From Octopus vulgaris (lineage: Eukaryota): a stretch of 64,000 bases of DNA. The stretch is from contig OX597814.1 in the NCBI GenBank assembly GCA_951406725.2, forward strand, positions 62,868,001 to 62,932,000. The letters run 5' to 3'. The notes under the pieces are model-generated. The model was not told where the DNA came from and searched no databases. It saw only the letters and a program-made list of their open reading frames with translations. This document shows positions 1 to 64,000 of this stretch, one piece after another. The position numbers and the translations under genes were made by a program. Positions within the stretch are counted from its first letter, which is position 1, and each line of letters opens with the position of its first letter.

Positions 1-914
1 TGGTTTTGGAGAAGTTGCGGGTGTGTATTTTGGAGAGACCGGAGCGAATGGTAGCGCGTTTAAAGCAGTAGGAATTAGTACGGAGTATGGGTGGGATGGC
101 TGAAGCAAAGTGGAGAGTGGGGCGGAAATGGAAAGTATTTGATACTTACTGGAAGGTATTTGACCTAAATGGCATTCGAACACCAGGTCATCTTAAAACA
201 AGCCAAGAATTTTTCTCTTTGTTTAGATGATTCAGCAAGTCTTCAATCTATCTATGTTTTGTCGTTATACATAACTCCTTCCTCTCTACTAACATTTCAA
301 AATCTAGTGGTAATTTGCGACACAGTGTATCTTGTTGTCTTCAACAAGCCTCAACAATACAGAAAGGTATCATACTTCATTTCATCAACAGATTTACAAT
401 TCTTTGATGCTTACTGCTAGTACAGCTCTCCTTCCCTGTTGCCTGTGTAGTACTAGTCGGATACCAGCTTAAAAGTGTGACTTAGTTTGCAAATAATACA
501 ATTTTTCTTAAACTCCTTCCTTTTTGCCTGTAGTTTATTGTGTCTATAAAGATCAAGGTGTGAGCCTGTTCTCTATTTTTTTCAGTTGATCGACTATGGC
601 TCGATTGATTAAATGTGATTAAACTATGGAACTAGAACCTCCCAACATTTATCGGAAACATGTGTAACTCTTGAATGTATAAAATCAATTATCTGTGTGT
701 ATATTGCATATGACCCTGTATCAACATACCAATTTCATTTCATAACCATACTCTGAATTTACAAGTTTGGCTGGTGACAGCATGTTGAGATCAGATTACC
801 CGGACTCCTACATCTATCACTAGACATATTTCTTAGCCTGGTATATCTTCATCTACACAGTATTTATGAAGTGTTTTTCTCTTGAACTGTTAATCCCCTT
901 TTATTTTGAAATGT

Positions 915-952
<38 letters not shown>

Positions 953-959
953 TTATTTA

Positions 960-1123
960 GGCGCAGGCGTGGCTGTGTGGTAAGAAGCTTGCTTCCCAAC
1001 CATAAGATTCGGGATTCAGTCCCATTGCATGAAAACTTGGGCCAATTTCTTTTACTATAGCCTCGGGCCGACCAAAGCCTTGTGTGTGGATTTGGTAGAC
1101 GGAAACTGAAAGAAGTCCGTCGT
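960..1123 (+). mobile_element. SINE family A (tRNA-like head plus CORE-like domain), head only
   Basis: A-box-like TGGCTGTGTGGT and B-box-like GATTCAGTCC; matches the head of the full copies at 9360 and 29391; followed by (TATG)n. Confidence 0.85.
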
Positions 1124-3054
1124 ATTTATGTAAGTATGCATGTATGTATGTATGTATTTATGTATGTATGTATGTATGTATGTATGTATGTATGTATGTA
1201 TGTATGTATGTATGTTTGTATGTTTGTATGTTTGTATGTTTGTATGTGTATGTATGTGTATGTATGTGTATGTGTGTGTCACTATGAAGTAAAATATGAA
1301 GTAAAATAAATCACAATACTTAGAAACACACATCAAATAAACTTCTGGTATTTGTAAAGCTTTTTCAACTAGAATTAACTAAATACAGTTAGTTGCACAA
1401 AGCAGTGTTCAATAATACAATGATATTTAACATATTCATGTACACTTGATCCTTACATATCACAGCTGTCGTTCTAATAGGAATTTATTAACTTGCTAAT
1501 AGCTATCCATGCTGCAAAAAACTATGCTTTATCCGTTAATCAGTATAATATGAGCCGGCTCGTCACATCTAAAGCATATAGTGACGGCCGTAAGTGCAAA
1601 TCAAAGCCACTAGTAACTGCCTACTTAATGGTTATTTCCTGATATAATAGTTGTTTATAGGGCAATAGTTGTTTATAGGCCCAGATCGAAAATAGCTGTA
1701 CATATAAAACTTAAATTGGATATACAGAAATCAGCTTCAAAATGAAATTTTATCTGCGCAAAAATTCTTTCAAATTTCTCGGAATTTAAATAACAAAACA
1801 TGTATAGCAGTTAGAAGAAATTGGTTCTATCCTTTTCAAATACCCAGTGGTCTCTTTTGGAAAAAAGAAGCCCAAAAAGGTATGGATCCTGTCAACATTC
1901 TATAAAATGCTTATTGCGCTTAAGAGAAAATACTTTATCCTGTTTCAAGTTAAATCTGCCTTGAACCGGAAATATGAACTATTCATAAGTATTCTTCTAA
2001 CTTTCTAATTTCGAAACCTTTGCAACTGAACGATTAATTTTAACATTACCACTTCTCACCATTTTACTCTGTTTGCTTCTCTATTTTCAGCATAACTTCG
2101 AATTTGTTGGATACTTTTTCTGTTTTTGTAGTACTGAATTGTTTTCTCTCGGCAATTATATTCGATCTATATAATTTTATAAGTGTTTGCATTTATCCAT
2201 TTATCTTTTAATATGAACTTTTATCGACCAGGATACATGTTCTTTATATTATATTATTGTATTTCATTTTATATTGTCATTCATATATTGAAATTATTAC
2301 TCCTACCTTGAAATAATTGGATTGATTTTTAAAAAAATATCTCTATGCATATATTTTTTCTGTCTTTGTATATTTCAAAACTTAATTTCGTACGTTTTAT
2401 TTCGATCGGCTTTATTCTATATCAATGTGTTCATGGTCTGGCCATTACCTTCTTGATTTATTTAATTCTTTAGTTATCTAATTTCTTTATCTGTTGCATG
2501 CTTTCTAGTAGCTTCATCCCGTTCCTGACTATCTGTATGAGGTGCAGGTTGCTATTTGTTACTAAAAGGTACTTTTAACTCTCATCTCCTTTTTCTTTTT
2601 CTTTGTCTTCTTCCTTGTTTTTCCCACGTTCACCTTTCCTTTTCCCTTCTCTTCTTTTTTCTCCTTCTTCTCAGATTGTGATGTTTCTCTCTCTTCTGTT
2701 TTCCTCAATGACTGCGGTTCCACCTCCCTTGTAGTAAGCTCATTTATTTTGCTAATTTATCTTCGGATTTAGTGTTTTACTTTTTTGCGGAACACATTCA
2801 TCCTTGCAATTTATTAATATCTTGCTATTTTGATTTTTATCTCTTACAACATATTTATCTTTTAGTCTAGATTTTTGAAAAGGCTATTTTAATTCACTCT
2901 TTTAACTCGCTTTACTTATTTTGTCTGTTTCCACATGTATGGAAAATTTATATTATCCAGTTTTTAATTCAAATTCGATCGCTTATGTTTTTTCTTTACG
3001 GTCAATCGTCTACCATCCAACGGACTTCTGTTGTATTGTAATGATGGTTTTAAA

Positions 3055-3256
3055 TTTTGCCACAAGGGCAGCCATTTTGGGGGAAGGGATGAGTCGATTA
3101 CTTTGACCTCAGTGTTTCACTGGTACTTAATTTATAGACCCCAATAGGATGAAAGGCAAAATCGACCTCAGCGGAATTTGGACTCAGAATGTAGCGACGG
3201 TCAAAATACTGCTAAGCATTTCATTCAGCATACTAACGATTCTGCTAGCTCGCCAC
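3055..3256 (-). mobile_element. SINE family C (Nin/Deu-domain-like)
   Basis: Reverse complement contains GAGGTCGATTTTGCCTTTCATCC...AAATTAAGTACCAG, shared with the copies at 27271 and 39377. Confidence 0.75.
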
Positions 3257-3399
3257 ATTATATTGTATAGTAATAATGACTTGTTCATATTAGTGACTTG
3301 TAGGGACGCGGTATTTCTTTGTGCAACCATAATATATTATAAAATATATTAAACGTTTTTGTAAGTCAATACCGAGTTCTACTGTCGTTGCAGTGCGCT

Positions 3400-3840
3400 T
3401 TACATCACTGATTTTGGTACAACGTTTCGTATCCGAGACGTCAGATGTACACAAACAATGAGATTGAAGATGGAAAAAGGTTAATGGACATATATGCCAT
3501 ATTTCGAGAGTTTTTAGCTCCTTCATGTGTCTAATCCGGTGATGGGTCCATCTTTCAGTTCAATAACTGAAACGTTTCGATTGCATAGGTCTTGGAAAAA
3601 ATCTGTCATCTCGAATTTAAATACTGAGTGCATTTATTTGAGCCCATAAAGATGTGTTCTTTCATCAATACAGCTTCTGCTTTTTTTGTTGACCTGTTAA
3701 TATATGGCCTAGATCTCTTTACGATGTTCCACTTGATGATGTGGGCTATATTACTGCCCTTTAGGTTCTAGATATGACTTGCTAGCTTTCTGTTTTTCTT
3801 TTGTGTATGTACTTGAAAGAAGAGTGGTGGCTGGTTTAAC
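3400..3840 (-). pseudogene. Decayed Penelope-like element: GIY-YIG C-terminus and possible degenerate hammerhead
   Basis: Minus-strand translation gives HHSSFKY...LASHI*NLKGSNIAHIIKWNIVKRSRPY, typical of the PLE endonuclease C-terminus; downstream CTGACGT...GAAACGTTGTA near 3418-3445. Confidence 0.55.
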
Positions 3841-4479
3841 GAAATAACCTGAAAATAACTTTTTGAATTCAAATAATAATACTGTTAGTTAAGTATGGTT
3901 TTGTGCTAATTAAATCTGTTACTTCAAAATTAACACTAATATTAGTACTTAGTTCGTAAAATGCCAGTTAAACTATAAAGCAAAAAATTCAAAGCAAAGT
4001 TATTTGTTGCACTTCCCACTTTTAGAAGGAACTCAACCCTTCTAATATATTTTCTGAATTTTGCAAACTTTCAAGAGAACTTTTTGTTTTTGCGGTTCAA
4101 TGAGAGTAACCAAAACTGTATCAAATCCAACTCTACAGTTTTTAAAAGAAAGAAAGCCCTCACTTCTTGCACAATGTAACAGTAGATATATAATAACTCT
4201 GGAAAAATAGTGTGCTCATGATTTCAACGTATTTGTTAGTCAGTCCACTATATGAGGATTAGCTTGTAGCTAAACAACATGTCCTATATCAAATTGAGGC
4301 TACTTTTCTTCACGTCAGTAATTATTTCCAGTACGTCTTAATATGCACATAATCTTCTGATACTTATGAGTTTAATAGCTTCATAAATACATAAAGAATA
4401 CAGTGAAACAGTTATTAGCCACGTGGAAAACTGTAACAAACGACGCTAATCTTCACAAAAAGCCTGATATAGTAACCCT

Positions 4480-5043
4480 TGTATTATAAAAGAGAAGCAG
4501 ATGTCTGTCTGTTTGTCCGTCACGCCATCTACTAGAGTGAGAGAAAGAAAGTGAGTAATCAAAATGGACGTCATAATGTATTTTTAGAAGGGAAATAGAA
4601 AATGTTGTTGAGAGAAATGCAGTGAGTCAGAGAGAGAGAGAGAGAGAGAGAGTGAGAGTGAGAAAGAGAGAGAGAGAGAGAGAGAGTAAGAGAGAGAGAG
4701 CGTGCGTATTTGTGAAAGATTGATAGATAGACAAATAGGTATTGTTATCACCATAGTAACTAACAAGTTTTGATTTAAAACGCGGGAATTTTCAATGCAA
4801 GTCTGACAAAAAAAAAAAAAAAACACGACACAGCTTCAAAAACAAAAGATTTTCATTATATAATAATATAGATAGTTACTTTTGGGTTGTTTGTTTATGT
4901 GTGTGTGTGCGTTTGTGCGCGCTTGTGTTTCTGAGTCTGTGTGTGACTGTGTTTTTGTATGTTTTTCAACATAGAAACACCGCAACAATACTTTAATAAA
5001 ATACTTTCACTACAATGATAGGTGAGAGAGCGAGCGAGATGGG

Positions 5044-5098
<55 letters not shown>

Positions 5099-5660
5099 CG
5101 TGCGTGTGTGCATGTGTGTGTGTGCGTGTGCAAAAGATAAATAGACAGATAAGACTGTTGTCACCATAGCAACTTTCACTATATAACAATCTACTATTAA
5201 AAGAAAATACGTACATAATTAACAAATACTTTTCCTGGCAGCGTAGTGACGATTAAAAGGAAGCACTCCGTCGGTTACGACGATGAGGGTTCCGGTTGAT
5301 CCGATCAACGGAACAGCCTGCTCGTGAAATTAACGTGTAAGTGGCTGAGCACTCCACAGACACGTGTACCCTTAGCGCAGTTCTCGGGGATATTCAGCGT
5401 GACACAGAGAGTGACAAGGCCGGCCCTTTGAAATACAGGTACAACAGAAACAGGAAGAAAGAGTGAGAGAAAGTTGTGGTGAAAGAGTACAGCAGGGATC
5501 ACCACCATCCCTGCCGGAGCCTCGTGGAGCTTTTAGGTGTTTTCGCTCAATAAACACTCACAACGCCCGGTCTGGGAATCGAAACCGTGATCCTACGACC
5601 GCGAGTCCGCTGCCCTAACCACTGGGCCATTGCGCCTCCACAGTGACGATTAAGGCCTAG
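4480..5660 (+). mobile_element. Probable non-autonomous Helitron interrupted by a SINE near its 3' end
   Basis: 5' TATTATAAAA...GTCTGTCTGTTTGTCCGTC pattern; ends CTAG|T at 5657-5661; internal direct repeat near 4722 and 5136. Confidence 0.45.
5257..5641 (-). mobile_element. SINE family B (tRNA-derived head), full length with 12-bp TSD
   Basis: Head GGCGCAATGGCCCAGTGGTTAGGGCAGCGGACTCGCGGTCG...GGTTTCGATTCC; AGTGACGATTAA duplicated at 5245-5256 and 5642-5653. Confidence 0.9.
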
Positions 5661-5864
5661 TAAATATAATTAGTCACATAGGTTAGAGGTCGTTTTAAAT
5701 GACCGAGTGTTTTTCGCCGTTTGCAATGAAATAATATTTTAACATCAGTCCCGAAGAAAGCAGTATTGAAACTTACTCCAATTTTTGCTTTGAAAATTTT
5801 GTATGATGAAAAACAATGTTTGATGTGTTGACACGATGAATGTTATGGGATATTACTCTATTAC

Positions 5865-6036
5865 AAATTCGAATTGTGCAATAGAAGCAGCTCTATAGTA
5901 AAAAGTATATCAGTGCATTTAATATAATGCATATGTATCTTTGAAGAAAACCGCAGCTTCTGGCTGCATACATTATGTTCTATTGAAAAAAAAAACTTTT
6001 CACTATAGAGCTGTTTTTATTACATAATTCGAATTT
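5865..6036. repeat. Imperfect 42-bp inverted repeat (MITE-like)
   Basis: 5865-5906 matches the reverse complement of 5995-6036 with about 5 mismatches. Confidence 0.6.
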
Positions 6037-6934
6037 ATTTCGCTTACGCAGCGCATTTTCAGACCAGTGTATAGTTTACAATCTGTAAATCTGTAAATAC
6101 TTTAGACTAGCTGAATCCATTTCATTTTGGCAGTGACACGATTATGTGTCTATTGATTAGCCACAACATCGGCTGGGACAATTCCGTTTCGCCTAACTCT
6201 GAAGTACATTGAGCTTTTATAAAGGGATTTTTCTAGAACGAAAACTGCTACTTCTGGCGCTTTTTAACTACGCACTTACATTAAGTATGTTATGTTACTA
6301 CTTTTATATATTTAAGCTACTATTAAGGTTACTTCACACTGTAACAATTCAAGCCAAAAAACATAACCAGTATTTCAAGTTAAAGGCTTAATTAATTTCA
6401 GCAAAACATGCGAAGAATATACCTTCGTTTTCTTTTTTGCTTTTGTGTTTTTAATTTTTTGCAGAGTCTTCGAAAATCTTTACTTCTTTTTAATAAGCAG
6501 ATATTGTTCACTTTTGTTTTCCACATCTTGCGTAAACTTCTTACAAGGCATTTTGGTTGTTCGTTTTCACTGATAACTTGTATAAAGGTTTTCGTTCATT
6601 TTAATAAACAGATATTTCGCTTTTGTTTCATTGTCATCTCACACAAAAGAATGAAATACTGAGAAACACGTCACCACTTTTCTATTTCCTTTGGGATAAC
6701 GCAGATAACAGGAAGTTATTTCTACTGAGCTTTTCAGCTGTATGGGAAATAGCAACAACGAACGATTTTCATCTTTATTATCATCATCATCAACATCATC
6801 ATTATCATCCTAATCACCACCACCACCAGCAACGGCACTGCCACCGCCACCACTCCCCTCCACTATCACCATTGCCACCACTACCACAACCTCTACTGCC
6901 ATCACCAACACTGTCCCGCTGGTGCTGTTCTTCT

Positions 6935-7090
6935 TTTTCTTCTTCTTCTTCTTCTTCTTCTTCTTCTTCTTCTTCTTCTTCTTCTTCTTCTTCTTCTTCT
7001 TCTTCTTCTTCTTCTTCTTCTTCTTCTTCTTCTTCTTCTTCTTCTTCTTCTTCTTCTTCTTCTTCTTCTTCGTCTTCGTCTTCTTTTTCT
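6935..7090. repeat. (TTC)n microsatellite within a trinucleotide-repeat cluster spanning about 6780-7600
   Basis: Directly visible; neighbouring CAT, CAC, TAG, AAT and TAT tracts. Confidence 0.98.
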
Positions 7091-7509
7091 TCTTTACTGC
7101 TACTATAATATATATACCTGTCTTTTTTATAACAATCATTACTATAACTATTTTTCAGTATATCTTCCTCCTCGCCCCCTCCTCTTCCTCTTCTCCCCCC
7201 TCCTCCTCGTCGTCGTCGTGGCTGCCATCAGTGAACGCTTGATACATTAACGACTACAAAATCGATCGATCTGACGACTATTCTTTGAGAATTTTTCAAT
7301 TAGAAGTTGTTTTACAATCTTTTTTTTTATCAACTGCGAGAATTTCCTTTATATCAGTAAGGTGTTGATTATAGCAGTAGCATTTGTAGTAGTAGTAGTA
7401 GGAGTAGTAGTAGTAGTAACAACAGCAGTAGTTGTATAGTAGAAGCATTATCATCATCATCATCATCATTATAATAATAATAATAATAATAATGATAATA
7501 ATAATAATA

Positions 7510-7546
<37 letters not shown>

Positions 7547-8632
7547 GTAGTAGTAGTAGTAATAGTAATAGTAGTTGCTGTTGGCGTCGTCGTCGTCGTC
7601 GTTATCGTCTTTTTTTGATATTAAGTCATCAAAATTGTTATTTTTTCAATTCTGTTATTCTGAGTCCCTTTCTCTTGCTTCTCAACACAAAATGAAATTG
7701 TCCCCATTTTCAATGAACTAGTTTTCTTTCAAATTTGCCATATCTTATTGTTCTTTTCCAGTACTTTACAATGTTGAAAATGACGTTGGTAAATTGAGTT
7801 TTTGCTATTGAGCAAGTTGATTTCAAAATCTCTTGTGTGGAATGCACTGGAATAGTTTTTTAATTTGCTTAGTTCTGCTTGAAGTAAAAGGCTGAACACG
7901 GCATTAGAAGTTAACTAAACATTCATTAATTAAATTTTCCACCACTGCATGTCATTATTTTTGATAGGATCGACTCAATGATAAATGACTGTTTAATGAT
8001 GTGATTAGGCATTCAGTAAAGTACTATTTTCCCACCTTTCGGTTGGTCGTCCGACATTTTAATCTTATGCTCAACAAAGATCCATGTTCCCAGATTGGTA
8101 AGCATGATGTGCAGCTTGTATAGCTATGAGGAGGATATCTGCATGAAAATACATTTTCAAGGATGGAATACATATTTTCATGCAGATTCTTTCAGCTGCA
8201 TGGAAACTAACTGCAACTAACGATTTTCACATATCCTCGTAATCAGCATCATCAAAACCATCAAGATTTCAACGAACGCTACAACCATCACTAGCAGCAC
8301 CGCTATCACCACCATCAGCACTCCCACCACCACCAGCACTGCATGCACCACCACCACCACCACCAACACAACAACAACAACAACAATCACCACCACCACC
8401 ACCGCCACCAGCCTGTTTTTCCCCAACCGTTTTCATCAGGAAAAGAAGGGCAATGCCTTTATATTTTTTTTCAGAGCCTCTAGGACAGATAGTAGGAAAA
8501 GGAGAAGGTATCCTTAAATTAATAGGATGCCTGTCTCTAATGCCGGCAACAGATCTTATTGTATCAAAAGTGGTGATATTTAACGGATATTTAACGTCAG
8601 AATGCAAATACCATAGTCCATCTTTTCCGACG

Positions 8633-8982
8633 CTCTAGCAACTATTTTTTATGTATGGACCCCTTCGATTACTATTTTATTCTGGTGGTCCCCATCGCAA
8701 TTCGATGTTTAAAAATTAGTTTTATAGAAACTTCTTCCAAAATTCCTATTTTGTTTTTCACACATTAATTTGTGTGGGTTGAGCTATGTAAAATTTTAGA
8801 AGAAAGAAATCTTCCTATTTCTTGCAATACATACCAATACAGACATTTAATGCAAAATTTCTTCAGGTGCCCTTAAAATACTATTGTGGGTCTCCAACTT
8901 ACTGTTTTGTTGTGTGGGCGCAGAAAAATCTTATATAGACCCTCAGGGGCCACATGGAACCCAGTTGTGAATCACTGCTCTA
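8633..8982. mobile_element. hAT-like MITE remnant
   Basis: Right end GTTGTGAATCACTG resembles the hAT terminus GTTGAGAACCACTG; GGACCC subterminal motifs; left TIR eroded. Confidence 0.45.
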
Positions 8983-8989
8983 ACAATTG

Positions 8990-9290
8990 CACACATGAGA
9001 CTGGTATTGTGTAGAGAGAGAGCCTTCAGCCAGCTATTTCAAGGAAGCAGAGATCTATGTTGTAGCAGTCGAAGAGGCAGAGAGGAAAAACATCGTGTCT
9101 GTTAGTTTGTGTTGCGACATGTTGTGAGAGAATCTTTACCAAGCAATGGGATGGCTTTATTTTGGATGTAGTCTAGGAGGTTTATGCGAATAGCAGCAGC
9201 AGCAATCCCCTAGATGCCTGAGCAAACTTGTGGCTTTTCCTAGTTTCGGAGATTGCGATTAAGCTTTGTAAAAAGCAACTGTTATGAACC
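8990..9290 (-). pseudogene. LINE (CR1/Jockey-group) reverse transcriptase C-terminal remnant
   Basis: Minus-strand translation ...AAIRINLLDYIQNKAIPLLGKDSLT resembles LLDRIQNKAIRLIG of the RT thumb region. Confidence 0.5.
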
Positions 9291-9359
9291 GAAGTTGTGA
9301 GATTTTCGATGATGTTTGGAAAAATATAAATATAAAATATGCATTCTTAAAATAAGTAT

Positions 9360-9743
9360 CAGGAGTGGCTCTGTGGCTTGCTTACCAACTACATGGTTCC
9401 GGGTTCTTTCCCACTGCGTGGCACCTTGGGCAAGTGTTTTCTACTATAGCCTTGAGCCGACCAAAGCCTTGTGAGTGGATTTCGTAGACGGAAACTGAAG
9501 GAAGCCCATCGTATATATATATATATATGTATGCGTGTGTATATATGTTTGTGTGTCTGTGTTTGTCCCCCCACCATCACTTGACAACCGACGGCGGTGT
9601 GTTTACGTCACCGTAACTTAGCAGTTCGGCAGAAGAGACCGATAGAATAAGTACTAGGCTTACAAAGAATAAGTCCTGGGGTGCTCCAGCATGGCCGCAG
9701 TAAAATGACTGAAACAAGTAAAAGAGTAAAAGAGTAAAGAGTA
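9360..9743 (+). mobile_element. SINE family A, full length
   Basis: Head, CCTTGGGCAAGTG core, internal microsatellite, tail ending (GTAAAAGA)n. Confidence 0.9.
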
Positions 9744-10320
9744 TAATGAGAGATCTAGGTGAAGTGGTTACAGTAAAAGTTAAACGGATCATAAAGAATA
9801 AAATTCTGATCCTGTGACTATAGATAGATTACTAGCTTACGGCTATAAATAGTATATACTAATTAGAATTCAAAGGTACTTGTCAGTTTATGTGTTGCTT
9901 GTGCATTAAAAAAACATATACCTTACATTTCACATCATTCAGAAAAGGTGTCGAATGCACTATGAATAAATTAATTAATCCATGTTGTCAATGCATGTCA
10001 CTTTATGCGAATTAAGAGTCAGATGACTAAGAAGACGGGCAAGTTTAGTTAAGTTCTAGCTTGTAAACAGTTATAAATTACTGTAAGCTACTGATCACTC
10101 CAGAGTATTCTTTCTCATTAGGAAAGTCAAGCCAATCTTATATCTGAAAAATAAACGTGTTTTGACCGCTTCCTTTACAAGGAGGCTAAAATAATATGGT
10201 TATTAAAAAGGGAACATCTCAAATAGTACTTATGCATGCTTATAAATAGATATATTAGTGTGCGTGTGTGTGTGTGTGTGTGTGTGCATGCATGCACACA
10301 CACATATTTGTAGATATATC

Positions 10321-10370
<50 letters not shown>

Positions 10371-10442
10371 CACATATAAATACAGACTCACCAGTGCAAT
10401 GAGGTAGGGATATGCTAGTATACATACATACATATATATTAC

Positions 10443-10473
<31 letters not shown>

Positions 10474-10499
10474 TGTATGTATGTATGTATGTATGTATG

Positions 10500-10535
<36 letters not shown>

Positions 10536-10584
10536 TATATATACATACATACATATATATATAATATATATATGTATGTATGTA

Positions 10585-10687
<103 letters not shown>

Positions 10688-10724
10688 TGTGTATATATTA
10701 TATTATATATATTCTTTTATTTTT

Positions 10725-11009
10725 GCATGGTGGAGTACTGCCTTAAAGGGTTCTAATAGAACAAATCGATCCCACAACTTATTCTTTGTAAGCCTAGTAC
10801 TTATTCCACCAGTTCATTTTTCCGAACCGCTAGGTTACGGCGGCATAAACATACCAGCATCAGTTGTCAAGCGATGACGGCGGGAACAAAAACAGATATA
10901 CACATAAACACATACATACATACATACATACATACATACATACATACATACATACATACATAATACATACATACATACATACACACACACACATACATAC
11001 ATACATATA

Positions 11010-11043
<34 letters not shown>

Positions 11044-11274
11044 CATACACACACAACACACACACATATATATGCAATGAGAATTTTGTCATTATGTAGT
11101 AATATTATATATATACACGACGGTCTTCATTCAGTTTCCCTCTACTAAATCCAGTTAGAAGACTTTGGTCGGCCGAGGCTATCGTAGAAAGCATTTGCCT
11201 AAGGTGCCACACAGTGGGACTGAATCCAGAACCATGTGGTAGGAAACCAAGCTTCTTACCACGTCTCCGCCTGC
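10725..11274 (-). mobile_element. SINE family A with expanded internal (TACA)n
   Basis: Reverse-complement match to head (11118-11274) and tail (10725-10900). Confidence 0.85.
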
Positions 11275-12930
11275 ATATATGTATGTACGTATGTATGTGT
11301 GTGTGTGTGTGTGTATATGTATGTATATATATATATACACATATATACAGATACAGATACATACATATATTACATGTGTACACACACACACATATATATA
11401 CATATACATACACACACATGCATATATATATTCCTATATATGCATATATATATGTACGTATATAAACGCACACACATATTTATATGTACACCCCCACCAC
11501 ACATATATATATATATATATATGAACATACGTGTATATACGTGAATGCATATATAGGCCTGTATGTGTATATATGTATGCACTTATATGTATATATGTAT
11601 ATTCATATATCCATATTTTCATCTCCCACCTCTATCTATATTTTTTCATCTATCTATTTATCTCTCTATCGTTCTACTAATCTGCTTAGCATAAATATAG
11701 GTCCTGCTGCGATTTGGAGCTCTTAAGACGCAAAACGTCCTCAAATACTGACGATCTGTGCGGTTACTGCAGGTTTTGCAATGCTTTTAGCAAAGGTCAG
11801 GTTACAAAACTATTCTGTTTCCCTCTTCCACAGTCCTGGCGTACTCATATTAGTAGCTTCTTCATTACAGAGCTGTTAATAGAAAGAGAAGAATCGAGGA
11901 ATTGCTGCCCAGACGGACACCAGGAAAGATGCTAAAGTTTGCAATATCAAATATCTGTTCTGAAAAGTCAGCTGCAGTACACATATATATCTTACAGTCT
12001 TAAACGATAACATATGCTTGGGTGATATTCAATACGGATTCTCGATGGATGCAGTCAAAGGCTTTTTTTTTCATGTTTACAAATTAGATTGACACTGCCA
12101 GCCGAAACTCTGCACTATTCGATGTTCTCAACCTGAACATTTTCTCAGTACAAACTAGAAATAAATTAGCAATGTTTATGTGTGAGTGTGTGCGCGTGTG
12201 TGCGCGCGCGCGAGTTTCCTCAAGTACTGACGACCTGTGCGGATTCTGCTGTTTCTCATAAATATTGTTAAGTATTCAAATATTTCAATACGAAATAACC
12301 TATTAGTTATAACTGCTTTTCCTATAATCTAATATGCAAAAATTTTTCTAAAAGCTTTATTTTTAGCATATTTCAGAGATAGATAATTAATTGCCATGAT
12401 GTAGAATTTCTATGTTTATTTTTTATTCTTTCGTTATCTACTGACGTCATCAAAAATTAAATAGTAAACTGGCTTTTCCTAGAATATTCTATTACTTCTT
12501 AACGTCCTTTTTGTATGCGTTCGTCTGCTAGAAATATTTTCTCAGTTTACTTTGAATTTAACCAATTTGAGATTGTCTTGATAACATTGCGTTAGCATAT
12601 ATTTTCGGATATATTGAAACGACCTGTTCTTTCTGTATCTAAATATACTGTCTCAATAGAAGAAGATCGTCGGTAATGCATGGTATAACCACAAATTAAG
12701 ATGTGCTCTTCTCTATTCTTGTTCTCGACTTATTCTCCAAATTTCTTGAAATTCTTCTAAGCGATATTTGGATTTACTTGTCATACATAAAGTATTACCT
12801 TGGATGTTAATTCAACTTGATTGGTTTATAATTATTTGATACAGTTAACCAAATTCATTTAATACTGTTTTATAGATATCTGCCTGGATTTATTAATCCC
12901 TTTTAGTTCAATACACACACACACACACAT

Positions 12931-13007
<77 letters not shown>

Positions 13008-13021
13008 AACATATGTGTGTG

Positions 13022-14600
13022 TCGATAAGAATCTCTAATTTATCCGCATAGAAAACGATTTTCGATAGTTTTGCACCCCTTTATAACACAGTGCTAAAAG
13101 ACAGTGGATTTAAAAGAAAAATATATATTAAAAACACAATATTTAAAAAACAAATTAGGCAAACGGTTTCCAAATATTGCGAATTCAAGCATCGACACAC
13201 CTCCCATGAACAACGCCACCGAATACAGAAACCAACAACACTTTAGAAGACACTATAACTTATAACAATAACTATACTGGGCAGAATAGGAAGAACTCAG
13301 GGAGGAGAAGGGAAATTATATGGTTCACACCCCACTTTTCCCTCCAGGTCTGAAACCTCCCTAAATAATTTTTTAGTATTATCGATAGGAATTTCCCACA
13401 AGGTCATAAATACAACTCTATATTTAATAGATCCTGCCTTAAATTATCTTACTCAACCACACCCAATCTAGGACCTATTATCGCGGCCAACAATAGACTT
13501 AAACTTAGAAATAATGGTAATAATAGAAATGGTTATTTAGCTGAGCTTAATATGAAGAATAATAATGAGAACCCTCATATTAAAAATAGAAAGGCTAAAC
13601 CTGGCAATAAAACAAATAAAACATGTAATTGTCGTAATAAGGAGCTTTGCCCCCTAAAAGGTTTCTGTTTAAGGAGAAATGAATATAAAGTTGAAGTCTT
13701 AACGCTTAACGAATCTAAAAAGATTTACATTGGTAGTACGACGGATTTTAAAATTAGATACGAACTAATTTACTAACCACAAAACTAAAAATTAAACCAC
13801 ACTAGTTGCCCGCATCAATAAATTAAAAGTGCACGATAAAGAATTCAGTCTAGATTGGTGTCTATAATAACGGAAACCACACCATATAATACACACAAAA
13901 ATTGCAATTTATGCACGAAGGAGGCGATCCACATAATCCGTGCCAACAAAAATAGCTTACATAATAAGATATCTGACGTCATAATTACCTGTAGACAGAA
14001 ATATCTTTCAACTTTTAAATTCTTCCCTGAAGATATAAGATCCTAATCTAGCCATGCTTCATATATTATATATAGCGTCGTAATATACCTTAGCCTGTAA
14101 TTTTAATTTTAATTATATCATCTGCATGAAGAGTATGATTCGACTAAACATTCGTTTTTTTAAATTCTCGAACCTCTCATATCTCTTAAAATCTTAACAA
14201 CTCGTTGAATCCCTTAACTCTGATGAGGGAAGTATAGATAACTGCTATGGTTGGAGTTAGCTCGCCTATATCAACCTATAATCTTCTCGAAACGGCCGTA
14301 AGATTTTGTACCTATTTAGGATTCCTCATGAATCATCTTATACTAACTTTCTTATCTACCCTCTTCATTGATTCTAATACGGACATTGGACTTCGCAAAT
14401 ACATCTATATATTTATATCTATGTGTTTATTTATTTATAAACTTTTATGTGCTTATAAATTTTTATATACTTCTAAATCTTCGTATGTATATGTGTTTAT
14501 GAATACTTATAAATTTGTTTATCATATCTCATATGTGAAAGCATCTATGTATATTGTATATTGTGGAGAATTTCGATAATTTGAAATGGATTGAATGAAT
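13022..14600 (+). mobile_element. Penelope-like retroelement, 5'-truncated pseudogene (RT thumb, GIY-YIG endonuclease, pLTR)
   Basis: Translated pieces IRISNLSA*KTIFDSFAPLYNTVLKDSGF, RRREIIWFTPHFS, HKYNSIFNRSCLKLSYSTTPNL, CNCRNKELCPLKGFC, IYIGSTTDFKIRY, CNLCTKEA; multiple stops and frameshifts; flanked by (CA)n and (TA)n. Confidence 0.9.
14216..14305 (+). ncRNA. Type I hammerhead ribozyme in the PLE 3' region
   Basis: CTGATGA at 14220, stem II GGGAAG/CTTCTC extended by TATAG/CTATA, GAAA 14289-14292, palindromic stem III ACGGCCGT, GUA triplet, weak stem I. Confidence 0.8.
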
Positions 14601-14691
14601 ATATACACCGACCTTTGAAATTTGTTTCTCTCCTTCTTAATTTTATATACATACATATATACATACATACATATATATATTTATGTATATA

Positions 14692-14723
<32 letters not shown>

Positions 14724-14799
14724 CTTACTTAAGGAGGTGCGTGCGTTTTGTCATATAATATATTAATAAATGAAATAAAACATATGCATATATATAAAC

Positions 14800-15556
14800 A
14801 TATATGTACGTACCTACCTCTACATGTACATATACACGCATATATGAGTACAGGACACCAAAGGGACGTCGAACACAAAGAGAAACGAAAACATAGACAC
14901 AAACCAAAGGAACTGGACATTTTTTAAAAAACAACAAAAAATGAAGTACAGGACAATTAACACAAAGAAAAAAACCCTTCTTCAGTCGCTATGGTTTCAT
15001 CTACTCTACGTTTCGAAGGATAAAAGCGAGACGTATCTTCGACAAGAAACTTTCCTTCCTGCGAAAACAAATCAATTAAAATTCTGAGATCTTTTCGCAG
15101 AGGGGTAAAAAATGGTAAAAAAATGGTAAAAAAACAGGACAGTAATGACAGTACAAAAATATAAACAGTAAAAGACAGGACAGGGAAAAACAAGATAAGA
15201 AGGGCTGTTGACGCCGAACGAAAAAAGTATTGCAAACGCAGAATTTTTTGTGAACGACAGGGGAGCAGGAAGAATGTCGTCCAGTTACCTTGAAAGGCCA
15301 GGCCAGAAAGACAGTCAGAGCGGAAGTATCGCCGCGGGTGGACGACGAGAAGGGGGGAGGAGGAGCAAGAGGAAGGGAGAGAAGAAGGGGAATGGCTGCG
15401 AGGAAACCATGAAGAATGGTGAGGGAGAGAGAGAGAGTGAAGAATGAGAGAGAGAGGAAGAGACAAGTTAAGTAGAGGAAAAAGAAAATCAAAGAATAGG
15501 GATGGGACAGAAAGGTTTTGATTTTCTTTTTCCTCTACTTAACTTGTCTCTTCCTC
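14800..15556 (-). mobile_element. (TA)n-associated dispersed repeat family D ending in a 40-bp hairpin (probable PLE pLTR)
   Basis: Homologous to 20290-20468 and 54815-55180; perfect inverted repeat 15454-15493 / 15517-15556. Confidence 0.6.
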
Positions 15557-15904
15557 GTTAGGAGATCCCGTGTAAACTCGTTGGGCATTCGATCGAGTAG
15601 CTTCCTTTTCTACCCCTCGTTTAGATAATTTACTACTTCCGAGGTTCTGCTAGCTATGAAAGATATGTAGCCTGGATTTTATCTGCTCCATTCCCTAAAT
15701 TTTGTTTATTCGCTCATACAACAAGCTAACCGTGAGTTATAAAATTAACTTCTCTGCGCCAATAAACCATTATTGTTCCTGAAAGTTGTTTCTATACTTT
15801 CTGCGGATTGCTTTGCAGCTCTCTAACTTTATGCACCTTGATCCTTGGATTTTACCTTTACACACACACACACACACACACACATGCATATATATAAGTA
15901 TGTA

Positions 15905-15995
<91 letters not shown>

Positions 15996-16981
15996 AAGTG
16001 TGTATATATGCATGTGCGTATATGTATGTCTGTATGTATTGGATGGTAGACTCAACTTGCCTCCTGATTCAACACTACGACCAGGTACCTTGCTTGCTTT
16101 TAGGGGAAACCGCTCAGTTGGGAGCATTCACGCCACGCTTCAGGTTTGAGGATACTTTTTCTCCCACTTTCTTCTATTAGTGCAAGGTCACCTTTTACGG
16201 CTCTAAGACACCGCTCCACCCCTTCTTATAGACATATATACACACACACAAACATATACGCATTATATATATATACGTTTATATGTATGTGTATATATGC
16301 ATATATATATGTGTATGTATACATACATGCACAATCACATACACACTCATATATATTTAGTAACATGTCGCGCACATATATAAGCACACGCACTGGCTCT
16401 CTCTCTCTCTCACACACACACAGACATGCATACACACACACACACACGTTCACGCCCCCACACGTTCGCGAAACCAGTTGCATTAACCGGAATGCTTCAT
16501 TGATTCGCCTTATAGTACATTGCAAGCCTAAAATTGGCAGGCATCCAATTGATAGTCGAACAAGGTGTAAGTAAATGGAAAGGAAACTAACAGAACAAAT
16601 ATATTTAACACCACATCGTTAATAAACTCCTTTTACCAGGTAGCAAAATAAGCAAAGTAAGCAAAGACATGTGTCTTGATCAACTAGAAATAATAGCCAA
16701 ATTTATCTCAAATACACCCGTACCGCTTAGAAAAGCAATTAGTATATTCAGTCAGAGATATAAAAATGTTGGTAAGTACAGATGTAACGGCTTTGATCAT
16801 GATTCTACTTGATCAATAATGACCTCGACTTAAATAACTATAATGACCTTTATAGTTTTCTGCCTTCTATATCAAACGTGCTATAAATAGTGGGCGGGTG
16901 GTTTAGATGCATTGCTAAATATACATATATATATATGTGTGTGTGTTGTGTGTGTGTTGTGTGTGTATGCGTGTGCGTGTG

Positions 16982-17026
<45 letters not shown>

Positions 17027-17323
17027 CGTATTAATGTATAGAGGGATTTAAAAACTCCTTTAGCACAAATATAAACCGACTTTCAACTGAGGCTAGTTGA
17101 GGTCATTTGAGATTTTTAATTGCCCTTCACATCCTCCTGTATGTAACACTCGCTCTGTTCTTTCCCACAAATCTTTCACGCCCCCAGAGATTCCAGAATA
17201 GCTTGATAAAGCACCGTAGTAGTTATACCGTGCCATTCTTAGAATGTCAATCCAATCACTGTTTCATAATAACATGATTTGTAATATATATAAGGTGAGC
17301 TGACATGCCGGGCAAAATGCTTG

Positions 17324-17500
17324 TGCCCCGCCTCACAACATCGCTTGACAACTGATGCTGGTATATTTACGTTTCCATAAGTTAGCGGTTCGGCGAAAGG
17401 GCCTGATAGAATAAGTACTGGGGCCAATTTGTTCGACTAAAGGCGGTGCTCCAGCATGGCCGCAGTCAAATAACTGAAACAAATAAAAGAATAAAAGAAA
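17324..17500 (+). mobile_element. SINE family A tail
   Basis: CTTGACAACTGATGCTGG...GCTCCAGCATGGCCGCAGTC. Confidence 0.8.
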
Positions 17501-17501
17501 G

Positions 17502-17600
<99 letters not shown>

Positions 17601-17689
17601 CGCGCGCACGTGTATATGTATGTATATTTATATGTAATGGTTATCTCTCGTACTTAGAGAAAGACGGTTCTGTAAATTCTTGCCGAACG

Positions 17690-17915
17690 ATCTGCACAAA
17701 GGATTTGTTTATGTTGATCAGTTGTATCTGCTGTACATTAGCTCACACTCTCAAACAAATCGACTGAACAGGTGCAACGATGTATCACATATCATGAAGT
17801 GATCACAGAGCAACATGAAATGAATTACTTTACTTACGAAGACAACGCACCACGCGGTATATGAAACTCCGCGCTCGCAATCAAGCGTGCAAACACCTTA
17901 ACCATTGGGCCATGT
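17690..17915 (-). mobile_element. Diverged SINE, family B-related
   Basis: GAGCAACATGAAATGAA and CCTTAACCATTGGGCCAT motifs shared with 19663-19973. Confidence 0.5.
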
Positions 17916-17925
17916 GTCGTCGACA

Positions 17926-17984
<59 letters not shown>

Positions 17985-18389
17985 TTCCTTTTAATTGTTT
18001 CATTGTCAGACTGCGGTCTTGCTGGGGCCAGCCTTGATAATAAATTGACCCCTGTACTTATATTTTTATAGGCTTAGTACTTATCATACCCTTTTTTCCC
18101 GTTGGAGTGCTAATTTATGGAGACGTAAGCACGCAACTGCGGTGTCAAACAGTGGTGGATGCAAACACAGACGCAAAGACACATACACATAGATATCTAT
18201 ATACACATACACATACACGCACGTGCGCGCGCACACACACGCACAAACGCATATAAACAGAAACACTCACAAGGCTTTAGTCGGCCCGAGACTATTGTAG
18301 AAGACACTTGCTCAAGGTGCTACATGGTGAACCTGAGCCTGGATCGGGTCCATGTGGCTGGGAAGCAAACTACTTAGCACACAAGGCCG

Positions 18390-18390
<1 letters not shown>
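17985..18390 (-). mobile_element. SINE family A, diverged
   Basis: Reverse-complement match to head and tail. Confidence 0.75.
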
Positions 18391-18459
<69 letters not shown>

Positions 18460-18959
18460 TGTGTGTGTGTGCGAGTGTATGTATGTATACAAAAGTTGGT
18501 ATGGATTTGAGCGTTATTTACCAAGACAGGAGCTTTCATATGGACTTTTGGCATTGCGACCTATAAATGAACTTGTTTATGTCGGCGGCGGGCGAGAGCC
18601 GTCCGTTATGTGGCGGCTTTATGAGGGATCCTCCCTTTGGAAAATATTTTGTGCTAACGCAACAGCGACTTTAAGTGAAAGATAAATATTACGTTTTGAT
18701 ATTAATACTGCTTCTGTCGCTATTAATTATTATCATTGTAATCCTTCATGTCGAATTGTGACAACGCCCACTCTGACAGTATAGTTAGTAAAACAAGTAA
18801 GACCACGACTACCTATGACATTCTATTTCGTACTCTCTGTTTATACTGGCTAACGTCACCTTATTTATGGTGACTTTCACATACCACTCGTCCCGTGGGA
18901 GGGGTACCATTATTACTATTATCCCCACAACAATTATATACCTAGCTAACTAGCTAGCT

Positions 18960-19132
18960 AGCTACCTACCTACTTACCTACCTACCTACCTACCTACCTA
19001 CCTACCTACCTACCTACCTACCTACCTACCTACCTACCTACCTACCTACCTACCTACCTACCTACCTACCTACCTACCTACCTACCTACCTACCTACCTA
19101 CCTATCTACCTATCTACCTACCTATCTACCTA
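18960..19132. repeat. (CCTA)n microsatellite
   Basis: Directly visible. Confidence 0.98.
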
Positions 19133-19662
19133 CAAACATACATACATAGATACATACCTACATGTATATACATATATATATATATATATGTGTGTGTGTG
19201 TATGTATATGTATATGCATGTATATATGCACACATATACATACGTTTATATAAACGTATGTATATAGTAATGCTGATGTTGCGCAGAAGACCACCATTGG
19301 CTATTGTCCATGTAAAATGCCAGCAATGGTCATGCATGAGGTCAATGCATCAGTAGTCGGCTTCACCCGGGCTCGCATCTGCGGCTTCCGTATTCGCCGC
19401 AGCACCCCTCTACTTGACCAGGCATCGGACAGACACCTCGCTTTGAATGACCTAAAAACCTAAAATTTAAGGTCTAATAAGGCTTGCAAAATACCTAACA
19501 GACCCTCTCACTCTACTGACAAGATCCAAATAGAAGCCAGGACAAAATATCCAGTGCCAATAGGAGTCGCAGGCAAAATGAATGTGGGAGCACCATGATC
19601 TGAAGTGCAAGCAAAAGATCCCCAAAATGTTTAATGCTATTCCCTACGTACCCGGTTTTATA

Positions 19663-19973
19663 AAGCACTCCGTCGGTTACAACGACGAGAGTCCTAGCTG
19701 ATACGATCAACGGAACAGCTTGCTCGTGAAATTAACGTACAAGTGGCTGAGCAATCCACAGACACGTGTACCCAGGGAGATTCAGCGTGATAAAGAGTGT
19801 GACATAGCTGGCCCTTTGAAATACAGATACAACTCATTTTTGCCAGCTGAGTGGATTAGAGCAACGTGAAATAAAGTGTATTGCTTAAGGACACAACACA
19901 TCGCCGGAAATTGAACTCACGACTTTACAATCGTGAGTCGAATGCCCTAACCACTAAGCCACGCGCTTTCACA
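19663..19973 (-). mobile_element. SINE family B variant with 14-bp TSD
   Basis: TACCCGGTTTTATA at 19649-19662 and 19974-19987; same tail as the 5257 copy. Confidence 0.85.
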
Positions 19974-20161
19974 TACCCGGTTTTATATCAGAACGATCCT
20001 CTCTTAGAGACACGCTTTAAAACCAACCCGGAATTTCCGGGGGCCCATACTACTACTGAATAGTTGTGGAACCTACACTAGGTTCCTACGTCTTTTTGAA
20101 AGATCTTTTTCTTAAGTCTTGTTGGGTTTCTTGCAACCGACCTTACTAGGCATGCCTAGTC

Positions 20162-20227
<66 letters not shown>

Positions 20228-20289
20228 TATAATAATATATAAATACATATATGTACATACCTACATCTATATGTATGTATACATGCATA

Positions 20290-20468
20290 TATGGGTTATA
20301 GGACATGAAAACAGAAACGTTGACCTCAATGAGAAACGAAAACATAAAAACAAAAGCATAGAAACGAACTGTTTTCAAACAACGAAAAAACCCCAGAGAA
20401 ACAAGGTATACAACACAAGGAATATTCCCCTTCTTCAGTTGTCTCTGTTTCATCTACTCCGCGTTCGT
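20290..20468 (-). mobile_element. Repeat family D fragment
   Basis: AATATTCCCCTTCTTCAGTTGTC...GTTTCATCTACTC shared with the 14975 and 54945 regions; embedded in (TA)n. Confidence 0.7.
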
Positions 20469-20484
20469 ATATACACACACACAC

Positions 20485-20563
<79 letters not shown>

Positions 20564-20639
20564 GAGAGAGAGAGAGAGAGAGAGAGACACGCACATACAT
20601 ATATACATATGCATATGTCTGTGTGTGTGTGCATGTTTG

Positions 20640-22540
20640 CGTATACGAGCACCATTGCTCGGGTACCGAACATATGAAAATGGTTTTGTTACACTTATAT
20701 AACTTATAGCAAAAAATTATGTAATGCTTTTTAAATGCTCCTATATTTGCATAATTATATTTATAGTAAAGAAGAAACATGTTTATAGTTTCCAGGTTTC
20801 CGTGAAGTGTATAATTTTTGAGAGTGTGTTTATTGATAATTTTTATTGTAATTTAAGATAATAGTGTCGTTATGTTTTAATTTATTTATTTTCTCGTAAT
20901 TCTAAATTGATATTTAATATATTACACAAAATCACTTCTAAGAGAAATATGTTTATTCAACAAGAGCTCGTGGGCATAGTACTTGTCTTGTTCTGCAGTT
21001 CGGTGCACTGATTAAAAGATATCTTGACATACAACATAGAGCTGACTAAGAGACACAAAGATTAACTTGTTTATTCTATCTCTGATGGACTGTGATTCAT
21101 ATTGAGGATGACATATGAAGACAGTAAACTGAATACTTATAAGTAACGTTGCATATCTGATAGGATGCAGAGGATACGTGACATGAAAACATCTCCCTAG
21201 TCATAAGCTTTCATGAGCATAACAGTCTTGGCGGTTAGTCAAGTACTGTTAATGAGTTGTGATGCATTTTGATATCATAGAAACATAATGTGTGTTCTGT
21301 CTTTTAGCTGTATATTGTGAAGGGAGATCCCAGCGTGTCGAAGAGAAACAAAATATGTTTGGTACATCGTTAACACCATCCCATGCGAGAACCGACTAAT
21401 ACCACCTGGAATGAGCTGGTACTTTTTTAATGATGATTTTGGGGATCAACGATAGATCTTTATAAAGCCACTTGTGGTTGCTATAATTCTTTAAGCAATT
21501 ATGAGTAAACTTTCAATAGCGTTTACTATGTCTTGAGATAGGATGATTGTTCCGCATTGAGTGTCAGGTGATATAGCTGACCAGTAGCCCCACCATTTGA
21601 AGTAAAATATTTGCAAACTGGGTTACTAAGATATCTGTATAAAGTGCAACTCATAATCGTAGAAAAGTGATATTCCCCAAAATACAGGACTTTTTGAGAT
21701 ATGCTGTCAACTCATCAACAGGTGTATCTTTCAGAGAGGCTGGTAGAGTTTGCCTGAAATCACCAGTGAGTAAGAGAGTGACTCAAGACATGGTATTAGC
21801 GCTTCCTCTGACGCTTTGTAAGATGCAATTAAAAGTCATACATACAAACCCTCGAGACATTGTACATTTATTTCATACGTTCAGCGTGGCCAGCCTTAGA
21901 ACTTCCTCAGTATTGCACGCAAGTCTGCTCTGCGTACAAGTTTGAGTGGAAGGTTAAAAGTGGAATGAATAGTCTTACCACGTGTGAACTAAGTTATGGC
22001 TATTCCTATTCCGGATAAGGGCACTACAATAGCAGTTTACCAATACCAGGCTGGTAAAAATGTTTTACTGTTCCACCAGAGATATCAAGGAAAGCTGTTC
22101 CTTCTTAGTCAGCGTCCACCACACGTTTGATCATTGTATAAACTTTTTAAAATGTAGAACAAAGAATACATATACACTTCAGGTTTCATGAAGAGTCCCC
22201 TCGGCTAAGTGTTTGCATTGGAATTAGCACGCTACACACGTCAATATTCTTGCCTTAAATGGACTAATGTAATAGTGGTTAGGTCGTACATGGAGGAGGC
22301 TAACTTATTAAAAATACCACACAGTATGTTTCTTGCTTTTTGTTTTTCACTTTTACTCAACTTGAGAGTGTAAGACTGCATCATCTTCTAAAGTATTGTT
22401 CCAAGAGACACTGCCTCTGGCAAACTTTGCTGAACCTTGTATAGTGATACCAAGCAGCCGTTTATGGGGCCCTGCAGTGAGGTTGTACCATGAACGTTCT
22501 GCATGTGCTGTAAATTTGAATATGTTATCAAATTTTCTCA
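20640..22540 (-). pseudogene. Fossil autonomous Helitron: RepHel C-terminal Pif1-family helicase
   Basis: Minus-strand translation across stops and frameshifts: WNNTLEDD, FLDISGGTVK-TFL (Walker A), SGIGIAIT*FTRGKTIHSTFNL, VTLLLTGDFRQTLP, LHNIQLKDRTHIMFL, GDVFMSRI, SQLYVVC; hairpin CGAGCA-CCAT-TGCTCG at 20646-20661. Confidence 0.85.
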
Positions 22541-22649
22541 TTTAAAAATCATATCTTCAAAAAGTCAGTACGCAATTTAAAACACGTGGGAGATTAAGTT
22601 ATTTCATTGTTTCATACCAAAATTTTATATATCGCTCGCAGACCATGCT

Positions 22650-22787
22650 TGCTTGCTTCCAATCCACATGGCTCTGGGTTCAGTCCTACTGCTTGGGACC
22701 TTGAGTAAGTGTCTTCTACTATAGCCTCGGGCCGACAAAAGCCTTGTGAGTGGATTTGGTAGACGGAAACTGGAAGAAGCCCGTCGT
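22650..22787 (+). mobile_element. SINE family A head; its tail is displaced to about 25296-25445 by the LINE insertion
   Basis: Head ends GAAGCCCGTCGTA then (TATC)n. Confidence 0.8.
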
Positions 22788-22788
22788 A

Positions 22789-22904
<116 letters not shown>

Positions 22905-25040
22905 AGGGGCACGAATTGCTCTAGCCAAGTAAACTGTGTGAGGCCTTTCAACAGCATTTTGCCCGACTGTTCGAGACGAGTGGCGGGCAAGAACGTAGGG
23001 TGGACTTCAGTGCCTACCTACACAGCCGACCACGACTCTCGACAAGAGAGGCAGGGCGCTGGGAAGGTGCCATCACGGCGGTGGAAGTGCAGAACACGAT
23101 GGCAGAATGCTCGAGGGACAAATCGCCGGGTTTGGATGGTCTACCCTACGAGCTTTACAGTTGTATGCCAGACTTGTTTGGAGACGTCTTGATAGCGGTG
23201 TACTGCAACTGGCAGCAAAACGGGAGCATTCCTGGTTTTGTGAGCCGAGGAGCCGTAACACTGCTGAAGAAAGATCTAAACAAGGGGAATGTAATAGATA
23301 ACTTTAGGCCCATCACTCTGCTTAATGCAGACTTGAAAATTTTGGCCAAGGTGTTAGCCAAGAGGTTGGCGCTTGTCCTTGAGAAACTGATCGACAAGGT
23401 GCAAACATGCGCCTGCCGGACCGGAGCATTCATGACAATCTCCACCTGATGCGCTACATCATAGACAGGGTAGTTAAGGAACCTGGCATGGGTGGGGCGC
23501 TGATCAATTTGGATCAATCGAAAGCTTTCGATAGGGTAGATCATCGATACTTGGAGGCTGTCCTCAGAGCGGCTGGTTTCGGTCCCGACTTCCGCGGCTG
23601 GATAGCCGCTTTGTACAGAGGTATCCGTTCGGTAATTCGCGTAAATGGACATCTATCGAGACCTTTCGACATTGCATGTTTGGTTCGTCAGGGATGCCCC
23701 CTCTCGTCGCTTCTCTACGTATTGACTCTCGAGCCATTATTGCGGAAGCTGGCAACTCTGAGAGGCATCCCGCGAGAATTAGGATGCGGGACGAGCATGT
23801 CTGCATACGCGGACGATGTCACCGTCATAGTGTCTAGCCGCGAGCACATCGAGCAGGTCGGCGAGACACTGAAAGACTACCAAGCGGTGACAGGAGCGAA
23901 AATCAACCGGGAAAAATCAGTGGGCTTGCGGCACGGCACCTGGAGAAGCAAGCCCATGCCGTAAACCAGCGCCTCCATCGTGGGACGCTGGACCGACGGT
24001 CCGGCTGAGTTGCTCGGGGTCTGGTTTGGTCCGGACCCCCAAATGAAGAAAAACTGGAACGAGATAACGAGTAGGGTGGTCACTCTCTGCAGGCAATGGA
24101 CCGAGAGGAAACTGTCCCTAAAAGGTCGGGCGGAGGTGGCGAACTCGTACATCGCGTCCGTCATCTACTACCGCCTGACCGTCGTGTCCTGTCCCGACCC
24201 TACTATCACCAAACAGAACTCATTCTCTTTCGCTTCTTGTGGAAAGGATGCGTCCCGATGGTCAGGCGATCCATTTGCTGTCAACACCCGTTAAAAGGAG
24301 GACTGGGCATGCCGTGGTTGATGATGTGCAGACATGCACTGGGACTGCGACATCTCAGGCTCTACGTAGACGACAGTGAACATGTGTGGTCGCCATTTGT
24401 GAGGCACGCTTTACCGCAACTCATCTCTATGACCGAACTGCAGTCGTGGATCAAAAAGAGGCCGAGAAAGGGCGAATGGCACCGCGAGCGTCGCGTTGCT
24501 CTCAAGCAACTATGCCGTCCCGGGTCGACCTTGAGTGACTCCATCACAACCCAAGCATTTTATAGGGGATTAGTGGAGGGGAGGTACGACGATGAGCTCG
24601 GGGCAAAGTTTTGTGTAGCGAGTAGCAAGGATGGCACGTATGAATGACAAAGCCACCTTGAGCATAATCCTATGAACCCGGACATTTAAAACAGAGGGTT
24701 ACCTACTTGCAAACAAATGTGGTAACATGTAACAATATTGATCGAGGTTACCGTGATATTTTCCGTAGACTTTTCTTCCCACGGATAAACCTTATCTGCT
24801 TCCCCCTTTACACCTTACATCATGAGACTGTGAAACACGATCCCTATTGATCGTTTTTTTGTTTCTTTTCCTTTTTTTCTTTTTTTTCTTCTTTCCCTTT
24901 TTTTTCTTCTTTCCCTTTTACGATCCCTTTTGATCGAAAACCTTCCCCATCTTTTTTTTGTTTTCTTTCCCCAAAAAAGAAAAGCTCTCCTTTGTAATCT
25001 GTCCCGTCCGTATGCAGTCCTGTGTGGCTAATAAAGAAAC
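22905..25040 (+). mobile_element. L1-clade Tx1-like LINE, 5'-truncated, RT pseudogene with 3' UTR
   Basis: Motifs KSPGLDGLPYELY, NFRPITLLNADLKILAKVLAKRL, DQSKAFDRVDH, VRQGCPLS, YADD, GGLGMP; frameshifts near 23410 and 24215, stop at 23962; AATAAA near 25030; (TATC)n on both sides. Confidence 0.93.
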
Positions 25041-25041
25041 A

Positions 25042-25122
<81 letters not shown>

Positions 25123-25129
25123 CTCTCTC

Positions 25130-25160
<31 letters not shown>

Positions 25161-25169
25161 ATATATGTG

Positions 25170-25228
<59 letters not shown>

Positions 25229-25295
25229 CATATGTATATATATATATGTATATATGTATGTGTGTTTGTATGTGTCTGTGTGTGTGTGCGTGTGT

Positions 25296-25445
25296 GTGCG
25301 TCTCTGTTTGTCCTCCTGCCATCGTTTGATGTCTCTGTAACATAGCGGTTTGGCAATGTCCTGTGGTCGATTTGTTCGACTAACACCATTTAAAGCGGCG
25401 CTCCAGCATGGCAGCAGTGAAATAACTGAAACAAGTAAATGAAAA
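25296..25445 (+). mobile_element. SINE family A tail
   Basis: GTTTGTCC...GCTCCAGCATGGC...ACTGAAACAAGTAAA. Confidence 0.75.
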
Positions 25446-25652
25446 AAGAAAAAAAGAAATATCTGTAACTGGGGCAAGATACACACACACACGTACACGC
25501 GCACATACACTCACTCACACACACACGTGCGAACACACATTTCACGCACTCACACAAAAGTATATGTATATATAGGTATAACTACATAAAATGTGTTAGA
25601 GCGTGAGAGAGTAAGTGAGTGAGTGAGTGAGTGAGTGAGAGAGTTAGTGAGT

Positions 25653-25737
<85 letters not shown>

Positions 25738-26034
25738 AACGTGAGAGAAACATTGTCAGTTTGACATGATTGACTGACAGGTTTTCTGAACTATTCCATT
25801 ACGACATTCAGTCTCCCTGCACCACATTTCCTGGTGCAGTCCTGTTTTACCCCAAAAGTAGACCTTGAACACGAGATTTGGTTTGTTGATACGTTTTTCT
25901 GGGAAGCATTTTGATATCCACAAGAAATTTGGTAAAGATTCATTGAAAAATGTTAACATTTCATGTCAAACACATTCTCACACAATCCAATTATGCATAT
26001 ATGGTGTTATGGACGTATGATTCTATCTATCTAA

Positions 26035-26156
<122 letters not shown>

Positions 26157-26661
26157 GTCTGTCTATCTATCTATCTATCTATCTATCTGTCTGTCTTCTC
26201 TCTCTCTCATCTTCCCCTCCCTCCCTCCCTCCCTCCCCCTCTCTCCCTCCCTTTCGCCCTCTCTTTCCCTCCCGCTCTCTCTCACCACACACACACGCTC
26301 ACACTTACATGCACCATATCGCGCACCCATACATAAATTCCAAATATATCTACTTACGAAATAATTTTATATTTAAAATGAAAAGAAACTCAACATCCGC
26401 GTAAACGGGTGAATTACAAAAGAAAAAAAAATGAAAAGGAAGGAAAAAAGAGGAGATAGAGCGAGAGAAATAAGATATCCACAAATAGTGATGGCCATTT
26501 GGTTAATACAGTTTTGACCAGAATAGTATTATTAGTGACTGAAGATTAATCTGTTTTTACACATTCAGTAAATCCAAATATCGATCTCTTTGTACTATCC
26601 AGAGGCGACGGAATTGTAACATTGACATTTGGCAGTGTCACATGGCACGCTTCTATCTATG

Positions 26662-26738
<77 letters not shown>

Positions 26739-26827
26739 ATCTATCTATCTGCCTGCCTGCCTGTCTGTCTGTCTGTCTGTCCGTCCGTCTGTTTGTCTGT
26801 CTGTCTATGTATGTACGTATGTATTTA

Positions 26828-26890
<63 letters not shown>

Positions 26891-26893
26891 ATA

Positions 26894-26959
<66 letters not shown>

Positions 26960-27270
26960 CGACTTTCTGTCTGTCTGTCTGTCTGTCTACCTGAATTGAT
27001 TTTCAGAGATGTTTGAACTCAGAATCTGAGTAAAGAGCTTGAACAAAAAATGCAAAACATCTTATCTGACGTTCTAAAGATTCTAACAGTCCACAACAAA
27101 ATAGATTTTGCATTCATATAATTATTCCTTCTTTGCCATGGTGTTGAACAATTTTTAGATCCCGGGAAGTACATTTATATGCTCTATTTACATTTATATG
27201 TTCTTACGAAGGAGAAAACCCTGTATTATATTATTGATATGATGCTGTTATTGATATTATATGAGTAAAC

Positions 27271-27488
27271 AAGGCAGTAAGCTAGCAGAGTCGTTAGCAC
27301 GCCGGACACAATACTTAATGGCATATCGTCTGTCTTTACGTTCTGAGTTCAAATTCCGCTGAGGTCGACTTTTCCTTTCATCCTTTCGGGTCAGTAAAGT
27401 GAGTACCAATTGAACACTGAAGTTGATGTAATAGTGTATGCCCTCCCACTAAATTTCGGGTCTTGTGCCTATAGCAGAAAGGATTTTG
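27271..27488 (+). mobile_element. SINE family C (Nin/Deu-domain-like)
   Basis: TAGCAGAGTCGTTAG A-box-like, GAGTTCAAATTCC B-box, GTCGACTTTTCCTTTCATCCTTTCGGG. Confidence 0.8.
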
Positions 27489-28267
27489 CATGAGTGGACA
27501 TTAGGATATTTATAATATATTTAGATTACTCAGTAGACTCTTACCTTGTTCGTCAATGGGTCATTATCTCTGTGGTGGCGAATGGGCAAGGGATAGGTTG
27601 TTGTAGGGGCAAGACCGGTTTATCTTTGCTGTAATGCTTCAACGCTTATTTGAAATTGTAATACATGCCGAGAATTATACACGCTCACACGCACGCACGC
27701 ACGCACGAACGCACGCACACACACACATACACACACACACGCACACGCACACACACACACTCACATCTACATACACAGACTGACAGGAACATACAGAAAC
27801 CTTACACCCAATTGTAACATCCAGTCAGACATACACATTAGCTCACATACACACGTATAATCAAACACGAACGCACACATACATACATATATACATACAT
27901 ACATACATGCAAACATACGCACAAATAAAAAATTAAAGGACACAAATATATATACACAAACGGAAGTATACACATATCACGCACAAACACATTCACACAT
28001 GTATTCCTAAACATACATACACGTATCTTTTAAACATACATATTTGCTTGCGTGCTGGAAGCTTCTGTGTTTTCTATTTTGTGCTTACAGTGGCCAGGTG
28101 GAGAGTAATGAGCTTAGTTGTTTGATGAACAAACACGTCATTTACCTCAAGGGTTGGGGCAACCTAATTACTCTGACTTCGATAAGATTATATATACATG
28201 CAAGCATATAAACAGAGAGACATACATACACACACTTCTGCGCACACATATATTGTATATACATACG

Positions 28268-28405
<138 letters not shown>

Positions 28406-28431
28406 GATCCATCTATCTATCTGTCTGTCTT

Positions 28432-28495
<64 letters not shown>

Positions 28496-28629
28496 AGCAT
28501 CTACCATCCTACCTCCCTCTCTCCCTCCCTCCTTCAAAAAAAGATGGGTGAATGTAGGTGGAAAGAATAGTACTTGAATACCGAAGGTAGAGAGATATGC
28601 TTTTTTAATTCTGCAAAAACATAAAAGAA

Positions 28630-28671
28630 AACTGTTACTCAGAGTTTCACGTTCCTGTTCGTTGGACAGTT
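28630..28671 (-). ncRNA. Degenerate type I hammerhead in a PLE pLTR fragment (about 28540-28735)
   Basis: Minus strand AACTGT-CCAACGA-ACAGGAACGT-GAAA-CTCTGAG-TA-ACAGTT: perfect 6-bp stem I, core mutated from CTGACGA. Confidence 0.6.
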
Positions 28672-28820
28672 GTGATCAAGACTATTGCTCAGAACTGTCT
28701 GGGTAAAGATTTTGCAGCTTTAGTAAAAAAGTATATATATATATATATACTCTTTTACAAAAAATGCTATGCAAAATGACCGTTATACCCCGTTATACCG
28801 TTTTCATAGCATTTTTCCGC

Positions 28821-28893
28821 TGGCCGGATAACTGAAGAGATGGCGGCGTGGATTTCCACCTCGGCATCCGAAACTCGGAGTTTCATCATAGCT
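28821..28893 (+). ncRNA. Type I hammerhead ribozyme, copy 1
   Basis: GATAA-CTGAAGA-13-pair imperfect stem II-C-GAAA-CTCGGAG-TT-TCATC; one stem I mismatch. Confidence 0.7.
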
Positions 28894-28986
28894 GCCGAAT
28901 ACTTGTCTCATATTACATTTACAGATACATTCCTCTATTTACATAATATCGATGTCTCTTTTTTTCTTTTGTTGCCTTATCATCTC

Positions 28987-29030
<44 letters not shown>

Positions 29031-29118
29031 TGATAAGGCAACAAAAGAAAGAAAGAGACATCGATATTATGTAAATAGAGGAATGTATCTGTAAATGTAA
29101 TATGAGACAATTATTCGG

Positions 29119-29192
29119 TAGCCATGATGAAACTCCGAGTTTCGGATGCCGAGGTGGAAATCCAAGCCGCCATCTCTTCAGTTATCCGGCCA
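29119..29192 (-). ncRNA. Type I hammerhead ribozyme, copy 2 (antisense)
   Basis: Reverse complement of the copy 1 motif with intact CTGAAGA and GAAA. Confidence 0.7.
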
Positions 29193-29257
29193 TCGGAAAA
29201 ATGCTATGAAAATGGTATAACGGGGTATAACGGTCATTTTGCATAGCATTTTTTCGA

Positions 29258-29331
29258 TGGCCGGATAACTGAAGAGATGGCGGCGTGGATTTCCACCTCG
29301 GCATCCGAAACTCGGAGTTTTATCATGGCTA
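29258..29331 (+). ncRNA. Type I hammerhead ribozyme, copy 3
   Basis: Stem I GATAA/TTATC extended by TGGCCG/TGGCTA; CTGAAGA 29269-29275; GAAA 29307-29310; predicted cleavage after GUU at 29319. Confidence 0.78.
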
Positions 29332-29353
29332 CCGAATAATTGTCTCATGTTAC

Positions 29354-29390
<37 letters not shown>

Positions 29391-29392
<2 letters not shown>

Positions 29393-29796
29393 CGCAGGAG
29401 TGGCTGTGTGGTAAGTAGCTTGCTAACCAACAACATGGTTCCGGGTTCAGTCCCACTGCGTGGCATCTTGGGCAAGTGTCTTCTGCTATAGCCCCGGGCC
29501 GACCAATGCCTTGTGAGTGGATTTGGTAGACGGAAACTGAAAGAAGCCTGTCGTATATATGTATATATATACATGTATGTGTGTGTTTGTGTGTCGTGTT
29601 TGTCCCCCTAGCATTGCTTGACAACCGATGCTGGTGTGTTTACGTCCCTGTCACTTAGCGGTTCGGCAAAAGAGACCGATAGAATAAGTACTAGGCTTAC
29701 AAAGAATATGTCCTGGGGTCGATTTGCTCGACTAAAGGCGGTTCTCCAGCATGGCCGCAGTCAAATGACTGAAACAAGTAAAAGAGTAAAAGAGTA
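29391..29796 (+). mobile_element. SINE family A, full length, near consensus
   Basis: GGCGCAGGAGTGGCTGTGTGGTAAG through GTAAAAGAGTAAAAGAGTA; inserted in (TA)n. Confidence 0.93.
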
Positions 29797-29875
29797 TATA
29801 TATATATATTATATGTATATATAATATATATATAATTAAATCTCAGAATGAGATTGAAACAGTAATCGCTCGATA

Positions 29876-30173
29876 ATGTAAAGTATAGAAGCCATCTTAT
29901 CATGGCTAACCACACTGGGGAGGGGGTGTTACTGTAGCTTTATAGCCCCAAGAGATCGTCGTCTCTAGCTGGCTTTAGACACAATATCAGTGCTCTTGGA
30001 GTATTTGCAAAGGGAGGCGAGGAAGGGATGGGCTCCCTTTGCAAATACTCCAAGGGCACTGATATTGTGTCTAAAGCCAGCTAGAGACGACGATCTCTTG
30101 GGGCTATAAAGCTACAGTAACACCCCCTCCCCAGTGTGGTTAGCCATGATAAGATGGCTTCTATACTTTACAT
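29876..30173. repeat. 141-bp inverted repeat with 16-nt loop
   Basis: 29876-30016 versus 30033-30173, one mismatch seen; TA-rich flanks. Confidence 0.93.
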
Positions 30174-30221
30174 ATAATATATATATATCTTCTATATATG
30201 AATATATACTATATATATATA

Positions 30222-30633
30222 TCTTCTGCTTGTTCCAGTCATTATACTGCGGCCATGCTAGGGCACCGCTTTCAATTTTTAGTGGATGGAATCGGCCCTA
30301 GTATTTCTTTTATTAAGACTTGTACTTATTCTATCGGACTCTTTTTGTCGAACCGCTAGATAACAGGGACGTAAACACACCAACACCGGTTGTCAAAGCA
30401 GTGATGGGAGGGGACGAACACAGACACATAAACACACACTCATAGATACGCACACACACACATATGTATACGACGGGATTCTTTCAGTTTCCGTCTGCCA
30501 AATCCACTCACAAGGCTTTGGTCTGTCCGAGGCTATAGTAGAAGACACTTGCCCAAGGTCCCACGTAATGGAACTGAACCCGAAACCATGTGGTTGGGAA
30601 GCAAGATTCTTACAACACACCCACTCCTGCACC
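30222..30633 (-). mobile_element. SINE family A, full length
   Basis: Reverse-complement match to the 29391 copy. Confidence 0.9.
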
Positions 30634-30645
30634 TATCTATCTATA

Positions 30646-30735
<90 letters not shown>

Positions 30736-30921
30736 TAATGTGTGTATATAGGAATAAAATTATCTAGGCGGTTACCGTCGTAACTCTCATGATGTGGGCT
30801 ATACCACGGTTACTGTGGTATAGCCCACAGCATGTTGACAGAAACCTCTGTGACATGGTATTTTAAACTAGCCAAAAGAAAATACATTAACTCAGCTCGC
30901 TCCTAACCATACTTGCTGAAA

Positions 30922-31005
30922 GACCCTGAATGAAGGCACACAGAAAAGTATGCTGGTTGCCTGTGCAAATGCACAACCTCTGTGTTACAGAAACACGTGT
31001 TGGTC
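30922..31005 (+). ncRNA. Hammerhead-like fold in a (TA)n-flanked element (about 30735-31090) with a 5' hairpin at 30793-30829
   Basis: GACC-CTGAATGA-long stem II (ACACAG/CTGTGT)-GAAA-CACGTG-TT-GGTC; palindromic stem III. Confidence 0.6.
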
Positions 31006-31086
31006 ATTGCAACCAAATAATTGTTCAGTAGGACCAACTGTAAAATTAAAAGAAAAAAATGTTGATGACACTCCTGTCTCCGTATT

Positions 31087-31133
<47 letters not shown>

Positions 31134-31134
<1 letters not shown>

Positions 31135-31473
31135 GTAGTAAACACATAAATGTGAAACAAGGTGGAAAAAGAGTACTCAAATACCAGTGGTAGAGTAATA
31201 TTACTCTACCACTGGTATTTGAGTACTCTTTTTCCACCTTGTTTCACATTTATGTGTTTACTACGGTGTAACCCGCTCCTTATAAAAGTTTGAGCGACTC
31301 TGCACAAGTAGGAAGAACAAACAGCTGAAAAAGATGGAACTTTACCCGCTGGATTTTTCTCAGAAAAATATACCTATCCCTGCATGGAAACAATATCTCA
31401 AAGGTCTTATAGAGAAAACGGAAGAGTTTATTCGAAGATTGAGATGGAAAGCCTTCTTCTTTGATAATAAACA

Positions 31474-31476
<3 letters not shown>
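31134..31476 (+). mobile_element. Penelope-like element fragment: perfect 132-bp palindrome followed by the ORF N-terminus
   Basis: 31134-31265 is a spacerless palindrome; ORF from 31334 reads MELYPLDFSQKNIPIPAWKQYLKGLIEKTEEFIRRLRWKAFFF, matching the PLE N-terminal pattern (S.KNIPIP...R.RWKA.FF); (TA)n both sides. Confidence 0.8.
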
Positions 31477-31541
<65 letters not shown>

Positions 31542-31549
31542 GAATGTAG

Positions 31550-31810
31550 GCGCATGAGTGGGGGGGGGGGGGTACAAAGTTTACTGGTTAGGATGTTGCA
31601 CTCACGAGGATGTGGTGGTGCGTTGTGTTTTGCAATAAAAACTTCATTTCACGCCGCTCTGCGATTGCTTTGATACTTAACGTGTGGAACACTTGTACAC
31701 TCATTTACGCAACACCGGTTTGATGGAGGAAGTTGGCTAATGTACAGCACGCATATTTGATCGTTATAAATAAATTATTTGTGCAGGTGGTTCAGCAGAA
31801 CCTGATGACT
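31550..31810 (+). mobile_element. Diverged SINE, family B-related
   Basis: TGGTTAGGATGTTGCACTCACGA head-like segment and AAAACTTCATTTCACG core shared with the 45913 and 55620 copies. Confidence 0.4.
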
Positions 31811-32281
31811 CACACGTTGTCTTAGGCTATTCCATCATGAATGTATATATGTATATAAGTGAATATATGCATGGATGTATGTGTCTGACATTATCTCTTT
31901 TATTCTCACTGTCATCCAAGTTCTCTCTCTCTTTCTCTTTCCATTTCCGTTCCTACGATCCCCTTATTCATCAACCGTTTTACACCCTGCTTTCGATGCA
32001 AGCAGACATCGTTCCTGTATCTTTTTCTTCTCTTACGCATAATTCTTTTACATAAAAAAAAATTATAAACGATGTAACTCGAAGCATTAAATCCTCTTCC
32101 ATTTTCATTTACATTTTGTGAATTTACTTTAAATGTACTCACTTCATAATTGTTATTGTCTCTTTTCATTTTCTGTTACCCGTTCTCCCCTATGTGTAGT
32201 TTATTTGCTATTTGCTGGTCCCCTTAACTTATAATCATTCCCGTTTTACTTGCAAATTTTTATATAGTATACATACTTACA

Positions 32282-32346
<65 letters not shown>

Positions 32347-32348
32347 TG

Positions 32349-33533
32349 CAATGAATAAACTATCGTCTAAATTACACAAAAATGAGAATAATACTGGCAT
32401 CTCATTTTAACAGATACATTTATCAAAATTACATGAAAACGTCTTGAAATACCTAAGAGTAAATGTATTCAATAAAATCGCCATTGGCTTCAGCCACGAC
32501 CTCTAAATGACTTCGGAATCTCCTGCATCTCTTCTGGACTGTCTCCTCGATTAAGTTGGTGAATGCTGCCATAATCCTTGCCTTCAGTCATCTTTGATAT
32601 TACAAGGAGTTTTGTTGGTTTCTCGCTCAACTGTGCCCTACACCTAATAATCAAGGGGGTTGCAGTTGAGTAAGTGACCAAATACTAAGGATGATGCGGT
32701 CGCAGAAATTGTCTGACAGCCATGACTGGGTACTCCTGCTTGTGTGGCATGAAGCAAAATCCTGTTGCCAGACATGGGGTCCTCCAGCAGCCACTATCTT
32801 CACCCAGGATGGCACTATCTCCTCCAGTCTGAGGCCGTGTGGGAAGCTGAATGGAGGTATAACGTCGCCATCACTAGCGATCACACCAAACACCATAATG
32901 TTGACTGGACGCTTGATTTTTATCACTCTCGGTACATATTTTGGGGTCACGGCAAGTCAACGGTTGTTCTGTGTGTCCCCCATGATCCTGGCAGAAATGT
33001 TTCTTGTCTGGGAAAAACCAAAGGATGTTTGGTTGGATGGGATGCTTGAGTTTGTTCAAAAGCTTCGTAGGGCGATCTTTCCTCTTGTATGAGGAATGCC
33101 GAATGTCTTCATGCACTACCTGCCTAATAAAAAACTCAAACACTCCCATGTCTATGGCGATGGACCTGATTGACTTGGAGGGATGGTTGTCAATCATGGC
33201 CTAGATCTCGCCAACAAATTCAGGAATTCTTTCGAGCTGCCGTACATTCGTAATTACTATTAGACTCATCCAACTCTTTCTGAATCCTCTGCACTGTCCC
33301 CGGATTGACACCCAAACACTCTGAAATGTTCGTATAGGAGCTTCCGGTACGAATGGCAAGCAGAGCAGCATATTCTTTCCAAATTTCAGGCAGAGTGAAT
33401 CGCATCATGGTAGTGTTTTTCTCACAGACGGTGCCCAACTGATCTTACTATACATTGTAAACAACAAAATCAAAAACGAACAATGCGCATGCACGAAATC
33501 GAAAAAAATAAAATGGTGACAATTTATCCATCG
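32349..33533 (-). mobile_element. Tc1/mariner superfamily (maT/DD37D-like) transposon, decayed
   Basis: Fragments SIRSIAIDMGV, WFFPDKKHF, IMVFGVIASDGDVIPPF, WQQDFASCHTS; imperfect TIRs CAATGAATAAACTATC / CGATGGATAAATTGTC; TA at right end. Confidence 0.85.
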
Positions 33534-33618
33534 TATATATGTGCATACGTATATATACACACATATATATGTGCATACATATATATACACGCATACACAC
33601 ACATATATATGTATATAT

Positions 33619-34023
33619 ATACTCTTTTACTCCCTTACTTGTTTCAGTCATTTGACTGCGTCCATGCTGGAGCACCGCCTTTAGTCGAGCAAATCGATCA
33701 CAGAGCTTATTCTTTGTAAGCCTAGTACTTATTCTATCGTTCTCGTTTGCCGTACCATTAAGTTACGGGGACGTAAGCACACCAGCATCGGTTGTCAAGC
33801 AATGTTGGAGAAACAAACACAGACACACAAATATATACTCACATATACATATACATATACGACGGGCTTCTTCCAGTTTCCGCCTACCAGATCCACTCAC
33901 AAGGCTTTGGTGGGCCCGATGCTATAGTAGAAGACACTTGCCCAAAGTGCCACACTGTGGGACTGATCCCGGCACCATGTGGTTGGTAAGAAAGCTAATT
34001 ACCACACAGCCACTCCTGCGCCT
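33619..34023 (-). mobile_element. SINE family A, full length
   Basis: Reverse-complement match to the family consensus. Confidence 0.9.
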
Positions 34024-34172
34024 ATATATATATATATATGAACACATACATATAGACATATATACACACACACATATATATATAAATACATACATATAGA
34101 TACACATATATATGTACATATATATGTATACATATATATATGCATAAACATATAGCATCTATATGCATGTAC

Positions 34173-34217
<45 letters not shown>

Positions 34218-35204
34218 GTGTATACATATGTATGTGTATATGAGTATTTGTTTGTGTGTGAATGGGTGTGCATATACGTAGTGATTGTAAGTACTTTCTC
34301 GTCTCCTCCAACTCCACTCACAATCTCTCTAATCCCTCTTTCTATTCTATTCTCGCTTTCTTTCCTCCTCCTCTCCATCCTCTCTCCCTCTCTTCATACC
34401 ACTCTTACTCATCACTTCGTTTCTTTCCCTTCTTCTTCCTTTCCCCTCGTACTCGTTTTCCCCATCTTCCACTCCTCTTCTCTCTTTCCTCCTCTCCGCT
34501 CCTCATTATCTCTATATGAACATTTTAATCTCCCCCCCTCTCATCATTATAGGCATATTTTTATGTTATGTTTTCGAGAATATACCTATATAATGAGTTT
34601 GTCTGTATGTGTGTATTCATTTTTGTCAGTACATTTCATTCATTAATATTGGTTAATGAGTCAAAATCACGTGAGCTAATTATATATGCATGTGTAGTGG
34701 GACGGTATCAATATTTAATTTCTTTTTCTTAGGTAGATTGAAAGTAAAATTGTGACCTGATAATGAATCAACCTTTAAATGGTTTGTTGACCTTCAAATA
34801 GCAGATGAATATTCCTAAAATTGCTTCCTAACATGTTGTAAGAACAATAGGATGGTTTGATTAAACAGTCTCAGAGAGACAATGCTTCAAGAAATGACGG
34901 GACCTTAATAATTTTATATCTCTAGTCTCTTCATTTAGAGTTACTTGTATTGATGACTTGGTTTCACTCTCTGTTGGAAAGCATTTTACTTCACTTTTTT
35001 CCTTGAAAATATTTATGTCTATGTAGCAGAGTGAACTTTAACATCCCATTGTTAGAAACATGTGAATTTGCGTCTAGCATTTAAAAACGTTTATGGATTT
35101 GATACTTGTAAATATAATTCCTCATGTGCGTGATGTTTTACATGCAGACACACACCCACACCCACATACACACACACACACACACACACGCACACACACA
35201 CACG

Positions 35205-35237
<33 letters not shown>

Positions 35238-35238
35238 G

Positions 35239-35270
<32 letters not shown>

Positions 35271-36589
35271 AATATAAATAAATACATAGTAGATGCATGT
35301 ATGTAGGTATGCATATGTATATATGTGTGTTTGTATCTGTGTGTGTGGGAAAGTTCTCATTAATCCCGATGATGCATCCAGGCGTAATTCCAAGTAGGAA
35401 TCATTCTGTCAATGTTTATTGGCCTGCGTACAGTAGCTCTCCTTTATTTCCTTAAAAAATCCTCATTTTTTTCTCTATCTCAGAATAACTATTATGATCA
35501 TTATAACTCTACTTTGTTGAAGCCTATCTCACATGCTAATACAGAAGCTAAAAATACCTTTAATCTTCTTTGTCTTAATAATAGCCAGATTAGGTCGCAA
35601 TGGTATTATTATATCTCCTATAAATTTCATTTGACAAAATTCAAGGTCTATACGTGACGGGGAAGAGTCTTCGATTGATACAACACAAATATCATAGTGA
35701 TATATTTACAACCGAAGCTAAGCAAATCAAAGATATCTGACTGAGAAGAATTTGAGCTTAGGAAAACGGAGCTACATAGTTAGTTCATACCCTAATAACC
35801 TTTGTACTGTAATATTTGGATAAATTTCAGAGAAGTGAAATGGCACCAAGCTGAATTTATATACTTATTCATTCTCGGTTCACAAGTAATTCACTTCAAC
35901 TAGATTGTTTTTAATAATTTATTAAATGTCTGAATATCATTAGAAACAATTTCCCTATCCTCTAGAAATAAGGGATTTGGCGTCTAGCCAAAACGAAACT
36001 AATATTTGCATTAATCTTAAGCCCATGTTATTTACTTTATATAATGCGTTGTTTTATTCTTTTTAATTTGAGAGAGAGAGAGAGTGGGGTGAGAGAGAGA
36101 GAGAGAACGATAGAGAAAGAAAGAGCCGTAGAGAAAAAAAAAATGAAAGAAAGACAGGAGGAGGACATTTTCCACTCCAACTAAAGCAATAACGCCTAAA
36201 TTTGTGTGACTATTGCTCTAATTTTGTTCAAAGGGCTCAGAAAGTCTCAAAGAAAATGCTGGAGGTTTATAATAGATTTGCAAATATATAGGCTAACATT
36301 TAATATATTTCCGTATTTAATATTTAATTACGAATTAATTCAAAGACCCCTGGCGTGAGAGAAATGTCAGAGCGCTTTGCAACATTTAATTTCTTGGTTC
36401 TTTAGTTTCCCAAACCACCGCTTTTTATCTTCCTAAGTTGTTATATAAGTTAGAGTCATGAATTAAGGTTAGACTAAACTGAGTTAATCGACAGCACCAT
36501 AGACTTCTGGTTTTGTGTTTGCCATAAATTTTGAAATAGTTTTTACTTTTCAAAACGCACATATATGGCATGACCTCTTTATCTGGCTG

Positions 36590-37095
<506 letters not shown>

Positions 37096-37822
37096 ACATA
37101 CAAACATTCATACGCAAATTCATATATAAATAAATACAAACATACATATCTACAACGGAATTCTGTACAGTTTCCATTATCACGATTGGGTGTGATTTGA
37201 AAGACATCTAGCCACTATATCTAGAGCAGGTCGAGCAAGCTCATAGTCTGTCCAAGGTTAACAACACTTCAGTTTTTGCTGGCAATAAGCAGCTGACACA
37301 GGATAAGTGCAGCTCACCGTGTGAAGAGCAGAAAAGCTATACAATTTATATGCTATAATTTAAAGAAGCTATAATCAAAATAAGCTATAATCATAATAAT
37401 CTAGCATTAAAATTGATAAGCTGTATAATTAATGCGCTTGTATTTTTAAGTTTAGGTTTTCCCATGGACCAAAATAAGGTTGCATATGTATGGTTTGTAG
37501 AATATTTTCCCGTTTCGAATCGTGTAGATATTTCATATATATGGTGGGGAAGAAAACATATCAACACAAAATGTAACAAATGACCTCGTGAAAACTGGAT
37601 TTGATTCAATACCTGGGTCTTGCCTAATTACATACATTCTATATTCTCTCTCTTCATCTCCCCCCTCTCTCTCTTTATCTCACACATACATACACACTGT
37701 CTCGGACACATATATATAGGAACACTGACTTACATACACATACACACAATACATATATAACGGGATAATACGTTACTCGTTTCAGAATTTCATGTTTTTC
37801 GGAAACGTAGCACAGGTAATGC

Positions 37823-37874
<52 letters not shown>

Positions 37875-39376
37875 AGACACACACACATACACACACACAC
37901 ACGCACATACGCACATACGCATACACGCACATACGCATACTTACACACACACGTACAAACATACATATATACACTCACACATATCTAAAATTGACTGTCA
38001 CCTTTTGATATAATAAGTATATGTATTTACTCTCCTTGGTATATTGAATTCTTTATCAGATAATGTTAGCACTATATAATTTTGCCATACTTTAGAAATT
38101 TGACATACATACATACATACATACATACATACAGACAGACAGACAGACAGAAATACAAAAATACCCTGGCTCTTTCTCTATTGACAAGAAATCTTGAAAT
38201 AAAATCGGAACAATTACATACATACGCACACGTACATACAGATATTCATATACATGCATACATATTTTACAGAGGCGTCTTTGAGAAATTCATATTTTTA
38301 GCAATGCTATATTTTCACTTTAACCAGCGTAAATTATTGTAAAATCCAAGGAAGTTTGTAGATACCAATGAGTTTGGTTGCCGTTATGTGTGAATAAAAC
38401 AGCCTTTTCTGTCACACGTTCTTTGATGGAGAGGCCAACAATAGGTGGAGGTAATGAAAAAAAGGAAGTGAATTAAAAAGTAATCGCCATGAATAACAGA
38501 TGTAGCCAGTCAGTAAGGTGTGGGAATCTAAAGGGATCAGGTCGGTGAGATTCATTGATTAACCTCTTGTGATCAGACATATCAATTTATGCGATTAACA
38601 CTATTAATACCAGCGCATTGCTGTCAGTAAGAGTAAACGTCATTTGACTGACAAGTGAGTCAGTATCAGTAGGTCATGGGTCAAGTCGTACCATAGCGTG
38701 TTCTATGAATGTGATGATGTGATTTTTTTTCTGAGGACATTAACATTGTTATTGAAATGAAGTATTTTAACTAAAGAACCAAATCATATCATCATTTCTA
38801 TTTGCCGTATGCGACCTTCGTTATTAAAGGTTTAGTAACTTGAGTGATTTTTGAAAGAGAAAAGTAAACACGACTGAGTCGACGCATCCCACCCTCCTAG
38901 TAAGTACTTCCTTTATCGATCCCGAGATTTGATGCAAAATCGTAAGGTGGTAAATTTTACAGGTTAAATGAAAAGTAGCAATCATTGTTGATTTAGGAGC
39001 AAATTTCCAGTTACACGAGGGTAATCAAAGCACGTAGTTCAGAGTACAGCATCTCTGCCTTACTTCCAACTCAACTAGGCCGATACGCCAACGGTTACAA
39101 TAATGTTATAGTCACTAACAACTCAATAATAATCATAGGGTTATTTTCCTCAAAACACGCAACAAGCTTTACAAGGAATACTCTGTCATATAAGTTTCTT
39201 TCAATAGATGTCGTTTTCAATAAAACTTATTGAAGAGGAAGCAGAAAGAGTGGGGCTGGCTACTAGGTGGAAAAATCAATCAATTTTAGGAGCCATAACA
39301 ATTTCTGCTGACTGGATTCGGCTGGATTTTAAAAACAGAAAACGATAAGAATTATACTTTCATTATTTTCTGCGGT

Positions 39377-39830
39377 AAAGGCGGCGAACTGGCAGAATCG
39401 TTAGCACGCCGTGTATAATGCTTAGCGTCTGTCTTTATGTTCTGAGTTCAAATTCCACCGAGGTGCATCTTGCCTTTCGTTCTTCGGATTCAATAAACTA
39501 AGTAGCAATTGATCACCCCTAGGTCGACCTATTTGACTCAGCTCCTCCTTTGAAATTGCTGGCCTTGTGCCAAAATGCGAAGCCAATATTTGGTGCGGTC
39601 AAAGTAGTGAGCTGACAGAATAATTAGCATGCTGGGGAAAACGCTTAGCGGCATTTCATCCGTCATTATGTTCTCAGTTGTAATTTCGCCGATGTCGACT
39701 TTGACTTTCATCATTTCAGAGTCGATAAAATAACTGCCAGTTGAGTACTGGGATCAATGAAATTGATTTACCCCTCCACCGAAAATGCTGGCATTATACC
39801 AAACATTTTAAATCAGTATTTAGTGCGGTC
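39377..39830 (+). mobile_element. Two tandem SINE family C copies
   Basis: Units about 39377-39590 and 39600-39820, each preceded by TGCGGT and with head plus TTTCATC...GATAAAA core. Confidence 0.75.
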
Positions 39831-41780
39831 TGTTTGCATTGTAACATTTTTAATAGGACTTATGTAATATGGGACACTTGATCGAGAAATGTAGTTTATC
39901 GAAAATCCATAAGAAAGTAACGCCGCCTGGATCATTAAAAAGGTTAGCTTTTTGAATAACCCCGTACCCCATATTAGAGTGTCGGACAAAAAGCCTAGCG
40001 GAATTTATTCCGACTCATTACGTGTCGATATATCTTTTATATGTCTGACTCTTTTATAACGTACTCACCTGTCGTGCAACGTAACCATCATATCGCTTAT
40101 TAGATGTGTTGTATGTATACTTGCATGGGACGTTCTATTGGTGCGAATGAATTTGTTTTTGTATTCTTCTACAGCCAATGCATATAATATATATAAATAT
40201 AAACAAAATTCAGCTATCGATTACATGCAAAACGACGTTTTCTTTGTTGCCTTTAAAAAAGGAATATGTGGTCGATATAACCAATCAATAGGTAACTTAA
40301 TATTCTGTGAGGATTATTTATGTACTGATATATGCACCAGCTGAATATATAATTCCTATTCTATATATTATTCTCATGTTACATACCAGGAAAATTCAAT
40401 GTGTGTCCTCTATATATGTATAAGTATGGATGTGTGTATGCATATGGATACATATGCACGTTTATGTATGCGTATAGATTATCTATATGCACATATATTT
40501 CGACAACGAATTCTCAGTTCTTGGTAGGCATTGAGTGAGCTACGTTTGGATGAAAATATCCAGTAATATAGAAAATATGTATAATGGTCACCATGGTTAC
40601 CAAAGATAGGAGTCACTTCTATTGCATTTATATTTTGGTCTACTTAAATTGGAGTTCTCTTCCTTTCCCTTTTGAGAACCAATTTTCATTGACCGTAATT
40701 ATCTCGTTATCATTAGGGTTATAATTTCAGTTCATTCAAAATTACTTTCGGCTCACTGCATTTGAAATGGTAGCCTGAATTTAACGCTATACTTTATCCG
40801 CAGGAAATTTACAATTGTCATTATTTTAGTTTATAAATATAATCCATATTGAATATATAATCCATTGAATTCTCTTCATACAAAAATATTGTTTCTGTTA
40901 GTCATTCTGAAGTTTTTATAGTCTTAGTGTGGATTATGAGTCAGTAAGGAGCTCAAATAAGGCAGAAACCTGTCCAGAATTGTGAAGACTGTCAAAGATG
41001 AAATACTCTTCATCTAATTTTTGGTTGATTGAAATTTCAGTTCTTTCTATCTTAATGCAGAATTTTCATATATCACCGTGTATATTTCTCGGTAAATATT
41101 CATTGTGGAAAAATGTCTATAAAAATAGACGGTAGTGATACACTGCAGAATCGTTGTTGAACTATATTTCTAATTTCCACATTCAGTTACCTACGCAAAT
41201 AACGCTGCGAACTTAATAAATAAATTTCACATTCATGACCTAATGTACTTAGTTTCAAATAAGTATTACAATATTAAATACATCGCGCTCAAAGTGTTAT
41301 GGACTGTACATATATATAAATATATGGACTATATATTTGTAGCGCGTCGTTGGACGCTATAGTCATTAACTAAATATGAAAGTTCGTGTACCTTAAGGAT
41401 TAGGAGTATGTTATCATTTCAGTATTTTCCCTTCGTTTTACACATAGAATTATAAATAGCATAGCTAAGGTAAATCAGAAGCAATTTCCTGTCGCATTCC
41501 AAGCTGTTATTTGGTTTCGATTCGATATTTAAGTCACTACTTTCCTGGCTTGAATATTACGAGTTCTCGTTTCCCTACTTCTCAAATGAATTATCTTTGT
41601 GTCTTACTATCTAAAGAGAGAGATTTATGAAATTTTCTCTTGTTCATTTTCAACTCATTTTCCACTTTTACTTTTAATTTTAATTGCAAACAAAAATTTC
41701 TTAATTGATTAAGAGAAGTGATTCAACTAAGGAAATTAAATCACGTTCAAGAGACATAAAATATCCTTCATTTTCTTCAG

Positions 41781-41889
41781 GCAATTAATTCTGCCAACGG
41801 TTGCAGTGAACATGGCGGCGTTTCAATGCTTACATTTACAACAATGTTATTAGATTTTATCGATAAACTGAAATCACAGGTTGATGATG
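41781..41889 (+). other. Weak candidate exon
   Basis: TTTTCTTCAG acceptor, open frame AINSANGCSEHGGVSMLTFTTMLLDFIDKLKSQVDD, G|GTAACC donor; no recognisable homology. Confidence 0.15.
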
Positions 41890-44800
41890 GTAACCAGTGA
41901 ACTATGTACTTCTATTTTTTCTTTATTTGTCACATCTGCTAATTCAATGAACTTAAATTCTGGAAGATTCAAAGCAACTGCTGAGTCATTAAATTGCCCG
42001 ACCACAATGCCTATTTACTCACTTCGAGATATAGAGCTGAGTGCTATAAGCAGAAGCAAGTACAGCCTAAGAGACTAAGAGACGAATGCTTTGTTAGCTT
42101 GAAGCACGAATCCTCTTCTTGTATGCTTTGTATCTTAATACAATAAGAATAATCATTCCAATTACGTATAACTTTATCCAAGTGAAGAGTGCTTCATAAC
42201 AGTTGCTTCCTTCATTGAAAACTCTGATAAACTATAAACTGTGCTCTAGTAAAACTATAAAAAACAAAATCATTATAAGCCATGATTTCCTTGTTCTTTC
42301 TATGTATTTCGAATTAATTGCCTGCTCTATTTACAATTTATATATATTACATATAGTGATAATTCATTTAATTGTGCGCCAGAGACACTGGACCGGTAAA
42401 GAACCCAATATTTTAAACCGCTGAGTTTTATCTTTCTACGTTCAGACTACAAATACTTCCTCGATTGACTTTACTTTTTCTTACTTCTATGGCCGTTCAG
42501 TATATATGTATTGGATGAATTGAATTTACTATATCTGGTCACCCGGAATTTACTATATGGGCCACTCTATTCCCTATATAGATTAACTCCAAATGTATAG
42601 TTTTTCGTCAATCATGTTGCTTGGCGAACAGTTTCGATTTCCTGTTGAAAATATTATTTTGTGCCTGTATCTTTCCACACTTTTGCACAAGTTTGTACTT
42701 TCACAAATCCAAGAATCAGCCTGTCAGCTGTGATTGATATTTTGGATTGCTCTATAGAAATGGATTTCTCAAATTGTTTTTACTTCACTTAGGCATCTCT
42801 GGTTAAACAAAATTCAACGTGGAATCGATTCAGAAATTTCCGCCCGTCCCATGTGGTTGTACCGCACTTTTTGAAAATTTTGTTAACATAATTAATTCAC
42901 GGGGACATTACACTTCTCAAATTTCGGCTTCTCTAAATATAAGATGTTTGTGACGAGTTAATTATTGCTTTCCTGTGGAGTAGATGTCGATTTGCGACTG
43001 AAAATTAATTTGTAGCTCTGTTTATATAGCCCAGGAGAACGAAAAGATATTCTTTACAAGTCGAAGTTTCTGTTTTGAAATCATTTGACCTCTTACATTA
43101 GTGTTTTTATGAAAAGTTCAAATGCTATACAAGTCTAGTTAATCGTGTCATGTAAGCGATTTTGATCTTCAGTCTTAATCAATTTCCTGTTATTCCTTTA
43201 ATATCCTTAGAACTACAGATGTCCATGAACAACTAGACAAAGGGTCGGTAGTTTATGTCTTATAAACGGCAGTGAGTTGTAAACTATGGCTAGGATATTC
43301 AACACTCAATGGCTGAATCTCTCTATCCTTAAATAGCATAAGGTAAAAACTACGCAATTCATGAGCCAACGGAAACTCTTTAAATGGTCATGTAACCTGC
43401 TGCAATTGACAGTTACTTATCTTTAAACACACATCCTACTCGATCAGAGCTTATATGGGGTTAAATAACAACAGTGACAACATTTAAGTTTTGTCAGTGG
43501 CAGCATAACTGTAAAGTTGATAAGTATTTTACTATCTGGCAGCGGTTACAATGAGTCCTGTTTTTCAATTGTTTTTACTATCATCGCAAACACAACTTGA
43601 AAATGGCTAATTCTTTTGAGGAAAGTCATAAATTCTTCTACGCCAGATTTTTTATAATCTTTAGACTACCAAGCCTAATGAAATATACATGGTTTGAATA
43701 CGATACACCTACGGCATTCCTAGTTTCCCAACAATCCGAATCAATGACTTGTGTTAGGAGTAGCATAAATCCACTATTTTATCTACTTTGCTAATGGACA
43801 TGAGGGCATCACTAATAATAGTGTTATTATTGCTACTACTCTTATTGTTTCCAGTCCATTTGAAATAATTGATGGTTTCAAAAGAAGTTTGATCCCTTTG
43901 TAATCCTGAATATCTTATCAAAGAGAATTTCAAAATCCCACAACAGAAAGACAGTAATCTAAACTCGCAATTGCAAATTAACATGCAGTTTTCGTTAATT
44001 AAGTGGGCTGCACTTGAGTTCTTACTGTCCTGAGCTGAATTTACAAATTGATAAGAATCTTTTTAGGTTGCTGTGCTTAGCTAATTTGCTCTCTGTTTAT
44101 TGAATATGGACAAAACATAGCGCGGCGCCAGGGATGAGATATGATCTATCCACAATGAGAACAAATGATTGAAAACTTTGGAAATCAGCCAACAACAGCT
44201 CCTGCTGTCAATAGTCTTTGATGCAAAAAACTCTCATTGATTTTGATAACAGAATTTACATTCAGTATAAATAACCCACTAGTAATCACAAATCCTGGCG
44301 GATAGGAGTTACGTACTTGAAAATGTGATCAAGGCAATCGCTAAAAATAACAAGCACAGAGTTTTACTTCTTCCAAACAAACTCGTTATAAAAGAAAGGC
44401 TTAAAAAAAGAACTGGCCAAAATAATTGTTATTGTTTTATTCTCTATTTTTATCATCCAATAGGATTCAACATGTAATAATAGCAAGTCAGTAAGATGAA
44501 ATGCACATCAAAGTTTTAATATTTTCTATTTCATTTAACCACATTGACAGTATTATAGAACGTTGAATAAACATGTTCTGATTTTGAAGTTGACTTTACC
44601 TTTCGGGTTCAATGAATTATGGTTTCAGTGAATTGCTTGGAATCGATATACTTATTTTCTCCTTGTCGTAAACTGTGTGGCTTTACGTGTAAGTAAACTA
44701 GAAATCAGTATTTTCATTGTAAGAATAGCGCTCAGTGAGAGAAATGGTTGAGCAATGGACTACACGTTTTACGGTAATAACTTATACTCCTTTACGTTTT

Positions 44801-45912
44801 GACTATATCACACTGATATCGATTTCATTCTTTTAGGATCAAAATAAGTAACATCCATGTTTCAAGGCCGTTTCCTTTACTACATCAGCTCTCTAAACGT
44901 ATATTTTGTGGCAATGCTAGAACTAAATAGTTTTATTTTTGAGAAACGGTAGTGTGACCAAATAAACGCCTGACAATATTTATTACTTTAATTTCATTTT
45001 AGTGAGAGCGGTTAGCTAAGAAAATAGATTACCAAAGAATTAGTCAACTGGTCAGTGGTCCGGATTTTGTCTCAGCAATGTGACAGTGTATGCGGTCAAA
45101 AGTTCCCAGTTCACTTTGCTAAAGACAAATACTAGATAGAAAATATAACTCACTGCTCTATGCAAACACAGCACTCTAAAACTGGCAAATTGTTAGTTAT
45201 TTGTCACTGCTAAGTCCGAATCTGTATATAGATATATAATTTGAAGAGGAACAAATTCTGTTAGGCTGATCTGCTGAAGGTACAGACGATTAAAACTGAT
45301 TCTTCAGTTCAGTAAAACCTCAGGTTTAAGGATCAACATATTTTTCATCCTTATTGGCTGGATAAAATAACTAGTTGTAATGCGCTGAGGACAAGTGACG
45401 TAATAGGTGCGCAAACCAGGATCAAACAAGCTGAGCAGCAGATGAAATTACAAACGCCCAAGTACGCCAGCCCATTAGTTCAGTGCTCTGATCATGTTGC
45501 TCAAACAGAATATTTTGCATTCATATTTGACTTGCTATCCATTTTTGTGCACACTATCTGTGTCTTCGAATCAATTAATGATGCCATCATGGTCAATGTC
45601 ACACGCACGCGCGCGCGCACACACATATATTTATTTATAACTATTATCATTAATATAACGTGTTCTGTTCAATGGTTATTTTACATTAAGAAATCTTTCA
45701 AGAAGACACTATTCATTATTTCGGTTTTCCTTTTATGAATTTTAGCTTTTAGAAGTTCCCGGTTCCCTTTTTTAACGTAAGGGAAACTGTTACAAAAACA
45801 CAAAAATAACACAAAAACTACTGTAAACATTATCTGTTGTTTCTATATTACAATTAGCAAGAAAGAACTAGTTACAGGTTTCCAACGATTCAATCATTGC
45901 TTCATGAAGTTG

Positions 45913-46150
45913 TGTGGCCCAGTAGATACGATATCGTAGTGACGATCGCAAGATCATGGTTTCGATTCTCGAACCGAGTGGTGCGTTTATATTCTTGAGC
46001 AGAACACTTCATATCACGTTACTCCTTTCCCCAGTAGCAGTAAATAAGTAACCGCGCGACGGACTGGCATCCAATTCAGGGGGAATGTTGTGATCTTGGT
46101 CACTTATACGCCTTAGAAACTGGATAACCGGGCCTATGAGTCTTAGGACT
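45913..46150 (+). mobile_element. Diverged SINE, family B-related
   Basis: TGGCCCAGTAG...GGTTTCGATTC head; GACGGACTGGCATCC core. Confidence 0.6.
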
Positions 46151-46541
46151 CGAGTCATGCATATATATTCATTACTTCGTTATATTTTGTCTTCCATATA
46201 ACCTCTCTTAGGTCTGCACCTCGTGGGTAACACTCCCATATCATTTCACTGCACTTTATGCAAACAAACTGAAGCAGAATTTCCCAGGTGCAGAACCATA
46301 ATCTCAAGTAAGAAATACATGGCCTTATTCATTCTAAGTTTAAATCACAAGCCCGGCTGTCTTCTGACCACTGAGCAATTTGTGTCACTGTCGTAGCCTT
46401 AATATTCGGCAGCAGGGATAATGGCAAGGCTTTTGTAGGTTATGTTATTGTTATTATTGCTGTTGAAACTCAAGTAAAAATTGATCGTGTAGTTGTCTGA
46501 TCAAGAAAATTCCAGCATGACAGTTTTTCAATTATTGATCA

Positions 46542-46925
46542 TCTCTCTCTATATAAACGGCAGTTTGTCTGTGCGTTTTCTGTGTGTCTGTTTTCTCGTA
46601 CCCTCACTCTGACCACGGCTTTCAACCGATTCTGATGAAACTTGACACACACATAGCCCAATGTCATAATTCAAAACTAACGCAGCGAAAATTTTGAAAA
46701 GTTCCCCCAGTTCTGAAAAAAATCGATAAATTCGACATGGGGTCGAGAATCAGAAACCCAAACCACAGACCGTCTAGGGGACGCAACTCCACCTTTTTTA
46801 ACTCTCAAAACAAATTTACCATCATTTTTTTTCCATTTTTTTGCTATTTTTTGGCTATAACTCTCTAAAAATGCTTTATAGTTATTTCCCTTACAAACCT
46901 GAGCAACGCCGGGCGATACTGCTAG
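46542..46925 (+). mobile_element. Non-autonomous Helitron, complete
   Basis: A|TC 5' end, subterminal hairpin CCTGAGCAACGCCGGG, CTAG|T 3' end, no TSD. Confidence 0.8.
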
Positions 46926-47319
46926 TTGTATATATTCTAGTAGATATTTGTCTAGCGTGCAAACTTCGTCATCGACGTGCAATGTAAAATGTTTATATCA
47001 ACTCATAATGGAGTTGATGTGATTTATGGTATCGATGTGTTATTTGATCCTAGGCCAAATGTAATGAGCAGGTGACATGTAATCAAAAACTTTACAGCAA
47101 CCAGCATCCTGTCTGTTTAGGGATTTTAGAATTATATCATCTAACGTATTCTTTCCTCTTGTTTTTCAACATGGTGGCGATTATGAGAGAGGACCTATTC
47201 TAATAGGTCAAGCAATCACTCACAGGCTCTCTCGCTGGAACTTGGAGGTAATGTATTTCGTACTGGTAATGTGGGAGGTTGCGTGTTAACTTACTCACAT
47301 ACACACATACCTATGATAC

Positions 47320-47366
<47 letters not shown>

Positions 47367-47369
47367 AAC

Positions 47370-47497
47370 AATTTCTTTTAATCGAATGTATCGACTCCAG
47401 TGGTGGTATTTTTCGTTAAGCCGAGCCGCTGAGTTACTGGTTCGTAAACACACAATCACTGATTGTCGAGCGGTTGTGGGTCACAAACACAGACATA

Positions 47498-47560
<63 letters not shown>

Positions 47561-47561
47561 G

Positions 47562-47593
<32 letters not shown>

Positions 47594-47780
47594 CACGTAT
47601 ACGTATGTATATATATATATATATACATATATACACGTACTCACACACATATACGACGCGCATCTTTCAGTTTCCGTCTCACAAGTATCTAGTCGGCCCA
47701 AAGCTATAGTAGAAAACTCACTGCCAAGCAGTGAGACTGTACTCGCAACAATGTAGTTGGGAAGCAAGCGTCTTTCCATA
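47370..47780 (-). mobile_element. SINE family A, diverged
   Basis: TTTCAGTTTCCGTCT and GCTATAGTAGAA motifs; internal (CA)n. Confidence 0.65.
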
Positions 47781-47922
47781 CCGCCAGGAATGAGCCTATG
47801 ATTGTATATTTGTTTTACCATCTATATTTACAACCCGTGGATGCAGAGGGAGAGAAATAAAAGTGTGGTGGGCCGAGAAGAGTTTAAAATAAAACAAAGC
47901 AATAATAAAAATTGTCGAAAAA

Positions 47923-48382
47923 GGTGCAGGCATGGCTGTGTTGCAAGAAACTTGCTTTCCAACCATATGATTCTGGGTTCTGTCCCACTGTGTGCCATCT
48001 TGTGCAAGTGTCTCCTACTTTAGCCCCGCGCCGACCAAAGCCCTGTGAGTGGATTTGGTAGACGGAAACTGAAAGAGATCCATCGTATGTATGTATGTAT
48101 GTATGTATGTATGTATGTATGTATGTATGTATGTATGTATGTATGTGTGTATCAGTGTATCTATCAGTGTATGTGTCTCTGCATCTCTGCTGGTGTGTTT
48201 ACGTCCCCGTAACTTTGCGATTCGACAAATTATATAACAGATACAGATAGAATTATATAAAGATACCGATAGAATAAGTACCAGGCTTTAAAAAACAGTA
48301 CTGAGGTCAATTCATTCGACTAAAAATGCGGTGCCCCAGCATGGCCGTAGTCTTATGACTGAAACAATTAAATGATAAAAAA
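47923..48382 (+). mobile_element. SINE family A, full length
   Basis: Head, internal (TATG)n, tail. Confidence 0.85.
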
Positions 48383-48598
48383 TAAATACCACTGGAAGCA
48401 TCATAGTACATGAGTGTCAATAACGTAAGATTAATTACTTAAGAATTGTTTGGAATAAAATATTCATGTCTGTGTACTGTTGCTTCTCATACCGTTGCCA
48501 TTGTTGTTTTTGTTGTTGCTGTTGTTTAAACCCATCATCCGTAAATGAACAAACGTAAGTTCAATAGCTGTGTATACCTCATATCTTATTCAGATAGC

Positions 48599-48678
48599 AT
48601 GCATAGCACTAACTATGCATAACACTAACAATGCATGGCACTAACTATGCATAACACTAACAATGCATGGCACTAACT
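48599..48678. repeat. 16-bp minisatellite, 5 copies
   Basis: ATGCAT(AG/AA/GG)CACTAAC(T/A) repeated. Confidence 0.9.
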
Positions 48679-49173
48679 ACACTACCCAACGCTTGGTTTT
48701 TCTCTCTCTTTGGTTTGCTTATAAGAGAGTATGACACTATTTGAAGAAAGTTTGAAGGTAATTACTAGCTGGTCGACAGATCACACAAGAAGCTCTATCA
48801 CTGGCTTGTGTGTCATTGTTGTGAAACAACTCGGGGTGTGTAGTGGAGCTTTTGAAACTTAATATTGGCTTAACCTACATAGAGATAATCCTTTAAGGGA
48901 CACTGACATAGTTTCTTGACTCCCATGTAGGTTCTGAAATAATACTTTGTGTATTAAACTTTTACTTCTAGGAAATATGACCCACAGTAAAACGAAATGA
49001 TTCGCATTGTCGAAGCAAATTTATATTGTTCAGTTTGTTCAAAAAGAAAAAAAATCATTATTATAAGAATAGATTAAAATTACCTGAGCGAATTGGAGGA
49101 ATGTCGTCATATTCAAAGTTATATAATTTCTTGCATAAACACAAGGTATTAAGACAGAGGAAGGGACAGTTGA

Positions 49174-49600
49174 TTAACCCTTAGACAGCGGGAAAGGGCT
49201 GCATCAATGTGTGTGCCAAGCAGGCAAAAAACAGAGAAAGAAACCCTTTTTCTTAAGGGCAATTTTTATATTTTCACTTTAAATAAGTACAAAACTATAA
49301 TTATTAGTATCTCTCACAATAATATTTATGAAAAAGTATCGTAAAATATTACTTTTCTTTGCATCCGGCATAAGCATGAATTCATTTGAGATTTCCACGT
49401 CGTTGCTTTCAAAGGAATGTATAAATGGAGAAAAAATCGGTGCACTTTTCCCATCCAGAGCTAGTTAAAGAATCATTTTCTTCTGTACTATCTGGAGTAT
49501 AATCATCATTATCTACTTCATCTGATGATGAAGGAAAGTCAGAAAGAATTTCTTCATCGCTATATAAATCTTTCATTTACAACTTGGTTTCTCCCATCAA
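49174..49600 (-). mobile_element. piggyBac-like remnant
   Basis: TTAA-CCC terminus at 49174; minus-strand acidic stretch DLYSDEEILSDFPSSSDEVDNDDY like a piggyBac transposase N-terminus; second TIR not found. Confidence 0.35.
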
Positions 49601-49880
49601 TACGGCCTGCTTATGCTGAGGGGCATTAAACGAAGTAGCTTCTCGAGCATCAATTGATGAGTGCCGTATCCATTATAAAAATCTTTGGAGCATCAGTTGA
49701 TGTTTGCCGTTTAAGTGTTAAATCGATTTCGGTACTTAACTGATGTTTTATTTTAACGATGCCGTGTTCTTCCGTGGTATTTGAACTCAAAACGTAAAAA
49801 TCTGAAACACAAACTTTGAGGTATTTTCTCCGCCGCTCTACTAATCTCATAAATTCTCTACACTGACATTAAGTAATAAC

Positions 49881-50106
49881 TCTTACTCTTTTACTTTTTT
49901 ACTTGTTTCAGTCATTTGACTGTGGCCATGCTGGAGCACCGTCCTTAGTCGAGCAAATCGACCCCAGGACTTATTCTTTGTAAGCCTAGTACTTATTCTA
50001 TCGGTCTCTTTTGCCGAACCGCAATGTTACGGGGACGTAAACACATCAGCATCGGTTGTCAAGCAATGTTGGGAGGACAAACACAGACACACAAACATAT
50101 ACACAC

Positions 50107-50137
<31 letters not shown>

Positions 50138-50303
50138 CATATATACATATATACGGGGCTTCTTTCAGTTTCTGTCTACCAAATCCAATTACCAGGCTTT
50201 GGTCGGCCCGAGGCTATAGTAGAAGACACTTGCCCAAAGTTCCACGCAGTGGGAGTGAACCCGGAACCATGTGGTTGGTTAGCAAGCTACTTACCACACA
50301 GCT
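49881..50303 (-). mobile_element. SINE family A, near full length
   Basis: Reverse-complement match to the family consensus. Confidence 0.9.
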
Positions 50304-51714
50304 ACGGAAATTTCATGAACAAATCGAAGACAAAACCGAAATCCGAGACACAAGCTGCAAATATGACAAGATTAACTGATTCTAGCAAAAGGAAGCTTGC
50401 AATGACTAAGTAAGTATGACAGCTTGAATGTTGCGGCGAAGGGCAGAAAATGGCATAACATATGTGCTACTTAGGCAAATATTGACAATTAGTTAACAGA
50501 AGATGAGGAAGAAGGAGATATAATTACTTTAAAAATAAACAACAACTATATTAAGTTAAAGTATTTTACAAATTAAAGCAGGAAGAAACATAAAAAAATA
50601 TTAAGTCTTGTGAGCAATTAGTACAGCATTTGCGGCTTATAATGGTACCCTCTGTTAGATGCATTACACATTTGGTAATCTGTATGTCTCTCTCTTCAAC
50701 AGTAGCGCAAGCTATCGTGCTGGCCACTTCAGTTAAGTTAGAAAATAATTTACTCCATAAACCAAGCCGACCATTGCGCCTGGTGCCTTGTGTAAATCTG
50801 AGGCTTTAATGAAAAAAATAAGAAAGTCCTATAAACTACATAATCATTCACTTCAGGGAACGCGCGCGCGCGCACTCACAGTTACATTCGCACATATTTC
50901 CTCTCTCTCTCTCTTTCTCTCCCCCCTCTTTCTCTCTGCTGGTAATTAATGCATTGATTTTTGTAAGAATGAAGTGCAAAGCCAATACTAGTGATATTTC
51001 AACTCAGAAAATAGAACAGAACTAAATATTGAAATTGTGTTCGTAACCAAGTTGTAGAAATGTGATGAATTTTTTTAACTCTTCGCACTATTAAGAAATA
51101 AACTAAAATTGAATATAACAGCAACATTTTCTGTGCTCTTGAATAATAACTAAAATGGCTCTTCCACAATATAACTGCCTAAGTTTGAGCCTTGCGAAAC
51201 AAGTAATGACAATATATTTAAATGCTCTGAAGTCGTACACATCGTATTCAACCATTTCTACAAGCAACAATGACTTTTAATAAGGATCATTAATTAAACA
51301 GGAAATTATTTGTCATGAACAACTGTGTGTATAATATCAATGAAACAAGGAAACATAAGCGTCAGAAGCCACGCTCATTGATTTACTACACCAGTGAGCA
51401 AGCAAAGATAACTAACGCTAAAAAACAATGTAAACTGTTTTAAATTCTAAAATGGACAAAAACGAAGACATTGAATACAACAGGCAGTATTAAAACATGG
51501 ATCATACTGTATATATATGAGATATTAATTCATCTTGGTTAGTCACCAGAAAACATTGATAAACAAAGCGGAAACGATGCTGCAAGACGGTATTCATATA
51601 TATTTTAAGATGATTGACACACTCGAGACTCAACTATTACAAACTTAACTTTTACTTTTATTCTGCTCGATGCAAACATATATGGTATATTTCACTATAT
51701 GACTGTCACTGTCA

Positions 51715-51830
51715 CAAGGCTCAAAATTTTTGGGGAAGGCACCAGTCGATTAGATCGACACCAGTACGCAACTAGTACTTAATTTATCGACACTAGAAGG
51801 ATGAAAGGCAAAGTCGACCTCGGCGGAATA
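51715..51830 (-). mobile_element. SINE family C fragment
   Basis: TACTTAATTTATCGAC...GGATGAAAGGCAAAGTCGACCTCGGCGGAAT. Confidence 0.75.
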
Positions 51831-52063
51831 TGACCGTCATTGTATTGGCTACTGGAAGTTGTTATATAGCGTTGGTCACGATGCGCTTTATTACATTGTT
51901 GTAGTTTTCGAATGTATATATGTATGCATGTGTAAGGCTGTACATATATATATATATTATATATATATGTCTGCATGTACTCTTATGCATTGAACCCACT
52001 ACTCGACTGCACTCGATGTATGTTGGAATACCTCGATTCTAACGGATCTTACAACTAAATGAT

Positions 52064-52524
52064 AGGCGTGGCTGTGTGGTAAGAAGCTGGCTTCCCAACC
52101 GCATTGTTCCGGGTGCAGTCCCATTGCATGTCACCATGGGCAAGTGTTTTCTACTATAGCCTCGGGCCAACCAAAACCTTGTGAGTGGATTTGGTAGACG
52201 GAAACTAAAAGAAGCCTGTTGTAGTCATTTGACTGCGGTCATGCTGGAGCACCGCCTTAAGGGATGTTAGTCGAAGAAATCAACCCTAGGACTTATTCTT
52301 TGTAAGCCTAGTATTTATTCTGTCGATCTATTTTGCCGAACCGTTAAGTTACGGGGACATAAACAGACCAGCATAGGTTGTCAAGCGATGGTGAGGACAC
52401 ACACACACACACACACACACGACGGGCTTCTTCCAGTTTCTCTCCACCAAATGCACTCACAAGGGTTTGGTTGGCTCGAAGCTATAGTAGAAGCAAACTC
52501 CTTACCATACATCCATGTCTGCGC

Positions 52525-52615
<91 letters not shown>

Positions 52616-52625
52616 CCTATCTATC

Positions 52626-52672
<47 letters not shown>

Positions 52673-52677
52673 TTAAT

Positions 52678-52751
<74 letters not shown>

Positions 52752-53006
52752 GTCTGTCTGTCTGTCTGTCTGTATGTTTGTCTTTCTATCTGTCTGTCTG
52801 TGTGCGTCTGGATTTGTTCCTCCCCACCGCTTGACAACTGGTGTTGGTATGTTTGCCTCCACATAATTTAGCGTTTCGAGAAATGAGACGGATAAACTAA
52901 GTACAAATCTTAAAAAAAGACTGCTGGGTCCGATTCATTCGACTAAAATTTCAAGGCGTGTTTCTCAGCATGGCCGCAGTCTAATGCCTGAAACAAGTAA
53001 AAGATA
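52064..53006 (+). mobile_element. SINE family A with a nested antisense family A copy (52223-52526)
   Basis: Plus head 52064-52220, minus copy, (TATC)n, plus tail 52800-53006. Confidence 0.75.
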
Positions 53007-53011
53007 ATATA

Positions 53012-53078
<67 letters not shown>

Positions 53079-53080
<2 letters not shown>

Positions 53081-53360
53081 CACCGTGATCACCGTGACCG
53101 ATCAGGTTATCAGATGTTGCTACATATCGCTGGTCACAATGCGCTGCGCATTGTTTTAGCCTTCAAATGACGCCACCCCGCTGGTGAGAGAAAGTTGTAG
53201 CGAAAGAGTACAGCAGGAATCGCCACTACCCCCTGCAGGAGCCTCGTGAAGCTTTAGGTGTTTTCACTCAGTAAACACTCACAACTAGGAATCGAATCGA
53301 AACCGTGATCCTACGATTGCGAGTCCGCTGCCCTAACCACTGGGCCATTGCGCCTCCACA
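53079..53360 (-). mobile_element. SINE family B with an alternative tail
   Basis: Head nearly identical to 5581-5641; tail TCACCGTGACCGATCAGG... Confidence 0.85.
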
Positions 53361-54119
53361 CATACACACACATATATATATACAAACATACATACACACA
53401 CATATATATATATATACTAGCATAGTGCTAGTGCATGTATATATGTGTATATATATGTGTACATATTACATGTACATCTATATATATATATACATCTACA
53501 CAAAATACAAAATACAAAGTTATATCTTGATATCACTAGTGATAACAATACTCAAAATATAAAACAGACTGGAATTGTAAGCCCGTCTCTTGCAATTTCG
53601 ATCAATTGTATCTTGTCCTCCCTCTTGTATAGAAGTGTGGCTACAATCCAGCCTACCTCTACTGCTGGGGGGGGGGTTAAATTTTTACCTGGGACGTAGG
53701 ACGTCCCGGATAAAGGTAAAAATAAAATATTTCCACTTTGCAAGTCCGAGTCGAGTACTCCCTTGCATGCTCCGTTGACTCGAACATTGCTTCTATCGTG
53801 GCGAATTTACCGCTTCTGGTTAGATATCTTTCATAGTCGCACCAAGACACTTTTCGATGGTGCTTTCCTCCAGGTTTTCAAGTCTTTTTTCTCTACATTG
53901 TATACTTCATAGACAATAGTCTTTTCTTTAATTTAATTTTTTATTATCCATCTGAACTATTCCATTTCTGCACGCTAATTTTATTTTTAATTTATTCCCA
54001 TTCATGTGAAACCACTTATTCAAGTTCAAGTCATTGATGCAATTTTGTACCAATTGCTATTTTTACTTTTGTTATGTTACGATTATATTATTGTTTTTTG
54101 TTTTTTTTTTGTTTGTTTT

Positions 54120-54328
54120 TCCAGTTTCAGCTCTTGAGCTGTGGCCATGCTGGGGCACCGCCATTGTGGTGAAAGAGTACAGCAGGGATCACCACCCCCT
54201 GCCGGAGCCTCGTAGAGCTTTTAGGTGTTTTCGCTCAATAAACACACACAACGCCCGGTCTGAGAATCGAAACCGCGATCCTGCGACCGCGAGTCCGCTG
54301 CCCTAACCACTAGGCCATTGCGCCTCTA
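54120..54328 (-). mobile_element. SINE family B head with a family A-like tail
   Basis: GTTTCAG...TGGCCATGCTGGGGCACCGCC fused to TTGTGGTGAAAGAGTACAGCAGGG. Confidence 0.75.
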
Positions 54329-54399
54329 CTTTAGTTTGATTTTAATTATTACTTACTACATATAATTCAATTGTTATTATTATTTTTATTGTTAAAGTG

Positions 54400-54642
54400 A
54401 AAGCATCTGACATAAAATAGAGAAATGTTTTTGTTTCACTTTTAACACGTAATACTGAAATAGTGGAGAAGATATGATGTTGCTATGGGCTCGCTCTAGG
54501 CAAGACGTTGAACATTTTTTTAGCCCATGAAACTACATGGACCCTAAGTAAGGCATGTGTAAAATTTGAATGAAATTGGTTGTGTAGTTCTCAAGTTTTA
54601 GGGAAATACACAGACAGACAGACATACAGACACACATTCTCA

Positions 54643-54655
<13 letters not shown>
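54400..54655 (-). mobile_element. Helitron-like 5' terminal fragment
   Basis: Reverse complement TATATAAAA...GTCTGTCTGTCTG...CAACCAATTTCATTCAAATTTTACAC resembles the 5' end of the 46542 element. Confidence 0.5.
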
Positions 54656-54725
<70 letters not shown>

Positions 54726-54814
54726 GTAAAATATAAATAATATATAGATATATGTATATATACATAAGTATATGTACATACCTACATATATATGCATATG
54801 CATATATATGTATA

Positions 54815-55180
54815 TGTACAGGACATAAAAATAAATAAAACGTTGAACACAATGAAAAACGAAAACAAAGACAAAAACATAGAAACAAACTTGTTTTCGA
54901 ACAACGAAAAAAGCAAACAGAGAAACAAGACATACAACATAAAGAATATTCCCCTTCTTCTGTTGTCCCTACTTCGCGTTTTCGAATGTAAGGACAAGAC
55001 GCGACTTAGTTGAAACAATCCTTCCCGCAAAGCAAATTAAATAAAATTTGAGATTTTTTTGCGGAGGATGAAAGTGGTAACAAGAACAGGACAGTGAGAA
55101 CAAATCGGTAAAAACAAACGTTGAGAGCTGTTGAGCCAAGACGATAAAAAAATTCTTCTGAACGCTAGGAGGACGATCTT
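54815..55180 (-). mobile_element. Repeat family D copy
   Basis: Collinear with 14850-15250. Confidence 0.7.
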
Positions 55181-55619
55181 ATGGAGGCGACACTATATAT
55201 ATATATATTATATTAAATTAGAGACAAAACTACTATTAGGCAAATCAAACAATGAAAAACTTAAGCCAATACATATGATTAATTTATATTATTTAAATAT
55301 ATAATAAAATTATAAAAAAAATATAATTAATATATATATATATATATATATATACATACATACATACATGCGTACATAATGGCTGCCCCCTCGTTATCGA
55401 GTATGGCCATACATACATACATACATACATACATACATACATACATACATACATACATACATACATGCATACATGCACACATACATACATACATACATAC
55501 ATACATACATACATACATACATACATACATACTTACATATATATATATATGTGTGTGTGTGTGTTATATATATATATATATATATACATCATACATATAT
55601 GCGCGTGTGTGTGTGTGTG

Positions 55620-55910
55620 TGTGGTCTAGTGCTATTGATTTTACGCTCACGTCGCCAGATCCTGGGTTCGAATTCCGGACCGTGCAGCGCAGTGTGTTCG
55701 CGAGTAGAACACTTTATTTCACGTTCTTCCAGTCCACTTACCCGCAAAGGGTAACCCTGCGGCGGACTAGCCTTCCTATCAGGATAAATGTTGGCCTGTT
55801 CGTCTAGCCTGTGGGGTAGCATCATTCGAAAGTTAAAACGATACAAAGTGCATTGTGTCTAGCGACGTATAACAACATGTGATAGTGTGGTTGATCATGT
55901 GTTCTCATGA
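55620..55910 (+). mobile_element. Diverged SINE, family B-related
   Basis: TGGTCTAGTG A-box-like, GGGTTCGAATTCC B-box, tail related to the 53079 copy. Confidence 0.6.
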
Positions 55911-55944
55911 TATATATACATATATAAGTATCTTTTATTGTTTA

Positions 55945-56365
55945 TCTTTTACTTGATTTAATCATTAGACTGTAACCATGCTGGGTGACGTCCTTGAAAA
56001 AATTTTAATGGAATGAAACAACGCGATTACTTATTTTTTAAAGCTTCGTATTTATTCTGTCGATCTTTTTTACGGAACCGCTAAGTTATGGAGTTATGAA
56101 TACATCAACATCGGTTGTCTAGCAGTGGTTGGAGACAAACATATACACAAAGACACTCCCTCTTTCTCTCTCTTTCTCACTCTCTCACACACACATGCAC
56201 ACGCGCACGTGCATGCATATTCGTATATACGTCAGGCTTCCCACTGTTTCCGTCTACCGAATCCACTCACAAGACTTTAGTTGGCACGATGCTATAGTAG
56301 AAGGTACCAGTCAGTGGGACTTAACGCTGAACCATGTGGTTGGGAAGCAAACTTCTATCCACAAG
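55945..56365 (-). mobile_element. SINE family A, diverged
   Basis: Reverse-complement match to head and tail. Confidence 0.7.
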
Positions 56366-56636
56366 TACAGCCATTCTTTTATTCTTTTCTATGCTTCAGC
56401 CCTGAGGCCGTGGCCATGCTGAGGCAGGCCGAAACAACTGTAAGATGTAATCTATACTCATAATTATATTTACTTATATTTATATTCTCTTTTATATATA
56501 TTCTACTTATTATACATCATTACTCTTTTATGTACACTTTTTTATGTAACCCTACGATCTCTTATGTGGTGGTTTAATAAAGTATGTGATTGAGTATTAT
56601 CGTGATATTTGATTTAGATGTATTTCTCCATTTTCT

Positions 56637-56688
<52 letters not shown>

Positions 56689-56756
56689 CATACATACACA
56701 CGTATATATACACATACACATACATACATGCATACATACATACATACATACATACA

Positions 56757-56792
<36 letters not shown>

Positions 56793-58699
56793 TACATACA
56801 TACATACATACATACATACATACATACATACATACATACATACCTGTATATATGTTCTCTACTAGAAGTGTGAAATAATTCTTCACTTTGATGTTGAATT
56901 GCTTTTACATATAAACATAAAAAACAAACATCCTCACTTGTGTGTATGTGGGTGGGTTTGTGTGTGTATTTGTGTGATGTGTGAGTTTGTAATTGTGTGT
57001 AAAGAAACAGAGTGGAGAATGAGTGATTATTGTTGCATAGGATAGATTATCGAACAACCAGCTGTTCATCTTCTGTCAACTATGCCGTTGTAACTGAAAC
57101 CATACAGCCCCAGGAATATTGCCAAGAGGCTTTTTAGTTAGCAATGCCCAGTACATTACTTCCCGTGGGTTCTTGCTCGTAGAAAAGTAATCTGAGCATC
57201 AGCAAGCTTATTTGCAGCAAGCCACACAATCACTCATTTGCACAAGGGAGTCATCACAAGCATTTGCTTTTTGAATATCATGTAAATTGAAATAGGATAT
57301 ACAGAATATCATAACAAGTTAAACCTAAAAAACTCCCTATCATTTTGTAAAACAAATGCCTTATCTGTAAAAGACAGTATACTGATGTTTATAAATAGTG
57401 CAGAAAATAAGTGAGATAAAAATAGTTAGGTTTTTAGTTTGAATAGCACATCACTGCTATCTAGCTCCATTTATGAGTGTGCGCGTTTGTTGTATGTGAG
57501 TATCTGTATGAGTCGTATGCGTGTGAGTGTTTGTGTGTGTGAAGTTGTAAGAAACATCTGTTATGATGTTTTCATAAGTTTATATTTCTATGAATGATGC
57601 ATGCATTAATATTTTTGATCGTAAAATGTTTCGTATGAGGAACACAATAATTACAGCAGTAAACTAATTAGCACTCATTGTTTCATTGGGGGAAAAATAT
57701 CGTTATGTCCCAATTTATCACTACAAAGTATCTCAGCTATATTGCCTTTTATATTTGTTCACTGTTAGATTGTTTCTGTTTATTTCTTTTGTTCTTTCCT
57801 TGAATAATTATTTGGTTATTTTTAACAATGGTCTGTTTTTCTTGCCTTCATTTAGCTTCCCAAAACAAATAAATGAATAAATATAACATTTTAAAGTTTG
57901 TTTGGACCCTGAGTACAAGCGGTATAATATTAGAAATTTTGCATAGTTTTATTACATTCATCATATAAAAAAATCGATGGATCAATGAATGAACAATAGT
58001 AGAGAGGAAATAAAGACATTGCAGTAATTTGTTGTTAAAACTGTAACAGAATTAACCTTGTTAGGAAGATTTAAGACAGAACACAACTGTTTGTGGTTGC
58101 ATATTGCTTTCCCTTCATATTTTACCTTCTCTTTATTTCAATAAAATATGAATGGGTGCAACATCGATTTTCCGGATAACTGATTTTTTTACGAACCAAA
58201 GGTGATCACCTCTAAATTAAATACAAAATTTACTTAAATAATTAAATGAAATACAGGTACATTAATACTTTAGTATAAATGATCCAAGTTTATTGATACT
58301 GTTCTGTACAAGAGACTATGAATCATGGTCGTTCAGTAACCTAGCTTAGAGGCCGCAGGAATTTGAGGTTCTTGCTCGTAAAATACTGTGAATTACAAGA
58401 GGCTCTGGTCCCGAAAGTCGGTGTTTTATCAGCATGAAGACTTAATCGACTATATTTTCGTATTTTACGATATAAATTTGCCTAAAGAATTCAGCTATAT
58501 CGATTCGTTAAAGTTCTCAGTCATAATGACACAAATCTATTAACAAAATCTGTGTTTCTTTTTCAGTTTTAACTTGAAATTGTTTTACATTAAGAAATGA
58601 TATAAGTGTTATAATATTCTTATACAGTTGATGTTACAACGTTCCTCAAGTAAAACATGAAGGTTAATTTAGGACATTTCAGTTGAATCACTGTGACTG

Positions 58700-61000
58700 C
58701 AGTAGATAAGTGTTATTTTCTGACCGGCAGATTGAGGACGTTGAAGGGGTTTCAATTCCGAACCGAGACCTATATTTCATTAAAAGAGTACTCATGTAAA
58801 TACTATTATGACCTAACCCGCACTTGTTTATCTAACTTAGTAAAAGAATGTTTTGACAAGGCAGTTACATATTGGGCGTATTGTGACCAACGGTGGAAGT
58901 CAATATCCAATAGTCTCATCGATACAATTTCTTTTGCCGTTTTCGCTAGAGTTGAGAGGCATTCTAGTGATAAGCCGACTTCTTGCCCTGGCTTCTTCTT
59001 CTTCTTCTTCTTCTTCTTCTTCTTCTTCTTCTTCTTCTTCTTCTTCTTCTTCTTCTTCTTCTTCTTCTTCTTCTTCTTCTTCTTCTTCTTCTTCTTCTTC
59101 TTCTTCATCTTCTTCATCTTCTTCTTCTTCTTCTTCTTCTTCTTCTTCTTCTTCTTCTTCACTTGCTGACTTCGTCCTCTCTGTCAGATCATCATCCGTT
59201 AACGGATCTAAGTGGGTCTCAATCAAATTATTAACGTTCTCGGTAGTCACATCAGTGAAATTATATCCTCTTAACAATTTTGCCAGTTTCACTGTCTTAT
59301 CTACTACAGAGTGATAGATTTCGTCAGGAGAAAATCCTTTATAGTCGTGGACCGCTTCTGGCCACAATTTCTTCCAGCTGGCATTCAAAGTTTCGTTCTT
59401 CATTTCCTTTAAGGCCTTCTGAATATTTTAGAGACATGAGGAAATGGTGTACCCACGCCAGTACTCCTTCAGCGAGGAGTAATCATCCGAGTTCATAGCT
59501 TCGACTAGGTGTTGCAGGGAGTTTCGCGTATAGAGCGCCCTAAAAGCACGAATAACGCCTTGATCCAAAGGCTGGATCAGTGACGTGGTGTTAGGCGGTA
59601 AGAATTCGATTTGTACACCCTCATAAAGAGATCGAGCGCGTGACCTCAAGCATTAGCCATTAGTTCTGTTTCAGAGAGATAAACCTTGACTTCGGAGATG
59701 AAGCACTGGTGAAATCAACCCGATATCAGTGGTTTCGTTATCCATGCCTTTTGATTGTGCATCCAATGCACTGGCAGCAGGTTCTTATTTTTGTTTTTGA
59801 GGGCCCTTGGGATTTTTAACTTAAATATAAGATCTGGCCTTATCATAAAGCACTCAGCATTTCCACACAGTATAATTGTGACGCGATCTTTGTACGCCTT
59901 AAATCTAGGTGCTCTGACTTCCTCCTTCATAATAAATGCCCACGACAGCATCCGTTTCCAAAAGAGGCCGGTCTCCTCCATATTGTAAACTTGTTCACGC
60001 GAATATCCCCCTGCCTCGACGATGGTCTTGAACGTCTCGTTCACGTATTCTTCAGCAGCGGTTTTTTTTTCAGCAGAAGCAGCTTCTCCATGCAGGGACA
60101 CATTCTCAAGGTTGAACTTCCTTTGAAATTTATCAGACCAGCCCTTGCTAGCATTAAATTCGGTTAATTTGGTGGGAGATGCCGTAGATGCTCCTAGTTC
60201 AGGGTCGTCTGGGTCGTCGTCACTGTCATCCGTAAATTTGCCGTATAGCTGCCTGACCTTTTCATGGATGTTGTTGGTATCTAGTGCAATGCTCTTCCTA
60301 CAGTCACTGATCCAAAGGGCTAATGCAGACTCCATCCCTACGATGGCCTTATTGCAGGAAGTTACCACTCTTTTCGTTGTCTTGTTAAAAATCATTTTTG
60401 CCGTCGCCCTTATGATTTTCCCGTCCTTCTTGATGTAGCGAATGGTAGATTCATTGATGATGTAATGGCGGCCTATATCCGCATACCTTCTCCCTTACTT
60501 AAGCTTGTCGAAGAGTCTCACCTTCTCTGCTATAGTAAGCATATTCCTCTCCTTTGAGGCTTGGGTTCAATGCCAGAGGCCTTAGAAGGTGTAGAACGTT
60601 TGGGCGACATCGTAGGGGTTGAAATAAATTCACAATTTGACACACAAATGCAAAACAACACCACACACTCACCTCCCGAGTTTTGTTTTCCATACAAAAT
60701 GTGCGATTCTTTGTTTACTCATCTATGGTACACTACGTATCTTCTTTTGATATATTTTAATTAATGTGTTGTACAGTGCAGTACTGTACTGTATTTTTAT
60801 TGGTTAATTTATTATTTTTTATTGCTTCTTTTATCACAAAAATAATTAAAATCTAAAAAAAAATATATAGATAAATATCTGTTGAAGAAACCCGCGATAT
60901 GCTGAGGAGTCCACGATATAAGTTTACGTATACTAGCCAGAAAACTCCGCAATGTACTGAGGGCGCAATAGGCGAACCGCGATATGGCGAGCGATTACTG
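58700..61000 (-). mobile_element. Tigger/pogo DNA transposon, transposase pseudogene
   Basis: 5' TIR CAGTAATCGCTCGCCATATCGCGG at 60977-61000 plus TA; ATG at 60610 (MSPKRS...LTIAEKV...INESTIRYIKK), FNASKGW, LHGEAASA, YNMEETGLFWKRM, KDRVT, FLPPNTTSLIQPLDQGVI, WKKLWPE; 3' TIR not recognised. Confidence 0.92.
58993..59160. repeat. (TTC)n expansion inside the Tigger acidic tract
   Basis: Reads as in-frame poly-Glu on the transposase strand. Confidence 0.95.
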
Positions 61001-61007
61001 TATATAT

Positions 61008-61128
61008 GACAGGGTTCATTCAGTTTCCGTTTACCAAATCCACTCACAAGGCTATTGTAGAAGACACTTACTTGCCTAAGGTGCCACATCTGAGCACTGA
61101 ACTCGGAATCATGTGGTTGGGAAGCAAT
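61008..61128 (-). mobile_element. SINE family A head fragment
   Basis: CAGTTTCCGTTTACCAAATCCACTCACAAGGC. Confidence 0.7.
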
Positions 61129-61864
61129 AACGCTTCCAAAAGGACATAGCAAATTTCCCTCGATGCACAGTAAATATGCCTTAGTAAACATCCCAGTGGA
61201 AGGTTATCAAAAATATGCTATCATGGTGTTTGAGTCCTACGAGTTTCCAATGAAAGGTCTTTTCCTGAAATCTAATAATTTATCATATTCATCCCATTTA
61301 TACGCAGAAATTGTCGATTGGTAATAACTTATTCAGTTTATATATCAGAATTTTGATGCATTATTTATGAGCTGGTGATTTTAACTGATAAGACGATTGC
61401 TTTTCTAAGTCGAACTCTAGCTTAACGATCAAAATATGTAAAAAATAAGTGAAAGATAATGCTTCATACATTGATGTGACATAGCAGAATCGCTTACCTT
61501 AAAGCATGTCGTACCCAATACTCGTTCATTGCCTCTTCCCGTCCTCTTCCTCTCCCCTCCTCCTCTTCCATCTCCATCGTCGTCGTCGTCGTCGTCGTCG
61601 TCATCATCATAATCATCATCATCATCATCATCATCATCAATAGCTGCAGAAGCAGCAGTGGTAGCAGCATTTTCCCCTCTCTGTTTTTTCTCGCTTACTG
61701 TATATATGACAGGGTTTATTGAAAATCTTCAATGAAGGAAAGGGTCACATTGAATATTTTCATATTCTTTCTGAAATATCATTCAGAGAGGATGAAGAAC
61801 CTCCCCCGCGTCCAAATGTAAGTTAATGGTTTTCCTTCTATGTAGCTAATGCCAAGAAAGAAGT

Positions 61865-61931
<67 letters not shown>

Positions 61932-62124
61932 ACAACAATTATGAGACGCCATAAATATTATTGAGAAACGGTACGTTGTGATGCTTCATGTATGATTCAC
62001 AGTACACTTAGCATTTCTATTTGGTAGTAATTTCGTTTTACTAAGGTATTACATTCCAGATTTATTAGGTAAGCTAAATGGAATACAGTTATATTAATAC
62101 CTTTCCAGAAAATATTAACTATAC

Positions 62125-62963
62125 TAGCTTAAAGTGACCCGCTCTACGCGCGAGTAAGAGTGTGGTTGTTACTTTCTGTTGCTTCCTTTCTGTTTTTTAT
62201 CACCACATTCTCCCTCTTTGTTTCTCTCTCCTTTCTCCTTTCTCTTACTTTCTCTACCTATCTCTCTCCCATTTATAAACAAGAAAAGATCTTGAGTAAG
62301 TTGAGGAAAAAATATTTTGAAAGATCAATCATAAATATCAGGCAGTGACAACGGAAAGGTCTGCTTCAAGGCAGACAGCAAAACACTAACATTTAAAAGG
62401 GACAGACGAACTTGCGAGCTGAATAAAAATTAAAAAAAATATTGGAAACCAAAGTTTGAAGTGATAGAATCTGAGGATAGTAGAGTCACCATGGCTGGCA
62501 TTTCTTAACGACGGACAGCAACGTAGTGGCAGTTTAACGGCTTGTGTAAAATTTTGATCTTGATGTAAAAGAAAATTCCTAAATACCAAGTTTTGAAGAG
62601 ATTCTTTCTCACGGCAGTAAACTCACCATGGCAAGCATTCAAAACTTCTTCATCATGGACGGCAACACATTGACGATTTAAAGGCTGGAGCAAATTTTTT
62701 TGTTTGATGTAACAGAAAATTCCTAAACACCCGCTCCTATAAATTTTAATCCCCTTCCAGCCTCATTTAGATCCCTTTTCACATTTTGGTTAATATAACC
62801 CGATTTCATTCGGGTTACTCGGGACACATTTTATAAGATGAGGAAATTTTTTCCTAGAGGTCACGCCTCTCATTTGAGGAAAGAAATAGTTGCCATGCAA
62901 ACTCGCCAGCACTTTTAACATAGGTGTGCATATTTTCAGCTCAACCGACCAAATAATGCACAC

Positions 62964-62968
<5 letters not shown>
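62125..62968 (-). mobile_element. Non-autonomous Helitron with an internal tandem duplication of about 140 bp
   Basis: A-CTAG at 62124-62128 followed by hairpin ACCCGC-TCTAC-GCGCGAGT; repeat units about 62446-62580 and 62581-62730; 5'-like motif near 62930-62960. Confidence 0.65.
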
Positions 62969-63012
<44 letters not shown>

Positions 63013-63055
63013 GCATTAAATATACATATGTACATATATACGTATTATATATATA

Positions 63056-63105
<50 letters not shown>

Positions 63106-63248
63106 ACGTATTATATATATATATACAGATTGTATATATATATATATATATATCAATTAACCCACTAAATATCTGATTCATAATATCTGTTCTCGTGATT
63201 GTGTGGTGGTGGTGGCGATGATAATTCTCTCTATGAATGCAGACAGAC

Positions 63249-63283
<35 letters not shown>

Positions 63284-64000
63284 ATAGGTGAAAGAGTGAG
63301 AGCGCTGGCGAAGGGGGTGGGAGAAAGATAGTAGACGCTGTCAAACGTCGTTATAGAGAGAAAGTGAAAGGAGGGAGGAGAGAGAGAGAGAGAGAGAGAC
63401 GGAGGAAGACCGGCAGATAAGAGAATTAGAGAAGCGAGAAAGACTTGTCAAAGTGTGGAGTTTTTTGCACTAGTAACCACAGCTTTTGAGATAGGGATTT
63501 CTAACCTAGCCCACTCACAACCACACCTCATTTTACACGTCCCTGTCAATTTTGGAGTGAATCCGACGGCATCTAGTGCCCTTTAACCCGTTACAATGCC
63601 AAAACCAGACAAACAAACAAACTTTCTCATTTTAGATTTATCGATATTGATATTTGAAGTGCTTTACAGTGTTTATATTAATTTTGTTTCGATGTTTCTT
63701 TGATTTACTAGTCGGAGAGAAAGTGTCATGGGTAATACATATCAAGGCATTTATGGATAGTTTCATATGATTAAGTGGCGTTCCATTTAAGATTCAAAAT
63801 TTGAGGTCTTTGTAAAACAGACTGGATTTTGATTCATGAATGAATCAACATAACAAACAAACCCCTGTTGATATATGCATAATACCAGTTTATAATCAAT
63901 CTTTGTTGAATGCTAGCTTTAAAATTAAGTGTTTAGTTTGAGTCGCCACGCAGATACATCTAAAGTTACATTGCAGTTAGTTTCCATAAAGACTCTCATT

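Follow-up and report, generated by a model that had tools for sequence, protein, structure and literature searches.

Does the stretch of Octopus vulgaris DNA between positions 28759 and 29357 of the window (the whole 64,000 nucleotides analysed, from whose first letter all positions are counted) encode a viroid-like RNA, or is it an insertion of a common retrotransposon end? Three copies of one hammerhead-containing unit, here termed U1, U2 and U3, lie in it, and a sequence-only reading had proposed that a plus transcript cut by its own ribozymes could be released as a rod-shaped circle with a hammerhead in each polarity, while naming an inverted duplication of a 5'-inverted Penelope-like element (PLE) insertion as the simpler explanation. 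Our analysis favours the latter: the locus is very probably a compound non-coding insertion, made of the hammerhead-bearing 3' end of a high-copy PLE, probably of the Hydra clade, in a (TA)n microsatellite.

Organization of the locus

Repeat comparison bears out the proposed plus, minus, plus arrangement of the copies between (TA)n tracts (Table 1). U1 is matched by U2 in an inverted repeat whose 248-nt arms are 94% complementary, without a spacer and centred at 29006/29007 within (TA)n(GA)n, and U2 and U3 form a second one with 145-nt arms (90% complementary) and a 25-nt spacer; U1 and U3 are offset by 437 nt in direct orientation. Outside the microsatellite the copies differ by substitutions without indels, at 7 of 228 positions between U1 and U2, 8 of 121 between U1 and U3 and 5 of 121 between U2 and U3. 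The 3' ends of all three adjoin (TA)n or (GA)n(TA)n, and neither a target-site duplication nor a tail of 30-40 nt is discernible amid these microsatellite flanks, which hide duplications. No open reading frame (ORF) of at least 120 aa lies inside the unit, which occurs in the 64-kb window at this locus alone.

Table 1. Features of the three-copy locus, in window coordinates
Feature	Position	Strand	Basis or detail
U1	28759-28986	+	inverted- and direct-repeat comparison
U2	about 29027-29254	-	inverted-repeat comparison
U3	about 29225-29357	+	inverted- and direct-repeat comparison
Left (TA)n tract	28732-28749		sequence; target or break site
U1 head	28759-28800	+	private to the locus; copies 29213-29254 (U2/U3 junction plus about the first 30 nt of U3) in inverted orientation
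U1 body	28801-28986	+	PLE-type 3' end, duplicated locally from U2; family bounded mainly at about 28801-28973
(TA)n(GA)n tract	28987-29030		sequence; centre of the tail-to-tail inverted repeat
U2 body	29031-29213	-	3' end of the same PLE-type repeat as U1, antisense
Head-to-head junction U2/U3	29214-29224		9-nt repeated start (29215-29223 = 29225-29233)
U3, extent	29225-29357	+	same repeat with the family's upstream letters; ends at the next (TA)n, about 50 nt before the 3' bound of the family
Right (TA)17 tract	29357-29390		followed by SINE-like repeat
U1 hammerhead	28821-28894	+	C3 28832, G12 28870, H17 28882, GUU; breaks in helix I at 28884 and 28890; 22/24 modelled pairs
U2 hammerhead	29119-29192	-	C3 29181, H17 29131; helix I second-pair mismatch and one helix II pair lost; 22/24 pairs
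U3 hammerhead	29258-29331	+	C3 29269, H17 29319; only intact copy, 24/24 pairs

Hammerhead motifs

A type I hammerhead descriptor applied to both strands of the 64 kb gave exactly three matches, and none in 50 of 50 dinucleotide shuffles. It finds again the folds that had been placed at 28821-28893, 29119-29192 and 29258-29331, and agrees with the earlier cleavage sites, 28882 and 29319, and with a monomer of 437 nt between them; Rfam returned no match on the window at its gathering score. The motif combines a CUGAAGA core, a long helix II with a bulged C, a palindromic 3-bp helix III (ACUC-G-GAGU) and the cleavage triplet GUU, which is cleaved more slowly than GUC. GUU is among the triplets given as cleavable in PMC3138052. 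The catalytic core bases are intact in all three copies. The second pair of helix I is an A-C mismatch in both U1 and U2; the majority letter in sequencing runs restores it. Of the helix III positions, the runs list a single one as variable, 28877 in the middle of the palindrome, as a dimer-type helix III predicts. Considered in isolation, the hammerheads reach the active fold at an ensemble cost of 8.1 (U3), 12.0 (U2) and 15.8 kcal/mol (U1) in a folding model without tertiary energy, in which only contrasts between copies are meaningful.

A high-copy repeat family

Contigs aligned to U1 and its left flank number 7,242, 7,839 and 7,249 in the genomic-type runs X1, X2 and X3, counts that include a separate 50-nt repeat at 28628-28676. 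The alignments cover four of the 24 listed runs and use U1 and the left flank only; runs X15-X20 (share 0.04) fall outside this set and carry no evidential weight. Summed depth over 28821-28963 averages 0.73-0.91 million in X1-X3, against 14-75 for the single contigs listed, and is inflated by overlapping contigs and thus not a copy number; we infer that the copies of the family number thousands or more. Cover is concentrated on about 28801-28973 with sharp family bounds, and in DNA-type runs the locus-private head of U1 reaches a summed depth of only 1-325, against about 1e6 over the unit. In the run search, holders of the sampled words fall under four organism labels among those listed, two of which are found among the aligned runs.

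The ends of the family are informative. Loose ends upstream of 28801 match the letters at the start of U3 (30-nt consensus), and those downstream lead into a 3' end other than the local one and then into TA repeats. Nine of the ten joints listed from the runs switch strand, all of them from 28801-28827, the 5' end of the unit, to internal points at 28837-28926; with orientation judged from position, we interpret them as inversions of head-to-head type whose 5' truncation varies. None of the ten runs from the 3' end back to the 5' end, a weak test since contigs break at TA repeats. Rows with A>G changes are present in DNA-type runs and in those guessed to be RNA alike, and editing is not indicated either way. 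No parent reverse transcriptase (RT) or endonuclease ORF was linked to the unit in the aligned contigs, and two pattern scans of metagenome contigs gave no matches. One viral contig shared 18 nt with the unit without flanking similarity, a match that we attribute to chance.

Relationship to Penelope-like elements

Judged from its ribozyme and its target, the unit is probably the 3' end of a high-copy PLE of the Hydra clade. Its CUGAAGA+G core, palindromic ACUC-N-GAGU helix III, GUU site and (TA)n target constitute the signature of this clade, whose members were described as having canonical hammerheads and (TA)n targets, within a group whose insertions often include an inverted 5'-truncated copy (Craig et al. 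2021, PMC8557442). In the table of that study a GUU site is found in 10 of 26 rows and an ACTC-N-GAGT helix III in 5 of 26, and (TA)n is preferred by 26 of 27 Hydra-clade families. Hydra-1_oBim, whose helix II begins ATG, has the core CTGAAGAG, which the octopus unit shares, and Penelope-13_HM bears a hammerhead on each strand owing to an inverted 5' copy (PMC8557442). The octopus hammerhead likewise lies near the 3' end on the sense strand, with its cut site about 90 nt from the family bound at 28973. An inverted 5'-truncated copy adjoining the 5' end is found at U2/U3 and in nine of the ten listed joints, and the family is dispersed and multicopy, as expected of PLE insertions.

The likeness to the Hydra-clade elements, especially Hydra-1_Obim and Penelope-13_HM, thus extends to the sense-strand type I hammerhead near the 3' end, the CUGANGA+N core, the palindromic helix III with one central base, the common use of GUU, the (TA)n target and the inverted 5'-truncated copy that places hammerheads on both strands (PMC8557442). 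However, helix II of the octopus motif is longer and bulged and, like the flanks, is unlike every listed row, which points to a separate family; the octopus locus also differs in having no attached ORF and in carrying a third, tail-to-tail copy. Canonical PLE insertions, with an inverted pLTR and a tail, share its head-to-head inverted terminal repeats, whereas the tail-to-tail arm is an addition here and a target-site duplication cannot be discerned in (TA)n (PMC3846280). The dimer-type palindromic helix III is shared with the PLE hammerheads of Cervera and de la Pena (2014, PMC4209133), who reported dual hammerheads 100-700 bp apart on opposite strands in Schistosoma; a minimal Schistosoma motif showed no activity as a monomer and little as a dimer in their study. 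Two 10-nt words from the unit had no match among the supplement sequences consulted from PMC8557442, so that the family is not one of those described there. Nor did the literature that we searched on octopus Penelope elements, hammerheads and retrozymes hold an account of this hammerhead family, and the main text of a 2026 octopus repeat annotation, in the portion consulted, mentions neither hammerhead nor ribozyme, though its repeat library may hold the family (PMC13282606). On these comparisons the hammerhead PLE family is apparently unlisted so far.

Origin of the three copies

The private junction is found in both U1 and U2, as are non-majority letters at 28884, 28928 and 28953 and a 3' end that departs from the family loose-end consensus. 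The junction and 3' end common to both identify U1 as a local tail-to-tail duplicate of U2. A further non-majority letter, at 28908, is common to all three copies, and each copy has 2-4 private changes. Position 28820 conflicts with a simple tree, having the non-majority letter in U2 and U3 and the majority letter in U1, so that conversion between arms or recurrence is needed. From these letters we conclude that the three copies appear to be of similar age. The joints, the private junction and the shared letters all favour what the earlier reading had called the simpler explanation.

The steps may be reconstructed as follows. U2 and U3 stand head to head in the pattern commonly left by PLE integration and would have arisen by that route. 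U1 is a copy of U2, together with the junction and 30 nt of U3, that would have been made in inverted orientation around (TA)n, most likely through a (TA)n end that paired with itself and primed fold-back DNA synthesis, at integration or during later break repair. Each copy would then have acquired a few substitutions by drift, some conversion would have taken place between arms, and the hammerhead would be a passenger from the parent element, where it would have been built to act as a dimer. The fold centre of the U1/U2 arm sits in self-complementary (TA)n and is compatible with fold-back priming; a long tail-to-tail arm is nevertheless unusual, being present at one of 52 (TA)n tracts in the window.

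The tail-to-tail arm could instead have been made at the RNA level, as a variant of the second step in which a U2 sense transcript ending in (UA)n either self-primed reverse transcription or inserted by retrotransposition into the adjacent (TA)n. Arkhipova et al. (2013, PMC3846280) give head-to-head as the most frequent PLE form and predict tail-to-tail repeats from self-priming on a sense template; the position of the fold centre and the roughly equal divergence of the three copies, as one event would give, agree with this. Against it, U3 extends about 100 nt beyond the part copied into U1, which favours the simpler course of copying DNA in place, and a short fold-back of 13 nt beside the left tract scores 7, in the range of the controls, 29% of which reach 6. 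From this one locus we regard the RNA-level variant as rather unlikely; a history of sense-template self-priming by a PLE, recorded in the TA-centred arm, is correspondingly doubtful. Much less credit is due to an inverted triplication of one ancestral copy by DNA replication (direct-inverted-direct, the ODIRA model), without PLE machinery at either junction. This model accounts for a plus, minus, plus order in which both junctions have short inverted repeats (PMC4689423), and the letter at 28908 is common to all three copies, but head-to-head joints at the 5' end of the unit recur elsewhere with varied partners, which indicates the element's own integration, and the duplicated stretch is limited to the element and excludes flanking DNA. 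Marginally less probable still, and very improbable in absolute terms, is that the U1/U2 arm is an assembly or read fold-back artefact. Such an origin would fit an inverted repeat without a spacer; moreover, none of the aligned contigs spans the locus (bins 28730-28755 are uncovered since repeats were skipped), and none of the runs contains as many as half of the sampled words. Yet the seven substitutions and no indels over 228 nt, the unequal size of the microsatellite halves and the different flanks on the two sides speak against it, as the earlier reading had argued from the substitutions between copies. The compound PLE insertion, with its arm probably copied at the DNA level, remains our preferred account.

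Could the locus release a viroid-like circle?

The more far-reaching proposal was a genome-encoded viroid-like or retrozyme-like element, whose plus transcript would be cut at 28882 and 29319 and ligated into a 437-nt rod-shaped circle with ribozymes in both polarities, making RNA-to-RNA replication possible. On paper the geometry works, with two direct hammerheads 437 nt apart and one antisense, and all three copies retain the core catalytic bases. The predicted monomer is, as had been stated, almost wholly self-complementary: its folding energy is -328.5 kcal/mol (z -39), and in circular form 91% of its bases are paired. The unit also occurs in X10, a run guessed to be RNA (972 contigs), and PMC7761336 mentions retrozyme RNAs of negative polarity as well as a viroid-like RNA that is integrated in carnation.

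The ribozymes themselves argue otherwise. Both of those required are the damaged ones (22 of 24 pairs each), since the circle junction would join the 5' half of U3 to the 3' strand of U1, the most decayed copy, and the minus ribozyme would come from U2; the 3' strand of the intact U3 ribozyme would be cut away from the circle. The expected motifs, one across the junction and one in the opposite polarity, are thus present, but both are mismatched and, within the circle, the active fold is predicted to cost 129.4 (plus) and 126.2 kcal/mol (minus). In the precursor, both monomer folds together would cost 134.8 and a double hammerhead 181.9 kcal/mol, and the U1 active fold 72.5; once U1 has been cut, the active fold of U3 would cost 103.4; without U2, the modelled double hammerhead costs 18.5 kcal/mol for U1 with U3 and 11.9 for U3 with U3. 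During transcription U1 would be 16-23 kcal/mol from its active fold before U2 appears and more than 120 afterwards. U2 pairs with either U1 or U3, and the two cuts therefore exclude each other thermodynamically in the model. A counter-result is that in the full precursor U2 is predicted to pair with U1, leaving U3 as free as in isolation (8.1 kcal/mol), and a single cut at 29319 is possible. For related metazoan PLE ribozymes, in vitro work reports no activity of monomers and weak activity of dimers (PMC4209133).

Nor would there be two distinct polarities, as minus equals plus at 398 of 437 positions (91%) and the monomer is a palindrome. In X10 the ratio of depth between the unit and the neighbouring repeat is 2.5, against 1.1-1.9 elsewhere, which is no marked enrichment, and contigs reveal neither strand, ends, circularity nor expression level. 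A 29319-to-28883 junction, proposed earlier as a diagnostic, is a weak test, reading almost like the linear unit that is abundant in the genome. With damaged ribozymes, cuts predicted to be mutually exclusive and near-identical strands, the headline claim of a released rod RNA is not supported, and we hold it to be extremely unlikely. It is just as hard to credit that PLE ends stacked by chance give off in vivo a palindromic 437-nt circle bearing one hammerhead per polarity, for instance where host helicases, or trans-dimerisation with other transcripts of the family, allow U1 to cut ahead of the synthesis of U2.

In size, high pairing and a hammerhead on both strands, the hypothetical circle resembles viroids with hammerheads, circular RNAs of viroid-like type and the retroviroid-like element of carnation (PMC7761336, PMC11210808), and the highly structured, non-coding nature of viroids has its counterpart in the pairing of the monomer and its lack of long ORFs. 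Viroids are, however, characterized by the lack of a DNA template (PMC11210808), whereas the octopus unit is a genomic high-copy repeat, its pairing comes from inverted duplication and its ribozymes are decayed and, in the folding model, locked. Animal non-LTR retrozymes (PMC7229834; bioRxiv 10.64898/2026.07.22.740005) have in common with it a short, non-coding, PLE-derived type I hammerhead repeat of low GC, but theirs are head-to-tail tandems with hammerheads in consecutive units, in contrast to the inverted middle unit here, which would block the flanking ribozymes.

The locus is most likely inert. A read-through transcript of the compound insertion would zip into a hairpin of more than 200 bp, silencing the ribozymes, and, if the locus is transcribed, long hairpin dsRNA for Dicer or ADAR is a likelier product than a replicating circle. 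By analogy with Drosophila lines carrying rearranged Penelope copies, in which siRNAs mapped to the inverted regions (PMC3681739), siRNA production or A-to-I editing would be the more plausible effect at the RNA level.

Neighbouring repeats

The window consists of repeat-rich, animal-type DNA, and its SINE is one that we take to be octopus-like. Two fold-back insertions besides U1-U3 lie within 2.2 kb, one of which leads into the start of a Hydra-type ORF. In this one, a perfect 132-nt palindrome (31134-31265) follows (TA)n and precedes a leader and an ORF start at 31334; the insertion (31134-31480) holds the first 49 codons of a Hydra-type PLE ORF and ends at the next (TA)n. RWK is present in the 49-aa peptide (P0001), which has 592 relatives with E values of no more than 0.001. 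The best of these at full length, P0007 (713 aa), has RWR, DKT, YRDD, CxCX5C, CxxC and CxH, which fits the published description of Hydra-clade PLEs as having a single ORF with RWK, DKT, CxCX5C and, at the C terminus, an endonuclease of GIY-YIG type (PMC8557442). The PLE-like proteins were assigned through these published motifs, and searches of Pfam and PDB sequences with them gave no significant match. Decayed PLE-like RT/endonuclease remnants similar to P0007 are found at 13019-13761 and 1493-1996, one of them, at 13369, with CxCX5C and YIG.

The other insertion (29836-30173) contains a palindrome at 29876-30173 with 141-nt arms, 99% complementary, and a 16-nt loop, preceded by about 40 extra bases on the left only, like a PLE tail; neither a second copy in the window nor a hammerhead was found for it. 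Insertions of fold-back type in TA-rich tracts are thus common in the region. Two copies of the SINE-like repeat that is common in the window, in opposite orientation (29391-29790 and 30222-30633, 81-89%) bracket the palindrome in a 1.3-kb nested inverted structure; they are probably independent insertions, their identity being like that of other copies. Shorter palindromes lie at 30788-30834 (47 nt, 89%) and 15454-15556 (103 nt, 82%). Broken LINE-type ORFs occupy 22925-24647 on the plus strand (RVT_1, E 1.9e-23 for 23383-23961), and frames at 58900-60494 on the minus strand, judged by eye, presumably represent a pogo/Tigger-type transposase remnant.

At 28628-28676 on the minus strand, 80 nt to the left of U1, lies a second, unrelated high-copy hammerhead-like repeat. 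It has a 4-bp helix I, the ACUC-N-GAGU palindrome as in U1, with a centre (28641) that is variable too, a GUA site and C at core position 4; this copy has A in place of G5, while the runs keep the core G as their majority letter. One may speculate that the palindrome common to both repeats could allow cross-family dimers.

Concluding remarks

Taken as it is, the locus is unremarkable, a single compound insertion derived from the end of a common retrotransposon, and inverted PLE ends with hammerheads on both strands are already known. If the circle were real, it would offer a snapshot of ambisense viroid-like RNAs arising from retroelement debris and a link to the origin of viroid-like replicons. 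For the calling of viroid-like RNAs the locus serves as a warning that inverted PLE ends can mimic signatures of the 'ambisense ribozyme plus rod' kind. To the Hydra-type elements it adds an apparently unlisted hammerhead family of very high copy number, and its tail-to-tail arm is a small clue to priming at (TA)n by PLEs or repair polymerases.
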